Below the pieces are notes generated by a model. It was not told where the DNA came from. It saw only the letters and a list, made by a program, of their open reading frames with translations, and searched no databases. Shown here piece after piece: positions 1-61,010 of a stretch of DNA of 61,010 bases (position 1 is the stretch's first letter; each line of letters opens with the position of its first letter). Where the stretch lies: NCBI GenBank assembly GCA_040900375.1, contig JBBDZC010000003.1, positions 130,586-191,595 on the forward strand. Reading direction: 5' to 3'. The translations under genes and the position numbers were made by a program. The stretch comes from Candidatus Anderseniibacteriota bacterium (GTDB lineage: Bacteria > Patescibacteriota > Andersenbacteria > UBA10190).

Positions 1-814
1 TTAAGTATTCGTCAAGAGCTGCTTCCCACGACCGCAATCCTGGCCCCTTAGTATTATTGAGTTTGCTGTACTGCGGTCGCCGGGCAGGAAGGGGATACTG
101 CTCACTGGGGATCGGCTGAACCGTGACGGCTGTACCAACAGCAGTAAAAATGTGGCGGGCGAAGTCATACCAGGTGGTCATACCCGAGTTCACCAGGTGA
201 TAAATTCCCGGCTGGTAGTTTTCCGCCAAGAGAGCATATGTGGCGCGCGCCACATCAAAAGTAAAGGTAGGACTACCATGCTGATCATTAACAACTTTCA
301 GTGAAGAATGATCCTTAGCTAAGTGTAACATAGTGTCAACAAAATTTTTGCCGCCCGGCCCATACAGCCAAGCTGTGCGAATAAGGTAGAAGCGCGGCGC
401 CACTGTTTGGAGAGCCCGTTCCCCGGCGAGTTTAGAAGTCCCGTAGACATTAATGGCTGGGCCAGGCTTATCATCTTCTACATATCCCTCGTCTTTGTCC
501 CCGGGAAAAACATAATCGGTACTGTAATGAATAAGCGTTACTTGCATCTCTTTTGCCACAGTCGCCAGTACATGAACAGCCCTCTCGTTAACAGCAAATG
601 CAGCCCGTGAGTCACTCTCGGCGCCATCCACATTCGTATACGCCGCCGCGTTAATAATATAGTCAGGTTGAAGCTGACTAATCTTCTCGGTCAGTGCCTG
701 GCTGTCAGTTAAATCAACTGTTTCTTTATCCCAGGCAATGGGTGCATACTTCTGACCTAAGCGCGTGAGCGCACTCCCTAACATGCCGCGGGCACCGAGA
801 ATCAACATTTTCAT
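1..814 (-). CDS. rfbD: dTDP-4-dehydrorhamnose reductase (3' end runs off the window)
   Basis: Manual translation from ATG at 814: MKMLILGARGMLG...NAAAYTNVDGAE...HYSTDYVF...YGTSKLAGE...RSWEAALDEYL; not in the ORF track because its stop is outside the window. Confidence 0.93.
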   Translation of the reverse strand, partial: MKMLILGARGMLGSALTRLGQKYAPIAWDKETVDLTDSQALTEKISQLQPDYIINAAAYTNVDGAESDSRAAFAVNERAVHVLATVAKEMQVTLIHYSTDYVFPGDKDEGYVEDDKPGPAINVYGTSKLAGERALQTVAPRFYLIRTAWLYGPGGKNFVDTMLHLAKDHSSLKVVNDQHGSPTFTFDVARATYALLAENYQPGIYHLVNSGMTTWYDFARHIFTAVGTAVTVQPIPSEQYPLPARRPQYSKLNNTKGPGLRSWEAALDEYL

Positions 815-841
815 AGGTCAGAAAATTTCAGGAAGTATATC

Positions 842-1816
842 TTATGCCGCCGGCCGAAGCGGCAGTTTATCTTGCCATTGCCGCACCCACTGCACCAAAT
901 ATCCGACTCCTTCCTTGATGGAAACTTGGGGTTGATAGTTAAGCAAGCGCTTCGCTTTGCTAATATCAGCATATGTCACACGCATCTCTCCCGGCGGCGC
1001 ACTGCGATAGGCAACTGCCGCTTTCTGGCCCGCCGCTATCTCAATCAAAGTAAGCAACTGCTTTAAGCTAATCGGCTCCCCCCGACCAATATTAATAATC
1101 TCACAGCCAGCGCTAAGTTTAAGAGCCGCCACCGCCCCGCGAATAACATCATCAATGTAAGTAAAATCGCGCTGGCGTTCTTCCTGTGTCACCAGAATTT
1201 CCTGCCCCTGCAAGATCCGCTGGCTAAAAATCATTGGCGCCATGTCCGGTCGCCCCCAGGGACCGTAGACACTAAAGAAACGCAGTATGGTCAGGGGAAT
1301 ATCATGCTCGCTGTGCCACTGTTGGCAAGCCTCTTCAGCTAACACCTTTGAGGTACCATAGGGAGACTGGGGTATTAAGGGTTGCTGATCTTCACGAAAA
1401 GGCGTCTGTCCATCGTTATATACTGACGAACTACCCGCAAAAATTACCCGCTCGACTCCGGCGGCAGCGGCCGCTATTAACACCGCTCGCGTGCCCACAA
1501 CGTTCACCTGATGGTAAAGGTCAGGAAAACTATAACTTTTGCCTGGATTAGCATGCGCCGCTAGATGATAGACGGCATTAAATTTTCCTTGCGTAAAAAC
1601 CTGCTGGAGTCGCGCTTGATCCAAAATACTGCCCCGCTGTACCAAGTCGAGGCTTCGATGAGGCAGTAAGTACTTAACCCGGGCTGCTTTCAGATCAGGT
1701 GAATAAAGTAAGGCCGAAAAGTCATCCAGAATGGTTACCTGGTGGCCGGCTTGATCAAGCGCCCTCGCAAGATGAGCGCCGATAAATCCTGCACCACCGG
1801 TAATTAAAATTTTCAT
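842..1816 (-). CDS. NAD-dependent nucleotide-sugar epimerase (UDP-glucuronate 4-epimerase-like)
   Basis: GGAGFIG Rossmann motif, YGTSK catalytic YxxxK, RFFSVYGPWGRPDMA, RDFTYIDD. Confidence 0.88.
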   Translation of the reverse strand: MKILITGGAGFIGAHLARALDQAGHQVTILDDFSALLYSPDLKAARVKYLLPHRSLDLVQRGSILDQARLQQVFTQGKFNAVYHLAAHANPGKSYSFPDLYHQVNVVGTRAVLIAAAAAGVERVIFAGSSSVYNDGQTPFREDQQPLIPQSPYGTSKVLAEEACQQWHSEHDIPLTILRFFSVYGPWGRPDMAPMIFSQRILQGQEILVTQEERQRDFTYIDDVIRGAVAALKLSAGCEIINIGRGEPISLKQLLTLIEIAAGQKAAVAYRSAPPGEMRVTYADISKAKRLLNYQPQVSIKEGVGYLVQWVRQWQDKLPLRPAA

Positions 1817-1881
1817 ACTTTCCCACTGTAGCGCGATCTATTCAGCCTTCGCAATTTTCCCTCGGACAAGTAGTCTAATCC

Positions 1882-2331
1882 TTATCGCGGCTTAGTTGAC
1901 CAGTCAAAATTGATTTCTGGGTCATCAAACGGCAAACGTAATTCATCATTGGTGTCATAGACATGAGTCGTCGAGTAAACTACAAGCGCCGGCTGATGAC
2001 CTAAAACTTTGTATCCATGGACTACGCCATGAGGAATGAATAACACTTGTGGTGATAAATCACCCAGCGGCACTGTCTGTGTCTCTTTATACGTAGGTGA
2101 GGATGTCCGGCGGTCATAGAGTACCGCCAGCACCATGCCATAAGCGCAATACCATAAATCGTCTTGCTGCTCGTGGTAATGAAAGGCTTTTATCACTCCC
2201 GGGTAGCTCATGGTCGCCGACAACTGCGCACAGTGTTGCAGTGGTGTATCAGCAAAGCGAGCAATTTCCCGGAAATAACCGCGATCATCTGCAAAAGTCT
2301 TCAAGGGAATGGTGTTAACACCGGCAATCAT
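1882..2331 (-). CDS. rfbC: dTDP-4-dehydrorhamnose 3,5-epimerase family (cupin)
   Basis: DDRGYFRE, GVIKAFHYH, IPHGVVHGY motifs; start placed at MIAGV (2331). Confidence 0.88.
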   Translation of the reverse strand: MIAGVNTIPLKTFADDRGYFREIARFADTPLQHCAQLSATMSYPGVIKAFHYHEQQDDLWYCAYGMVLAVLYDRRTSSPTYKETQTVPLGDLSPQVLFIPHGVVHGYKVLGHQPALVVYSTTHVYDTNDELRLPFDDPEINFDWSTKPR

Positions 2332-2347
2332 AACTAGGTAGACAATA

Positions 2348-2755
2348 CTACTTCTTTTGCTGTTCAACAAGAAAAGCATCAAGCCAAGCCCGGGCTTCTT
2401 CAGCCGACAACTTTCCGGCCGGCGCAGAGGCGACGGCTACGGACAAAGACTCATCTTTTTTCGACGGCGACAAAGGTGGAACAAATGGCAGCTTACTAGT
2501 AGCGGCTTGGGTTAAAGAGGCGGGCAACAATATTTTACTCCCGGCATCCAGACGCGGCCTGGTCTTTAGCAGCCCGTGTTGTGCGGGCGATAAATTAACA
2601 CTAACCAAGAGGACGATGCCAATTGCCAGCGTCACGACTAAGACCAGATGGCGGTCCGATAAATCAAAAAAGGCGCTAATATTCAGCGCAATCAACAGAG
2701 CGACAATAATCCATAAAATAGTGGCCAACAGAGAATATAAACGCGGCTGACTCAT
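2348..2755 (-). CDS. hypothetical membrane protein (two N-terminal TM helices)
   Basis: Two hydrophobic stretches then a polar tail; fills the lepA-rfbC gap co-directionally; TATACT 9 nt upstream of ATG 2755. Confidence 0.6.
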   Translation of the reverse strand: MSQPRLYSLLATILWIIVALLIALNISAFFDLSDRHLVLVVTLAIGIVLLVSVNLSPAQHGLLKTRPRLDAGSKILLPASLTQAATSKLPFVPPLSPSKKDESLSVAVASAPAGKLSAEEARAWLDAFLVEQQKK

Positions 2756-2806
2756 AAGCGACCGAGTATAGCGCACGGCAGCCGCAAGATCAAGAGCAAA
2801 AAATTA

Positions 2807-4591
2807 TTACCGCTTTAAGACAGCAATGTAAGCGGCAGGAGGAATTTCCACCGTGCCCACCCCGGCCATCTTCTTTTTTCCCTTTTTCTGCTTCTCCAAT
2901 AGTTTTCGTTTTCGAGAATAATCTCCGCCATACAACCCACTGGTGACATCTTTGCGCAGAGCCGTCACTGTTTCGCGCGCGATTACTTTACCCCCAATCG
3001 CCGCCTGCACCGGAATCGCAAACAGTTGCTTGGGAATTACTTCTTTCAGTTTTTCTACCATCCGCCGGCCAATTTTTTCTGCTTTACTAGCCGCTACAAT
3101 AACAGACAGTGCCTCGACTGGTTCATGGTTAATCAAGAAGCTGACTTTCACAACGCTCGTCGGCCGCCAGTCAATAACTTCGTAGTGGAGCGAGCCGTAG
3201 CCCGACGTGACCGATTTCAGCTGATCATAGAGATCAACTACCAGTTCGCGCAGCGGCAACGTATACGTCAAAATAACGCGATCACTGTCAATATACTCTT
3301 GTTGTTGCAGCTCACTCTCCCGATCTTGCATTAACTCGAACACGGCTCCCAGATATGATACCGGAGTGACAATTTCTACCCGCGCGAATTGCTCTTCAAT
3401 CGCCGCAATTGAGGAAGGATCAGGAAATTGGGCAGGGGTCTGAATTTCCTGCTCACTACCGCTCGTCGTCCGAATGCGATATTGAACACTCGGCGTGGTA
3501 ACAACTAAATCCAAATTATACTCTCGCCGTAAGCGCTCTTGAATAATTTCAAGATGCAGCATTCCCAAAAAACCGCAGCGAAACCCCTGGCCCAGAGCGT
3601 GGCTGCGTTCCTGCTGGGCACTAAGGCTGGCGTCGTTAAGTTGTAACTGCAGCACTGCCTCACGCAGAAGGGGAAAAGCATCACCGGCAACCGGATAGAC
3701 ACCAGCAAATACCTTCGGCTGGGGAATCGCAAATCCTGCCAACGGAGTAACGGCCGTACGAGTCTTAAGCAAAGAGATTGTATCCCCCACCCGCGCTTGG
3801 CGCACATCTTTAAGCCCGGTCGCAATGTAACCAATCTCGCCTGCCTGCAAGGATTGACGGGGAGCAAAAGCGGGTGTAAATATACCGGTTTCCACCACCC
3901 GGTCACTGGCGCCTGTTCCTAAAAAGACTATTTCATCACGACTGGTAACTGTCCCTTCCACAATCCGTACGTAGGCAACCACCCCTTTATAGTCATCATA
4001 GGTAGAATCAAAAATTAAAGCGCGCAGGGGTTGATCAATTTCTTCGGCCGCGGGTGGTACCTGTTGACAAATTGCTGCTAGTACGCCCTCGACGCCTGCT
4101 CCTGTTTTTGCCGAGATGGAAATAATATTCTGCCTAGCCCCGCCAAGTAGTCGCTGAAGTTCCTGGGTCACTTTGGGTACATCGGCGGCCGGCAAATCAA
4201 TTTTATTAATCACGGGGATGATCGTCAAATCGTGCTCCAGCGCCAAATACAAATTAGCTATTGTCTGGGCCTGAACCCCCTGCGTCGCATCTACGAGGAG
4301 GATAGCACCTTCCACCGCTTGAAGACTGCGGCTCACTTCGTACTGAAAATCAACGTGACCTGGCGTGTCAATCAGATTGAGAATTTGTCCTTGCCACTGC
4401 ATCCGCACGGGCTGCAGCTTAATCGTAATCCCCTTCTCTCGTTCTAGTTCCATAGAATCAAGCAGCTGCGCTTGCATGTCGCGGCCTGCTACTGTCCCCG
4501 TCATTTCCAGCAGACGATCCGCTAAAGTTGATTTACCATGATCAATATGCGCAATAATGCAAAAGTTATGAATTTTCGGTGCGGACTCCAT
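2807..4591 (-). CDS. lepA: elongation factor 4
   Basis: [38 protein letters not shown]-terminal GGDYSRKRKLLEKQKKGKKKM; start at MESAP (4591). Confidence 0.98.
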   Translation of the reverse strand: MESAPKIHNFCIIAHIDHGKSTLADRLLEMTGTVAGRDMQAQLLDSMELEREKGITIKLQPVRMQWQGQILNLIDTPGHVDFQYEVSRSLQAVEGAILLVDATQGVQAQTIANLYLALEHDLTIIPVINKIDLPAADVPKVTQELQRLLGGARQNIISISAKTGAGVEGVLAAICQQVPPAAEEIDQPLRALIFDSTYDDYKGVVAYVRIVEGTVTSRDEIVFLGTGASDRVVETGIFTPAFAPRQSLQAGEIGYIATGLKDVRQARVGDTISLLKTRTAVTPLAGFAIPQPKVFAGVYPVAGDAFPLLREAVLQLQLNDASLSAQQERSHALGQGFRCGFLGMLHLEIIQERLRREYNLDLVVTTPSVQYRIRTTSGSEQEIQTPAQFPDPSSIAAIEEQFARVEIVTPVSYLGAVFELMQDRESELQQQEYIDSDRVILTYTLPLRELVVDLYDQLKSVTSGYGSLHYEVIDWRPTSVVKVSFLINHEPVEALSVIVAASKAEKIGRRMVEKLKEVIPKQLFAIPVQAAIGGKVIARETVTALRKDVTSGLYGGDYSRKRKLLEKQKKGKKKMAGVGTVEIPPAAYIAVLKR

Positions 4592-4665
4592 GCGCGAAAG
4601 CGTAGTATAGAAGCGGAGGATACGCCAGAAAATCTTGCTTTCTTGCCCCATGGTACAATTTTTCT

Positions 4666-6123
4666 ATGACCTTGTCCGTAAAAAATTCCCCCGCCGAGGT
4701 TCGCCCCACTCCCCTCATCACCCCGACGCCCACTGCCTTAGTTATCTTTGGTGCCACCGGGGATTTAAGCCGCCGCAAACTTCTGCCCGCTCTCTTTGAC
4801 TTGTATCGCCAGGGTCATTTTCCTACTACCTGGCGGATCATTGGCTTCTCTCGCGATCAATACACTACCGCCAGTTTTCGTCAGTTCGTCGAAAAAATTA
4901 TTACCGCCCGCCCGGAAAAACATACTGCTTCTCAGCGTGCAGACTTTCTCCAAAAAATTACCTATCAACCAGGCCAATTTGAGCAGGGACAATCATATTT
5001 AGCTCTCTCCGAAGAACTGATCCGTCTTGAAACCCAAGAGTTTGGTTCTTGCTCTAATAAACTGTTCTATCTGGCCGTTCCTCCCACGTACTACGAGGTT
5101 ATATTTCAAAATTTGGCTCACTCCGGACTTTCGATACCCTGTGCCGGGGCTGATGGCTGGACCCGCGTGCTCGTGGAAAAACCATTCGGTAAAGACTTAG
5201 CCACCGCCCAAAAGCTTGACCAAATCCTAGGCCTGCTTTTTAAAGAAGAACAAATTTTTCGCGTTGACCACTATTTGGCTAAGGAGGCCCTGCAAAATAT
5301 TCTTGCTTTTCGTTTTGCTAATTCAATTTTTGAACTGCTCTGGAACAATACTAATATCGCTAAAGTAGAAATAAAATTCTGGGAAGAACTAGGGGTGGGC
5401 GAGCGCGGCGCCTTCTATGAAGACATCGGCGCTCTGCGAGACGTGGGGCAAAATCATATGCTGCAAATGCTGGCGCTGATTGCTATGGAAGATCCTGGAA
5501 AATTGAGTGCGGCGGCTATCCGTCGTAAACGCACCAATGTTCTCAAACAGCTGCGGCCGCTGACTCCTGCAGACATTCGCCACCATACTGTTCGAGGCCA
5601 GTATGAAGGTTACCGCGCCGAAACCGCTGTGCGCGCAGCCTCTGATACGGAAACTTATTTTCGCTTCCGCGCCTTTGTCGATAATGACCGCTGGCAGGGT
5701 GTTCCCTTCTATTTGGAGAGTGGGAAAAAAATGCAGGAAAACAAAACTGAAATTGCCATTTATTTTCGTGAATCTAATACCTGTCTCACCCAAGTTGCCG
5801 AGGAACGACATCAGAATTTATTAATCTTTCGTATCCAGCCCAACGAAGGCATATCTCTGGTCTTCTGGGCTAAGAAACCAGGCTTTGCAATGGACCTGGA
5901 ATCAAAACTCTTATCGTTTTCGTATCACGATGAGTATAGTCTGCTGCTGCCCGATGCGTATGAACGTGTGCTGTTTGATTGTTTTCGCGGTGATCAAACT
6001 CTCTTCACCAGCACGCAGGAGGTAAAAGCTGCCTGGAAATTTATCACCCCCATTTTGGAACAGTGGCATTCCTCTCCCCTACTCACCTACCAATCAAGTA
6101 GTCGCGGGCCAAAGAACAAGTAG
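4666..6123 (+). CDS. zwf: glucose-6-phosphate 1-dehydrogenase
   Basis: IFGATGDLSRRKL, EKPFGKD, RVDHYLAKE, RDVGQNH, DAYERVL. Confidence 0.97.
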   Translation: MTLSVKNSPAEVRPTPLITPTPTALVIFGATGDLSRRKLLPALFDLYRQGHFPTTWRIIGFSRDQYTTASFRQFVEKIITARPEKHTASQRADFLQKITYQPGQFEQGQSYLALSEELIRLETQEFGSCSNKLFYLAVPPTYYEVIFQNLAHSGLSIPCAGADGWTRVLVEKPFGKDLATAQKLDQILGLLFKEEQIFRVDHYLAKEALQNILAFRFANSIFELLWNNTNIAKVEIKFWEELGVGERGAFYEDIGALRDVGQNHMLQMLALIAMEDPGKLSAAAIRRKRTNVLKQLRPLTPADIRHHTVRGQYEGYRAETAVRAASDTETYFRFRAFVDNDRWQGVPFYLESGKKMQENKTEIAIYFRESNTCLTQVAEERHQNLLIFRIQPNEGISLVFWAKKPGFAMDLESKLLSFSYHDEYSLLLPDAYERVLFDCFRGDQTLFTSTQEVKAAWKFITPILEQWHSSPLLTYQSSSRGPKNK

Positions 6124-6192
6124 TGTGCCAACAAGAGACTACGTATACCAACCCTACCTGATTCATTCCCCCATCAGTGGCGGGTGACTTAA

Positions 6193-6269
6193 GCCTTCGC
6201 CTCGAAGAGGCTACGGCGGGCAAGCACAAGACGAGCAGGCTTGCCAGCCGAAGCCTTAGCGAAGGCTGG
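6193..6269. repeat. pair of REP-like palindromes (CTTGCC...CCG(A/T)AGC...GCGAAGGC family), in inverted orientation
   Basis: 6193-6224 rc = CTTGCCCGCCGTAGCCTCTTCGAGGCGAAGGC; 6240-6269 = CTTGCCAGCCGAAGCCTTAGCGAAGGCTGG; same motif nested in the MITEs at 23.4 and 34.5 kb; lies between convergent zwf and murJ. Confidence 0.65.
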
Positions 6270-6332
6270 GCCCGCGGTTGTGGAAGTAAGTACGTGGGGT
6301 TGATATTAGTTGGCGCGCGAGCAGTCAGCCAG

Positions 6333-7988
6333 CTATTCCGACAACCCACCAAAACGAGGCGTTTCGGTACCGGGCAGTAATTTAACTTTGCGTGGAATGA
6401 ATCGCCGAATGGCCTTGAGCTCCTCGCACTGCAAGATAAAGCACAGGCCAATATAAGCAGCCACGCCGCCGCTTGCCGCTACGATTAATTGAGTGAAAAT
6501 ACCTAAGAAAGTATCCGTGCCCAAAATACCAGCCACGGGATATTTAAGAGTCTGCACGACCGCGCCAGCAACCACCGCCGCCCCCGTAATGCGGACAAGG
6601 CTAATTAGCACCTCGCGATCATTGAAGCCATCGAGCTGCCAATGCAGCGTCCCTAAAAGCAACACGAGGTTAATAATAGCTGCCAAGGAAAAGGCGAGCG
6701 CTAATCCTTCCACTCCGCAGGGCAACTCACGCCACGCCGAGAGCCACAGATAGCGTCCACAGTGCGGGGCCAAAAACAAAGCCAGGCCAATATTCGCTAA
6801 AATGCTAATAAGTGAGATCATCACCGGTGTGCGCGTGTTCTGCCGCACATAAAAAGCCCGCGTCAACAGCGGAATAGTCGCCTGCGCAAACAGACTAGCA
6901 CTAAGCCAGCCTAGAGTCCGAAACGTAAAGATTGTATCTTCCCAGTCGAAGGCACCGTCTCCAAAAAGAACTCGAACAATTTGGGCGCGTAGGAGAAAAA
7001 TAATAACGGCAGTCGGAATAACAAAAAAGAGAATGTAGCGAAACGATTTCGTCAGCGTATTGCGGAAAGCCTTCGTCTCGCCGCGCGCCACATGCTCCGC
7101 CAGCGTCGGGAAGGCAGCTTGGGCGAAAGCTAAACCAAAAATGCCAATGGGCAAGCTTTGGACATTATTAGCAAGGTGAAAAACCGAGATCGTGCCCGCC
7201 GCGAGACTGGAGCCTAGGATTGTTACCATAAATAAATTAACCTGCTGTCCCGCTAAGCCAAACATTCGGGGAATAATCATTCGCCGCAATTTGTTAACAT
7301 CATGAGCCGACCATACAAGAATAGGCTGCCAGCGGAAGCCAACGGCAATTATACTCGGCAGCTGCACGAGCATATGTAAAGCTGCCCCAAGCACAACTCC
7401 CCAGGCTAAGCCCGGTAGCCCTATGAGACGGACAAACCAGGTAGCGCCGATGATAATACCTACGTTGTAGAGAATTGGCGCGAGCGCATAGGCAACAAAG
7501 CGCTTATAGGAATTTAACACTCCCGAAAAAACAAAACTAACCCCTAGCAAAATCGGCTGCAAGGCCATGATCTGCGAAAGCATAATCGTCAACTCAAGCT
7601 TTTCCCCCATAAAACCCGGCGTGATGAGGGGCACAATTAAGGGAGCCGCCAGCGCGTAGAGCACACTTAAAACTGTCACAATCATGACAACTAAGTTTAA
7701 AACAGAGAGAGCAAAGTCATGAGCCTGGTCCCGCCCCACCTTTTTTTTGACCAACTTCTCGGTAAAAAGAGGGATAAACGCCGCCGAGAGTGCGCCCACT
7801 ACCACCAAATTAAAAATTAAATCGGGCAGACGAAAAGCCGCCACAAACGCATCAAAAGTATCGCCTGCGCCAAAGGTGGTTGTGAGAACTCGTTCACGAA
7901 TCAAACCCATGAGGCGTGAGCCTAATGAGGAAACACCTAAAATAATGGCTGCCGGAACAACTTGGCTACTCGTGTTATTAAGTGACAT
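6333..7988 (-). CDS. murJ: lipid II / polysaccharide flippase MurJ (MviN)
   Basis: SRLMGLIRE, DAFVAAFRLPDLIF, GALSAAFIPLF, many TM helices. Confidence 0.95.
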   Translation of the reverse strand: MSLNNTSSQVVPAAIILGVSSLGSRLMGLIRERVLTTTFGAGDTFDAFVAAFRLPDLIFNLVVVGALSAAFIPLFTEKLVKKKVGRDQAHDFALSVLNLVVMIVTVLSVLYALAAPLIVPLITPGFMGEKLELTIMLSQIMALQPILLGVSFVFSGVLNSYKRFVAYALAPILYNVGIIIGATWFVRLIGLPGLAWGVVLGAALHMLVQLPSIIAVGFRWQPILVWSAHDVNKLRRMIIPRMFGLAGQQVNLFMVTILGSSLAAGTISVFHLANNVQSLPIGIFGLAFAQAAFPTLAEHVARGETKAFRNTLTKSFRYILFFVIPTAVIIFLLRAQIVRVLFGDGAFDWEDTIFTFRTLGWLSASLFAQATIPLLTRAFYVRQNTRTPVMISLISILANIGLALFLAPHCGRYLWLSAWRELPCGVEGLALAFSLAAIINLVLLLGTLHWQLDGFNDREVLISLVRITGAAVVAGAVVQTLKYPVAGILGTDTFLGIFTQLIVAASGGVAAYIGLCFILQCEELKAIRRFIPRKVKLLPGTETPRFGGLSE

Positions 7989-8033
7989 GAAAATACATCA
8001 TAAAGGAGGTAGTCGCTGTCAGTAAACTCGGTT

Positions 8034-11015
8034 TTACGGTCGGGCCATGACTGCACCAATAACCAGGTCCTGGCGCAACGCGCCGCGGTAGGTCAGACTA
8101 CGAGCATCAGTGAGGGTAATACCATCCGCCGGCACTGTGTGGACAATCTCCACTGCTTCCGGCAGGTGTAATTCTGCCCGGATAGTAGAGCGGGTATCAC
8201 CCGGCTGCTTGGCAATGTACATTTGGTAGGTGGCCGCCGCCTTTAACATTCCTGGAAGCTCGGCGTGGCCGGGAATCCGATAACGGTATAAACCAACAGT
8301 CGTTGCTCCCGGCTTAGCAATGATCCAGTTAGCAAACGTCGTATAGCCTACTTCTTGACCAATCGTTGTCCCATCTGCGGCTTGGGTTTGCACTTGCTGC
8401 CACTGCGTAACTTCTGCATCGGGTGTTAGAACTATTTCTCCTATGTCAACCAGCCGCGGTACATCGGCGGGCGAGGAAAAACCGTGTGCTTCGAGTAAGA
8501 TCGCTCCCTGCGGAACCATCACACGTTGATAGACAATGTTATCTTTATATGCCGGATTCTCGCCGGCAGGATATTCATAATCGAGAGCTTCCTCGGGACC
8601 CCGATGAGTGCGGCGAATGGTAAGCACGACTTCGACATCACCCGACGGATGCACCTGCGTTCGGTAATCAATTTCCTGGTCAATAAATTGATCACTCTTA
8701 TGACCGCCAATATTGGCTGTATTGACACCTAAAAATCCTTGAGCGCCCGCGGGAAATGAGCCATCCCAGCCTGCCTGCGTAATCCGTTGCTGCAATTCTG
8801 GATCACGGAAATAAATAAGTAAATGTTTCTCACGAATCATCTTTCCTAGTGCACCGAGCACCCGTAAACTATCCGGGGCAGGCGCAGTAAACAATCGCTG
8901 CAGCAACATCGGAGTCAAATCAGCTAAAAATTGCTTGGGACGATTCTCCGCCCGATCGTACGAGTAGGTAACCTGATCCTGCGTTAACACCACAAAGTTA
9001 TCGGCATCAATTGTTGTCTCGTAACCCGGCACGGTGACGGGCCCCGTAATCTTAAGTAGTTCTTTGATAACCTCGGGCGTGATCGCAATCACCCCGTCAA
9101 CTGTGGGCCCACCTTCCTTTTCGAAAAAACCGGCTATCTTTTGGGCGCTAAGCTTGTAATCAATAAACCAATTGGCATCGCGCATAAACCAACGGGGAGT
9201 AATTGCCAGCAGTGGGCTAGGGGGAGCAATAAAATCCTGTAACTGGCCATCGGGATCATAGACACTCTGCACATCAATATCCTCCACTACCCCGCGATCA
9301 ACATTGAGCAGGGCAATGCTCCCAATAAATCCTCCGGTTGGGCGCAGCTCATGATTATTTTCAAAAAGCACTAAGTATTGGCGACTGCGCTGAGCGCCAA
9401 GTACGCTAAGCATGACTTGGCTTTGCTCTAAAAAAGCCGCAAGGGTGTGGTGCACTTTGGGAACAACCACCGTAAGTTGCTCTACCGGCATAGCCATGTC
9501 AGCCGGTAAAACAGTCGTGTCCACTTTCTCTAGTGAGGTAGCTGCTTCAGCAAGCGACTCTTCCGCCAGCGAAAATTCTTCAATGGCGCGGGCTAAAGCA
9601 TCAACAATTGTGGGTGTATGTCCCCCTTCCGACGAGGCTAAAACATCAGCCGTCAATAGTGGCGCCATGCCGCGCGATACGTGCTTCCCCGCTTTCGTCA
9701 GCGCCTCACCCGCCACGAGAAGCTCTTCGCCTGACCGAACTCGGCCCGTGATATCAATCTGCCGCAGTAATATTCGCGACGTAGCTAGCGCCTGTGTTAA
9801 TTCTTGATGAGCTGTCCGCAGCAACGCTTCGGCCTCCCCAAACTCCTGCTCGCTTGTTGTAAAATCTGTCTCGGCTAAGGCGCTTTGCGCCGCGCCTAAA
9901 TGCTCATACGCCTGTTGCGCCTGGGCTGTCACCGAGCCTATAACAGCTAGCCCGCGAGCTGCTCCCTGCAAGTGACTGACTAAGCCGACCATCGCGCTTA
10001 AACCGACAAACAACAACAAGAGGTTAGCGCCGCGGCGCCAAATGTTCACATCACCCGCCTGAGCATAACTTTGTCTTAGACGATCCTGGGATTCAAACGA
10101 CTCGGACTCTGCGTAAATTTTTTTTTTACTCCCTCCGATACCGGATTGAGAAAGAGCTGCGGGTCGCCGCTTCCAGGGAAATATACTAAAGTGCAACGGC
10201 AGCGCAAAGCGCCGTTTCGGTTTCCTCACGGGCGCCAAGACCGCTTGGGCTTCTGTTAGAGAAACTTCGTGTGGTTTTTCCGCATCTCTCCGAGGCTTCT
10301 CTGGTGTCGGCCAGCGATAGGGCACATCACGAACATCATTTCCCAAGGCTATTCTCCGAGGTAACGCAGACGTAGAACTCTGGCGATGAGGAGCCGGTGA
10401 CAATAGTGGCCGGGAGGCACGAGAACTTGGGCGACCGGCTTCAGCCCGCCCCGGCGCATGCAACTCGGCACGAGCTACATGTCCCCTGGCCTCTAATCGG
10501 CGGGGGCCTGATCTTTGTGTTTGGGACAGGGGAGGAGACACTGCCCGAGAAGCTGCGCTTATACCGCCAGCTGCTGGGCGCAGTGTGGTACGCCCATAGT
10601 AAGGCGGAGCTGGCAGTTGGAGGTCCGGGCGCGAATGCATGTACACATCACCGGTGTGATGTTCTGCTCCCACGTTTTCCCCCGTGCCAGCGTATGACCC
10701 CGTATAACCAGGATGAGTATCAGGCAAGGTTGAATAAATTGGCCGCCGTTCAAAGCGAACAATTGCTTGCCGGGCGCGTTTGCGTCGTCGCTGTCGTGCC
10801 AGTTCTTGCCGAACAGGCCGGCGCAGACGAGCCGGTAGACGCCAATCAATTGTCACCACTGCTGGCCGCGCCAAATTTTTCTGCCCGCTGGCAGTTCGGG
10901 ATCGGCTCGTCTTTACCAGCGGGTTGGGGCGCGCCCGCGCTGCCCGTGGGGTGCGACGTGGCGGCGAACCAGCAACTCCTGTTGGACGAGATGTTGGGGG
11001 AACAACATCAAACAT
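8034..11015 (-). CDS. DUF4012-domain membrane-anchored protein with long disordered Arg/Pro-rich N-terminus
   Basis: YLVLFENNHELRPTGGFIGS, RDANWFIDY, VDGVIAITP, NIGGHKSD motifs recalled for DUF4012; TM helix near aa 330. Confidence 0.8.
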   Translation of the reverse strand: MFDVVPPTSRPTGVAGSPPRRTPRAARARPNPLVKTSRSRTASGQKNLARPAVVTIDWRLPARLRRPVRQELARQRRRKRARQAIVRFERRPIYSTLPDTHPGYTGSYAGTGENVGAEHHTGDVYMHSRPDLQLPAPPYYGRTTLRPAAGGISAASRAVSPPLSQTQRSGPRRLEARGHVARAELHAPGRAEAGRPSSRASRPLLSPAPHRQSSTSALPRRIALGNDVRDVPYRWPTPEKPRRDAEKPHEVSLTEAQAVLAPVRKPKRRFALPLHFSIFPWKRRPAALSQSGIGGSKKKIYAESESFESQDRLRQSYAQAGDVNIWRRGANLLLLFVGLSAMVGLVSHLQGAARGLAVIGSVTAQAQQAYEHLGAAQSALAETDFTTSEQEFGEAEALLRTAHQELTQALATSRILLRQIDITGRVRSGEELLVAGEALTKAGKHVSRGMAPLLTADVLASSEGGHTPTIVDALARAIEEFSLAEESLAEAATSLEKVDTTVLPADMAMPVEQLTVVVPKVHHTLAAFLEQSQVMLSVLGAQRSRQYLVLFENNHELRPTGGFIGSIALLNVDRGVVEDIDVQSVYDPDGQLQDFIAPPSPLLAITPRWFMRDANWFIDYKLSAQKIAGFFEKEGGPTVDGVIAITPEVIKELLKITGPVTVPGYETTIDADNFVVLTQDQVTYSYDRAENRPKQFLADLTPMLLQRLFTAPAPDSLRVLGALGKMIREKHLLIYFRDPELQQRITQAGWDGSFPAGAQGFLGVNTANIGGHKSDQFIDQEIDYRTQVHPSGDVEVVLTIRRTHRGPEEALDYEYPAGENPAYKDNIVYQRVMVPQGAILLEAHGFSSPADVPRLVDIGEIVLTPDAEVTQWQQVQTQAADGTTIGQEVGYTTFANWIIAKPGATTVGLYRYRIPGHAELPGMLKAAATYQMYIAKQPGDTRSTIRAELHLPEAVEIVHTVPADGITLTDARSLTYRGALRQDLVIGAVMARP

Positions 11016-11113
11016 AACTCCAGTTTACCTCCGATTCGCCCCGCTCGTCTATGAATCAGTTCTCTTAACTCAATGCACTCCGATGCCATGGGGCCCTTAG
11101 GTCCATGGACAAT

Positions 11114-12244
11114 TTACAAAACCGACATGCTCTGTTCATACAAAGTCAGATGCTCGGCGGCCGCCTTGGTCCAAGAGAATTGCCGCACACGGGCGTGCCC
11201 CGCCGCAATCAATTGGTTGCGCAGTAAAGAATCGCGCAAAACTGCCGCAATACCCTGGGCAATGTCCGGCACGTATTCGGGGTTGACATAGTAGGCCGCT
11301 TTCGCCATCACTTCCGGTAAACTCGAAACATTAGAGGTAATCACTGGCACCCCGCAAGCAGCGGCCTCCAGCGGCGGTAAACCAAAACCTTCATAGAGAC
11401 TGGGAAAGATAAAGCATGTGGCTTCCGCGTAAAGCGCCGGCAAGAGAGCAGGTGGCACAAAACCTGTAAAAATAACATTGTGTTCAATTTTCAGCTTGCG
11501 AGTAGCATGCAAAATATTGCTGTATCCTGGCTTTGGCTTACCTGTCATCACCAAACGCAGATGCGGATGACGCTTAAGCGTCAAAGCAAAAGCTTCCAGC
11601 AACCGTAATAAATTTTTGTGGCTCATCCATACACCCACGTACAGTAAATAGGGGTCTGTCGTATCCAGCATGATACGCACCTTGTGCCGCAACGCGACGG
11701 TAACTGGTCGGTTAAACTGATCGTCAACTCCTTCTGGAATAATTTGCACGTCACGTGGCAGAGAGAGTGGTAGTTGACGCAAGTCATTCCGAGTCGTGGC
11801 CGACACGCAAATCAGACTCTGTGCACGCTCGAGCGCACGCTTAAATACCAACTCATATGCCACTTGCTGCCACAAATCCTGCCGCTTCTGACCGGGAAAG
11901 ATAAACCGCGTCACATCGTGAATAGTGACTACATAAGGTCGAGAAAAAAGCAGGGGCACGTTAAAATGAGTGAAATGAAACAAGTCAGCAGGAACCTGCC
12001 GGAGCTGCCACAGTAATTTTGTCTGTTCTTGCCAAGAATAGTACGACCCTTCAACAATGTGGCTTGAAAATTTATCCGACAGTGATTCCGCTTGAAAGGC
12101 AGTAAAGAACGGCCAGTCTTTTTCGTTAAGCAAGACTATAAACTGATGTGAACTTGGTTGCCGAGCTAAACCAAGCAGTAGATTACGGGTATAGCGGCCA
12201 ATCCCCGCCCACGAAAAGGCGCGGGCATCAATAGCAATCCTCAT
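11114..12244 (-). CDS. glycosyltransferase family 4 (GT-B)
   Basis: MRIAIDAR...GIGRY, FIFPSLYEGFGLPPLEA. Confidence 0.93.
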   Translation of the reverse strand: MRIAIDARAFSWAGIGRYTRNLLLGLARQPSSHQFIVLLNEKDWPFFTAFQAESLSDKFSSHIVEGSYYSWQEQTKLLWQLRQVPADLFHFTHFNVPLLFSRPYVVTIHDVTRFIFPGQKRQDLWQQVAYELVFKRALERAQSLICVSATTRNDLRQLPLSLPRDVQIIPEGVDDQFNRPVTVALRHKVRIMLDTTDPYLLYVGVWMSHKNLLRLLEAFALTLKRHPHLRLVMTGKPKPGYSNILHATRKLKIEHNVIFTGFVPPALLPALYAEATCFIFPSLYEGFGLPPLEAAACGVPVITSNVSSLPEVMAKAAYYVNPEYVPDIAQGIAAVLRDSLLRNQLIAAGHARVRQFSWTKAAAEHLTLYEQSMSVL

Positions 12245-12280
12245 ATGCCCTTAAGTGTAGGCAGAGAACGGTATCTCCAC

Positions 12281-12310
12281 AAAAAAGCCGGGGAGGATAA
12301 GTCCCCGGTT
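12281..12310 (-). terminator. intrinsic terminator of the arginase gene
   Basis: Minus strand AACCGGGGA-loop-TCCCCGGC-TTTTTT just after the stop at 12315. Confidence 0.75.
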
Positions 12311-12314
12311 AAGG

Positions 12315-13208
12315 CTAGTTACTTAGAGCAGTAACAGAAAAACTACGCTCCAGAATCGCCAAGAGTTGACGAGCACAGCTCTGAAAAGGATCGAGGCGGG
12401 GATTAAAGATAGTGATGTCCATGCCCACCACCGCCGTTGATTGCAACAGCTGCTGCATGATCGCCACTAGCCTACTGGGTGCCATACCACCTTCTTGGTG
12501 GTAATCCACAGCAAAGATTGTATCGGCGACATCCACATCGAAATGCAGCCAGATTTTCTCCACGGACTCCTGCCATTGGTGCAACATTCGGCGGACAAGC
12601 ACCTCCAAGCCCCGCTCAGTCTTGCGCTCAAGAAAAGCATTGTCATAAACTGTTATGCCTGTCGCCCGGATATCAGGACTGCCATCCTTGCTCGCTTCCA
12701 CTAAATCACGCGGACCAAAGACCGCCACATCCTCATCCCGAAAGTAAGAGCGCTGGTTCTCTATATTGGTGAGGATATCAGGACCCCGGCCTGTCACAAT
12801 CGCTAAGTCCATGTCCGCTACCTCGCCCAAAGGGGAGGATTCGGGTGAATAAAAATCAGCATGCCCATCCAAGAAACAAAGTCCGTACCGCCCCCGTCGC
12901 CGCAGCGCAAGTGCCGGGCCCAGCAGAATACTGCAGTCGCCCCCCACAACTAGGGGAAAGCTGCCACGATCAATCTCTGCCCCCACTTCATCTGCTAACT
13001 GTCGGGCATACTGCGCAATCGCTGGCGCATTCAGGACCCCAGTTTCTGGATCAGGGGTGAGTGAGTGACACGGGGGTTGTACAATACTGCCAAGCTGCGC
13101 CTTCAATCTCGACTCCAACCCATAGTAAGACAAGTACTGCGGCGCTTTCTCCACCCCGGCCGCTCGTAAACCTAAGTTAGACGGAGCCCGAATAACAACT
13201 ATGCCCAC
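12315..13208 (-). CDS. arginase/ureohydrolase family protein
   Basis: APSNLGL, GGDCS, DGHADF, HFDVDV metal-binding motifs; GTG start preceded by TAAGGAG. Confidence 0.88.
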   Translation of the reverse strand: MGIVVIRAPSNLGLRAAGVEKAPQYLSYYGLESRLKAQLGSIVQPPCHSLTPDPETGVLNAPAIAQYARQLADEVGAEIDRGSFPLVVGGDCSILLGPALALRRRGRYGLCFLDGHADFYSPESSPLGEVADMDLAIVTGRGPDILTNIENQRSYFRDEDVAVFGPRDLVEASKDGSPDIRATGITVYDNAFLERKTERGLEVLVRRMLHQWQESVEKIWLHFDVDVADTIFAVDYHQEGGMAPSRLVAIMQQLLQSTAVVGMDITIFNPRLDPFQSCARQLLAILERSFSVTALSN

Positions 13209-13333
13209 GGTCTACTCCTTATTAATGAGCCTCTTCTACAATTGCTAAAGAACTCGTTACAATTTAGATTACCTTTCCCGATTTTTAGTATACACTGCTG
13301 GCCTTAGTACGAGCGAACGAGCGCCAGCAAGCG

Positions 13334-14443
13334 CTAGCTGACCTGTTCAATAATGCGCAGAGTTTGGGCCGCCGCCTTGTCCCAAGAGTAATGTTCTTGA
13401 ATGGTCTGCCGGGTTACTGTATCAACTCGCCGCGGATTTATAAGTAATTCTTTCATCACCAGTGCTAGCTCGCCAGGATTATATGGATCAACCAAGGTCG
13501 CCCACTCCCCGACTATCTCCGGCAGTGAGGAATTATAAGAAGTAATAACGGGCGTGCCGGCCACAAGCGCCTCGAGCGGGGGAAAGCCAAAACCTTCGTA
13601 GAAACTTGGGTAAACAAATAAATCGGCCGCAGCATACAAAGAATTTTTATCTGCCTCCGCAATAAAACCGGGCATATGAATCCGCGCTTGGGCTGGAGAT
13701 TGCGCTACTGCCTTATCTAAGGCGTGGGTCAACCAACCACGTGCACCCGCGATAACTAAGTGGTGGGGAAAATATGTCGCCACTGCCGAGAAAGCAGTAA
13801 TAATACTGGTAATATTTTTCCGCGGTTCTAAAGTGCCAAAATACAAAATGAATTGAGGCGGTAAGTGATATTTTCGGCGAACATAGCCAATGGAGTTGCG
13901 GGCTCCGACCGGCAGTTCCTTCACCCCTGAATAAACCACCGAGACACGCTCTGGAGGAATCTGGTAGCGATCAATAACATCATCGGCCGAGGCTGCCGAA
14001 ACCGCGATAAGATGATCAGAATTTTGCATGAGCAAACGTGGCCGCATCAAGGTGTGCCACAGGCGCCGCCGCCAAGAAAAAAACTCGGGGAAATGTTCAA
14101 ATGATAAATCATGAACCGTTGTCACCAGCGGCATATCAATTGAGAGAGGCAACAAGCGCAAGCTAGGCACAAAGAAGCAGTCAGCGGTCAGGAGACTATC
14201 CCAGCGGGGGAATCCCAGTGCCCACTGGGACGCGTTAAAGAGCTTATTGGGATAGCGCAAGCCTACTATTTCCACTCCCTGTGGCAGCTTGAGCGGCTGG
14301 ACTGGACGCGCCGCATTATAGAACAAACGATAGACATGTTCTGGCGCGACGCGGGCAAAGGCCTGGATAAGCTGGCTTGTGTATTCCTGCACACCACTGT
14401 GTCGCCCTTCCATAAGTGAGCGAACATCTATGGCAATCTCCAT
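13334..14443 (-). CDS. glycosyltransferase family 4 (GT-B)
   Basis: GTLEPRKNI, FVYPSFYEGFGFPPLEA. Confidence 0.93.
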   Translation of the reverse strand: MEIAIDVRSLMEGRHSGVQEYTSQLIQAFARVAPEHVYRLFYNAARPVQPLKLPQGVEIVGLRYPNKLFNASQWALGFPRWDSLLTADCFFVPSLRLLPLSIDMPLVTTVHDLSFEHFPEFFSWRRRLWHTLMRPRLLMQNSDHLIAVSAASADDVIDRYQIPPERVSVVYSGVKELPVGARNSIGYVRRKYHLPPQFILYFGTLEPRKNITSIITAFSAVATYFPHHLVIAGARGWLTHALDKAVAQSPAQARIHMPGFIAEADKNSLYAAADLFVYPSFYEGFGFPPLEALVAGTPVITSYNSSLPEIVGEWATLVDPYNPGELALVMKELLINPRRVDTVTRQTIQEHYSWDKAAAQTLRIIEQVS

Positions 14444-14447
14444 AAAT

Positions 14448-15065
14448 CTAAGCCCCTGACCCCTTAAGGCTCTCCCAGAACAGCACCAGATTAAGCGCTA
14501 CCACAAAGACAAAAATAAAAGTGGCAATTACAATCACGTTAGTCGCCACCACCCGTTCTCCCACCCACGGCTCAGTCGCCACCGCGCGAAACTGTAGGGC
14601 CGGAATTCCTTCGGTATGATAGAGATCAATCTGACGCTGCATCACCGTGCGCAAACCCTCGGTAAGCCTACGCGCCGCTTCTGACTCGGTCTGTTTGATC
14701 GTTACTTCCACGAGCTGGGGAGCTGTTTTTTCTGCTGTCACAATCCGCACCAGTGTCCGTGGATCGCGTGTCGGTATGGACAGGCCAGCTGCCTCATGAG
14801 CCGCCACAATAATTTCTGGCGTCTGGGCCCACTGCGCCAGAGTACTCGCAAACAAATCGGTGGCTTGTAGAGCATAAAAACCGTCAAATTTATACTCCGT
14901 CGCTGCTTCACGCTCACTCAAGCTCACTAAATAAGAGTAATGGACTTGAAACTCTGTCGGCTGGGAGGTAGCCACACCGTATGCCACCGCCGCCACCAAA
15001 AAACTGAATAATAAAAGAAGTGGCAGGCGGGTAATTACCCTGCGCCCGTAAAGCGCCAAGGGCAC
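14448..15065 (-). CDS. Wzz/CapA-like polysaccharide chain-length determinant (putative)
   Basis: N- and C-terminal TM helices flanking a soluble loop, inside a polysaccharide locus; start placed at GTG 15065 just after the upstream stop. Confidence 0.55.
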   Translation of the reverse strand: MPLALYGRRVITRLPLLLLFSFLVAAVAYGVATSQPTEFQVHYSYLVSLSEREAATEYKFDGFYALQATDLFASTLAQWAQTPEIIVAAHEAAGLSIPTRDPRTLVRIVTAEKTAPQLVEVTIKQTESEAARRLTEGLRTVMQRQIDLYHTEGIPALQFRAVATEPWVGERVVATNVIVIATFIFVFVVALNLVLFWESLKGSGA

Positions 15066-15069
15066 CGAT

Positions 15070-16185
15070 CTAGACACGAGTGGTGTAATGTGATTTATAA
15101 GACATCCATTGATTGTGCACCGTTTCGGCAATTCGGCGCAAGAATAAAGAACGATCATAACTCTCGGCATGCACCCGAATCCGTTCTGGCTCCCAAGAAA
15201 TTTCTGCAAAATTTCTGATCGCTCCAATCAGGCTTGGGACACGCTGTTCCGGGAAGAAAATTCCCGTGTCCCCAGGCCGGATAGTTTCGCGGGCCCCACC
15301 CACCCCATAGGCAACAGTTGGCTTCCCGCTGGCGGCCGCTTCCAGGGGCGTAATGCCAAAATCTTCTTCTTGAGGAAACAATAGGGCCTTGGCTCCCTGA
15401 TAAAGGCGGGGCAAGTCGTGATCAGCCACAAAACCGACAAAGGTTGTCCAGCGGCCGGCTCGGCGCTTGAGAACTTCATACTCTGGGCCCGTGCCGGCAA
15501 TAAGCAGTGGCACGCCGAGCTGCTCACAGGCGTCAATCGCCAAGTCAATTCGTTTATAAGGAACTAGCCGAGACACAATGAGAAAATATCCATCATCCTT
15601 ATGGCTAACAGTAAAGAGCTTGGTGTCTACCGGGGGCGGTATAACTAAGGCTTCCCGCCGATAATATTTACGAATACGCTGGGCCACGTAGGCCGACAGC
15701 GTGAGATACGTATCAACCCGTTGCGAAGCAAAATAGTCCCACAGGCGGATGTAGGATAAGCCCAGTGGCGCAAAACGCTGGAAGAGGGCACTGCTAGAAA
15801 ATTCACGTACGTACCGGTGACAATCATCCCACACATATCTCGTCGGCGTGAAGCAGTACGAGAGATGCAAGGTATGGGGTCCAGTGATTACTCCTTTAGT
15901 AAAACTATGGGTGGCCGACAGGACCACGTCGTACTCATTGAAATCAAATTGCTCTACGGCCAAGGGCATTAGTAGTGGAAAGTAACGATGGTGTCGTCTG
16001 GCTCCCGGTAAGTTCTGCAGGAAAGATGTTCGCAGACGGCGCTCACCTTTAAAAGTGGGCATACGCTCCTCATCGTGAACCAACGTAAACACCGGCGCAT
16101 GAGGAAAAAGCTCCATGAGAGTAAGTAAGACACGCTCGGCTCCGCCGAACTGTGTTAGATAGTCATGGACAATCGCTACCCTCAT
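15070..16185 (-). CDS. glycosyltransferase family 4 (WbaZ-like mannosyltransferase)
   Basis: MRVAIVHDYLTQFGGAERVL, YCFTPTRY, EEDFGITPLEA. Confidence 0.92.
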   Translation of the reverse strand: MRVAIVHDYLTQFGGAERVLLTLMELFPHAPVFTLVHDEERMPTFKGERRLRTSFLQNLPGARRHHRYFPLLMPLAVEQFDFNEYDVVLSATHSFTKGVITGPHTLHLSYCFTPTRYVWDDCHRYVREFSSSALFQRFAPLGLSYIRLWDYFASQRVDTYLTLSAYVAQRIRKYYRREALVIPPPVDTKLFTVSHKDDGYFLIVSRLVPYKRIDLAIDACEQLGVPLLIAGTGPEYEVLKRRAGRWTTFVGFVADHDLPRLYQGAKALLFPQEEDFGITPLEAAASGKPTVAYGVGGARETIRPGDTGIFFPEQRVPSLIGAIRNFAEISWEPERIRVHAESYDRSLFLRRIAETVHNQWMSYKSHYTTRV

Positions 16186-16404
16186 GGGCGCCAATCTAAA
16201 GAACACCAGGAGCCACTCGCGCGCCAGGTGGTCTGCGACCAAACCCCAGAACATAGTTCTCCCCCTGTCATAATCCTAAGCATACTGCAAGACTCCCCTA
16301 AGAAAAAATCGCTCTTGTATTTTTATTCCTTTTTATGTATTTTCATCCCACACGCCAGGAGGAAACCTGGTAAAGATGTACCTTCTAGTTTAAGGAGTTG
16401 AAAA

Positions 16405-16839
16405 TTGGGCAAATCGATTTCGGCATCGCTCGTGGACGCAGCGTTACCAGAAAAGATCGTCCCGTTTCCTACAAGACTGCTTATCACCTTTCAGGGGGGA
16501 AGGGGAGCACTCACACTCGCGCCCGACGGCAACCAGTGTATAGTGCGATTAATTCTCCGCCACCGTAAGCACGTAATCACCGCCACGTTGCCACGAGCAG
16601 AAATTGTCGCTTTCTTCTCGTCCCGCACCTCACCTATCTCCCGGACTTTGCCAGGGTGTTGCTGGACTAAAGAAGACGACCTCCTCACTATTAAAAATGA
16701 GGAGGCTGGTTTCGTTCTTCGCGTGACCGAGCAGTTGGAACGGGACGTTGAGCAGTTCATCGCCGACCCGTTTTCTCTGTATCAGCAGCGGCTCCCTGGT
16801 CGCTTTCCGTCAGGAGAACTCATCACTAAGTTGCGCTAG
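16405..16839 (+). CDS. hypothetical protein (orphan, opposite strand to the locus)
   Basis: TTG start with AAGGAG 7 nt upstream; followed by a terminator. Confidence 0.6.
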   Translation: MGKSISASLVDAALPEKIVPFPTRLLITFQGGRGALTLAPDGNQCIVRLILRHRKHVITATLPRAEIVAFFSSRTSPISRTLPGCCWTKEDDLLTIKNEEAGFVLRVTEQLERDVEQFIADPFSLYQQRLPGRFPSGELITKLR

Positions 16840-16872
16840 CGACCATTCTGTTCGCCAACAACTCCACCCCGT

Positions 16873-16899
16873 AATCCCACTCCTAGCGGTGGGATTTTT
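16873..16899 (+). terminator. intrinsic terminator
   Basis: AATCCCAC-loop-GTGGGATT-TTT. Confidence 0.7.
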
Positions 16900-16909
16900 C
16901 ATCCTGGCG

Positions 16910-18331
16910 CTATACCGCGTTCTTGTCCTTAGTAAGAATCAAGAATGTTTTTACCAACAGAATGATATCGAGCCATAATGACCAACTTTCGATATAGCCG
17001 ATATCGAGTTTAGCCTCTTGTTCAAATGATAATCCCGCATTGCCGTTGACTTGGGCCATGCCGGACATGCCTGGCTTAATCGTAAACAGCTTGCGGTGAT
17101 GCTTGTGATATTTTTCTACTTCTTCCGGCAAATGAGGCCGTGGGCCAAACAAGCTCATCTCCCCTTTTAAAACATTGAGTAACTGGGGCAGCTCATCAAT
17201 CCGCCAGCGGCGCAGCCGACGTCCCATTCGAGTAATACGCGGGTCTCGTTTCATTTTAAAGAGCGGACCACTGCGTTCATTGGTCTTCTCTCGTAAATCT
17301 TGCTCAAATTTTTTAGCTGACTGCCCACCATAAGCCTCGCCCGTACAGTACTCAACTTTCATGCTTCGAAACTTATAAATACGAAATGGTTTAGTGTTTC
17401 GCCCCACCCGAATTTGCCGATAGAGAACTGGTCCTGGTGTATCCCACTTAATACACAGTGCCGTCAAGAGCAGCAGTGGGGACAGTAATAGCAGCCCTAG
17501 ACCCGCCCCCGCTAAATCCATGACTCGTTTGGCAACTCGGCCCCAGCCATCAAGTGGCGTCCGTAACAACTCCATCACCGGTACCCCACCTAGCTGGCGA
17601 AAGCGCACGTTTGCGGCATGAGTCTCAAATAAATTAGGCACGTACTTATAGTCAATCTTGTACTGGTCACAAAAATCGAGTAGGACTAAGTTATCTTCTT
17701 CCGGCATTGATGGATCAGTTTGAATAACCTCGTCAATCCCCGTGCGCTGGTATAAATTTTCTAAAGCATCCCCCCGCACCGCCTCCGGAATGGCCACCAC
17801 GCGGTATCCTAACTGCGGTCGCTGCCGAAAAATTTCTGCGAGCTGCCAGGAAGAGCGGCCATTCCCTACCAGGGCGACGCGGTGAATTCCCACACCTCGT
17901 CGCAAAAACAGAATCTGGAGCCGGCGGATGCCATATCGACCGAGTGTCACAAAAACAAGGGCAACTATATACGCCGCCAATAATATGAACCGTGATTGAA
18001 AAAGTTCAGCGCTTAAGAAAATGTAAACAATAATTAACATGAAGCCCAGGGTAATCCCGCCAAAGATTCGGGTCAGCTCATCGAGATACCGCCGGGTTAC
18101 CTGCATGGCATACAATCCCTGGAGCGCAAAGATGCCCACAATCACGCTCGTCACAATAATGACGAGTTGCAGGTAATTAATAAATGGCAAATCAAGCTGA
18201 AAGACCGCCGGTCGAACTTCTTGAACGTACGGGCTGATACGCAAATAGTAGGCCACCACCCCCGCCATCACTAACGCAAAAAAATCTACCGGCACTAAGA
18301 TGGCATCAAACAATAATTCAGAACGCTTCAT
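16910..18331 (-). CDS. priming polyprenyl-phosphate glycosylphosphotransferase (WcaJ/WbaP family)
   Basis: KRVMDL, YKFRSM, DPRITRMG, RIDELPQLLNVLKGEMSLFGPRP, KPGMSGMAQV. Confidence 0.94.
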   Translation of the reverse strand: MKRSELLFDAILVPVDFFALVMAGVVAYYLRISPYVQEVRPAVFQLDLPFINYLQLVIIVTSVIVGIFALQGLYAMQVTRRYLDELTRIFGGITLGFMLIIVYIFLSAELFQSRFILLAAYIVALVFVTLGRYGIRRLQILFLRRGVGIHRVALVGNGRSSWQLAEIFRQRPQLGYRVVAIPEAVRGDALENLYQRTGIDEVIQTDPSMPEEDNLVLLDFCDQYKIDYKYVPNLFETHAANVRFRQLGGVPVMELLRTPLDGWGRVAKRVMDLAGAGLGLLLLSPLLLLTALCIKWDTPGPVLYRQIRVGRNTKPFRIYKFRSMKVEYCTGEAYGGQSAKKFEQDLREKTNERSGPLFKMKRDPRITRMGRRLRRWRIDELPQLLNVLKGEMSLFGPRPHLPEEVEKYHKHHRKLFTIKPGMSGMAQVNGNAGLSFEQEAKLDIGYIESWSLWLDIILLVKTFLILTKDKNAV

Positions 18332-18482
18332 GAAACTTTAATAACAATAAGGAGTAAGCAGTACTACGTAACCGGAGTTATGTCAAGATCGAGATGTCTG
18401 TTTCCTAGTTTACCCTGCGACTAGACCCAGCACAACCAACTGCTTCCCCGCAAGATACGTTCGTCAATTGACCTCATATAAG

Positions 18483-18507
18483 AAAAAACCAGCCATGAAT
18501 GACTGGT
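18483..18507 (-). terminator. intrinsic terminator
   Basis: Minus strand ACCAGTCA-TTCA-TGGCTGGT-TTTTTT; the G-U pair forms only on the minus strand. Confidence 0.7.
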
Positions 18508-18886
18508 GTACTATGCGTTCTCTTAAATACCGTGGTGCGGGTATCGCCCAAGCTTAGGAGTACAGAGCTTCGCCGGGCTTAAGGAGGTAGTTCCCCTCAC
18601 CCCTCCCCACCTTCTGTCTTTTCCTAAGGAGTAGGGGCCTTGTCAGTTCAGGGCTTCGTAGAGCCACGTAGTTCACACTCTACGGGAAGAACGGGGCAGT
18701 AGGCTGCCCCAAGCGGGGAAACCCTGACTCACTGCCCACATACCAAAAAAGAAGGCCGTCCACCGCGTGGACGTTTACAGGAGTACACCCAGACTGCTAC
18801 GTCACTTCAAGGAGTGTCGTGGCAGGGTGAGCGGCATCCGGGGCCCGGACGCGTCTGACGCACTATATAGATTGGGTAGAGAACGT
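18483..18886. ncRNA. candidate ~400-nt structured ncRNA of unknown family with repeated AGGAG/CUCCU motifs; strand unresolved (promoter and terminator favour minus)
   Basis: No ORF >=60 aa; end-to-end stem 18516-18523/18878-18885; many hairpins; five AGGAG copies; flanked by a minus-strand promoter and terminator. Confidence 0.6.
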
Positions 18887-18892
18887 GCCTGT

Positions 18893-18921
18893 ATGGTGGG
18901 GAAAGGGAGAGAGAGTGTCAA
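18893..18921 (-). promoter_or_regulatory. putative sigma70 promoter for the candidate ncRNA
   Basis: TTGACA (rc 18916-18921)-N17-CACCAT (rc 18893-18898); predicted +1 near 18886, at the start of the closing stem. Confidence 0.5.
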
Positions 18922-18959
18922 GGGGGAAACTTAAATAACTCTCAAATGCATGCGGTGCA

Positions 18960-18987
18960 TTGACAACCTATAATAATAAGGTATACT
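18960..18987 (+). promoter_or_regulatory. sigma70 promoter of rnpB
   Basis: TTGACA-N16-TATACT ending 7 nt before the P1 helix. Confidence 0.8.
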
Positions 18988-18993
18988 AGCAAT

Positions 18994-19475
18994 GCGAAGA
19001 TGGGTGTGTGGTCGCTGGTAATCCTTACCGATTGCCAGAGGAAAGTCCGGACACCCTGTTATTTGTAAAAATAGCAGCCCAAGGTGACAGGTAACGCCTG
19101 TCCGAGGAAGTTTTTGGTATCGTGCTTTGGCTCGATATCAAGACGCACTCGCGGGACTAAAAAATTCTGGCAAAGATGTCGCACACGTGTAATATCTTTG
19201 TCGGTGAAGCGAAGAGCGCAACAGAAACATACCGCCCCGCTCTACCGCGGGGTAAGGGTGAAATCGTGAGGTAAGAGCTCACGCGGCGGCGTGGTAACAC
19301 GCCGACGGTGCAAACCCCACCTGGTGCAACTCCAAGATTGCTCGACCCCAAAAGGGCCGAGCAAGGTCGGAGGCATGAGATGTGCTGCGAAGCACACCCT
19401 AGAGAGATGGCCATACTCCCGCAAACTTTATTAAGTGAGCGGGCAGACAGAATCCGGCTTATAGCCCGTCTTTGT
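18994..19475 (+). ncRNA. rnpB: RNase P RNA (bacterial type A-like, expanded)
   Basis: Conserved GAGGAAAGTCCGG, GCAACAGAAA, GGGTGAAA, GGTAAGAGC, CAAACCCC, ACAGAATCCGGCTTA; P1 = GCGAAGATGGG/CCCGTCTTTGT. Confidence 0.97.
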
Positions 19476-19476
19476 T

Positions 19477-19510
19477 CTAAAAATCCCGTCGCCCGCGACG
19501 GGATTTTTAG
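19477..19510. terminator. bidirectional intrinsic terminator (rnpB / pilin)
   Basis: CTAAAAATCCCGTCG-CCCG-CGACGGGATTTTTAG perfect inverted repeat between convergent genes. Confidence 0.85.
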
Positions 19511-19530
19511 TTGCCCCCTTATCCTTATAG

Positions 19531-20001
19531 TTAATTACCCGGGCACGCGAGCGGGATATCTCCACTGACTGGTGCCTCACAGGGCGCACTCACTACCCGG
19601 TACACACCACTAGCATCGACACAATAGTAGGCCCCATCGTCTTTAATAACTAATTCCACACTAATACAGTAATTCTTCCGCTGGCTATCGAGAAAAACAA
19701 CCTTCTCGGTCGAGTTGGGTGGTTCGTGGTGCACCTCGTTAATGTCAGCCAGCAACACTTGCACATCACTCACTACAAGAGGGTGACTTTTCCAACCGAT
19801 GTAACTGGCGCCATTAGCATCATAGGCTTGTTCCGCCAGCAGGCGCATTTGTCCCACATCATTTTGGATACGCACATCGTTCCCCTTTTTCAAAAAGCGA
19901 TTGACAGAAATCATTACGATGATAACGAGAATAGCAAAGATTACCAAAACAACTAAGAGTTCAATCAGAGTAAACCCCTCCTGTCGCTTTGGCTGACTCA
20001 T
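19531..20001 (-). CDS. type IV prepilin-like protein
   Basis: Class III signal QEG|FTLIELLVVLVIFAIL; C-terminal Cys pairs (YCIS, YCVD). Confidence 0.88.
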   Translation of the reverse strand: MSQPKRQEGFTLIELLVVLVIFAILVIIVMISVNRFLKKGNDVRIQNDVGQMRLLAEQAYDANGASYIGWKSHPLVVSDVQVLLADINEVHHEPPNSTEKVVFLDSQRKNYCISVELVIKDDGAYYCVDASGVYRVVSAPCEAPVSGDIPLACPGN

Positions 20002-20054
20002 AAGTGTTAGTCTATCACACTAAAGTATAGTATGATAAGAGCAGAATTTGCGAT

Positions 20055-20525
20055 ATGCCAGAACGTATCGAACGGCTCTTGATTAGAGTAAGCACCATTA
20101 CGGTGGTCGGTGTTATTATCCTATTGCTCGTCTATTCTTCCAGTCTCTCAAAGACCAGCTACCTGCGAACGGCCGCACGGTTTGATGACGAGCGTTTTAA
20201 AGAGGCGCCAGCCACGCTCCAGCCCCAGCCGATCAGCACAACCGAATCAGAAATTAGGTATGTGACCCGTACCTTGCGCCAACCAATTAATAACTTAATG
20301 GCCTGGCCAGGCATTCTCGGCACTACCCAGGGCGTCTACTGGGCCGTGATTAGCGATCTCCATGGCAGTAAAGCCCCCTTTGGTCCACGCTTGTTTATTA
20401 CTGAATATAATAACCAAAGCTACGCTTTAGAACTTCCCGCTCCTCCTTACCCCTCTACCTGGCAGACGATTATGGAAAGTTTCTCAATTGAACAAGCAGT
20501 CTCCCTTGCTTCTCCCCCTTCATAA
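20055..20525 (+). CDS. hypothetical protein with single N-terminal TM anchor
   Basis: 156-aa ORF filling the pilin-rnhA gap; hydrophobic ITVVGVIILLLVY. Confidence 0.55.
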   Translation: MPERIERLLIRVSTITVVGVIILLLVYSSSLSKTSYLRTAARFDDERFKEAPATLQPQPISTTESEIRYVTRTLRQPINNLMAWPGILGTTQGVYWAVISDLHGSKAPFGPRLFITEYNNQSYALELPAPPYPSTWQTIMESFSIEQAVSLASPPS

Positions 20526-20539
20526 AATATTTGCCTTCT

Positions 20540-20947
20540 TCAGCGCTGATGCAGCGCCCGGTCAATAGCTTCGTTAACAAGCTTATCCGCGGCTTTGTTT
20601 TTTTCGCGGAGTACGTGCTGAAATGAAATCCGGGCAAAGGCACTAGCCACTTGCTGCACTTGTTCATAAAGCGGGCGTAAATCTTGGTGCTTAACTCGGT
20701 ATTCACCCCGCAACTGCTTCACTACCAGCTCGCTATCTAAATAACATGTCACTTCCGTCACTGCCAGCGCGCGCGCCTTGTGCAAGCCTTTAAGCAACGC
20801 GACGTATTCGGCATGGTTATTAGTCGCTTCACCAATGTAGTCGCTCCCCTGAATAGTTTTGCCGCCCATAATATGCAAGACAAAACCAATCCCGGCCGGT
20901 CCGGGATTACCGCGCGCGCCGCCATCGCTGTGGAGAGTCGCTCTCAC
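20540..20947 (-). CDS. rnhA: ribonuclease HI family protein
   Basis: SDGGARGNPGPAGIG, TNNHAEY, DSELVVKQ, NKAADKLVN; overlaps the recJ stop (GTGA). Confidence 0.93.
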   Translation of the reverse strand: MRATLHSDGGARGNPGPAGIGFVLHIMGGKTIQGSDYIGEATNNHAEYVALLKGLHKARALAVTEVTCYLDSELVVKQLRGEYRVKHQDLRPLYEQVQQVASAFARISFQHVLREKNKAADKLVNEAIDRALHQR

Positions 20948-22647
20948 GGGGTGGCCATCACCGTTATCTTCCCCGCAGGCATAATATCTTGCACGTTGAG
21001 CTGTAGGGTCCGCCGTCCCCGGTAGTCGTTTTCTTCAATTAAACTAATAACATCAACCTTGGCTCCGGTCTCTAGTTCTTGCTGCGCTTGCGCGTGTAGC
21101 CCAAAACCAATCCCTTCCAGCCGGGAGTCGCTACCGTGAAAAATAAACTTAACGTGTCGCTGGTCACGCCCTACCGGATAGTAATTAAGCAGCGGTAAAT
21201 CTTTAATAACAAAGGCTGGCTGTTTGTTGCCTTCGCCAAAGGGAGCAAACTTTTCCACGATACCAATAACGCGGTCTTGCACAAGCTCGGGTGTGATCAC
21301 GGTGTCGGCATACAATATCAGGGGTATTTCATGACGCTGTAATTGCGCCGCGGCATGGGTAACTACCTCCCGAAATTGCTCGAGGCGGCCGGGCAACACT
21401 GTAAAACCTGCCGCTTGTTGGTGGCCACCAAGCTGGGCCAATAAGGCCCGTCCCGCTTCCAACAACGCCAAGACATCAGTGCCCCGGGGACTGCGGGCCG
21501 AGCCTACCATCCGCTCGCCCGCTTGGCCGATGACTAACGCCGGTCGGCCGTAGTGCTCGCTCAAACGGCTCGCCACCAGTCCCACCACGCCAGCCGGCCA
21601 CGTAGCGCTATAGACAATAATCACCGGATCTTGAGCGGTAATGCTCTCTTCGGCTTCCCGCAGTACTTTCTTAGTGACTGTCTGGCGCGATTGATTGTGT
21701 TGGTTAAGTTCGTTGAGTAACAGCTCGGCCTGCGCCTCATCTTGCGTCAGCAAAAGATCAAGCGCCGGCTGCGCATGTGCCATCCGCCCCGCCGCATTGA
21801 GTCGCGGCACGAGTCGAAAGGCTACATCCCTCGCCGTCAGCGCCGCGGCCGACAAACGCGTATTCCGCAACAAGGCTTGCAACCCTGGCCGCCGACTGCG
21901 CCGCAGGACTTCCAAACCAAAACGTACGATTGCCCGGTTTTCGTCTTGCAGCGGTACCACATCGGCCACGGTACCGAGTATCGCTAGATCCAGCAACCAC
22001 TTTTCCCGATCCGGATCATCGCGAAATGGCGAGCGGGAATCACGCAACAGTGCTTGGGCCACTTTCCAACTCAAACCGGCCCCGCACAATCCAAAAAAGG
22101 TATAGGGTGTCGCGGGGTGGCGAGGATGAACGATCGCCACAGCCGGCGGCAATGTTGGGGGAACACTATGGTGATCAATCACAATCGTATCAATGCCCCG
22201 CTCGTGCAGCGCAGAAATTTCTGCGTGCGCCGTAATGCCGCAATCCACCGCAATCAAAAGATCCATCTCGCCCGCCAACTCCGTCACCACTCGTTTATTT
22301 AAGCCGTAGCCATCATCAGCCCGATGAGGTAAGTGGGGCGCTACCAGGCCGCCTAAGTCGCGCAACACCGTTACTAAAATCGCCGTACTACTGATGCCAT
22401 CGGCATCGTAATCACCGTGGACAATAATGCGCTCCTGCTGCTCGATCGCCTGAAAAATGCGATTAACGGCCAACGGCATGTCCGAGAGCAACAAAGGATC
22501 ATGAATCACGTGCTCATAGCGGGGCGAGAAAAAATGGTCAGCGTGGGCCGCTGCAATGCCGCGCTGGCGCATGAGCAACCGCCGCAGTGCCGCCAGGCTC
22601 TTCGGCGATTTTTCTCCTCCAGGCCCGACCTGCCAAATCTTTTGCAT
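20944..22647 (-). CDS. recJ: single-stranded-DNA exonuclease RecJ
   Basis: GDYDADG, VDCG, DHH, PRLNAAGR, GGHQQAAG. Confidence 0.96.
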   Translation of the reverse strand: MQKIWQVGPGGEKSPKSLAALRRLLMRQRGIAAAHADHFFSPRYEHVIHDPLLLSDMPLAVNRIFQAIEQQERIIVHGDYDADGISSTAILVTVLRDLGGLVAPHLPHRADDGYGLNKRVVTELAGEMDLLIAVDCGITAHAEISALHERGIDTIVIDHHSVPPTLPPAVAIVHPRHPATPYTFFGLCGAGLSWKVAQALLRDSRSPFRDDPDREKWLLDLAILGTVADVVPLQDENRAIVRFGLEVLRRSRRPGLQALLRNTRLSAAALTARDVAFRLVPRLNAAGRMAHAQPALDLLLTQDEAQAELLLNELNQHNQSRQTVTKKVLREAEESITAQDPVIIVYSATWPAGVVGLVASRLSEHYGRPALVIGQAGERMVGSARSPRGTDVLALLEAGRALLAQLGGHQQAAGFTVLPGRLEQFREVVTHAAAQLQRHEIPLILYADTVITPELVQDRVIGIVEKFAPFGEGNKQPAFVIKDLPLLNYYPVGRDQRHVKFIFHGSDSRLEGIGFGLHAQAQQELETGAKVDVISLIEENDYRGRRTLQLNVQDIMPAGKITVMATP

Positions 22648-22872
22648 CTAGGTAGTATATCTGATTCCTAGCCGCCTGCCATCCGCGCTTGCTCACCGAA
22701 CAGTTTGGCGCTCATTCCCCTGGCTATAGTATTGATTCCCGCCCGCGGCTAGACATCAAACTACTGTAATGAGCTCACTCCGAGTAAAAGTTAACAGAAA
22801 AACCCCCGCAGATATGCATTTTGATTGTGTCCTCGAGGGACTTTGGTTTACTGTATTATTCAGAACTCTACC

Positions 22873-23307
22873 TTAGCTTATCCGTGGCCCCCGGGTATGG
22901 CGGGCAATGACATTTTTCTCGGCGCGAGTATGGCGAATAAATTTCTGGAGCAAGTCAACAATCGCAGAATACTGGGTAATAATGCTCGATAGATCGCGCT
23001 GGACATCATCTTGCTGCTGTAGAATGTACGCCAGGCGCAGCCAGTAGTCCGTTTCAATTGCTTTAAGACGCGCTTCATGCACATGGTGGTGAAATAGCGT
23101 AGAGTCTTCTGCCGCATTCGCGCGGACTAGCTCGGTGCCAACTGCCATGGCAGTGCGCACCATTTCCTGCTTTACCACCACGCCACCGGCGGAATCTTCC
23201 ATACTGTCTGCTAATGTCGCCACGTCTTGCGTAACTTGAAAAATGCGGTCCCACAGCTCCGCCTGGCGACGATCCCAGGTACTATCATGTTGGTTATCAG
23301 ATATCAT
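22873..23307 (-). CDS. four-helix-bundle protein (23S rRNA IVS protein / TIGR02436-like)
   Basis: QEMVRTAMAVGTELVRAN...F...ETDYWLRL resembles the QxxRSxxSIxxNxxEA...ETxYWL pattern. Confidence 0.7.
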   Translation of the reverse strand: MISDNQHDSTWDRRQAELWDRIFQVTQDVATLADSMEDSAGGVVVKQEMVRTAMAVGTELVRANAAEDSTLFHHHVHEARLKAIETDYWLRLAYILQQQDDVQRDLSSIITQYSAIVDLLQKFIRHTRAEKNVIARHTRGPRIS

Positions 23308-23376
23308 GCGACAATCAAACTAAGAGGCGCTTGTAGTATACTGCTTTTTTGTTGGCGAGCATAGCCAACATTTTTT

Positions 23377-23591
23377 GAGAGTGGTGAATAATGAATTATT
23401 GTACTCGGGTGCCGCCCCCGCCTTCACCCGTACCACTCCGGCGGGTACACCGAGTCAAAGCCGCCTGCCCTACCAAAGCTTGCCGAAGCGAAGGCGGGTC
23501 GGACGGGGGTGCAGGCCTCGCCAAAGCCTCCGGCGAAGCGTGGGCAGGTGCGGCCACGACCCGCTCGATACTGAAATTATTTACCAAGCCT
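23377..23591 (+). mobile_element. MITE-like element, copy 1 (215 bp, degenerate 15-bp TIRs)
   Basis: Near-identical to rc of 34455-34636; ends GAGAGTGGTGAATAA / TTATTTACCAAGCCT; carries an extra REP-like hairpin. Confidence 0.75.
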
Positions 23592-23596
23592 AATTT

Positions 23597-24931
23597 TTAG
23601 GCCGGGGCCTTGAAAACAGTCGCTTCGCGAGTATACGCCCGGCTCACATGCTCCAAAAACGGCTGCAAGGTGTGCGAGAGACGCCCTTGGATTTCATCCT
23701 CGATCCGCAGCAGCCGATTATATTTGGCCGTCCGTTCCGAACGAGTGGGCGCGCCCGTTTTGATTTGTCCCGCCCCGACCGCCACCGCCAGATCCGCAAT
23801 AAACGTATCCTCCGTCTCCCCCGAGCGGTGCGAGATAACAACGTTCTGTTTGGCTTCTTGCGCAATTAAGACCGCCTGTAGCGTCTCGGAGAGAGTTCCC
23901 ACCTGATTCGGTTTAATAAGCACTGCATTGGTTACGCTTCGGATAATGCCCTCGCGGATTCGGGTCACGTTCGTGACATACAAATCATCGCCAACCACTT
24001 GCACGGCTTTGCCGTTCGTGGTGGTAAACATCTTCCACTCGTCCCAGGCATCTTCCGCAAACGGATCTTCAATCGAGATAAGAGGATATCGCTCTCGCCA
24101 TACTTTGTACTGGTAGGCTAAATCATGGCCCGTCAGCGAGGCGCCATCGAGTTGATAGACCTTGTGTTCTGCGTCATAAAAAACCGAAGCCGCCGCATCA
24201 ATCCCCAAGAAAGCATCAACGCCGGGAATGTAGCCGGCATTTTCAATGGCGCGGACTAAAAAGGTAAAAACAGTCTCGCTCTTGCCAAGCTTCGGAGCAA
24301 AGCCTCCTTCATCGGCAAGCTCTACTTGAAAACCTTCTTGCTGCAGTAACTCTTTAAGAGCGTGATGGATTTCTACGCCCATCCGCAGCGCTTCCGCGAA
24401 GCTGGGGGAGCCCACCGGCAGCACATGGTACTCCTGAATTGACAGTCCATTGCTTGCATGCTCGCCGCCATTAATCAGGTTCATTTGGGGTACCGGCAAA
24501 ATAGCCTCGCGCTGCGGAAAGAGCTGCTGTAAATACAGATACAGTGGTAATCCCTGGGCTGACGCTTCCGCCCGCGCGCAGGCGAGTGAGACTGCTAAGA
24601 TAGCGTTAGCCCCCAGACGCGACTTATTGGGCGTGCCATCAAGCTCAAGCATGGTCCGGTCAATTTTAGCCTGGTTAGCAGTGTCTTTGCCTAAGAGCGC
24701 GGCGTGAATTTCCACTTTCACGTGCTCAATCGCCTGTAAGACACCCTTGCCGCCAAACCGCTTGGCGTCTTTATCACGCAGCTCATGAGCTTCGTGCACC
24801 CCAATCGAGGCTCCGGCGGGAACCAACGCCGTGCCCGTAATACCTCCTGTCACATTGACCTGGGCTTCAACCGTGGGTGACCCCCGCGAATCTAGCACTT
24901 CCCGGGCAGTTACAAATTCAATCTTGGGCAT
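23597..24931 (-). CDS. eno: enolase
   Basis: AREVLDSRG, DEGGF, SIEDPF, VGDDLYVTN, LIKPNQVGT, SHRSGETED, AKYNRLLRIE. Confidence 0.97.
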   Translation of the reverse strand: MPKIEFVTAREVLDSRGSPTVEAQVNVTGGITGTALVPAGASIGVHEAHELRDKDAKRFGGKGVLQAIEHVKVEIHAALLGKDTANQAKIDRTMLELDGTPNKSRLGANAILAVSLACARAEASAQGLPLYLYLQQLFPQREAILPVPQMNLINGGEHASNGLSIQEYHVLPVGSPSFAEALRMGVEIHHALKELLQQEGFQVELADEGGFAPKLGKSETVFTFLVRAIENAGYIPGVDAFLGIDAAASVFYDAEHKVYQLDGASLTGHDLAYQYKVWRERYPLISIEDPFAEDAWDEWKMFTTTNGKAVQVVGDDLYVTNVTRIREGIIRSVTNAVLIKPNQVGTLSETLQAVLIAQEAKQNVVISHRSGETEDTFIADLAVAVGAGQIKTGAPTRSERTAKYNRLLRIEDEIQGRLSHTLQPFLEHVSRAYTREATVFKAPA

Positions 24932-25008
24932 GAAAATATAAAATCAATGCCTTATAGTATACGGTAAATAGTGGCAACCCGTAACTAACCCCTCCTCGCT
25001 TTACAGCT

Positions 25009-25452
25009 TCACCGACCCCGCGATATCCGGCGGCGCTTTATCTCCGCTATTTTAAGACGCGCCATACTTTGTTCAATCAGCGCCACGGCATCAGCCAGGG
25101 CAACTTGGTCTTTCGCATTCTTTTTCATTTCCCGGGCGCGTTCGAGTGCTGCCTGAACCCGTAACTCATCAATGTCTTCGGCTCGCTCCGCCGTATCGGC
25201 GAGCAGACGGACACGCTTGCCGTCTATCTCAACAAAGCCGCCGGCTGTCGCCAAGTGTTCGCGAGCGTCTTCCTCGTCAGCCTCGCGGCGGCGGATTGTT
25301 ATCACGCCGGCAGTCACAATGGTGATGAGAGGAATGTGGTGGGGCAAAATGCCAATATCCCCCTGCGCCGTCGGTAACACTACGGCATACACTTCGGCTT
25401 GGAACTTCAAACCTTCAGGGGTGATGATCTCAAAAGAAATTTGGCCGGCCAT
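25009..25452 (-). CDS. atpC: ATP synthase F1 epsilon
   Basis: FEIITPE, GDIGILPHH, GGFVE, LADTAE; last gene of the atp operon. Confidence 0.95.
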   Translation of the reverse strand: MAGQISFEIITPEGLKFQAEVYAVVLPTAQGDIGILPHHIPLITIVTAGVITIRRREADEEDAREHLATAGGFVEIDGKRVRLLADTAERAEDIDELRVQAALERAREMKKNAKDQVALADAVALIEQSMARLKIAEIKRRRISRGR

Positions 25453-25467
25453 AGATATTGCCTTACC

Positions 25468-27751
<2,284 letters not shown>

Positions 27752-27760
27752 GATGAGAGT

Positions 27761-29308
27761 TTATGCAGGTTCTGGCTGAAGCGTAAAAGTTTCCACGATG
27801 GTCCGCGCCGAATTCAGTATGACCTCTTTTTGTTCATCCGCCAGCTGTCCGGTGCGATCAATCTCTGCCAGTAAGGCAGGCTGCTCTCGCTTGAGTCCCT
27901 CGCGCAGCACAGTTTCAGCTTCCCTAACCTTCTCTACCGCAATGTCATCAAACACTCCCGCTGTCACTGCCAGTAACACCACCACCTGCTCACTTAAACT
28001 CAATGGTTCGTACTGGTCCTGTTTAAGGATTTCGGTCAAACGCCTACCCCGCTCAATTCGCTGCTTCGTATCAGGATCAAGATCAGTAGCAAACTGTGCA
28101 AAAGCCGCCAATTCTCTAAATTGCGCCAACTCTAAGCGCAAGCGTCCGGCCACGCTTTTCATAGCTTTAGTCTGGGCCGCGCCTCCCACGCGGGAGACGG
28201 ACAAACCAACATTGATCGCCGGGCGAATGCCCTGATAGAACAAATCGCTCTCTAAATAAATCTGCCCATCCGTGATCGAGATGACATTGGTGGGAATATA
28301 CGCCGAGACATCATTGGCCTGCGTTTCAATGATCGGCAACGCTGTCAATGAACCCCCACCTTGTTCATCAGCGAGTTTCGCGGCCCGCTCAAGAAGGCGA
28401 GAGTGTAAATAAAAAACGTCACCAGGATACGCTTCACGACCGGGCGGGCGCCGCAGCAGCAAAGAAAGCTGGCGGTAAGCCCAGGCATGTTTCGACAAAT
28501 CATCATAGATAATAAGAGCATCCTGGCCCTTGTCCCGAAAATACTCCCCCATCGCTGTGCCAGCATAGGGCGCAATATATTGTAAGGCGGCTGGATCAGA
28601 CGCCGAGGTTAAAACAACAATCGTTGACTCCAGGGCACCCTCTTGCCGCAAGCGGTCAACGATCCGCGCCACCTTGCTCTGCTTCTGACCAATGGAAACA
28701 TAAATCGAGATCACCCCTGTCTGCTGGCGGTGCTGATTGAGAATCGTATCAATGGCTACTGCCGTTTTGCCCGTCTGCCGATCACCAATAATCAGCTCGC
28801 GCTGGCCCCGGCCAATTGGAATCATGGCGTCAATTGCTTTAAGGCCCGTCGGCAACGGCTGTTTGACCGACTGACGCGCAATTACGCCCGGCGCAATCTT
28901 TTCTACCGGGCTGGTAGCTCGCGCCATCAGCGGACCCAGGCCATCCAGAGGGTTGCCCAAGGGATCGACTACGCGGCCAACTAACTCAGGACCAACCGGT
29001 ACTTCTAAAATTTTACCGGTCAGGCGGGCCTTAACCCCCGCTTTGAGCAGTTGATCATCGCCCAAGAGAACCGCACCCACTTGGTCCTCCTCCAGATTTA
29101 AAGCAAAGGCCTGCAGCGTCTCTCCTGGGCGCTGGCTTTCGAGAGTAATCATCTCGCTCAAACCACAATTGGTCAGCCCATAAATCCAAACAATGCCGTC
29201 GCTCACGCGGGTGACAATGCCTACCTCTTGGATTTCGGGAGTTGATTTAAGATCGGCAATCGCCGCCCGCAACTCTTGTGTAAGTTCAGGAATGGAAATA
29301 GTAGACAT
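27761..29308 (-). CDS. atpA: ATP synthase F1 alpha
   Basis: [38 protein letters not shown]. Confidence 0.99.
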
Positions 29309-29309
29309 T

Positions 29310-29699
29310 TTAAGAATGCGCCTTAAGCTGATTAAGCTTGGTTTTCACCGAGGTATCGAGCTCACTGACTGGAGTATAGGCCACAAAGCCCCCCTTAAGA
29401 TCGGGGCCAATCTGATAGGTAGCAATAACCGAGGTAGCCCCATACTGCCTCTCGAAAAATTTCGTCAAGGCTGGCTTCGCCGCCGTCGGAAATTGTCGCG
29501 CACTAATAACCTGCAGGGGTAAGCGGCGGCTCGTGACAAACATCGCCTGCGCAATTTCTTGAATCATAAGTTCGGCCTCACCCAACATTTTGTACTGCCT
29601 CATCAGCGCCGCCAAAGCTTGAACGACCTGTGCTCGCGGATACCGCTCGCAAAGTTTAAGAAAGGCGCGGGCCAACTTTCGTCTGGAATATCGTTCCAT
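29310..29699 (-). CDS. atpH: ATP synthase F1 delta (short form)
   Basis: Position between atpF and atpA; C-terminal LKGGF...[12 protein letters not shown]. Confidence 0.8.
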
Positions 29700-29707
29700 A
29701 AGCCTGG

Positions 29708-30286
29708 CTAATGAGCCTGTACTTCTTGCAATGCCCGCTTTATGAGAGCGGCATCGCTCGGCGAATCAAGTTTCTGATCAATAATTTTCTCGGTGGCTTC
29801 AGCGACTAAATAGAGTGCCTCTTTTTTTAAGCCGCTGCGAACAATGTTCTCCTCTTGGGTAATCTTGGCTTTTGCCTGGGCAAATATTTTCTCCGCCCGG
29901 CGGCGAGCCTCCGTCTCGGCAGTCCGAACAATATCCCCTGCCTGCTGCTGGGAGCGACTAACAATCGCCTGGGCTTGAGTCTGCGCCTCGCGCAATACCG
30001 CCTGCTTTTCGCGCACCAGTGATTGCTTTTCCTGGGCAATAGTATTCGCCGAGCGCAGGCTTTCCTCAATCGTGGCCCGTCGGTGCTCCAAAACATTGAG
30101 AATCGGCCGGTACGCAAAACGCCGGAGTAGAAGCAGCAAAATACCAAAATTAACCACTTGGAATGCCAAGGCTCGCGCATCAAGGCCAAGCGCACCAATG
30201 CCGGCTGCCGGTGCCACTGCTGCTGGAGCAGTCTCGAGAGCGCTGGCCACGAGGGTAAATAAAAATAATATGTTCATATTCATCAC
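29708..30286 (-). CDS. atpF: ATP synthase F0 subunit b
   Basis: FQVVNFGILLLLLRRFAYRPILNVLEHRR followed by coiled coil; exact start uncertain. Confidence 0.93.
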   Translation of the reverse strand: MMNMNILFLFTLVASALETAPAAVAPAAGIGALGLDARALAFQVVNFGILLLLLRRFAYRPILNVLEHRRATIEESLRSANTIAQEKQSLVREKQAVLREAQTQAQAIVSRSQQQAGDIVRTAETEARRRAEKIFAQAKAKITQEENIVRSGLKKEALYLVAEATEKIIDQKLDSPSDAALIKRALQEVQAH

Positions 30287-30338
30287 ACCGTTGCCCGCAC
30301 TTTTTTTAAGCTTTAGCGCGGACTGACGGTAAGATCAA

Positions 30339-30566
30339 TTAGACAAACTTGAGAATAAGCGCCACCACCAGCGAATAGATGGCAATCGCCTCAGCAAAAG
30401 CTACCACTAAGATAAGAATGGTCTGCAATTTGCCCGCGGCTTCAGGATTACGCCCAATCGCTTCCATTGCTCGAGAACCAATCCAACCAATGGCTAGCGC
30501 TGGAAAGATCCCTCCCAGAGTAATCGTGAGACCAGGCATTATGACTTTGAATGTTTCTGGATCCAT
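30339..30566 (-). CDS. atpE: ATP synthase F0 subunit c
   Basis: AIGRNPEA loop; FAEAIAIY with ion-binding Glu; lacks the E-S/T Na+ signature, so probably H+-coupled. Confidence 0.97.
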   Translation of the reverse strand: MDPETFKVIMPGLTITLGGIFPALAIGWIGSRAMEAIGRNPEAAGKLQTILILVVAFAEAIAIYSLVVALILKFV

Positions 30567-30606
30567 AAAATTCCTTTATATAGACTGCTTAAGATTTAAG
30601 ACAGGG

Positions 30607-31410
30607 TTATCGACTTGGAACACTGTCGTACATAAGATGAGACGCACGTGCTGATGATACCTCATGGTGACCATCATCGGAATGATCGACCGTGGCAATC
30701 TCCAAGAAAACGAGTGTCAGCATAGTGAAGACTAATGCTTGCACTAAGCCAACGAACAACTCTAAACCAAAGAACGGCAAAGGCGCAACTAGCGGCATAA
30801 GGTAGGCGATCACTACCAGCAAGACTTCGCCGGCAAAAATGTTACCGAAAAGTCGAAAAGAAAAAGAAATCATTTTAGAGAACTCGGCGACCAGTTCTAA
30901 TAAACCCACGAAAAGTAAAATTGGATTCCAGCTGAAATACTTGCGGAGATGGCGAAATAAGCCCAGCTCGGCAATAGCGTAGATCTGGGTCATAACCACT
31001 GAGATAATCGCCAAACCAAGGGTAGTGTTAAGATCAGCCGTGGCTCCCCGCAACAGCGGCACCTCACCATTGACACCGAGCACGGTAATCGAGCCCACCC
31101 CCGGCAAGAGTCCGAGCCAATTATTAACTAGGATAAATACAAAAAGAGTCATCAGCAGCGGAAAAAATCGTAGGGTTTTAGCGCGATTATGGGTAACCTG
31201 ATCAATCAGGTCTAGTACGGCCTCACTGGTTGCTTCAACCAAGTTGGCGACCCCACCGCGGGGCCTGACTGCAACACGGCGGCCAGCCAAGTAAAAAAGC
31301 CAGAAAATAATAAGGCTGCCAACGATTCCTGCCAGCAAAGAATTACTTATAGAGAGGTTGCCGATCCTCAAAACTTCCTCTGCCGCTAATGATATGTGAA
31401 TATCGCTCAT
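30607..31410 (-). CDS. atpB: ATP synthase F0 subunit a
   Basis: NWLGLLPG, TADLNTT, SFSFRLFGNIFAGE, VQALVFTML; start at MSDIHISL. Confidence 0.97.
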   Translation of the reverse strand: MSDIHISLAAEEVLRIGNLSISNSLLAGIVGSLIIFWLFYLAGRRVAVRPRGGVANLVEATSEAVLDLIDQVTHNRAKTLRFFPLLMTLFVFILVNNWLGLLPGVGSITVLGVNGEVPLLRGATADLNTTLGLAIISVVMTQIYAIAELGLFRHLRKYFSWNPILLFVGLLELVAEFSKMISFSFRLFGNIFAGEVLLVVIAYLMPLVAPLPFFGLELFVGLVQALVFTMLTLVFLEIATVDHSDDGHHEVSSARASHLMYDSVPSR

Positions 31411-31420
31411 AAAATAATGC

Positions 31421-31672
31421 TTATTCCTTCGACACACGCCTGATTTTGCGAGCAATCGCAACACTGGACAGTACCATAGATACTATCATGCCGCCAATGA
31501 TGAAAAGGGGCGTCGTTCCTAAAGCGCGGTCAACCTTAATTCCCAGTAATATTAAAACGACGAGAGGGATCGCTAGCAACAAACCAATTTCCCCTGATAC
31601 TACCCACAGGTTAAAGAAGGCGGGACCAGATTTTTTTTCGGGGGATATATTCGGGGGTAGTACCTTGGCCAT
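31421..31672 (-). CDS. AtpZ/AtpI family membrane protein
   Basis: First gene of the atp operon; GIKVDRALGTTPLFIIGG motif; start at MAKVL. Confidence 0.8.
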   Translation of the reverse strand: MAKVLPPNISPEKKSGPAFFNLWVVSGEIGLLLAIPLVVLILLGIKVDRALGTTPLFIIGGMIVSMVLSSVAIARKIRRVSKE

Positions 31673-31727
31673 ATATAACGTTAATTTACAGGAACAGCGC
31701 CTAACAGGGTAGGAGCTATGAGCCAGC

Positions 31728-31755
31728 AGTTTAATAAGTAACGGCGCACTGTCAA
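31728..31755 (-). promoter_or_regulatory. sigma70 promoter of the atp operon
   Basis: TTGACA-N16-TAAACT on the minus strand. Confidence 0.6.
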
Positions 31756-31814
31756 GACCCCTTGTTATTGACAAAGATAGAATAAATAATCGTAATATCG
31801 TGTCGGCTGCCCCG

Positions 31815-31842
31815 TTGACATTTACCGTAGAGCGCATACTAT
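31815..31842 (+). promoter_or_regulatory. sigma70 promoter of CA-like gene 1
   Basis: TTGACA-N16-TACTAT. Confidence 0.65.
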
Positions 31843-31913
31843 GCCAGGGTCGCAAACTAATTGCGACAAGATTTATCAAGGTCGATTAAATCACAAAGGA
31901 AGGAAGTTAGGAA

Positions 31914-32342
31914 ATGGCAACTACCATGGTGCGAATTGGATGTGTGGACCCGCGTAACCAGAAAATCTTCGCGGACCTCGAACCAGCCTATCATTTTACG
32001 ATCCTCGGCGGTTCGTTAAGCTTTGTCACGATGACAGCCGTGCAGCAAGGCCTGATTGAACAAATCAAGGCACTCCACAGCGTCGTGGAGCTTGAGGAAG
32101 TTCACCTGGAGGATCATTGGGACTCCACCCACAGCGGGCACGGCTGCAAAGCCTACAACGCTCTACTCGCGGATGATTCCCAAGATGTCCACGAATGGCA
32201 CTTGAGAAAGGCCCAGCAAATTCTCCAGTCCACGCCAGGTTTGGAGAACATGACCATTCGCCTCTTTTTGCGTGATCTTGATCACAACACGGTAGTTGAG
32301 ATTCCAACTACCTCGCCCGCGTTGGCCGAACTCGCCGCGTAA
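31914..32342 (+). CDS. beta-carbonic-anhydrase-like protein (divergent, cytoplasmic)
   Basis: CVDPR (CxDxR), GGS, DH...HGCKAY; purine-rich RBS; followed by a terminator. Confidence 0.65.
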   Translation: MATTMVRIGCVDPRNQKIFADLEPAYHFTILGGSLSFVTMTAVQQGLIEQIKALHSVVELEEVHLEDHWDSTHSGHGCKAYNALLADDSQDVHEWHLRKAQQILQSTPGLENMTIRLFLRDLDHNTVVEIPTTSPALAELAA

Positions 32343-32365
32343 CCTTGTCTTGATAAAATCCTCCG

Positions 32366-32418
32366 GCGGTCCTCCAACAAATTCATAGCGCCTATTGCTA
32401 TGTGGAGGACCGCTTTTT
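32366..32418 (+). terminator. intrinsic terminator
   Basis: GCGGTCCTCCA...TGGAGGACCGC-TTTTT. Confidence 0.75.
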
Positions 32419-32563
32419 CATTGCTCGCCCGAAAAAATCGACCCTTGACAATTTCGGGGTACCGATAATGCTTATTACCTGGAAAACGGTAGCGATAGGT
32501 TATCAGCAACGTTTTCCCGCTCGTCGTTCTTTGGACAAAACCCCATATTAAGAAAGGTCTTCC

Positions 32564-33094
32564 ATGACCAGTCGCCGCCAGAAGCAAGTCAGTGTCATGC
32601 TCTTATTCCTCGCTCTCACTGCAAGCGCTTTGTGGATGCGATTTGCCAACACGCTCCCCGCTACAACAGACGCTTCTCATGAACCGGAAAGTATCATGGT
32701 CATGTGCATGGATTGCCGCTATGGCGATCCAGCGTACGTAGGCGGCATCTTCTCCACCGCGTATCACTTCACCTGCCCTGGCGGCAGCAAAGGCTTTGTG
32801 GAGAATGCAGAGGAAGTAAAACGACTCAAAGAATGGATCAAGCTGCTGCGCAGCAAAGAGAAGAATCCCCGCAAGATCATCTTCGTCGACCACGATACCT
32901 GCTTGGCCTACGGCTCTGCCGACAGCGACCGCCGCCACATCACCTATCTGCACCAAGCAGAAACCGTTATCCGCCAAGATCCATTCTTGGCCGGCTTCGC
33001 CATTGAGCTCTATCTCAATCACATGCAACGACACGAACTCACAGCTGTAGCTCATGCCCTGAAGCATAAACCTCGATCAGCCTCGACCCACTAG
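32564..33094 (+). CDS. beta-carbonic-anhydrase-like protein with N-terminal signal/anchor
   Basis: CMDCR (CxDxR), PGGS, DHDTCLAY (HxxC); basic N-terminus followed by a hydrophobic helix. Confidence 0.7.
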   Translation: MTSRRQKQVSVMLLFLALTASALWMRFANTLPATTDASHEPESIMVMCMDCRYGDPAYVGGIFSTAYHFTCPGGSKGFVENAEEVKRLKEWIKLLRSKEKNPRKIIFVDHDTCLAYGSADSDRRHITYLHQAETVIRQDPFLAGFAIELYLNHMQRHELTAVAHALKHKPRSASTH

Positions 33095-33124
33095 AGCCTC
33101 GGAGAAGCACGGCCGGCTCTCTTG

Positions 33125-33154
33125 ACCACTATCTCGGTAGAGATAGTGGTTTTT
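33125..33154 (+). terminator. intrinsic terminator
   Basis: ACCACTATCTC-GGTA-GAGATAGTGGT-TTTT. Confidence 0.8.
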
Positions 33155-33173
33155 CTTACTCCCAGCAACTGCC

Positions 33174-34382
33174 TTATTGATAGAGTGGTTCTAAGCCGGG
33201 CATGCGCTTGCCTTCCAAGTAGGCAATCATCGCTCCGCCACCGACTGAAACATGGTCGTACTTGCTCGTTAAGCGTTGCTGCTCAATCGCATTCATCGTA
33301 TCCCCGCCACCCACTACTCGAAAAGCCTTGAGTGTCGCCAAGTGTTGGGCTAAATAAATAGTTGCCGCGGCATATGCCGGGATTTCGAACTTACCGACCG
33401 GGCCATTCCACATCACGGTTTTTGCTCCCGCACACAAATCAACAAATAACTTCACTGTCGCCGGACCAATATCCCACAAGCCTTTAGTCTGTGGCGGCAG
33501 TGCCTCAACCGCCACTGTCTTAACCTCACCGCTGACACCATCTTCCGGACCAATCACCACATCCACCGGCAAAACAAACTTGTCCGCACCATCTCGCAAC
33601 ATCGTCTTCGCCGCCACAATATCATCCGCACTGTAATATTCTTCGGGGTATTTACCCTGCGCCGCTAAAAAAACATTACCGAGTTGCCCGCCGAGACAAA
33701 TTTTGTCGACCTTGGTCAGGAGATCACGCAACATACCAACCTTAGTGGAAATTTTAGCGCCGCTCGTGATCGCAATATAAGGATGCTCGGGATTAGTATG
33801 GATCTTGCCTAAGATTTTGACTTCCTCGGCAGTGCGGCGCCCCGCACACGACGGCAGCAAATAAGGCACAAAAGCAACCGAGGTATGCGCCCGGTGACTA
33901 ACACTAAAAGCTTCGTTGACATAGATATCTGCCAGCGCCGCTAGATCCTGCGCTAACTTTTGGTTGCCTGTCTCCTCTCGTTCATCCTCCCGGACATTGG
34001 GCAGCAAGATGACACTTCCCGGTTCCGCGCTTTGCACGATTGTCTCTACTTCGCTACCCGTCAACCGTTTTGTTGTCCGTATCTCTTCCCCTAAGAGTTC
34101 TTCTAACCGCCGTTTAATAGGCGCGAGGTCAAAATTACCCTCTGCCGCCTGCGGCCGCCCCAGATGGGTCAGTAAAATCACTTTGCAGCGTTTTTGGCGC
34201 AATTCATTGATGGTGGGAATCGCCGCCTCAATCCGGTAGTCTTCAAATTCATCTACCACGCCATCTTTACCCGGAGAAACATTAAAATCGACGCGTACTA
34301 AGACTCGTTTGCCATCCACCGCTACTTCATCGAGCGTCCGCAACTTTTTCCTGCCGGAGAGATCTGCCAAGCCGTCAGCCAT
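33174..34382 (-). CDS. pgk: phosphoglycerate kinase
   Basis: RVLVRVDFNV, HLGRP, HRAHTS, WNGPVG, GGGDT; start at MADGL. Confidence 0.97.
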   Translation of the reverse strand: MADGLADLSGRKKLRTLDEVAVDGKRVLVRVDFNVSPGKDGVVDEFEDYRIEAAIPTINELRQKRCKVILLTHLGRPQAAEGNFDLAPIKRRLEELLGEEIRTTKRLTGSEVETIVQSAEPGSVILLPNVREDEREETGNQKLAQDLAALADIYVNEAFSVSHRAHTSVAFVPYLLPSCAGRRTAEEVKILGKIHTNPEHPYIAITSGAKISTKVGMLRDLLTKVDKICLGGQLGNVFLAAQGKYPEEYYSADDIVAAKTMLRDGADKFVLPVDVVIGPEDGVSGEVKTVAVEALPPQTKGLWDIGPATVKLFVDLCAGAKTVMWNGPVGKFEIPAYAAATIYLAQHLATLKAFRVVGGGDTMNAIEQQRLTSKYDHVSVGGGAMIAYLEGKRMPGLEPLYQ

Positions 34383-34454
34383 ATGCTCTATCATAAGCAT
34401 GCCAGCCGTAATAAGTAAACTAGCTGCTCATGTACTCGCTAGGCTTAGGTAACG

Positions 34455-34636
34455 GAGCTTGGTGAATAACTTCAGTATCGAGCGGGGCCTGCCTGCACCT
34501 GCACCCCCGTCCGACCCGCCTTCGCTTCGGCAAGCTTCGGTAGGGCAGGCGGCTTTGACTCGGTGTACCCGCCGGAGCGGTACTGGTGAAGGCGGGGGCG
34601 GCACCCGAGTACAATAATTCATTATTCACCAAGCTC
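34455..34636 (-). mobile_element. MITE-like element, copy 2 (182 bp, perfect 15-bp TIRs)
   Basis: GAGCTTGGTGAATAA (34455-34469) and TTATTCACCAAGCTC (34622-34636); inverted near-copy of 23377-23591. Confidence 0.8.
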
Positions 34637-34644
34637 GCAAAGTT

Positions 34645-35649
34645 CTACTTGCCTAGCTCAATGACTTGTTCTACCAGACGATTTGAATAACCCCATTCGT
34701 TGTCGTACCAGGCGAGCACTTTGACCAAATTTCCACCGACCACGCGCGTCATCTGCAGATCAACAATCGCCGAATGAGGATCACCGATAAAATCACTTGA
34801 GACTACCGGTTCCTTCGTTACCGCTAACACGCCGCGATAGAGTGGATTATCCACGGCCTCTGTCAGGACTTGGTTAACCTCATCCACCGTCACTTCTCGC
34901 TTGAGTAAGAAGGTAAAATCAGAGAGAGACACAATGGGCAAGGGCACGCGCACGGCAATACCATCAAATTTGCCCTCTAGAGATGGCAACGCCTGCGTGG
35001 CCGCCACTGCGGCGCCCGTCGAGGCCGGGACCATATTAGCTGCCCCTGCTCGCCCGCCTCGAAAATCTTTTTTGCCTGGGCTATCAACGAGCGCCTGGGT
35101 TGCCGTGTAAGCATGAGCCGTGGTCAGGAGCGCCTTTTCAATGCCAAAAGCCGATTCTATGACCGCCGCCACTGGCGTAATGCAATTGGTCGTGCAAGAA
35201 GCATTGGAAATGATTGTTTGCCCCTGGAGATCCTTGTCATTGACGCCGAGCACCACCGTGGCCACATCATTGTCCTTAGTCGGCGCGGAGATAATAACCT
35301 TTTTTGCCCCCGCCACAAGGTGAGCTGTAGCGCTTTCCCTATCCGTAAATACTCCCGTTGCTTCAATAACAACATCAATTTTAAGATCGCCCCAGGGAAG
35401 AGCTTTCGGATCTTTCTCCGCAAAAACTTTAATCTCTTTTCCCCCCACCACGAGCTTGTCTTGGTTAACAGCTATATCTTTGCTGTAGCGGCCATAGATT
35501 GTGTCGTAACGCAAGAGGTACGCCAAATTTTCTGGCTCGCCTAAATCATTGATGGCCACAACCTCCACTACCTCATCCTGCTCGAGCGCAATTTTAAAAG
35601 CCGCTCGGCCAATGCGGCCAAAACCGTTAATCGCTAAACGTGTCGCCAT
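34645..35649 (-). CDS. gapA: type I glyceraldehyde-3-phosphate dehydrogenase
   Basis: AINGFGRIGR, SNASCTTNC, WYDNEWGYS. Confidence 0.98.
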   Translation of the reverse strand: MATRLAINGFGRIGRAAFKIALEQDEVVEVVAINDLGEPENLAYLLRYDTIYGRYSKDIAVNQDKLVVGGKEIKVFAEKDPKALPWGDLKIDVVIEATGVFTDRESATAHLVAGAKKVIISAPTKDNDVATVVLGVNDKDLQGQTIISNASCTTNCITPVAAVIESAFGIEKALLTTAHAYTATQALVDSPGKKDFRGGRAGAANMVPASTGAAVAATQALPSLEGKFDGIAVRVPLPIVSLSDFTFLLKREVTVDEVNQVLTEAVDNPLYRGVLAVTKEPVVSSDFIGDPHSAIVDLQMTRVVGGNLVKVLAWYDNEWGYSNRLVEQVIELGK

Positions 35650-35692
35650 AGATCACCATGTTCTTTAGGTTTAAGTATAAAGAGTCCCGCGA

Positions 35693-36691
35693 TTAAAGCG
35701 AGTCAAATTTTTCCGGGATAATATCAGTATTTTCTCGAATGAGCTGCTGCAGCCGTGGTTCTGCTAGCAATCCCTCCCGGGCGCCAATGTGGGCTACCAC
35801 CGAGGTAGAATTAGCATTTCCCCAGAGCATGGCCTCCGGTACTGATTTTCCTTTAACAATCCCGCTCAAGAAACCAGAGCCATACGCATCTCCGCAGCCT
35901 GTTCGCTCCACGACCGGCCCACGAAAGATTTTCAGAAACCAAATGTGCGTTCCATCCGAAACGTAGGAACCGTCCGGTCCATCAGTGATAATCATCAGAG
36001 GTACGCCGATTTCGTGAAAACCTTGCGCTAGTGTCTTGATATCGCGAGTGGCTATCCCTAGTACCCGCGCGCTTTCTTCGCGATTTAAGAAAAGCATCTG
36101 TGCGCGTTTGAAAAGCGGAAGGAGTAGCTCTCGCCCTAAGTTCATTTGGTGAGTACCGGGATTAAAGGCCAGCTTTACCTCCGGATGTTCTTCCAAGTAG
36201 GTCACAATGTCTGCATGTAATTTTACTACCCCCTCGCCCGAGGCCGAAGTAAGATAAATCCAGGTAGTGGGCTCCAGCGTAGGTAGTTGGTATGTTCGCG
36301 GCTCGTGGTACACAAAAATCGTCCGCTCCGCTTTAAAGTTAATGACGGCCGAAAAGTTAGTGCCGTGAACGGTGTCAAACTCGACATAACGAGTGTCAAC
36401 ATGGTTCTCCTTAAGAACATCGGCCGCGACATGACCCTGGACATCATCGCCAACAATGGTGTACAAGGCAGCACGCAATCCCAGGCGGGCGGCACCGATA
36501 GCATGGTTGGCCGCGTTACCGACTGCCGGCACATCAGTTTTTTTATCCACGGCAATCTTTTCCGCGTAGTCAAAACAGAGTCGGCAGTTTTTGCCATCAA
36601 TATCACACTGCAAACTGGCATCGCTCATTTGCAGAAACACATCTTGGGTAGTATCACCCACCGCCACCACATCAAAGAGAGAAGCAGACAT
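35693..36691 (-). CDS. PfkB/ribokinase-family carbohydrate kinase
   Basis: GNAANHAIGAARLG, FLNREE, ERTGCGDAYGSGF. Confidence 0.9.
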   Translation of the reverse strand: MSASLFDVVAVGDTTQDVFLQMSDASLQCDIDGKNCRLCFDYAEKIAVDKKTDVPAVGNAANHAIGAARLGLRAALYTIVGDDVQGHVAADVLKENHVDTRYVEFDTVHGTNFSAVINFKAERTIFVYHEPRTYQLPTLEPTTWIYLTSASGEGVVKLHADIVTYLEEHPEVKLAFNPGTHQMNLGRELLLPLFKRAQMLFLNREESARVLGIATRDIKTLAQGFHEIGVPLMIITDGPDGSYVSDGTHIWFLKIFRGPVVERTGCGDAYGSGFLSGIVKGKSVPEAMLWGNANSTSVVAHIGAREGLLAEPRLQQLIRENTDIIPEKFDSL

Positions 36692-36700
36692 AGACTTAAG

Positions 36701-37573
36701 CTACTGTACCTTAAGCTTCCCACTTGAGCCAAATACCTTCATCTTTTCAGCCACCACGGCCGCCACGGCATCGCGAGCAGGCCCAAGCATCTTGCGCACA
36801 TCAATTTTATCATGTTGTTCCGCAAAGTACGTTTTGAGCGCACGCTCCCAAGCAATTCTTAGTTCAGTATCAACATTAATCTTGCAGACATTACTCGTAG
36901 CCACGCGGCGCAAATGGTCATCAGCAATGCCTGAAGCACCATGCACAACAAGCGGCAGTGAAGGCAAGATCCTTTGCACCTCTTCTAGTAACTCGAAACG
37001 AACATACTCCTGGCCCGTAAAGGCCCCGTGAATTGTCCCCACTGAGATTGCCAGCGCATCCACATGAGTTTCCTCAACAAACTGCTCCGCTTGCTTCGGA
37101 TCAGTCAAAAAAGAATCGGGCGTACTAGCACCGTGGAGCTCCTGCATCCCTTCTGCTCCCAGAATCGCCCCCAGTTCTGCTTCTACCCATACCCCTCGAT
37201 CATGTGCATAGTCCACCACGGCGCGGGTCATCTCAATATTTTTTGGCAAAGGCAAGGTGGAAGCATCAATCATGATTGAAGTAAAGCCTGCTTCAATACA
37301 AGCCTGGGCTTGAGCCAAACTCTTCCCATGATCCAGATGTAAGATAACCGGCACATCTGCCGCGTTTGCCAAAGCGCCTACCAAGGCGGTCATGACGGTG
37401 ACGTTAACGTAATCTAAAGCTCCCTCTGACGTCTGGACAATGACTGGTGACCGCTGGGATTGTGCGGCGCCAATAATCGCTTGTGTAAATTCCAGATTGG
37501 AAGTATTAAAAGCCCCGATCGCAAATTGCATATTAAAAGCCTGGGCAAAAAGATCATGCGGTCGGACAATCAT
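36701..37573 (-). CDS. fba: class II fructose-bisphosphate aldolase
   Basis: AIGAFN, LHLDHG, SIMIDAS, VEAELG, GTIHG, VHGASG, KINVDTE. Confidence 0.95.
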   Translation of the reverse strand: MIVRPHDLFAQAFNMQFAIGAFNTSNLEFTQAIIGAAQSQRSPVIVQTSEGALDYVNVTVMTALVGALANAADVPVILHLDHGKSLAQAQACIEAGFTSIMIDASTLPLPKNIEMTRAVVDYAHDRGVWVEAELGAILGAEGMQELHGASTPDSFLTDPKQAEQFVEETHVDALAISVGTIHGAFTGQEYVRFELLEEVQRILPSLPLVVHGASGIADDHLRRVATSNVCKINVDTELRIAWERALKTYFAEQHDKIDVRKMLGPARDAVAAVVAEKMKVFGSSGKLKVQ

Positions 37574-37593
37574 AGGCTTGAGCTTAACAGCAA

Positions 37594-38388
37594 TTAATTC
37601 CCCCGCTCGTGGTGGGCTTGCTGTACGATCTTCATAATCTCCACGAAATCCAGGGGGTGGGTTGAGGCACTGCCAATAAGAGCTCCATCAATACCTGGTT
37701 CTGCCATAAAAGACTGGATGTTTCCTGGTTTTACACTCCCCCCGTAGAGGATCCGCAAACGCTCCGCAGCGTCAGCGTCAAAACGCTCGGCGACTAATTT
37801 ACGGATGAGCAAAATAAGCTGGGAGATATTGGTCGGATCAGGCACCGCGGGGGGGTTGTTAGTGCTAATGGCCCAAATTGGTTCATAAGCAATCACTAGT
37901 TTTGTCAGGGCCATCCGCGTCACGCTGGCCAATAGGCCTTCGATTTGTTGAGTAATCTTCGATACGGTTTGATCGGCTTCGTACTCTGCTAAAGTTTCGC
38001 CGATACAAATAATGGGCGTGACGCCATGCTGCACTAAAAGATTAGCTTTGGCTTGAACCTGCTGATCCGTCTCCCCTGTTAGCTCCCGGCGTTCCGAATG
38101 ACCGACAATACACCAAGAAACTATGGGTTCAATTTGGGTAACTGACACTTCTCCTGTCCAGGCTCCCTTTTCCTCCCAATGCACGTTTTGCGCGCCCAAA
38201 GCAACCTTCTCACTTTGTCCGAGTGCAACCTGCACTTCTGCCAACATGGGAAAGGAAGGACAGATAACTACATCAAGCTCCACTTTGATGTTTTTGAGTA
38301 GTTTTTTCAGGGCAGTAACTGTTTCCAATGTAGCTTTATAAGAAAGCTCCATCTTCCAGTTACCAACTACCAGGGGACGGCGCGGCAT
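37594..38388 (-). CDS. tpiA: triosephosphate isomerase
   Basis: VVGNWKM, GHSERR, AYEPIWAI, LYGGSV; start at MPRRP. Confidence 0.97.
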   Translation of the reverse strand: MPRRPLVVGNWKMELSYKATLETVTALKKLLKNIKVELDVVICPSFPMLAEVQVALGQSEKVALGAQNVHWEEKGAWTGEVSVTQIEPIVSWCIVGHSERRELTGETDQQVQAKANLLVQHGVTPIICIGETLAEYEADQTVSKITQQIEGLLASVTRMALTKLVIAYEPIWAISTNNPPAVPDPTNISQLILLIRKLVAERFDADAAERLRILYGGSVKPGNIQSFMAEPGIDGALIGSASTHPLDFVEIMKIVQQAHHERGN

Positions 38389-38438
38389 AACCTTAAGCAT
38401 AGAGGAGGAGTCCGGAGGCAGCAATTGTCATTCCTTGA

Positions 38439-38562
38439 AGTCAACCCATTCGACTCCACGGTCTAAAGGCCGTGGCTTGCTCAGGGTTGACTCTAAAGCC
38501 GCGCAAGCTCCACCCTTCAGGGTGGAGCTTGCGCGAGTCGAAGAGTCAAGCTTAGGGTTGAA
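38439..38562. repeat. palindromic IS200/IS605-end-like (PATE/REP) element
   Basis: AGTCAACCC...CCACGGTC-TAAA-GGCCGTGG...GGGTTGACT plus a perfect 16-bp hairpin CGCGCAAGCTCCACCC-TTCA-GGGTGGAGCTTGCGCG. Confidence 0.6.
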
Positions 38563-38587
38563 CCTGCACATTATGCCAGGATATTTG

Positions 38588-39100
38588 TTAGATACTAAGG
38601 GACCGGAGAAAAAAATCAGCGCCCACTATTAACACCGTAACGACAAAAGCAGCAACAATAACACCGACCAAAATCGCTAAAAAAGCTTTTGGTTTAGGAA
38701 AGCCAAAGACAAACGCCGCCAAAGCCCCTGACCACGCACCGGTAACTGGCAAAGGAATTGCCACAAATAACGCCAGAGCCCAGAAGCCATACTGGTCTAC
38801 TTGCCGCTCAAGCTTGCGTCGCGTGCGGGCAAAAAGCCAGGTTAATAAGCGATCCACTTGCCTCGAGCGAGTGCGCAACCAAGCTGCCACCCGCTCAAAG
38901 AAAACCAGCAATAAATAGGCGGGGATCATATTCCCGAGGATTGATAAAGTAAAAGTCGCTAAGATCGGCAGTTTATAAATACCGATAGCCACAGGAATCG
39001 CTCCACGCAGTTCTGCTACCGGGAAGGCTGCAATAATCATTGTTGCCAGCCACGGCGGGACACCGCGGAGTGCCGCCACCAGCTCGGGGAGAATTAACAT
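38588..39100 (-). CDS. COG2426 / putative small multi-drug export family membrane protein
   Basis: PVAELRGAIP, LFVAIPLPVTGAWSG motifs. Confidence 0.85.
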   Translation of the reverse strand: MLILPELVAALRGVPPWLATMIIAAFPVAELRGAIPVAIGIYKLPILATFTLSILGNMIPAYLLLVFFERVAAWLRTRSRQVDRLLTWLFARTRRKLERQVDQYGFWALALFVAIPLPVTGAWSGALAAFVFGFPKPKAFLAILVGVIVAAFVVTVLIVGADFFLRSLSI

Positions 39101-39102
39101 CT

Positions 39103-40191
39103 CTAGATAGTACGAGCAACCTTTTGTTCGCGCAAGAAAGCTGCTGAAGTTTCCGGTAGGGTGGTGGTAATTTCTAAACCAGAACCTATTTCAAACCCAC
39201 CCCAAGCGTTAAGGCGAGGCGTAATTTGAATGTGCCACCGAAAGTGTTGAAACGTTGCCACGTTACAGACAAAGCCCGTTTCATCACATGGTGCCGAGAG
39301 GATGTAATAATTATATGGCGGATCGTGCAAGCCTGTATACAATCGCCCCAAGACTTGTTGCATAATCTCGGCTAATGATTCGCGCTCGCCCGGCCCAATA
39401 TTTTCAAAGAACGGCTCGGGACGGCGTGGCATAATCCATACCTCGAAGGGGAAACGCGAAGCGTAGGGGCAAAAAGCCGTAAAATCATCATTTTCCCACA
39501 CCAGACGCTCTCCCTGTGCTCGCTCATACTGCAACATGACCTCGTAGCCATCTTTACCCTGCTCTTGAGCATATGCCTCGGCGCCCCGCAATAAGTCTTG
39601 AATATCATCAGGCAGCACCGGGACGGTAAAAATTTGGTGATGAGGATGAGCTAGGGAGCCGCCAGCCTCCTGGCCATGGTTGTTAATAATCTGAATGTAG
39701 TTAACCGAGGATTTAGTTTTCAGTTGGCGGTACCGCAAGACCAGAGCCTCTAGTTCTAAGGCAAGCTCTTGCTGGGTCATTAGGGGTTCAATTTGGTTGT
39801 GCCAGCGTGTCGCTAATAGCTCGTGGTACCCCACTGATTCCATCGCGCGATAAGGTCCTCTACTCCACGAGCGTATGTCGTCCTGCGGCACAAAGGCCGG
39901 GTACTTATTACGAAAGACGTGCACGGCCCACGTATCTGGATCATCGGGCAGGCGCAGGATATCCGGCTCTTGAGGAAAATCAGCCAAGTTACAAAAAGGG
40001 CACTGCTCCTGGTATTTAGGTAGGCGCCGCGGTTTGGTTCGCTCGCGACTAAAATCATCTGGCCGCCGCGAGCGGCCAATAGCGACCACTACCCACTTGC
40101 CAGTAATCATATCCTGGCGCAACTCCCCTTTTTCTTCCGGGTTGCTAGGTAAGATCTTAATCTCCGGACGCTTGTGTGGTGTCCGCCTCAT
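39103..40191 (-). CDS. galT: galactose-1-phosphate uridylyltransferase family
   Basis: ELRQD...WVVVA..RSRRP, CPFC, NKYPA, GGSLAHPHHQI (HxHxQ), HWHIQI-like C-terminus. Confidence 0.88.
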   Translation of the reverse strand: MRRTPHKRPEIKILPSNPEEKGELRQDMITGKWVVVAIGRSRRPDDFSRERTKPRRLPKYQEQCPFCNLADFPQEPDILRLPDDPDTWAVHVFRNKYPAFVPQDDIRSWSRGPYRAMESVGYHELLATRWHNQIEPLMTQQELALELEALVLRYRQLKTKSSVNYIQIINNHGQEAGGSLAHPHHQIFTVPVLPDDIQDLLRGAEAYAQEQGKDGYEVMLQYERAQGERLVWENDDFTAFCPYASRFPFEVWIMPRRPEPFFENIGPGERESLAEIMQQVLGRLYTGLHDPPYNYYILSAPCDETGFVCNVATFQHFRWHIQITPRLNAWGGFEIGSGLEITTTLPETSAAFLREQKVARTI

Positions 40192-40955
40192 GATCGCCTG
40201 TTAACTTTTTCTGGCGCGGCATACACTCCACGCCAAATATTCAAGCGCACCTGCACAACTTCTTTGAGAACATCGAAATAAGCCTTGGTCGAAACCTTGC
40301 TATCAGGATCATTAACCCAATGAATGGGCCGCTCCGCAATTTTATAACCCAGGCGCCGCGCGACTGCTAACGCCTCCACATCAAAACCCCAACGATCAAT
40401 AGTCAACTGCGGAAAAACCGCTTCCGCCACCTGGCCGCGAAAGAGCTTAAAGCCAGCTTGAGTATCCTTAATACCCCTCACTGCCCAGAACTGAATCCAG
40501 ACATTCCCTAAATCCCCAAGCTTTTCCTTCCACCACGGCTGGTGAACAGCAATCCGGGCACCCGCCACATCGCGCGAACCGATGACGACATCAAACCCCA
40601 TGTCAAAAAACGGCAGCATCTGCTCGACATGATTGATCGTGGTAGAATTATCGGCATCCATAAATACTCGGTACTTACCCTTCACATGGGTCATACCATA
40701 ACGCACAGCGTAACCCTTACCTCGGTTAGCGCCGTATTGTAGCAGGCGCACGTGCGAATCAACGATTGCTGCCTCCCGTACAACATCAGCGGTGCGATCC
40801 CGCGAACCATCATCAACAACCACTATCTCCCAAGTATAGACCTGTTGTTTAAGATACGATACGACCGCCTTGAGTGTCTGGGGTAACCGTTTCTCCTCGT
40901 TGTACGCCGGAACGATAACAGATAAAAAAACACTGGTGTCGTTTTCGTGCGACAT
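40188..40955 (-). CDS. GT2 dolichyl/polyprenyl-phosphate glycosyltransferase (ALG5-like)
   Basis: SVIVPAYNEEKRL, VVDDGSRD, NRGKGYAV, FMDAD, DTQAGFKLF, WGFDVE. Confidence 0.92.
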   Translation of the reverse strand: MSHENDTSVFLSVIVPAYNEEKRLPQTLKAVVSYLKQQVYTWEIVVVDDGSRDRTADVVREAAIVDSHVRLLQYGANRGKGYAVRYGMTHVKGKYRVFMDADNSTTINHVEQMLPFFDMGFDVVIGSRDVAGARIAVHQPWWKEKLGDLGNVWIQFWAVRGIKDTQAGFKLFRGQVAEAVFPQLTIDRWGFDVEALAVARRLGYKIAERPIHWVNDPDSKVSTKAYFDVLKEVVQVRLNIWRGVYAAPEKVNRRS

Positions 40956-41027
40956 GTCGATAGTATACATTACTTTAGCATCGGATACTTAAAAATGTCC
41001 GGGTTCAGCAGCGTGGGCTTGAGACAA

Positions 41028-41423
41028 TCACCGCTTCAGTGCAAGGTAATCCGCGAGCATAATGCGTGCCGCTTCGGCATGCGCTGCCTCGCGACTACCA
41101 CCCTCCGCTCGCACCTGCTGCTCGGCCGCATAACTCGTCAGCGTTTCATCTACCTCTTCAATCGGTATGGTCGGCACTTGGCGCCGCACGTAGTCAATAA
41201 AATTACGCGTAACCCTAGTTTGGGCGCTCTCGCTACCTGACAAACTGATCGGCACACCCACCAAAATGCGGGAAATTTTATCGTGCTCAATAATCTCCTT
41301 GAGTACTGCCGCAAATTCTCTCTTTTTCTGATCAACGGTGCTATAGCGCAGAGCAATACGCTCGTCAGGATCGGTCATGGCAACACCAATGTAGCGAGTG
41401 CCATAGTCAAGACAGAGAATCAT
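41028..41423 (-). CDS. ruvX: YqgF/RuvX pre-16S rRNA nuclease / Holliday junction resolvase-like
   Basis: LCLDYGTRYIGVA, VGVP, VDETLTS, AARIML. Confidence 0.9.
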   Translation of the reverse strand: MILCLDYGTRYIGVAMTDPDERIALRYSTVDQKKREFAAVLKEIIEHDKISRILVGVPISLSGSESAQTRVTRNFIDYVRRQVPTIPIEEVDETLTSYAAEQQVRAEGGSREAAHAEAARIMLADYLALKR

Positions 41424-41474
41424 ATAATCATATATAGGTAGTAATTAGCCCATTCCTCGCCCCTTATAATAAGC

Positions 41475-42248
41475 TTACCCAACGGCAGAACTGATAGTCA
41501 GGATGCGAGGCCCCTCTGGCGTCACTGCCACTGTGTGCTCTTCATGAGCCGCCAGGTGGCCATTTTGCGTAATCACCGTCCAACCGTCGCGCCCGGTTGT
41601 CACCATGGGATCTTCTGTAGTAACCATCGGCTCAATGGCAATGACTAGGCCTGCCTGGAGCTTAAGGCCAGTGCCCGGCTTGCCGAAATTGGGCACGGCC
41701 GGCTCTTCATGGACAGCGTAGCCCACTCCATGGCCCACTAACTGCCGGACGACAGAAAACCCTTGGCCCTCCACCTGGCGCTGAATCGTGGCTCCAATAT
41801 CACCGATAGTGTTGCCAACTGTCGCCTGGCTAATACCTGCCGCGAGAGCAGACGAAGTGACATGTAGCAAAGTTGCTGCCGCGGAAGAAATAGTACCCAC
41901 GCCCACAGTGTGCGCGCTGTCGAGATAGAGACCCTGATATACAATTCCTAAATCCAATCCTACAATGTCTCCCTGGCTGATCTCCTCATCATTGGGTAAG
42001 CCGTGAACCACAGCATTATTAACGGACACGCATAAAGCAGCGGGAAATGGTTTATGACCTCGTGGTGCATAATTTAAAAAAGCCGCGGTGACTCCATGCT
42101 GGCTAATAAGTTCGCGCGCCCGGGCATCAAGCACTCGACCGGTCACACCAGCAACCGTCTCACTCGCCAGCTCATCCAGAATCCGAGCTAGGATTGCGCC
42201 CCCCGCGGCTAGACGCTCAATCTCCTGGGGTGTTTTCAAGCGGACCAT
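41475..42248 (-). CDS. map: methionine aminopeptidase type I
   Basis: CVSVNNAVVHGLP, DSA, GHGVG, HEEP, AIEPM, AHEEHT. Confidence 0.97.
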   Translation of the reverse strand: MVRLKTPQEIERLAAGGAILARILDELASETVAGVTGRVLDARARELISQHGVTAAFLNYAPRGHKPFPAALCVSVNNAVVHGLPNDEEISQGDIVGLDLGIVYQGLYLDSAHTVGVGTISSAAATLLHVTSSALAAGISQATVGNTIGDIGATIQRQVEGQGFSVVRQLVGHGVGYAVHEEPAVPNFGKPGTGLKLQAGLVIAIEPMVTTEDPMVTTGRDGWTVITQNGHLAAHEEHTVAVTPEGPRILTISSAVG

Positions 42249-42920
42249 TTAAACTCCTTGTTGCCGTGACGTAATGATCGTCATGATATCGTCGTGCACG
42301 GCCTCAATCGACTTAAACCCATCAAGTTCATGGAGAATGCCTTCCCGTTTGTACTGCTCAATCACTGGCAAAGTTCGGTCTTGGAATTGTTGCCACCGCG
42401 CCGCAAATTTCTCGGGTTCATCATCCGGGCGCACACCGATGTGACCTCCCCGCTCCCGGCAGCGCTGCTGATCGGCTTCCGTCACGATGGGAAAATCACC
42501 GGCAATTCCCAAACAAAATTTGCGCTTGGCGTTGCGGCGCATCATTTCTTCTTTGTCCACCGTGAGCCACAAGACAAGTGGCTTACCATATCCATGCTCC
42601 GCAAAAAACGCATCAACCACCGCCGCCTCCTCACGCGTTCGAGGCGTGCCGTCAAACACGAGCCCTTGACCGCCAGCCACGAATTCTTTGATGGCTGCAA
42701 TTACAATTTCCGCCGCCAGGGCCGGCGGGGCAAGGTAACCATTATCAATCAAGGCCTTAATTTTCTGCCCGAGCTCAGTATTCCGGCGGGCGACACTTCG
42801 GAAAGCATCACCCGTACTAAAACGATGATAAGAAATCTTCCGCGCCAACATTTCGGCCTGGGTTCCCTTGCCGGCTCCCGGCGGCCCCATGACATAAATG
42901 ACTTTCGGTAAAGCTGGCAC
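42249..42920 (-). CDS. adk: adenylate kinase
   Basis: GPPGAGKGTQA, STGDAFR, FDGTPR, RPDD; lies between secY and map. Confidence 0.93.
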   Translation of the reverse strand: MPALPKVIYVMGPPGAGKGTQAEMLARKISYHRFSTGDAFRSVARRNTELGQKIKALIDNGYLAPPALAAEIVIAAIKEFVAGGQGLVFDGTPRTREEAAVVDAFFAEHGYGKPLVLWLTVDKEEMMRRNAKRKFCLGIAGDFPIVTEADQQRCRERGGHIGVRPDDEPEKFAARWQQFQDRTLPVIEQYKREGILHELDGFKSIEAVHDDIMTIITSRQQGV

Positions 42921-42931
42921 AGCCGGTCACT

Positions 42932-44227
42932 CTAGGCAAGCCCCTCGTATTCCCGCACCGTCAATTGCGACTCAATCTGCTTCATTGTCTCTAGCACCAC
43001 CGAAACCACAATGAGCAGTGCTGTCCCCCCAATCGTGAGAGTTTGCAACCCTGTTAATCCTTGCACAATGAGAGGTAAGACCGCAATCAAACCCAAAAAG
43101 AGGGCCCCGGTAAGCGTGATGCGATTAATAACATACTTAAGAAAGTTGGCCGTTTGTTTGCCTGGTCGAATACCAGGGATAAATCCGCCCTGCTTCTGAA
43201 TATTTTCCGCAATATTATAAGGATCAAATGTAACCGAGGTGTAGAAGTAGGTAAATAAAACTACTAAGACAAAATAGGTAATACCATAAAACCACTGGTC
43301 CTGGAATAAATTCACAATACTCCCCGCCACCCGCGCCACCGTAGCGTTTTGCACTCCCACTAAAAAATTAGCGATCACCCCGGGAAATAGCATAATCGAG
43401 AGCGCAAAGATAATAGGAATAACACCGGCTTGATTTACCCGCAGCGGCAGGTGTGTCGCTACACCCCCAAAAATGCGGTTACCGCGGACCCGTTTAGCAT
43501 AGCTGACTGGAATTGATCGCTGTCCCTCGGTCACAACAATTACTCCCGCAATGACCACTACAAAAACTACCAGAAACGCAAGATAGGTAACGAGTAAATC
43601 AGGCGTGAAGGTAGCATATGTCTGGGCTAAAACTTGCGGCAGTCGGGCGATAATCCCGACAAAAATAATGAGGGAGATGCCGTTACCGATGCCCTGTTCA
43701 GTGATTAGTTCTCCTAACCACATAAGAAAAATGGTACCGCACGTCACCGTCACTAGTGTGACAATGAGTTCCCAAGGCGTAAAAGCAATACCGGCTACCC
43801 CCTGGGCTAAACCTCCTCGTTGCAATAAATTAATGAAGCCAAATGCCTGTAGGGCGGCCAGCGGCACTGTCAGAATGCGCGTCCATTGATTAATCTTTTG
43901 TCGTCCGGCTTCGCCCTCTTCCTTCTGTAGTTCTTCCAGCCGCGGCACAATCATGGTCAGGAGCTGCATGACAATTGAAGCGGTAATATAAGGCCCGACG
44001 CCGAGCATCATAATCGAGAGATTCGAGAGGCCACCGCCCGAGAAAATATCCAGCAAGCCAAAAAGCTGATTACCCCTAAACAAGTTTTCTAAGCTTTCGG
44101 TAGGAATTCCCGGTACCGGAATGACCGCTGCCACCCGGAAAACAATGAGAAGCGCAAAAACAACCAAGAATTTCTTGCGTAGCTCTGGCACTCGGAAAGC
44201 ACTAAGAATTTTTTTCCAATCAATCAT
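42932..44227 (-). CDS. secY: preprotein translocase subunit SecY
   Basis: LGVGPYITASIVMQLL, GIGNGISLIIF, NQAGVIPIIFA, IPGIRPG. Confidence 0.99.
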   Translation of the reverse strand: MIDWKKILSAFRVPELRKKFLVVFALLIVFRVAAVIPVPGIPTESLENLFRGNQLFGLLDIFSGGGLSNLSIMMLGVGPYITASIVMQLLTMIVPRLEELQKEEGEAGRQKINQWTRILTVPLAALQAFGFINLLQRGGLAQGVAGIAFTPWELIVTLVTVTCGTIFLMWLGELITEQGIGNGISLIIFVGIIARLPQVLAQTYATFTPDLLVTYLAFLVVFVVVIAGVIVVTEGQRSIPVSYAKRVRGNRIFGGVATHLPLRVNQAGVIPIIFALSIMLFPGVIANFLVGVQNATVARVAGSIVNLFQDQWFYGITYFVLVVLFTYFYTSVTFDPYNIAENIQKQGGFIPGIRPGKQTANFLKYVINRITLTGALFLGLIAVLPLIVQGLTGLQTLTIGGTALLIVVSVVLETMKQIESQLTVREYEGLA

Positions 44228-44333
44228 ACGCCATCAATGCTAATTCTCCCGCTGACTATGTTATAGACTTACAATATCGCAATTGGCAAACAAGAAACAA
44301 GAGAAACACCTCACTGACGAGCCTCGCTTAATT

Positions 44334-44783
44334 TTAAGCCCGCGGGATAATCTCCACTTTACCTCCCGCTGTGCGTACCTGTTTTTCCGCTTGAGGTGTT
44401 GCTGCATGCACCCGCACGGTCAGCTGCTTTGGCAGAGAACCAATGCCAATCAATTTGACCGGGTAAAAACGCTGCCGCAATAAACCAGCCTGCCACAGCT
44501 GACCTGGTCCCACAATACTCTTAGCGGCAAAGCGGTTAAGATCGCGCACTGTAATAACTTGTGGCTTAATTACCTGCGAACGAAACTTTTGTTTGCTGCC
44601 CCGCCCTTTTGGCAAACGCATATAGAGCGGTGTCTGTCCGCCCTCAAAACCGGCTTTCGTATGAGCGCCGGCGCGTGATTTTTGTCCCTTTTGCCCGCGT
44701 CCCGATTTGGCGCCCCGACTACCAATGCCCCGGCCCACACGTTTTCGCCGGCGAACTATTTTAGCTAACTTGTGAAGCGGCAT
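44334..44783 (-). CDS. rplO: 50S ribosomal protein uL15
   Basis: RVGRGIGS, GRGQKGQKSR, FEGGQTPLYMRLPK. Confidence 0.97.
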   Translation of the reverse strand: MPLHKLAKIVRRRKRVGRGIGSRGAKSGRGQKGQKSRAGAHTKAGFEGGQTPLYMRLPKGRGSKQKFRSQVIKPQVITVRDLNRFAAKSIVGPGQLWQAGLLRQRFYPVKLIGIGSLPKQLTVRVHAATPQAEKQVRTAGGKVEIIPRA

Positions 44784-44791
44784 ATTTTTCC

Positions 44792-45298
44792 CTAGACAAC
44801 AATTATATTACCAAGTGCCTTAATCGTGGCCCGGGCATTGTTAGCCCGATTACTAGAACCAAAAGTCTTGGACACCAAGTTTTTGATGCCGGCTAAATCA
44901 GCCACGGTGCGGACGGTGCCGCCCGCAATGATTCCCGTCCCCGGCTTAGCTGGTTTGAGGAGAACAACTGCGCCATTAAATTTAGCCTTAACGATATGGG
45001 GAATACTTTCTTCCTTGAGTGTCACCCGTACCATGTTCTTACTGGCATGGTCTTGCGCTTTCTGAATCGCTTGCTGAACATCGCGACTTTTACCAATCCC
45101 AAAGCCCACGCTCCCAGCGCGATCACCCACAATAACGCTCGCTCGAAAACGGAAGCGACGACCACCCTTGACCACGCGCACAACACGCGCGACGTCCAGT
45201 ACTTCATGATCGTACTGGCGCTGTTCCCCGCCTAGGGCAAAGGTATGACGACGGCCCCGCGGCGAAGACCTGCTTGATGATGGTGTAGGGGGTGACAT
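44792..45298 (-). CDS. rpsE: 30S ribosomal protein uS5
   Basis: RVVKGGRRFRF, PGTGIIAGG. Confidence 0.97.
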   Translation of the reverse strand: MSPPTPSSSRSSPRGRRHTFALGGEQRQYDHEVLDVARVVRVVKGGRRFRFRASVIVGDRAGSVGFGIGKSRDVQQAIQKAQDHASKNMVRVTLKEESIPHIVKAKFNGAVVLLKPAKPGTGIIAGGTVRTVADLAGIKNLVSKTFGSSNRANNARATIKALGNIIVV

Positions 45299-45304
45299 AG
45301 TGCT

Positions 45305-45640
45305 CTAAAAATTTAAGCCGCCTGCGCGTAAACTCTCGGCCACGGCCTTAACTCGACCATGATACTTGTACCCCGAGCGATCAAAAACCACGCGAGTTAT
45401 GCCCTTGGCTTGAGCTAGTTTGGCCGCCTCTCTGCCAAGGCGTTCTGCTTGATCCACTTTTGTTTTTTTCCCTGACGCCTTATGGGTAACGTGCAAGAGC
45501 GTGCGCGCTGATTGATCGTCAATAAATTGCAGGGTGAGACTGCCTGCACTGCGAAAGACACTCACGCGGGGACGAGCAGCTGTCCCCTGAATTCGGGAGC
45601 GGAGACGCCGGTGACGTTGTGAACGACGAAGAGGATCCAT
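45305..45640 (-). CDS. rplR: 50S ribosomal protein uL18
   Basis: RPRVSVFRS, VFDRSGYKYHGRVKA. Confidence 0.96.
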   Translation of the reverse strand: MDPLRRSQRHRRLRSRIQGTAARPRVSVFRSAGSLTLQFIDDQSARTLLHVTHKASGKKTKVDQAERLGREAAKLAQAKGITRVVFDRSGYKYHGRVKAVAESLRAGGLNF

Positions 45641-45649
45641 AGCTGGTAA

Positions 45650-46192
45650 TTAAGTAGTTGTTCCCACCACTTTACCAACCTTGCGGCGAACTTGTTCACC
45701 CACGTACCGCACTCCTTTACCTTTATAAGGCTCGGGCGGGCGAACTTTGCGAATATCGGCTGCCACCTGGCCCACCATAACCTTATCTGCACCAGCAATA
45801 GTAATAATTTCTTTGTCTACCGTAAACTGGATACCCGCCGGCGCTTTAATCTTGACTGGATGAGAAAAGCCAAGCGAGAGTTCCAGATCCTGGCCCTTTA
45901 GGTTAGCGCGATAACCAACGCCTTGGAGCTCAAGCTGCTTACTAAATCCCGTGGCCACACCCTCTACCATATTAGCGATACGAGCCCGGGTCGTGCCCCA
46001 CAAAGCACTGGCCTGTTTAGTTTTCTTCTTAACCTCACATTGCACCACCCCATCAGTCACTAGTACGGCCATATGGGGATGCAAGATAAACTTCAATGTC
46101 TCTGTTTTACCTTTAACCGTAACAAAACGACCCGCCACCTCAACAGTGACACCGGCGGGAAGAGTAATAGGTTGTTTACCAATACGCGACAT
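45650..46192 (-). CDS. rplF: 50S ribosomal protein uL6
   Basis: MSRIGKQPI, GVGYRA, RPPEPYKGKG. Confidence 0.98.
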   Translation of the reverse strand: MSRIGKQPITLPAGVTVEVAGRFVTVKGKTETLKFILHPHMAVLVTDGVVQCEVKKKTKQASALWGTTRARIANMVEGVATGFSKQLELQGVGYRANLKGQDLELSLGFSHPVKIKAPAGIQFTVDKEIITIAGADKVMVGQVAADIRKVRPPEPYKGKGVRYVGEQVRRKVGKVVGTTT

Positions 46193-46216
46193 ATAGATGA
46201 GAGATCATACTGAAAA

Positions 46217-46603
46217 CTACCAAATTTCGCAAACGAGTTCTCCGCCAACGCCCTCTTTGCGGGCTCGGCCGTCATCCATTAATCCCTTGGAGGTAGAAAC
46301 AACTACGACGCCTAAGCCATCGAGCGAGTAAGGAATATCGCCCGCTGAGACATACAGGCGCTGTCCTGGTCGGCTTAACCGCTTTAACCCATGGATCCGG
46401 GCTTTCCCTGCCTCCGTATAAGCTAACGTGAGTATGAGCTGAGAGCGTGCGCCTTCTTGCACCCGCAGCGAAGCAAGTAATCCTTTTTCCTGCAATAGAC
46501 GAGCGAGGCTTTCCTTGAAACGAGAGTAGGGTACCGCCACGCGTTTTTTATTAACGCGTTGCGCATTGATGATAGTCTGGAGCATGTTAGCAATAGTATC
46601 CAT
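46217..46603 (-). CDS. rpsH: 30S ribosomal protein uS8
   Basis: DTIANML, SRPGQRLY, STSKGLM, GGELVCEIW. Confidence 0.97.
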   Translation of the reverse strand: MDTIANMLQTIINAQRVNKKRVAVPYSRFKESLARLLQEKGLLASLRVQEGARSQLILTLAYTEAGKARIHGLKRLSRPGQRLYVSAGDIPYSLDGLGVVVVSTSKGLMDDGRARKEGVGGELVCEIW

Positions 46604-46612
46604 AGAGTGGTC

Positions 46613-46798
46613 TTACCAAGAAGATTTACGAATGCCCGGAATAAAACCCTTTTCCGCATTTTCCCGGAAACAAATGCGGCAGAGACCAAAGTCTCGCATG
46701 TAGCCGCGCTTACGTCCACACAGAGAGCAGCGCCGAACAATCCGGGTCGTAAATTTCGGTTTCTTTCTGCTTTTAGCTTTTTGTGCTTCAGTCGCCAT
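46613..46798 (-). CDS. rpsN: 30S ribosomal protein uS14 (zinc-binding type Z)
   Basis: RCSLCGR...LCRICFRE...GIRKSSW; start at MATEAQ. Confidence 0.97.
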   Translation of the reverse strand: MATEAQKAKSRKKPKFTTRIVRRCSLCGRKRGYMRDFGLCRICFRENAEKGFIPGIRKSSW

Positions 46799-46811
46799 GA
46801 GTATAAGTAAT

Positions 46812-47444
46812 TTATGATTGAGTAGGAATCTCTTTTTCTTGTAGCTTGTGCTTGGCCTCCTCGCGCGCACGCCGTGTTCGCGCGGTATCGAGGGTAACTT
46901 CCGCCGCATCATCCGCTTCGCGCGTTAAAGGAAAACCCAGGACGCGAAACAGTTGCTCACCGATTTCATCCGTCACAGCCGTTGTGACAAAGGTGACCTG
47001 CAGACCAAAAATAACATCAGTTTTTTCGGGCTGAATTTCGGGAAACGGCAATTGCTCGGCAACGCCAACACTTAAATTTCCTTGGCCGTCTAAACTCTTA
47101 AGTGGAATGCCTCGGAAATCACGGACGCGGGGTAAGGTTATATCCACAAAACGACGCACAAAATCTTCCATTCGTCGCCCCCGTAGAGTTACCCGATAGC
47201 CCACTAAATTCCCCTGCCGAACGTTAAAACCAGACACTGCTTTACGGGCGCGGCGCTCATGCGGCTTTTGCCCCGTAATCGCCGCGAGATCATGCTGCAC
47301 TGCTTTCAGTAGGGCACTATTATCACGCTGCTTACCGACCCCAACATTAACTACTACCCGAACAATCCGCGGTACCGCATGAATATTAGTCAGTCCCATT
47401 TGCTGCTGCAAGGCTTGGTATTCTTTAGTAAATCGTGAGGCCAT
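46812..47444 (-). CDS. rplE: 50S ribosomal protein uL5 (C-terminal extension)
   Basis: ITGQKP, VTLRG, LPRVRDFRG, DGQGN; start at MASRF. Confidence 0.97.
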   Translation of the reverse strand: MASRFTKEYQALQQQMGLTNIHAVPRIVRVVVNVGVGKQRDNSALLKAVQHDLAAITGQKPHERRARKAVSGFNVRQGNLVGYRVTLRGRRMEDFVRRFVDITLPRVRDFRGIPLKSLDGQGNLSVGVAEQLPFPEIQPEKTDVIFGLQVTFVTTAVTDEIGEQLFRVLGFPLTREADDAAEVTLDTARTRRAREEAKHKLQEKEIPTQS

Positions 47445-47448
47445 ATAG

Positions 47449-47769
47449 TTACTTCTTGAAGGGGATAGTTTCGTGGCATTTCTTACATACCCGTTCCCAG
47501 ACGCCTTCACCGCCCCGCTGCTTCCCCACCCGCGTGCTCTTCTTGCAGTTCGGGCAAACGAGACTGACCGCCGCAATGTTAAGCGGTGAAGCCACGGTCA
47601 CGCGTTGGCCTTTCTCACCTGCTCGTTTGGGACGAACATGTTTCTTAACAATATTCATACCCTCCACCAGTAGTCGGCCTTCACGTGGCAAGACAGCTAG
47701 CACCCGCCCAGTTTTTCCCCGGTCTTTGCCCCGCCGCACCCATACTGTATCGCCGCGACGAATTTTCAT
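47449..47769 (-). CDS. rplX: 50S ribosomal protein uL24
   Basis: MKIRRGDTV...GKDRGKTG KOW motif; CPNC...CKKC; alternative start 47793. Confidence 0.96.
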   Translation of the reverse strand: MKIRRGDTVWVRRGKDRGKTGRVLAVLPREGRLLVEGMNIVKKHVRPKRAGEKGQRVTVASPLNIAAVSLVCPNCKKSTRVGKQRGGEGVWERVCKKCHETIPFKK

Positions 47770-47795
47770 TTTGTGTGGTACATCGTGATTCATAG

Positions 47796-48167
47796 TTACC
47801 ATACCTCCGGCGCTAAAGAGACAATTTTTTGATATCCCCGAGCCCGTACCTCACGGGCAATCGGGCCAAAGACTCGGGTCCCGACCGGCTCCTGACTTTC
47901 TTTCTGTAAGATCACCGCGGCATTTTCATCAAACCGAATCGCTGATCCGTCCACCCGCTTATGTTCTTTACGCACCCGGACAATCACCGCCCGCACCACG
48001 TCGCTCTTTTTCACATTACCTCGAGGCTCGGCCACTTTGACGCTCGTTACAACCACATCGCCTAAATAAGCATAGCGGCGACCAGTATTACCGAGCACAC
48101 GGATAACCTGCAGGAGTTTCGCTCCGGTATTGTCAGCGACTGCTAACATTGAACGTTCGTGGACCAT
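47796..48167 (-). CDS. rplN: 50S ribosomal protein uL14
   Basis: [34 protein letters not shown]. Confidence 0.98.
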
Positions 48168-48195
48168 AGCTAAGTATTTCTACGTGACACAAGCC

Positions 48196-48459
48196 CTAAG
48201 CGTCCTGCAGAATCCAGCGCTTGCGCGCCGAGAGCGGCCGGCATGAGCGGATCGTGACGTTTTCTCCAACCTGAGCCTTATTGCGAGGATCATGAACTAA
48301 GTAAATTTTTGTGGCGCGCGATCGCTTGTGGTATACCGGATGGACTTTCACAGTATGGACGGCAACCGCAATCGTTTTATCACCCGAACGGCGCAGGACC
48401 ACCCCGCGCATTGTTCGCGCGCGCGGGGAAGTATTATTAGAGGTCACGGTTTTATTCAT
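48196..48459 (-). CDS. rpsQ: 30S ribosomal protein uS17
   Basis: DKTIAV, HPVYHK, HD, CRPLSARKRW. Confidence 0.96.
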   Translation of the reverse strand: MNKTVTSNNTSPRARTMRGVVLRRSGDKTIAVAVHTVKVHPVYHKRSRATKIYLVHDPRNKAQVGENVTIRSCRPLSARKRWILQDA

Positions 48460-48486
48460 AATCTGTGAGTATGCGAAGAAGAGCGC

Positions 48487-48681
48487 TTAAGCGTCAAGTC
48501 GCTTCTCGCGTAAAATGGTTTTAGCCCGGGCAATATCCTGACGTAATTGCCGCAAACGAGCATGATTTTTTTCCTTGCCCGTCCGTGTTGATTCTTGCAA
48601 AGAGAAATAGTCATGCTGCATTTTCTCAATATTCCCCGTCAGCTCGCCCACCGGTAAATTTCTTAAATCATGCGTTTTCAT
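48487..48681 (-). CDS. rpmC: 50S ribosomal protein uL29
   Basis: LRQLRQDIARAKTILRE; gene order. Confidence 0.93.
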   Translation of the reverse strand: MKTHDLRNLPVGELTGNIEKMQHDYFSLQESTRTGKEKNHARLRQLRQDIARAKTILREKRLDA

Positions 48682-48686
48682 AACTC

Positions 48687-49097
48687 TTAGCCTACTTTCT
48701 TTACAAACCGTGTCTTAATCGGTAACTTATGACTGGCTAAACGCAGTGCCTCCCGCGCCGTCGCTTCATCAATGCCATCCATCTCAAACAACACCCGGCC
48801 CCGGCGCACGGGCATAACATAGTGATCGACTGCTCCCTTGCCTGATCCCATGGGAACCTCTTGGCCCTTTTTGGTAATAGGCTTATCCGGAAAAACCCGG
48901 ATCCAAATCTTGCCCGACCGTTGGACAAAACGAGTCATAGCGCGCCGGGCGGCTTCAATTTGCCGGGCTGTTACCCAGCGATTCTCCAGTGCCTTTAAGC
49001 CATACTGACCAAAGTCAACCGTTTGTGCCCCTTTAGAGGCTCCCTTAACAGTCCCCTTTTGCTGCTTGCGATGTTTGACGCGGCGAGGTGTTAACAT
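48687..49097 (-). CDS. rplP: 50S ribosomal protein uL16
   Basis: [31 protein letters not shown]. Confidence 0.98.
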
Positions 49098-49106
49098 ATC
49101 TTTTAC

Positions 49107-49868
49107 TTATGATTGACGGGTCCGCGCTGGGCGAGGAGACTTGGCTACTTCAGCTAATGATTGGCGCTGCCGGCGAGCTTTCGGGCTAACCACTGCTTTG
49201 CGGCTTTCTCCGGGTTTTTCCTCTTGGCTCTTAATTAATTCTCCGCGATTAATCCAAACTTTGACGCCAATCGTTCCGTAGGTGGTAAAAGCGGTAGATT
49301 GGCAGTAGGAAATATCAGCCCGGAAAGTATGGAGCGGCACGTTGCCATCAGCCAACCATTCGGTGCGAGCAATTTCTGAACCATTCAAGCGCCCGGCAAC
49401 CGCCACCCGCGCCCCAAGTGCCCCGGCCTGCATCGCTCTAGAGACAGCGTGTTTCAGGGCGCGCCGAAAGGGCATGCGCCGCTCAAGTTGATCAACAATT
49501 TGCGTGGCGACTGCCGCAGCATCAGTGTCAGGATTACGAATTTCTTGTACATTAATGCGTAAGCGACCTGTCCCCCCCAACAGCCGACGTAAATCTTTCT
49601 GGATTTTTTCGATGCCTGTTCCCCCCCGGCCAATTACCACCGCTGGCCGGGAAGTGTGAATCGTCAGAATCGTCTCTTTCTGCTCACGGGCAATTTCGAC
49701 ACGAGAAATAGAAGCCGTGCGTAACTGTTGCTGGAGATACTGGCGAATTTTAAGATCGCGTGTTAACCAATCGCGGTATTCTCCGCGGCGGTCAGCAAAC
49801 CACTGTGGATCCCATGATCGTAAAATATTGCTAACCCGTAATATAACTGGGTGTGTTTTTCTGCCCAT
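49107..49868 (-). CDS. rpsC: 30S ribosomal protein uS3
   Basis: MGRKTHP, IGRGG KH motif, GRLNGSEIAR, GTIGVKVWI. Confidence 0.98.
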   Translation of the reverse strand: MGRKTHPVILRVSNILRSWDPQWFADRRGEYRDWLTRDLKIRQYLQQQLRTASISRVEIAREQKETILTIHTSRPAVVIGRGGTGIEKIQKDLRRLLGGTGRLRINVQEIRNPDTDAAAVATQIVDQLERRMPFRRALKHAVSRAMQAGALGARVAVAGRLNGSEIARTEWLADGNVPLHTFRADISYCQSTAFTTYGTIGVKVWINRGELIKSQEEKPGESRKAVVSPKARRQRQSLAEVAKSPRPARTRQS

Positions 49869-49872
49869 ATCG

Positions 49873-50448
49873 TTAGTCTCCTATGCTTTTACGACGGTGA
49901 GATTTTTTAGGATCTCCGCCCTGCTGCTGCATCTTCATCTTGGTGTAGGCCTCTTCCTGTTTACTGGCATGGGGGACTGATTTGGCAACTTTACCCTTTG
50001 GTTGGGGCGCTTCTTTCATCTCTGTCTCGTGAGTTCCCACTTTACCCGTAACAACATCAGCCGCTGTCAGCTCTTCAATGTAAGCCGCCCGGCGGGGCGT
50101 TGGCGTCGCTTTCGGCTCCACTTCTTCTATAACCACAGTGACATGGCTTGTCCGCTTTAAAATCGGGTGAGCCATCCCGCGACTGACCGGCTGAAAACGC
50201 TTCAAGGAAAATCCGCCGTCAATAATCACGTCAATTACCTTCAAATTACCGGCCTCAATCTCAAAATTATGCTTGGCGTTGGCAATGGCACTGTGTAAAA
50301 CCTTACGGATAATGGATGGCGCCTCTCCTGGCAAAAACCGTAATTGGGCCTCGGCTTCCGCCACCGGTAAACCTTTGAGCAGCTGACGGTACTGACGGAT
50401 TTTCCGGGGCGCCATTCGGGCATTCTTATGTTGTGCAGTAATAATCAT
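49873..50448 (-). CDS. rplV: 50S ribosomal protein uL22 with long C-terminal extension
   Basis: RMAPRKIR, SAIANAKHN, RGMAHPILKRTSHVTV then ~80 extra aa. Confidence 0.96.
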   Translation of the reverse strand: MIITAQHKNARMAPRKIRQYRQLLKGLPVAEAEAQLRFLPGEAPSIIRKVLHSAIANAKHNFEIEAGNLKVIDVIIDGGFSLKRFQPVSRGMAHPILKRTSHVTVVIEEVEPKATPTPRRAAYIEELTAADVVTGKVGTHETEMKEAPQPKGKVAKSVPHASKQEEAYTKMKMQQQGGDPKKSHRRKSIGD

Positions 50449-50463
50449 AAAGTACTATAGAAC

Positions 50464-50781
50464 TTACGGCACAGTTGGTTTAGTGACACTCGCTGCTGCT
50501 GCAGCCATTTCTGCTTCTTTCTGCATGCGGCCACCATGGCGAGTAAACTTCGTGGTCGGCGCAAATTCACCAAGCTTATGTCCCACCATATCTTCCGTCA
50601 CCAATACCTCAATGTGCTTTAAGCCGTTATGGACACCAAAGCGAAAACCAATCATCTCGGGATAAATCGTCGAAGCCCGCGACCAGGTCTTGATGATTGT
50701 GCGGTCGCCAGCTTTAAGCCGCTGCACTTTCTGGAGCAGCTTCGGATCAATAAATGGTCCTTTTTTTAGTGATCGAGGCAT
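50464..50781 (-). CDS. rpsS: 30S ribosomal protein uS19
   Basis: [29 protein letters not shown]. Confidence 0.98.
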
Positions 50782-50804
50782 ATTAATGACAAACGTTTAT
50801 AAAA

Positions 50805-51650
50805 TTACTTAGTTCTCTTTTTCTTCTGCCGTCGCGCGATAATCATGGCGTCCGAATACTTGCCGCGGGTACGAGTCTTTACTCCCAAGGCTGGTTTACC
50901 CCACTTGGTTTTGGGCGCTTTAAGGCCAATCGGTTGATTGCCCTCTCCGCCACCATGAGGATGGTCAACTGGATTCATAACTTTACCCCGGACTTGTGGA
51001 CGACGTCCCAAACGGCGAACCCGGCCAGCCGAGCCAAGGCGCTCCAACCACTGGTCAGGATTACTCACCTGGCCCAGCGTGGCATAAGACTCTTTGGGAA
51101 TCAAGCGAATCTCGCCGGAAGGCATCTTTAATTGCGCATAATTCCCTTTAACATCCATGAGGATCGCTGTTGTGCCTGCTCCGCGCACGAGCCGGCCGCC
51201 CCGCTGCGGACGAAGCTCAACATTAAACACTGATAGTCCCGGCGTAATATGCTGCAATTGCATCCGGTTGCCCGGAATTTCCGGCGTCTGCGCATCTGTC
51301 ATAATCGTCGTGCCAGGAACGGCGCTGGACCAGGCCAGGCGATAGCGACGTTCGCCATCAGCATACAGAATCAGCGCCAGAAATGCCGAACGGTTAGGAT
51401 CATACTCGAGCCGCTCCACTGTACCCGGGATACCCTGTTTTTCTTGAGCAAAATCAATCACGCGCAGCGAGCGCTTGGCGCCTCCCCCACGATGCCGGAC
51501 AGTTATCTTACCTTCCGCTCCTCGGCCACTTATCCGCTGCTTCGCCCGCACCAAGACACGCAGCGGCTTTCCTTTGTAGAGCGCGCTGCGGTCAATGATC
51601 GAGGATCGTTTACGAGCGGCGCGCGTTGTTTTGTAAATCTTAATCGGCAT
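50805..51650 (-). CDS. rplB: 50S ribosomal protein uL2
   Basis: RHRGGG, EYDPNRSA, MNPVDHPHGGGEG; start at MPIKIY. Confidence 0.98.
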   Translation of the reverse strand: MPIKIYKTTRAARKRSSIIDRSALYKGKPLRVLVRAKQRISGRGAEGKITVRHRGGGAKRSLRVIDFAQEKQGIPGTVERLEYDPNRSAFLALILYADGERRYRLAWSSAVPGTTIMTDAQTPEIPGNRMQLQHITPGLSVFNVELRPQRGGRLVRGAGTTAILMDVKGNYAQLKMPSGEIRLIPKESYATLGQVSNPDQWLERLGSAGRVRRLGRRPQVRGKVMNPVDHPHGGGEGNQPIGLKAPKTKWGKPALGVKTRTRGKYSDAMIIARRQKKKRTK

Positions 51651-51669
51651 AAAGATTTCGGGAAAACAT

Positions 51670-52074
51670 TTAGATGCTAAAATCAATTGTCTTTCCGGGA
51701 GGCAAGGTTGCGTACACTTTTTTCCAGGCATTCGTTCGTCCCTGGGAAGCTCCGCGCCGGCGCCGCTTGGAGTGCATCTGCATCGTGCGCAAGTAAACAG
51801 GCACAACTCCATAGCGCTCGGCAATAGCCACCGCAACTTGTCCCTTAGTCGCCTGTGGCCGCACCCGGAAAGTCACGACACTATTGGCTTGCTGGGCAAC
51901 ACTCTTTTCCGTTACGAGCGGCACTAATCCTAAGCGGCCAGAACTAGTTGCCCGCTGAAGCGTATCAGCTTTCGCGCGGCCGGGGGTAGGCTTGGCTACC
52001 TTCTTTGATGTAGGACGACGGCTATCTTGGCTACCGCGTCGAGCTATTTTTTTGGTAAACGATAAGAGCGACAT
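51670..52074 (-). CDS. rplW: 50S ribosomal protein uL23 with N-terminal extension
   Basis: PLVTEKS, FRV...ATK, WKKVYATL. Confidence 0.93.
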   Translation of the reverse strand: MSLLSFTKKIARRGSQDSRRPTSKKVAKPTPGRAKADTLQRATSSGRLGLVPLVTEKSVAQQANSVVTFRVRPQATKGQVAVAIAERYGVVPVYLRTMQMHSKRRRRGASQGRTNAWKKVYATLPPGKTIDFSI

Positions 52075-52089
52075 AGATAAATATTTTGC

Positions 52090-52776
52090 TTAAATTTGAG
52101 GCGGGGGGGACACTGGTATTCCGCCACAGCGTTGCTCTAACTCGGGCAAAGCCCCTTCATCAATCCAGACTTGCTGCGCCCGGAGGATATCTTCAGTAAC
52201 CACTCGCCCTACCAGCATCACCCGCGCCGCCAGCGCATTACGCGCTACCCGCAGCAGGCCCGCATTTTTCGCAGCAATAATAATCAAAAGACCGCGGGTA
52301 CCGTCAGGTAGTTGCTCGACAAACTCCTTAGTCTTTGTCGGCAACGTTGCCGGAAATTGCACCACGTGCAGTCCACCCGAGATGGCGTGGTCATGCAAAG
52401 CGGCGGCCAAAGCCCGGTGGCGCATGGCTTGGGGCATGGGTAACACGCGGGTCTTGCGGCTCCGCGGACCAAAGGTGGTCCCCCCACCAACCCAAATCGG
52501 TGAACGAATTGAAGCATGTCGAGCTCGACCAGTGCCTTTCTGCCGCCAGGGTTTACGCCCGCCGCCGCGAACTTCCGAGCGATCTTTCGTATGCGCCCGG
52601 CGCACGCGCATACGCTGGCGACCCGTATGAATAGCTTGAGCTATTAAATATGGCGAGGCACTTTTGGTAACAAATGTGGGCATGGGGATCATCGTCGTGG
52701 CCTCACTACCAAAAACCCGACGCATGATTTGATGCTGTGCAGGAGAAGTCTTTTGAGCGGTCGCGGTAGCAGTCAT
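52090..52776 (-). CDS. rplD: 50S ribosomal protein uL4
   Basis: TKDRSEVRGGGRKPWRQKGTGRARHASIRSP. Confidence 0.97.
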   Translation of the reverse strand: MTATATAQKTSPAQHQIMRRVFGSEATTMIPMPTFVTKSASPYLIAQAIHTGRQRMRVRRAHTKDRSEVRGGGRKPWRQKGTGRARHASIRSPIWVGGGTTFGPRSRKTRVLPMPQAMRHRALAAALHDHAISGGLHVVQFPATLPTKTKEFVEQLPDGTRGLLIIIAAKNAGLLRVARNALAARVMLVGRVVTEDILRAQQVWIDEGALPELEQRCGGIPVSPPPQI

Positions 52777-52780
52777 ATGA

Positions 52781-53356
52781 TTATTTTTCCACGCTGCGAA
52801 TTTCCACTAAGCTGCCACGGCGGCCAGGCAAAGCCCCTTTGATGGCTAGAAGATGCTGCTCCTTATCAATATGGACTACCGTCAAATTCTTAACCGTTAC
52901 CCGATCACTGCCCATCCGCGCTGCCATACGCATACCTTTGCGCACATGCTGCGGAAATCGTCCGCCAATCGAACCAGGGCGGCGCAACACGTGCCGGTGG
53001 CCATGGCTAGCTGGTCCGCCTTTAAAATGATGGCGTTTAACCACGCCTTGAAAGCCTTTACCTTTCGACACCCCCACAACCTCTACGGTGTCGCCCACGA
53101 CAAACTGCTCGACTGTCAACTCTTTAATATCGTCTCCCCATGTTGCTTTAAATTCGCGCCGGGCCGCAAAGGGAGAATCTGCCTTAGCTGTATCTCGCGG
53201 CAGGGCTAACTGCACTGCAGTATAACCATCTTTTTGCTCATCACGACGCAGGGTGATGGTATTAGGCTTCGCCACAATTAGGGTAACCGGAATAACTTCT
53301 CCCTCGGGAGAAAACATTTGCGACATACCAACTTTTCGACCTAACAATGCTTTCAT
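52781..53356 (-). CDS. rplC: 50S ribosomal protein uL3
   Basis: GRKVGMSQ, SKGKGFQGVVKRH, PGSIG, KGALPG. Confidence 0.98.
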   Translation of the reverse strand: MKALLGRKVGMSQMFSPEGEVIPVTLIVAKPNTITLRRDEQKDGYTAVQLALPRDTAKADSPFAARREFKATWGDDIKELTVEQFVVGDTVEVVGVSKGKGFQGVVKRHHFKGGPASHGHRHVLRRPGSIGGRFPQHVRKGMRMAARMGSDRVTVKNLTVVHIDKEQHLLAIKGALPGRRGSLVEIRSVEK

Positions 53357-53536
53357 AAGCAGGGCTACTCAAATCAATAAATTCACTAAAACAAAAACCA
53401 CCCATCGAAAACCGGCGAGGTTTTGGCGATATACCTATAGAAGTGGCCACGTACTGTTCCTGCCTTTGCAGCCAGGCATCATCCGCGACTTTCAAAAGGT
53501 TATCCGCACTATAAAAGATAGTAGGAGAAAAGTCCA
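53357..53536 (-). promoter_or_regulatory. internal promoter plus structured, attenuator-like leader of rplC
   Basis: TGGACT-N17-TATAGT (53536-53508); leader hairpin CCACTT..ATCG..AAAACC/GGTTTT..CGAT..GGGTGG followed by TTTTTGTTTT. Confidence 0.6.
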
Positions 53537-53576
53537 GGACTATGATCACGCCTGGTGCTTATTCCTATTGTAAGTT

Positions 53577-53948
53577 TTAGCCCGTTTTCATCGACACATC
53601 TACTCCCGCCGGCAGATTGAGGCTTTGCAGCGTATCAATTGTCCGAGGGGTGGCGGCAACAATATCAATCAGACGTTTGTGCACCCGGATTTCGTACTGA
53701 TCACGGGCATTTTTGTGCACAAAGGTTGAGCGGTTAACCGTGTATTTTTTCTTGCTGGTCGGCAGTGGCGTCGGTCCTGATATCTTCGCACCATCACGTT
53801 CCACCGCATCCACAATCTGCCTCGCCGACTGATCAATCAGTTTATGGTCGTAGGCTTTAAGCTTAATCCGAATACGCGGGGCCGCTGGTTTATCCTGTTC
53901 AGCGGCAGTTGTCGTTGCTTCTTTCTGGGTTTTTTCTTGAGTAGCCAT
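53577..53948 (-). CDS. rpsJ: 30S ribosomal protein uS10
   Basis: RIRIKLKAYDH, GPTPLPT, HKRLIDI, LPAGVDV; start at MATQE. Confidence 0.98.
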   Translation of the reverse strand: MATQEKTQKEATTTAAEQDKPAAPRIRIKLKAYDHKLIDQSARQIVDAVERDGAKISGPTPLPTSKKKYTVNRSTFVHKNARDQYEIRVHKRLIDIVAATPRTIDTLQSLNLPAGVDVSMKTG

Positions 53949-53999
53949 GAGGAGGTATGTCAATCGCTAAGGGATAACATTCACTTCTATTCCTTCACT

Positions 54000-55193
54000 T
54001 TACTTCAGGATTTTAGTAACGACCCCCGCCCCTACCGTTTTGCCGCCTTCACGAATAGCAAAGCGCATGCCTTCTTCCATCGCCACGGCAGAGACAAGTT
54101 CAACTTTGAGGCTAATCGTATCACCAGGCATAATCATTTCCGTACCCTCCGGCAATTCCACCGAACCCGTAACATCAGTTGTCCGAACATAGAACTGCGG
54201 CTTATAGCCCTTGAAGAATGGCGTGTGGCGTCCCCCTTCTTCTTTATTCAAGATGTACACTTCGCACTCAAAATTAGTGTGGGGGGTAATACTGCCTGGC
54301 TTGGCTAGAACTTGGCCGCGTTCTACATCTTCCTTTTTCAAACCCCGCAAGAGCAGTCCCGCATTATCACCGGCCTGGCCCTCATCAAGCTGCTTATTGA
54401 ACATTTCGATTCCCGTCACCACGGTCTTCTGGGTGGCGCGCAATCCGACAATTTCTACTTCCTCATTAATATTGATTTTGCCGCGCTCAATCCGGCCCGT
54501 GACGACAGTGCCGCGGCCTTCAATAGTAAAGACATCTTCAATCGGCATGAGAAAAGGCTTATCAGTTTCCCGGACTGGTTCAGGAATCGCTTCGTCTAAC
54601 GCGGCAATAAGGTCAACAATGGGCTTAGCCACCTCATCGTCTACGCCTTTGGCTTCGAGCGCTTTGAGCGCCGAACCACGAATAATCTTGATGTTGGGAC
54701 CATCGAATTCGTACTTGCTTAAGAGTTCTCGGATTTCTTCTTCCACCAAGTCAACAAGCTCTGGATCATCAACCATATCAACTTTATTGAGGAAGACCAC
54801 GATTTGCGGCACGCCCACCTGACGCGCGAGTAGAATGTGCTCCCGTGTCTGGGGCATCGGGCCATCGGCAGCCGATACCACGAGAATCGCGCCGTCCATT
54901 TGCGCCGCTCCAGTAATCATGTTCTTAATGTAATCAGCGTGTCCAGGACAATCTACATGAGCGTAGTGGCGACTATCTGATTCATACTCTACGTGCGTCG
55001 TGGAAATCGTGATTCCGCGCTCCTTCTCTTCCGGAGAGTTATCAATTTCATCAACAGACAAAACCTTTTTTGCACCACCCCGAAGACTCATGACGTGCAA
55101 AATCGCTGCGGTCGTAGTTGTTTTGCCGTGATCAACGTGTCCAATCGTGCCAACGTTGACATGCGGCTTTGTTCGTTCAAACTTTTCAGCCAT
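54000..55193 (-). CDS. tuf: elongation factor Tu
   Basis: [31 protein letters not shown]. Confidence 0.99.
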
Positions 55194-55377
55194 ACGTTTT
55201 TTAACGGTTATTAATAAAAAAGCTCCTACGACGTTTCATCCAGTCGCGCTTGAGTAGTTAAGACTGTTGCCGCACATACGGCACAGCCGCCCTCCCAAGA
55301 CCACAACCGTCGAGGTTGTATCTTTTCTAACACAGTATTACCGCCGACGCAATACCACCAGCAAACTTACCAAGGAC

Positions 55378-55767
55378 TTACTCCTGGAGGTCCGGCGGTA
55401 AGTCTCCGCGGAGAGGTTCAAAGCGCACGCGGCGCGGTGGGGGCAGGGGAGAAGACTGCTCGGTCGCTTCGAGCACACTAACTTGACCTAAACCAATATC
55501 ATCAAAGGCTTCCTCTTGTTGCTGCTGCGCCCGGTAGAGGGCAATGTCTTGGTTGATCTTATCGAGTACGCTCGAGGCATCGGCCTGCCCCTCTTTCACC
55601 GGCGGAAAAACGAGCTGGACTTCCTCGGTATTCTTTTGCTGCCAAGACTCTACGTCTTTCTTAAAACCAATAATAACTTCCTCGCCGTCATCCGCCGGAA
55701 AACTAAAATAGCCGCCCAGTTCCTGGAGCGTAGCCACAATATGGTTGAGTACATCAGTCCCCCGCAT
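55378..55767 (-). CDS. hypothetical acidic protein
   Basis: 129-aa ORF, AGGAG upstream; LDKINQDIA and RVRFEP segments; no recognised family. Confidence 0.65.
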   Translation of the reverse strand: MRGTDVLNHIVATLQELGGYFSFPADDGEEVIIGFKKDVESWQQKNTEEVQLVFPPVKEGQADASSVLDKINQDIALYRAQQQQEEAFDDIGLGQVSVLEATEQSSPLPPPRRVRFEPLRGDLPPDLQE

Positions 55768-55928
55768 TAATTTCGACCCTACTCCTGTGTTTAAGATTAT
55801 TCAAGGACAGTTAACCACATGATGTGGCGGCTCGCACCTCTTAAATTGACAAGAAAATAAAAGGGAAGAAAATGATAGTATCCCTTCACGGACAGATCAT
55901 TTCACTAAAGAAACTCTAGGAGACCAGC

Positions 55929-56465
55929 ATGGCTAATGACTACGGAGTGCCCCCTCACCAACCGTACCGGTTCCTGGTTCGCTGGATGCTAAAAAGAGAA
56001 AGGGCCAAGGTGCTTGAGATCGAAGCAGCTTCTTGGGAGATTCCTTGGTCAGAAGAAAACCTCATCCACTGTCTCGACAAGCGCAATTGCACCGGCGAGG
56101 TGATTGAATACGAAGATACAATAATTGGCTTCATGATCTACGAGCTACACCAGACCATGATCGAGCTCCTCACCCTTGCTGTATCCCCCCAGTGGCGGCG
56201 GCGGGGTGCTGGCACACGAATGGTGCAAAAGTTAGCCTCGAGACTGTCGGTGCAACGTCGTCCGCGCCTAGAGGTGCCAGTAGGTGAATACAACCTGGCA
56301 GCGCAGCTTTTCTTTCGTCGTCAGGGATTTCGTGCTATCGGCACACTACGCAACTACTGGGAAGACTCGAGCCAAGATATGTACCTGATGCGATATCTCT
56401 GCCCACAAACTCGGCGCACCAGCCCCGCTTTTCCCATCAATCGCCTCAACCACCTGTTCTCGTAA
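55929..56465 (+). CDS. RimI-like GNAT N-acetyltransferase
   Basis: IE..S...PWS, LAVSPQWRRRGAG acetyl-CoA motif A, NLAAQLFFRRQGF, RNYWED; AGGAG RBS. Confidence 0.85.
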   Translation: MANDYGVPPHQPYRFLVRWMLKRERAKVLEIEAASWEIPWSEENLIHCLDKRNCTGEVIEYEDTIIGFMIYELHQTMIELLTLAVSPQWRRRGAGTRMVQKLASRLSVQRRPRLEVPVGEYNLAAQLFFRRQGFRAIGTLRNYWEDSSQDMYLMRYLCPQTRRTSPAFPINRLNHLFS

Positions 56466-56479
56466 GTGCATGAACGTAC

Positions 56480-56514
56480 AGCCATGAGAGGGATTTCCCC
56501 GCTCATGGCTTTTT
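56480..56514 (+). terminator. intrinsic terminator
   Basis: AGCCATGAG...CTCATGGCT-TTTT. Confidence 0.75.
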
Positions 56515-56528
56515 CATACCTACTATTT

Positions 56529-56805
56529 ATCTGGAGCCCGTAAGATCTCGGGCGTAAGCCCGAGGATGAAGGGCTTTGTCACTGTTCCGGCGGAGCCGGC
56601 ACGCCACAGACAAAAGTCCCCCGATACCACGGGCTTATGCCCGTGGTGACTTTTATTACACCCCGAGAATTCCCCGCTGCTCGCAGCGGGGATGAGAGGG
56701 GCTCTTAAAAAGAATCGGCGGACCGTGCCTGCCGGCAGGCAGGGCCGACTCTGTGAGCAACGCAGCCACCCTGATACCCCACGGCCTTGCCGCGGGGAGG
56801 CTTCA
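56529..56805. mobile_element. composite palindromic element (IS200/IS605-end-like hairpin modules), copy 1
   Basis: Four GC hairpins (56547-56564, 56626-56647, 56671-56692, 56777-56797) plus CCTGCCGGCAGGCAGG; first ~79 bp repeated at 60932. Confidence 0.65.
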
Positions 56806-58917
56806 TTTTTTCTTCTCCGCTTTTTCTTTAACAGCAATGCCAATAATTTCCTGCTGGATATTGCTCGGCACTTGTTGGTAATGATCAAATTGCATGGAGT
56901 ACGTCGCCCGGCCTTGGGTCATGGAGCGTAAGCTGGTGGCATACCCAAACATCTGGGCCAGAGGAACTTGCGCCGTAATAACCTTAATATTCAAGCGATC
57001 TTCAATGCCTTCAATCGTCCCGCGCCGGGAATTTAAATCACCGACCACATCACCCATGTGCGCTTCAGGCGTAATCGCTTCCACTTTCATAATTGGTTCC
57101 AGTAATATAGGCTCGGCCCGGCGCATGCCTTCTTTAAATGCCATAATGCCGGCAATTTTAAAGGCAATTTCGGAGCTATCAACTTCGTGGTAGCTGCCAT
57201 CAAAGGCCGTCGCCTTAACATCAACCACGGGAAATCCAGCCAGCACACCGGCTGTGGCCGCTTCCACCACACCTTTGCTAATCGGCGTGACATATTCTTG
57301 GGGGATGGCGCCACCTCTAATATCATCCTCAAACTCGACGCCGGTGCCCCGCTCGAGCGGTTCTAAACGCAGCCAGACATGTCCGTATTGTCCGCGCCCG
57401 CCGCTCTGCTTAATATATTTACCTTCGGCCTCAACTTGCTTGCGAATTGTTTCTTTATAGGCAACTTGGGGCTTGCCCACGTTGACTTCGACCCCAAATT
57501 CTCGCTTCAGCCGATCGGCCTTAATTTCTAAATGGAGTTCCCCCATGCCATCCATAATCGTTTGCATGGTTTCCTCGTCAGTGCGCACTCGGAAAGTTGG
57601 GTCTTCATCCATCAGTGCTTTAAGCGCCGTCCCCATTTTTTCCTGATCCGCCTTCGTCTTGGGCTCAATCGCAATGGAAATCACTGGTTCTTGCCCCATA
57701 ATCCGCTCGAGCAAGATGGGCTGGTCCGGATCACACAGAGTATCGCCCGTTGTCGTGCTCTTTAAACCAACCAGGGCCCCGATGCCACCCGCCCCGATTT
57801 CCGAGACCTCTTCCCGGTCATTAGAGTGCATGCGCAGGATACGGCTAATTCGCTCTTTCTTGCCATTTGAAGCATTCAACACATAGGTACCGGTGACCAG
57901 CTTCCCCGAATACACGCGGAAGAAAGTAATTTGTCCAACAAAAGGATCGGTCATTACTTTAAAGGCCAACGCCGCAAACGGTTCAGTATCCAAAGCCTTA
58001 CGGGTGATTTTCTTATCGTGATCTTCGGGGTCGGTTCCTTCAATTGGAGGCAAGTCAGCCGGCGAGGGCAAATATTCAACTACGGCATCGAGGATACGCT
58101 GCACACCTTTGTTTTTAAGCGCGGAGCCACAAAACACGGGCACTACCCGGCCGGCAATGACAGCCTGGCGCAGTGTGATATTGAGCTCTCCCGCGCTGAT
58201 TTCTTCGCCGTTTAAGAACTTTTCGGCGAGCTGATCATCAAAGCCAGCAATTTTTTCTACCATTTCTTCTCGACGTTGCTTCGCTTCCGCTACCAGTTCA
58301 GGGGGGATATCTACCATTTCAATTTGCTCGCCCCTCTGTCCCTGAAAATACCAAGCCTTTTGGGTTAACAAATCGACAAAGCCCGCAAACGCCTCTTCTT
58401 GGCCAATGGGAATAGTCATGACCACGGTGTTTTTGGTTAGCCGGTTATGAATCGAGGCGAGCACTTTCCAAAAGTCTGCTCCCGTCCGATCCAACTTATT
58501 AACAAAACACAGGCGCGGAACATGATAGGTATCAGCTTGATGCCACACAGTTTCACTTTGCGGTTCGACACCAGCCACACCGTCAAAAACTACCACTGCC
58601 CCATCGAGCACCCGCAAGCTGCGTTCAACCTCCACCGTAAAATCAACGTGCCCTGGTGTGTCAATCAAATTCAAGCGATGATCCTTCCAAAAACAGGTAG
58701 TCGTGGCAGACGTGATCGTAATCCCGCGCTCCCGTTCTTGATCCATCCAGTCCATGACTGCTTCACCTTCATGCACCTCCCCAATCTTATGCGTTAAACC
58801 AGTATAAAAAAGAATGCGTTCGGACACGGTTGTTTTGCCCGCATCAATGTGGGCGATAATCCCGAAGTTGCGGATACGCTCCATCGGTACCTGCGGAAAT
58901 TCTTTCTTGTCAGCCAT
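56803..58917 (-). CDS. fusA: elongation factor G
   Basis: [47 protein letters not shown]. Confidence 0.99.
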
Positions 58918-58985
58918 ATGTAATAACTTTTAGTCTCCAATGCGCAACCTTAAAGTGAGCGACAGTAAATATTGCGCAAGTTTGC

Positions 58986-59459
58986 TTAAGAGAAGTGAGA
59001 GAAGGCCCGGTTTGCTTCCGCCATGCGGTGCACATCCTCCCGTTTTTTAATCGCGCCCCCCTCTTTTTTCGCCGCATCAACTAATTCCGCGGCTAGTTTC
59101 TCGGCCATGGATTTGCCCCCGCGCTTGCGGGCTGCATCCCGCAACCAGCGCATAGCGAGTGTCTCTTTGCGATCGCCCCGGACTTCAATCGCCATTTGAT
59201 AATTCGCTCCCCCGACGCGGCGCGCTTTTACTTCCAGCACCGGCGCTACATTACGCATAGCGGTATCAAAGACTGTGAGCGGGTCATTCTTAGTGGTATC
59301 AGACACCATCTGCAGCGCATCGTACACAATTCGCTGGGCAATACTCTTTTTACCATCAAGCATCACCTGATTAATAAACTTCGACAGCGCGAGATTGCCA
59401 AACTTAGGGTCAGGCTTAAGGTACTTCTTGTTTTTATAAACGCGGGGTTTACGAGGCAT
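58986..59459 (-). CDS. rpsG: 30S ribosomal protein uS7
   Basis: [28 protein letters not shown]. Confidence 0.98.
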
Positions 59460-59474
59460 ACAACAAAAGTAGTT

Positions 59475-59891
59475 TTAAGTTTTCTTAGGTTTCTTGGCTC
59501 CGTAGCGACTGCGCCCCCGGCGACGGGCTTCTACTCCCGAAGCATCAAGTACTCCCCGCACCACTTGGTAGCGCACCCCCGGTAAATCCTTACGCCGACC
59601 ACCGCGAATTAATACAATCGAGTGCTCTTGTAAATTGTGCCCTTCCCCCGGAATAAAGGCAGTGACCTCAATGCCATTGGTTAAACGGACCCGGGCCACT
59701 TTCCGCATAGCTGAATTCGGCTTCTTCGGCGTCATAGTTTTTACTTGTAAGCAGACGCCGCGTTTAAATGGTGAGCTTAAGCGAACGGGATGATTTTTTA
59801 AGACGTTGAAACTGCGCAACAGGGCGGGCGCTTTGGATTTCTTCTTCTTGCTTTTGCGGCCCTTGCGGACCAACTGGTTTGTTGTAGGCAC
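59475..59891 (-). CDS. rpsL: 30S ribosomal protein uS12
   Basis: [36 protein letters not shown]; GTG start. Confidence 0.99.
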
Positions 59892-60036
59892 TGCGGCAGT
59901 GTAAAAAATAAAGTGACAAGTTATAAAGCGCTGCTTTCCCTCTCCGCGCTGTATGCTTTTAATTTGAAAGACACCGCCCGTGCGGTGCGCTGTGTCAGCC
60001 TAAGCCCGTAAAATTAAGGCAAAGACAGGCGTTACT

Positions 60037-60065
60037 ACTATATGAGACTCCAGAAAAAATGTCAA
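60037..60065 (-). promoter_or_regulatory. sigma70 promoter of the str operon
   Basis: TTGACA-N17-TATAGT, giving a ~140-nt leader before rpsL. Confidence 0.8.
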
Positions 60066-60159
60066 TCTGCAACAAGCTTAAATTGGCCCTGGCCGGTCAA
60101 AGGGTCAAAGACCTCATTAAGATCTTGCGCGAATCTCCAAAGAACCACTGCCCCAGAAG

Positions 60160-60813
60160 TTAAAAACCGGCAAATAAACGAGTGAGCGCTAACGCCGGAC
60201 CAATGACAAACCGCGAGACAAGCCCCGCCCCAAAGAGCAATAAAACAATAATAATATAGAAGCTATAGCGTTCTAAGAACTCCACAATATCCGAACGGTG
60301 GTAGTGGTGCAAAATCAGGTAGAGTACTTTTGATCCATCAAGCGGCGGGATAGGGATTAAATTGAAGAACATCAAGACGGCATTAATGAGGGCAATCGTG
60401 ACAAAAAGAAACGGTAAAGCCGTCGTGGGCGGAGAAAACCGCGCTAACAAACCAAAGACCACCACGAGTAAAAAATTAGTGCCGGGACCAGCAAGTGCTA
60501 CCATCACCGGCCCATAGTTGCCATAGCGCAGATTATAGTAATTAACAGGCACCGGCTTCGCCCAACCAAAAACAAAACCAGCCCGAGAAATTATGAGAAT
60601 CAGCGGCACCAGAATGGTCCCCCACAGATCAATATGCTTGAGAGGATTGAGCGTGACTCGTCCTAAATAGTATGCTGTCGGATCCCCGAGGCGAAAGGCC
60701 ACATAGCCGTGTGCTGCTTCATGCAATACTACGCCGATAACTAGGCCCACAATCGCAGCAATCATTTGTAATTCGGTACCAATCGGCCCAGTCGTTAAAG
60801 CCTGGAACATCAT
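60160..60813 (-). CDS. site-2 protease family (M50) membrane metalloprotease
   Basis: HEAAH (HExxH), GDPTA, GWAKPVP, AGPGTN, FNLIPIPPLDG. Confidence 0.95.
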   Translation of the reverse strand: MMFQALTTGPIGTELQMIAAIVGLVIGVVLHEAAHGYVAFRLGDPTAYYLGRVTLNPLKHIDLWGTILVPLILIISRAGFVFGWAKPVPVNYYNLRYGNYGPVMVALAGPGTNFLLVVVFGLLARFSPPTTALPFLFVTIALINAVLMFFNLIPIPPLDGSKVLYLILHHYHRSDIVEFLERYSFYIIIVLLLFGAGLVSRFVIGPALALTRLFAGF

Positions 60814-60931
60814 GCCACCAGCGTACCAGCGAAATGGCTGACATTCAATTCAAATTAATGATTAATCTTTGCGGTACTTGCCCGGTAGTGAAAAATCGAT
60901 AGCTTCGTTCAAAGTCTCACGAGGAGTGTTG

Positions 60932-61010
60932 ATCTGGAGCCCGTAAGATCTCGGGCGTAAGCCCGAGGATGAAGGGCTTTGTCACTGTCCCGGCGGAGCC
61001 GGCACGCCGC
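60932..61010. mobile_element. composite palindromic element, copy 2 (truncated by the window end)
   Basis: ATCTGGAGCCCGTAAGATCTCGGGCGTAAGCCCGAGGATGAAGGGCTTTGTCACTGT... matches 56529 onward with two visible substitutions. Confidence 0.75.

What the first reader, a model, noticed from the sequence alone, without database searches (positions are those of the whole stretch)
18483..18921. Unassigned ~400-nt structured RNA next to rnpB carrying five SD / anti-SD motifs, several in hairpin loops
Seen: an ORF-free interval bounded on the minus strand by TTGACA-N17-CACCAT (+1 near 18886) and an intrinsic terminator (18483-18507). Its ends pair (CGTTCTCT 18516-18523 / AGAGAACG 18878-18885). It holds many stems: GGCCTT/AAGGCC, TCAGGG/CCCTGA, CGTAGAG/CTCTACG, GGGGCAG/CTGCCCC, GTCCAC/GTGGAC, CACCC..CTGCTACG/CGTGGCAG..GGTG. 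AGGAG occurs five times on + (18556, 18582, 18627, 18779, 18810), three times in loops: AAGCTT-AGGAGTACA-GAGCTT, CCTA-AGGAG-TAGG, TAC-AGGA-GTA. Established: CsrB/RsmY/RsmZ RNAs display repeated loop GGA motifs to titrate CsrA, and ACCUCCUUA is the canonical 16S anti-SD tail. Inference: a + strand RNA would be a CsrB-like SD-mimic sponge (several G-U pairs favour +). A - strand RNA (promoter and terminator favour -) would display CUCCU loops, including an exact ACCUCCUUA (rc 18580-18588), i.e. a multivalent anti-SD RNA. I do not recognise it as any known family.
Basis: partly seen in the sequence, partly recalled or inferred. Interest (0 to 1): 0.85.

Follow-up and report, generated by a model that had tools for sequence, protein, structure and literature searches.

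The report
Orphan noncoding insertion beside rnpB
A roughly 550-base stretch without genes, found only in this one small-genome bacterium, probably encodes a young regulatory RNA on the reverse strand, but nothing yet shows that it is conserved, expressed or functional.

Summary
The sequence features are real: a 664-nt ORF-poor gap (18332-18995) lies between a Bac_transf sugar-transferase gene (minus) and rnpB (plus). It holds the reported stems, a good minus-strand intrinsic terminator (18477-18507), and six same-strand AGGAG copies (five reported, plus 18350). AGGAGTA is the most enriched k-mer; 5 of 600 random genome windows were as extreme. Folding is moderately better than background (z -3.0 minus, -2.2 plus; 5th and 15th of 260 genome windows).

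No Rfam family matches, and nothing like it was found in all 34 other family genomes, 400 sampled phylum genomes, 149 relatives (covariance model), phages, plasmids or 8 metagenome loci. In 13 relatives with the same gene order the gap is 24-137 nt, so this is a genome-specific insertion. Covariation cannot be tested.

The genome encodes CsrA and lacks FliW, but the CsrB-like sponge reading fails. A(N)GGA density is about 3 per 200 nt, the motif strand has no terminator, and the motifs are not preferentially unpaired.

Best reading (0.45): an orphan minus-strand sRNA gene whose CUCCU motifs could pair with Shine-Dalgarno sites. The main rival (0.33) is a non-functional relic. Interest is low to moderate.

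The parts
18332..18995 (.). ORF-poor gap between the sugar-transferase start codon and rnpB. About 550 nt of it is absent from relatives.
   Evidence: In 13 relatives with the same gene order the gap is 24-137 nt.
18893..18921 (-). Promoter-like site: TTGACA (18921-18916), 17-nt spacer, CACCAT (18898-18893).
   Evidence: Read. Not listed by the scan (-10 matches 3 of 6). In two relatives (L020, L021) I read a likely TACCAT -10 16 nt downstream of the TTGACA before rnpB (my reading, no scan).
18483..18886 (-). Predicted noncoding transcript body of about 400 nt.
   Evidence: MFE -161.7 kcal/mol, z -3.04. Ranks 5th of 260 genome windows. No Rfam match.
18477..18507 (-). Intrinsic terminator: 8-bp stem 18488-18507, loop of 4, then a U-run.
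   Evidence: In this genome 111 of 195 hits of this class lie within 150 nt after an ORF end.
18757..18773 (-). Internal hairpin CGTCCAC/GTGGACG followed by GCCTTCTTTT. A weaker terminator-like site that could give a shorter RNA.
   Evidence: Not found by the stricter scan.
18636..18758 (-). Central multi-stem domain: outer stems GGCCTT/AAGGCC and TCAGGG/CCCTGA enclose two hairpins.
   Evidence: Present in the MFE folds of both strands. Pairs checked.
18516..18523 (.). 5' arm (plus coordinates) of the 8-bp end-closing helix. Its partner is 18878-18885.
18878..18885 (.). Partner arm of the end-closing helix.
18350..18356 (+). Motif copy AGGAGTA (CUCCU on minus). Lies outside the predicted RNA, just upstream of the sugar-transferase start.
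18556..18562 (+). Motif copy AGGAGTA.
18582..18586 (+). Motif copy AGGAG. The minus strand reads ACCUCCUUA (18588-18580).
18627..18633 (+). Motif copy AGGAGTA, in the small hairpin CCTA/TAGG.
18779..18785 (+). Motif copy AGGAGTA.
18810..18815 (+). Motif copy AGGAGT.
18591..18625 (-). 35-nt purine-rich tract on the minus strand (a pyrimidine tract on plus). It pairs with two of the CUCCU copies in the minus-strand MFE.
18332..18345 (.). Left copy of a 14-nt direct repeat (13 of 14 identical), directly next to the sugar-transferase ATG.
   Evidence: These are the only two copies with at most 1 mismatch in the 1.03-Mb genome.
18926..18939 (.). Right copy of the 14-nt direct repeat, 594 nt from the left copy.
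16910..18331 (-). Flanking gene: Bac_transf sugar transferase, first gene of a glycosyltransferase cluster.
   Evidence: Pfam PF02397, 209 bits.
18996..19477 (+). Flanking gene: rnpB (RNase P RNA, bacterial type A), with promoter TTGACA-16-TATACT at 18960-18987.

Best explanation
The interval is a noncoding insertion of about 550-590 nt, specific to this genome, sitting between the divergent promoters of the sugar-transferase gene and rnpB. It carries its own minus-strand transcription unit. Transcription would start at the TTGACA-N17-CACCAT site (about 18886), run through a moderately structured body of about 400 nt, and stop at the intrinsic terminator (18507-18477). That terminator lies upstream of the sugar-transferase gene's own proximal promoter.

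The product would be an orphan, evolutionarily young trans-acting sRNA. Its five CUCCU(U) copies are complementary to this organism's AAGGAG Shine-Dalgarno sequences. They could therefore pair with ribosome-binding sites of mRNAs and lower their translation, as the C/U-rich loops of several Gram-positive sRNAs do.

Shown: the sequence signals, the motif enrichment, the insertion status, and the lack of any homolog. Inferred: transcription, the strand, and the whole mode of action.
For: - Terminator. The minus-strand terminator has 8 bp and a 6-U run. Hairpin-plus-T-run sites of this quality are mostly genuine here: 111 of 195 lie within 150 nt downstream of an ORF end on the same strand. An orphan one therefore implies an unannotated transcript.
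- Promoter. There is a perfect -35 with a 17-nt spacer. The -10, CACCAT, resembles the TACCAT that I read as the likely -10 of rnpB in two relatives (L020, L021, my reading, no scan).
- Separate unit. The sugar-transferase promoter element CTTGACATAAC (18388-18378, minus) is shared with relative G014 and lies downstream of the terminator.
- Folding. The minus strand folds better than the plus strand: -161.7 against -156.4 kcal/mol, z -3.04 against -2.22, ranks 5 of 260 against 15 of 260.
- Coding. No coding signal was found. ORFs are at most 55 aa with no Pfam hit. No residual similarity appeared to 830 neighbour ORFs of relatives or to 3162 ORFs of this genome.
- Motif. AGGAGTA is the top k-mer (p 1.8e-7), and 5 of 600 random windows are as extreme. 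AAGGAG is this organism's SD: 247 of 1950 AGGAG copies precede a start codon opening an ORF of 80 aa or more, and the 16S tail reads CACCUCCUUUCU.
- Assembly. The sequence is not an assembly artefact. It is identical in contigs of three runs, and one 17-kb contig spans it.
Against: - No homolog was found anywhere searched, so there is no covariation and no evidence of selection.
- The -10 box is weak, and the promoter was not called by the scan. Upstream regions of this genome's tRNA genes show several TATAAT-like boxes where I could read a promoter by eye.
- The CUCCU motifs are not preferentially unpaired in the ensemble: 0.59, 0.17, 0.52, 0.07 and 0.55, against a mean of 0.35 for the RNA.
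- The structure and motif statistics each sit only in the top 1-2% of genome windows.
- This genome has 21 ORF-poor gaps of 500 nt or more, so a large gap is not exceptional.
- One helix carries a G-U pair on plus, and one carries a G-U pair on minus, so pairing asymmetry does not settle the strand (read).
- Hfq is not found in the genome.
Confidence: 0.45

Rival explanations
1. Non-functional relic. The insertion is a piece of foreign or rearranged DNA, for example the untranslated 3' end of a lost gene with its terminator, or the scar of a mobile element. It has not yet been purged, and its motifs and stems have no function.
For: - It is present in only this genome.
- The site upstream of rnpB is variable in the family. 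G003 has an unrelated 479-nt structured insertion there (z -4.5). G012 has csrA there. Other relatives have other ORFs there.
- A 14-nt direct repeat (13 of 14) sits at 18332 and 18926, and these are the only two such copies in the genome. Such a repeat could mark insertion or duplication joints.
- The statistics are only in the top 1-2%.
Against: - The genome is only 1.03 Mb, and I assume that non-functional DNA is lost quickly in genomes this small.
- An intact strong terminator and a perfect -35 are retained.
- No terminal inverted repeats beyond 8 bp, and no second copy in the genome.
- No similarity to phages, plasmids or any ORF.
- The left repeat copy lies outside the conserved sugar-transferase promoter, so the repeat does not cleanly bracket the insertion.
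Confidence: 0.33
2. Long 5' leader or attenuator of the polysaccharide gene cluster. Transcripts from the upstream promoter normally stop at the terminator and read through into the sugar-transferase gene under some condition.
For: - It has the same orientation as the Bac_transf / glycosyltransferase cluster and lies directly upstream of it.
- There are one or two terminator-like hairpins in the leader.
- The central domain offers mutually exclusive pairings (CCCC-GCUU-GGGG against GGGGCAG/CUGCCCC, read).
Against: - The gene keeps its own proximal promoter element, shared with relatives that lack the insertion.
- It has no SD and looks leaderless or short-leadered, as in relatives (TATAAT 7 nt before the ATG in L020/L021).
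- No riboswitch or leader family matches.
- 13 relatives regulate the same gene with 24-137 nt of spacer.
Confidence: 0.08
3. Plus-strand SD-mimic RNA that binds CsrA, a sponge analogous to CsrB/RsmZ. It would fill the role of the missing FliW antagonist in this lineage.
For: - csrA is present in the genome (88.5 bits) and in 32 of 35 family genomes.
- FliW was found in 0 of 35.
- There are six A(N)GGA-type AGGAG copies on one strand. Local 4-5-bp hairpins can display three of them (read).
- csrA is reported among highly expressed genes of ultra-small groundwater prokaryotes (PMC9938205, one passage seen).
Against: - A(N)GGA density is about 3 per 200 nt, far below what I recall for known sponges (roughly 1 per 15-20 nt). 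No noncoding window in the genome reaches 8 per 200 nt.
- The plus strand has no promoter call and no terminator; it would run into rnpB.
- The motifs are mostly paired in the plus-strand ensemble (mean unpaired 0.34).
- CsrA is family-wide but the element is unique to one genome.
- No Rfam CsrB/Rsm match.
Confidence: 0.06
4. One or more small proteins are encoded here (the 22-55-aa frames).
For: - Frames of 39, 40 and 55 aa exist.
- The genome has other ORF-poor gaps that may hide small genes.
Against: - No frame has an SD at proper spacing. Four of the six AGGAG copies have no start codon 3-12 nt downstream. The other two are followed, 8 and 12 nt on, by frames of only 20 and 35 codons.
- No Pfam hit.
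- The sequences are arginine-rich and look random, with no hydrophobic peptide of the type I toxin kind.
Confidence: 0.04
5. DNA-level element: the repeated 7-9-bp motif is a set of binding sites for a DNA-binding protein acting on the divergent promoters.
For: Six same-orientation copies of (TA)AGGAGTA lie within 465 bp between two promoters.
Against: - Spacings are irregular (206, 26, 45, 152, 31 nt) with no helical phasing.
- The motif equals the organism's SD.
- Relatives control the same promoters without it.
Confidence: 0.03

Closest known systems
C/U-rich-loop trans-acting sRNAs that mask Shine-Dalgarno sites (S. aureus RNAIII, Listeria LhrC, RsaE/RoxS). Recalled from general knowledge, not from a call.
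   Same: - A stand-alone unit ending in an intrinsic terminator.
- Several hairpins.
- Several copies of a pyrimidine motif complementary to the SD.
- Size close to RNAIII, which is about 500 nt as I recall.
   Different: - No sequence or Rfam relationship.
- The motif is CUCCU rather than UCCC.
- Exposure in loops is not supported by the ensemble.
- No targets, expression or conservation are known.
CsrB/CsrC/RsmX/RsmY/RsmZ CsrA-titrating sRNAs
   Same: - csrA is present in the genome.
- Repeated GGA-containing SD-like motifs lie on one strand.
- Some sit in small hairpins.
   Different: - Motif density is several-fold lower.
- The terminator is on the opposite strand.
- No model match.
- It is not conserved although CsrA is.
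3' end of 16S rRNA (anti-SD tail)
   Same: The minus strand contains GGGGAAC, then one base, then ACCUCCUUA (18597-18580). This recalls the helix-45 loop and anti-SD tail. This genome's own 16S reads GGGGAACC...CACCUCCUUUCU.
   Different: - The 12 nt between the two elements in the real 16S are missing.
- There is no further similarity.
- The SSU model gives no hit on the interval.
- The resemblance was noticed post hoc.
Miniature mobile elements (MITE-like) or integration scars
   Same: - A lineage-specific insertion at a variable site.
- A 14-nt direct repeat near both ends.
- An 8-bp inverted repeat near the ends of the RNA body.
   Different: - A single copy in the genome.
- No real terminal inverted repeats.
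- The direct repeat does not bracket the insertion cleanly.
- No transposase or integrase nearby.

Membership tests
CsrB/Rsm-type CsrA sponge RNA | The genome encodes CsrA/RsmA. | tested here: met
   PF02599 at G000:C1:158-313, 88.5 bits. Found in 32 of 35 family genomes.
CsrB/Rsm-type CsrA sponge RNA | High density of A(N)GGA motifs. In known members this is about one per 15-20 nt (figure recalled). | tested here: not met
   2-3 per 200 nt on the plus strand and 0-1 on the minus strand. A threshold of 8 per 200 nt was reached only by two coding windows elsewhere.
CsrB/Rsm-type CsrA sponge RNA | GGA motifs displayed in hairpin loops or single-stranded linkers. | tested here: not met
   Mean unpaired probability of the five plus-strand AGGAG copies is 0.34, against 0.375 for the whole RNA.
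CsrB/Rsm-type CsrA sponge RNA | Own promoter and Rho-independent terminator on the motif-bearing strand. | tested here: not met
   No plus-strand promoter or terminator call inside the gap. The only terminators are on the minus strand.
CsrB/Rsm-type CsrA sponge RNA | Match to an Rfam CsrB/CsrC/Rsm model. | tested here: not met
   No hit at the gathering threshold or at E up to 10.
CsrB/Rsm-type CsrA sponge RNA | Binds CsrA. | not testable with these tools
   Needs a gel shift with the recombinant protein.
SD-masking C/U-rich sRNAs (RNAIII/LhrC/RsaE-like, by mechanism) | Independent transcription unit with promoter and intrinsic terminator. | tested here: inconclusive
   The terminator is strong. 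The promoter has a perfect -35 but a weak -10 and was not called by the scan. No RNA data.
SD-masking C/U-rich sRNAs (RNAIII/LhrC/RsaE-like, by mechanism) | Pyrimidine motifs complementary to the SD, exposed in loops. | tested here: inconclusive
   Five CUCCU copies, complementary to AAGGAG. Unpaired probabilities are 0.59, 0.17, 0.52, 0.07 and 0.55.
SD-masking C/U-rich sRNAs (RNAIII/LhrC/RsaE-like, by mechanism) | Sequence or structure homology to a described family. | tested here: not met
   No Rfam match.
Housekeeping RNAs (tmRNA, SRP RNA, 6S, second RNase P RNA) | Model match, or absence of the RNA elsewhere in the genome. | tested here: not met
   - tmRNA is at C21:36688-37094, and ARAGORN finds nothing in the window.
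- There is no SRP RNA, but also no Ffh or FtsY. This absence is published for Parcubacteria (PMC4508563).
- No 6S hit.
- No similarity to rnpB.
New conserved structured RNA family | Homologs in other genomes with covarying base pairs. | tested here: not met
   - 0 of 60 relatives and 0 of 400 phylum genomes by BLAST, counting only real matches; 30 of the 400 gave chance matches of 18-37 nt.
- 0 of 29 rnpB loci by nhmmer.
- 0 of 149 relatives by covariance model; the single hit had E 0.09.
MITE / IS remnant | Terminal inverted repeats, target-site duplication, several copies. | tested here: not met
   Single copy. Only an 8-bp inverted repeat. A 14-nt direct repeat exists, but its meaning is unclear.

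The most novel reading that the evidence does not exclude
The interval encodes a multivalent SD/anti-SD riboregulator in a CPR bacterium. This could be a minus-strand RNA whose repeated 16S-tail-like CUCCUUA motifs compete with ribosomes for mRNA Shine-Dalgarno sites. It could instead be a plus-strand SD-mimic that titrates the CsrA of a lineage with no FliW. Either would be the first regulatory sRNA mechanism described for the Candidate Phyla Radiation. My two paper searches on this found no described CPR regulatory sRNA.
Probability: 0.08. Interest if true: 0.75.

Novelty: new member of a known kind. Interest (0 to 1): 0.3.

Why it matters
Almost nothing is known about RNA-based regulation in CPR/Patescibacteria. 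These organisms have 1-Mb genomes and no Hfq. As seen here, csrA is near-universal in this family while the known antagonist FliW is missing. A verified sRNA with SD-complementary motifs would give a first handle on post-transcriptional control in these uncultured organisms.

As it stands, the element is a single-genome orphan without expression or conservation evidence. It is a candidate to keep on a list for metatranscriptome mapping, not a discovery.

The comparison with relatives also shows that the spot upstream of rnpB is a recurrent site of lineage-specific insertions in this family.

Tried and rejected
**Identities tested and rejected**
- tmRNA. ARAGORN finds nothing in the window, and the real tmRNA is on contig 21.
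- SRP RNA. A GUCAGG...CAGCC stretch on the minus strand looked SRP-like to me, but no SRP model hits it. The genome also has no Ffh or FtsY.
- 6S RNA.
- Decayed duplicate of rnpB, suggested by the 594-nt repeat period. There is no similarity beyond the 14-nt repeat.
- Decayed gene. tblastn of 830 ORFs from relatives' rnpB loci gave a best E of 2e-4. tblastn of 3162 ORFs of this genome gave a best E of 3e-5. Neither is significant after multiple testing.
- Type I toxin-antitoxin. There is no hydrophobic small ORF.
- TIGR-Tas guide array. This was seen only as a search listing and abstract start (PMC12045711). The motif spacing is irregular, and no Nop-domain protein turned up among the neighbouring genes that I scanned with Pfam (the other neighbours were only read).
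- Phage or plasmid origin. No blastn match.

**Searches for comparative or expression evidence**
- Homologs through synteny in JGI metagenomes gave 8 loci. The best has 66% protein identity but only 140 nt upstream, and shows no similarity.
- Strain variation for covariation: the three runs hold the identical sequence, and no contig lacks the insertion.
- Expression: no RNA holder listed.
- A clean target-site-duplication model for the 14-nt repeat conflicts with the conserved promoter element lying inside it.
- A scan of csrA and rnpB loci of relatives for AGGAG clusters found only a few clusters, whose coding status I did not check.

**Not done**
- A DNA-pattern scan of metagenome or viral contigs.
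- Whole-genome scans of relatives for analogous motif-rich RNAs.
- Supplementary files of papers were not opened.
Full report
**1. Setting**

The window is G000:C3:130586-191595 of a 1.03-Mb, 23-contig genome. The finding lies in a 664-nt gap (18332-18995).

- On the left is a minus-strand gene, 16910-18331. It is a Bac_transf sugar transferase (PF02397, 209 bits) followed by two GT1/GT4 glycosyltransferases.
- On the right is rnpB, 18996-19477 on the plus strand (RNaseP_bact_a, 199.4 bits). Its promoter is TTGACA-16-TATACT at 18960-18987.
- A prepilin-type gene follows rnpB on the minus strand (PF07963).

The closest database relatives of the sugar transferase carry CPR names: Parcubacteria group, Saccharibacteria and Peribacteria MAGs at 36-43% identity. 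The genome also lacks Ffh, FtsY and SRP RNA. That absence is published for Parcubacteria (PMC4508563; abstract and one passage seen).

**2.

AGGAG occurs on the plus strand at the five stated places and also at 18350. It never occurs on the minus strand of the gap. ORFs inside the gap are 39, 40 and 55 aa, without Pfam hits. Four of the six AGGAG copies have no start codon 3-12 nt downstream. The other two are followed, 8 and 12 nt on, by frames of only 20 and 35 codons.

The DNA is not an assembly artefact. One 17-kb contig of run X1 spans it, and contigs of two further runs of the same study are identical over it.

**3. Is it more than chance?**

- *Motif.* The genome holds 0.95 AGGAG per kb per strand. 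The gap has 6 copies against 0.63 expected, 5 AGGAGT against 0.14, and 4 AGGAGTA against 0.046. It is the only place in the genome with more than three AGGAGT in 500 nt, or more than two AGGAGTA. In an unbiased k-mer test, AGGAGTA is the top word of the gap (Poisson p 1.8e-7). However, 5 of 600 random 664-nt windows have some word at least as enriched.
- *Structure.* The minus strand folds to -161.7 kcal/mol (z -3.04; 0 of 100 shuffles as good). The plus strand folds to -156.4 (z -2.22; 2 of 100). After regression on G+C, against 260 real genome windows of equal length, they rank 5th and 15th.
- *Terminator.* A stricter scan of my own gave 195 hairpin-plus-T-run hits in the genome. Of these, 111 lie within 150 nt downstream of an ORF end on the same strand, 48 lie inside ORFs, and 36 are orphans. 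Some of the orphans lie close to rRNA genes (16S and 5S). The class is therefore mostly genuine, and the one at 18507-18488 is an orphan.
- *Loops.* The claim that the motifs sit in loops is not borne out. Ensemble unpaired probabilities of the five copies average 0.38 on minus and 0.34 on plus, no higher than the RNA as a whole.

**4. No relatives: the interval is an insertion**

No Rfam family matches at the gathering threshold. At E up to 10 there were three noise hits of about 14 bits.

Searches that found nothing real:
- BLAST against 60 relatives.
- BLAST against 400 evenly sampled genomes of the phylum. Thirty genomes gave only chance matches of 18-37 nt, with per-genome E of 0.002-0.1. 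One of these genomes, G189, is marked unpublished.
- nhmmer against 29 rnpB loci of the family.
- A single-sequence covariance model of 18590-18775 (minus) against 149 relatives, which gave one hit at E 0.09 and 13.7 bits.
- Phage and plasmid collections.
- Eight metagenome loci found through the sugar transferase.

The family holds only 34 other species-level genomes. All were searched, and G000 is alone in its genus.

Synteny is informative. rnpB was found in 33 of 35 family genomes. Of the 29 relatives' loci fetched, 13 have the long minus-strand ORF (454-486 aa) directly upstream of rnpB, with a gap of only 24-137 nt. Two more (L020, L021) show the same arrangement when the sequence is read. 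Three loci have no upstream sequence. The remaining loci have other ORFs there.

Only G003 has a large gap (479 nt). It holds an unrelated sequence with a long hairpin (z -4.5) and no AGGAG cluster.

G000 keeps the conserved sugar-transferase promoter element (CTTGACATAAC, shared with G014) within 60 nt of the ATG. It also keeps the conserved rnpB promoter. About 550 nt in between are therefore new.

A 14-nt direct repeat (13 of 14) sits at 18332-18345 and 18926-18939. These are the only two copies with at most one mismatch in the genome, and 4 of 500 shuffles reach the alignment score. The repeat may mark a duplication or insertion joint. It does not bracket the insertion cleanly, so I leave it unexplained.

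**5. Which strand?**

The minus strand has the terminator, a perfect -35 with a 17-nt spacer, and a -10 (CACCAT) that the scan did not accept. That -10 resembles the TACCAT that I read as the likely -10 of rnpB in two relatives (L020, L021, my reading, no scan).

The plus strand has no promoter or terminator call, and a transcript there would run into rnpB.

Energies favour the minus strand slightly. G-U asymmetry is one helix each way: GCGUCCGG/CCGGAUGC needs G-U on minus, and CUGCUACG/CGUGGCAG needs U-G on plus (read). I put minus-strand transcription at roughly 0.6-0.7.

**6. The CsrA idea**

The genome does encode a canonical CsrA, as do 32 of 35 family genomes. FliW was found in 0 of 35, and Hfq is absent from G000. 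How CsrA is antagonised in this family is therefore an open question.

This element is still a poor sponge candidate:
- It carries only 2-3 A(N)GGA per 200 nt.
- The motif strand lacks transcription signals.
- The motifs are mostly paired.
- The element exists in one genome, while CsrA is family-wide.

No noncoding window of G000 reaches 8 A(N)GGA per 200 nt.

**7. Most likely mechanism**

I read the interval as an orphan, young minus-strand sRNA gene (0.45). This organism's SD is AAGGAG: 247 of 1950 AGGAG copies precede a start codon opening an ORF of 80 aa or more, and the 16S tail reads CACCUCCUUUCU. The RNA's CUCCU(U) copies could therefore pair with ribosome-binding sites. That is the way C/U-rich loops of RNAIII, LhrC or RsaE work (recalled, not from a call). 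A 35-nt purine tract (18625-18591, minus) pairs with two of the copies in the MFE, so part of the motif set may simply be structural.

All of this is inference. The main rival is a non-functional relic (0.33). Smaller rivals are a leader or attenuator of the polysaccharide cluster (0.08), a plus-strand CsrA-binding RNA (0.06), small proteins (0.04) and DNA-level sites (0.03).

**8. Verdict**

The features are real, and the interval belongs to no known family. It is unique to one genome, so it cannot be called a structured RNA family, and its function cannot be tested by comparison. I file it as a candidate orphan sRNA, a new member of a known kind, with interest 0.3.

No RNA run was available.

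Noticed in passing
G000 whole genome; family f1 (35 genomes); phylum sample (201 genomes): No signal recognition particle was found.
- Bacteria_small_SRP: 0 of 35 family genomes.
- Large SRP RNA: none in G000.
- Ffh M domain (PF02978): 0 of 201 phylum genomes.
- SRP54 GTPase domain: only marginal P-loop-level matches in 22 of 35 genomes, and none in G000.
- SecY is present.

This agrees with a published statement for Parcubacteria (PMC4508563), so it is known, but here it holds across a wide sample.
   Followed up: partly
G000:C1:158-313; family f1: csrA is present in 32 of 35 family genomes, with several copies in some. FliW was found in 0 of 35, and Hfq is not found in G000. The antagonist of CsrA in this CPR family is unknown. 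In G012, csrA lies about 150 nt upstream of rnpB (C7:9257-9409 against 9558-9968).
   Followed up: partly
L023 (G003:C2) about 1022-1500, upstream of rnpB: A second, unrelated 479-nt ORF-free insertion lies at the same syntenic site in another genus. It has a long near-perfect hairpin and fold z -4.5. The spot between the sugar-transferase gene and rnpB seems to collect lineage-specific noncoding DNA.
   Followed up: partly
window 18332-18345 and 18926-18939: A 14-nt direct repeat (13 of 14), 594 nt apart, at the two edges of the gap. These are the only two copies with at most one mismatch in the genome. Its meaning (duplication joint, duplicated promoter piece or chance) is unresolved.
   Followed up: partly
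window 18332-18390 (minus strand) and L020/L021: The sugar-transferase gene has no SD. A TG-extended -10-like TATTAA lies 6 nt before its ATG. In relatives of genus g2 a TATAAT lies 7 nt before the ATG. The mRNA may be leaderless. Relatives also share an inverted pair TGTCAA-N7-TTGACA in the spacer, whose second half is altered in G000.
   Followed up: no
G000:C12:78178-79217; C14:27985-29493; C4:3756-4719; C12:68526-69458: Four further gaps of about 1-1.5 kb free of ORFs of 75 aa or more, none with an Rfam match. The C12:78178-79217 gap has six AGGAG on its minus strand and a minus-strand terminator at 78348-78321.
   Followed up: partly
G000: C4:42, C7:32170, C10:16848, C12:9021, C12:38252, C15:40627, C16:15028, C20:13787: A dispersed, nearly identical GC-rich palindromic hairpin of 10-11 bp followed by a T-rich tail occurs at eight or more places, three of them within 50 nt of a contig end. 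It is a repeat family of terminator-like elements.
   Followed up: no
window 18580-18597 (minus strand): GGGGAAC, one base, then ACCUCCUUA. This resembles the helix-45 loop plus anti-SD tail of 16S rRNA with the intervening 12 nt missing (compare). It was noticed post hoc and may be chance.
   Followed up: no
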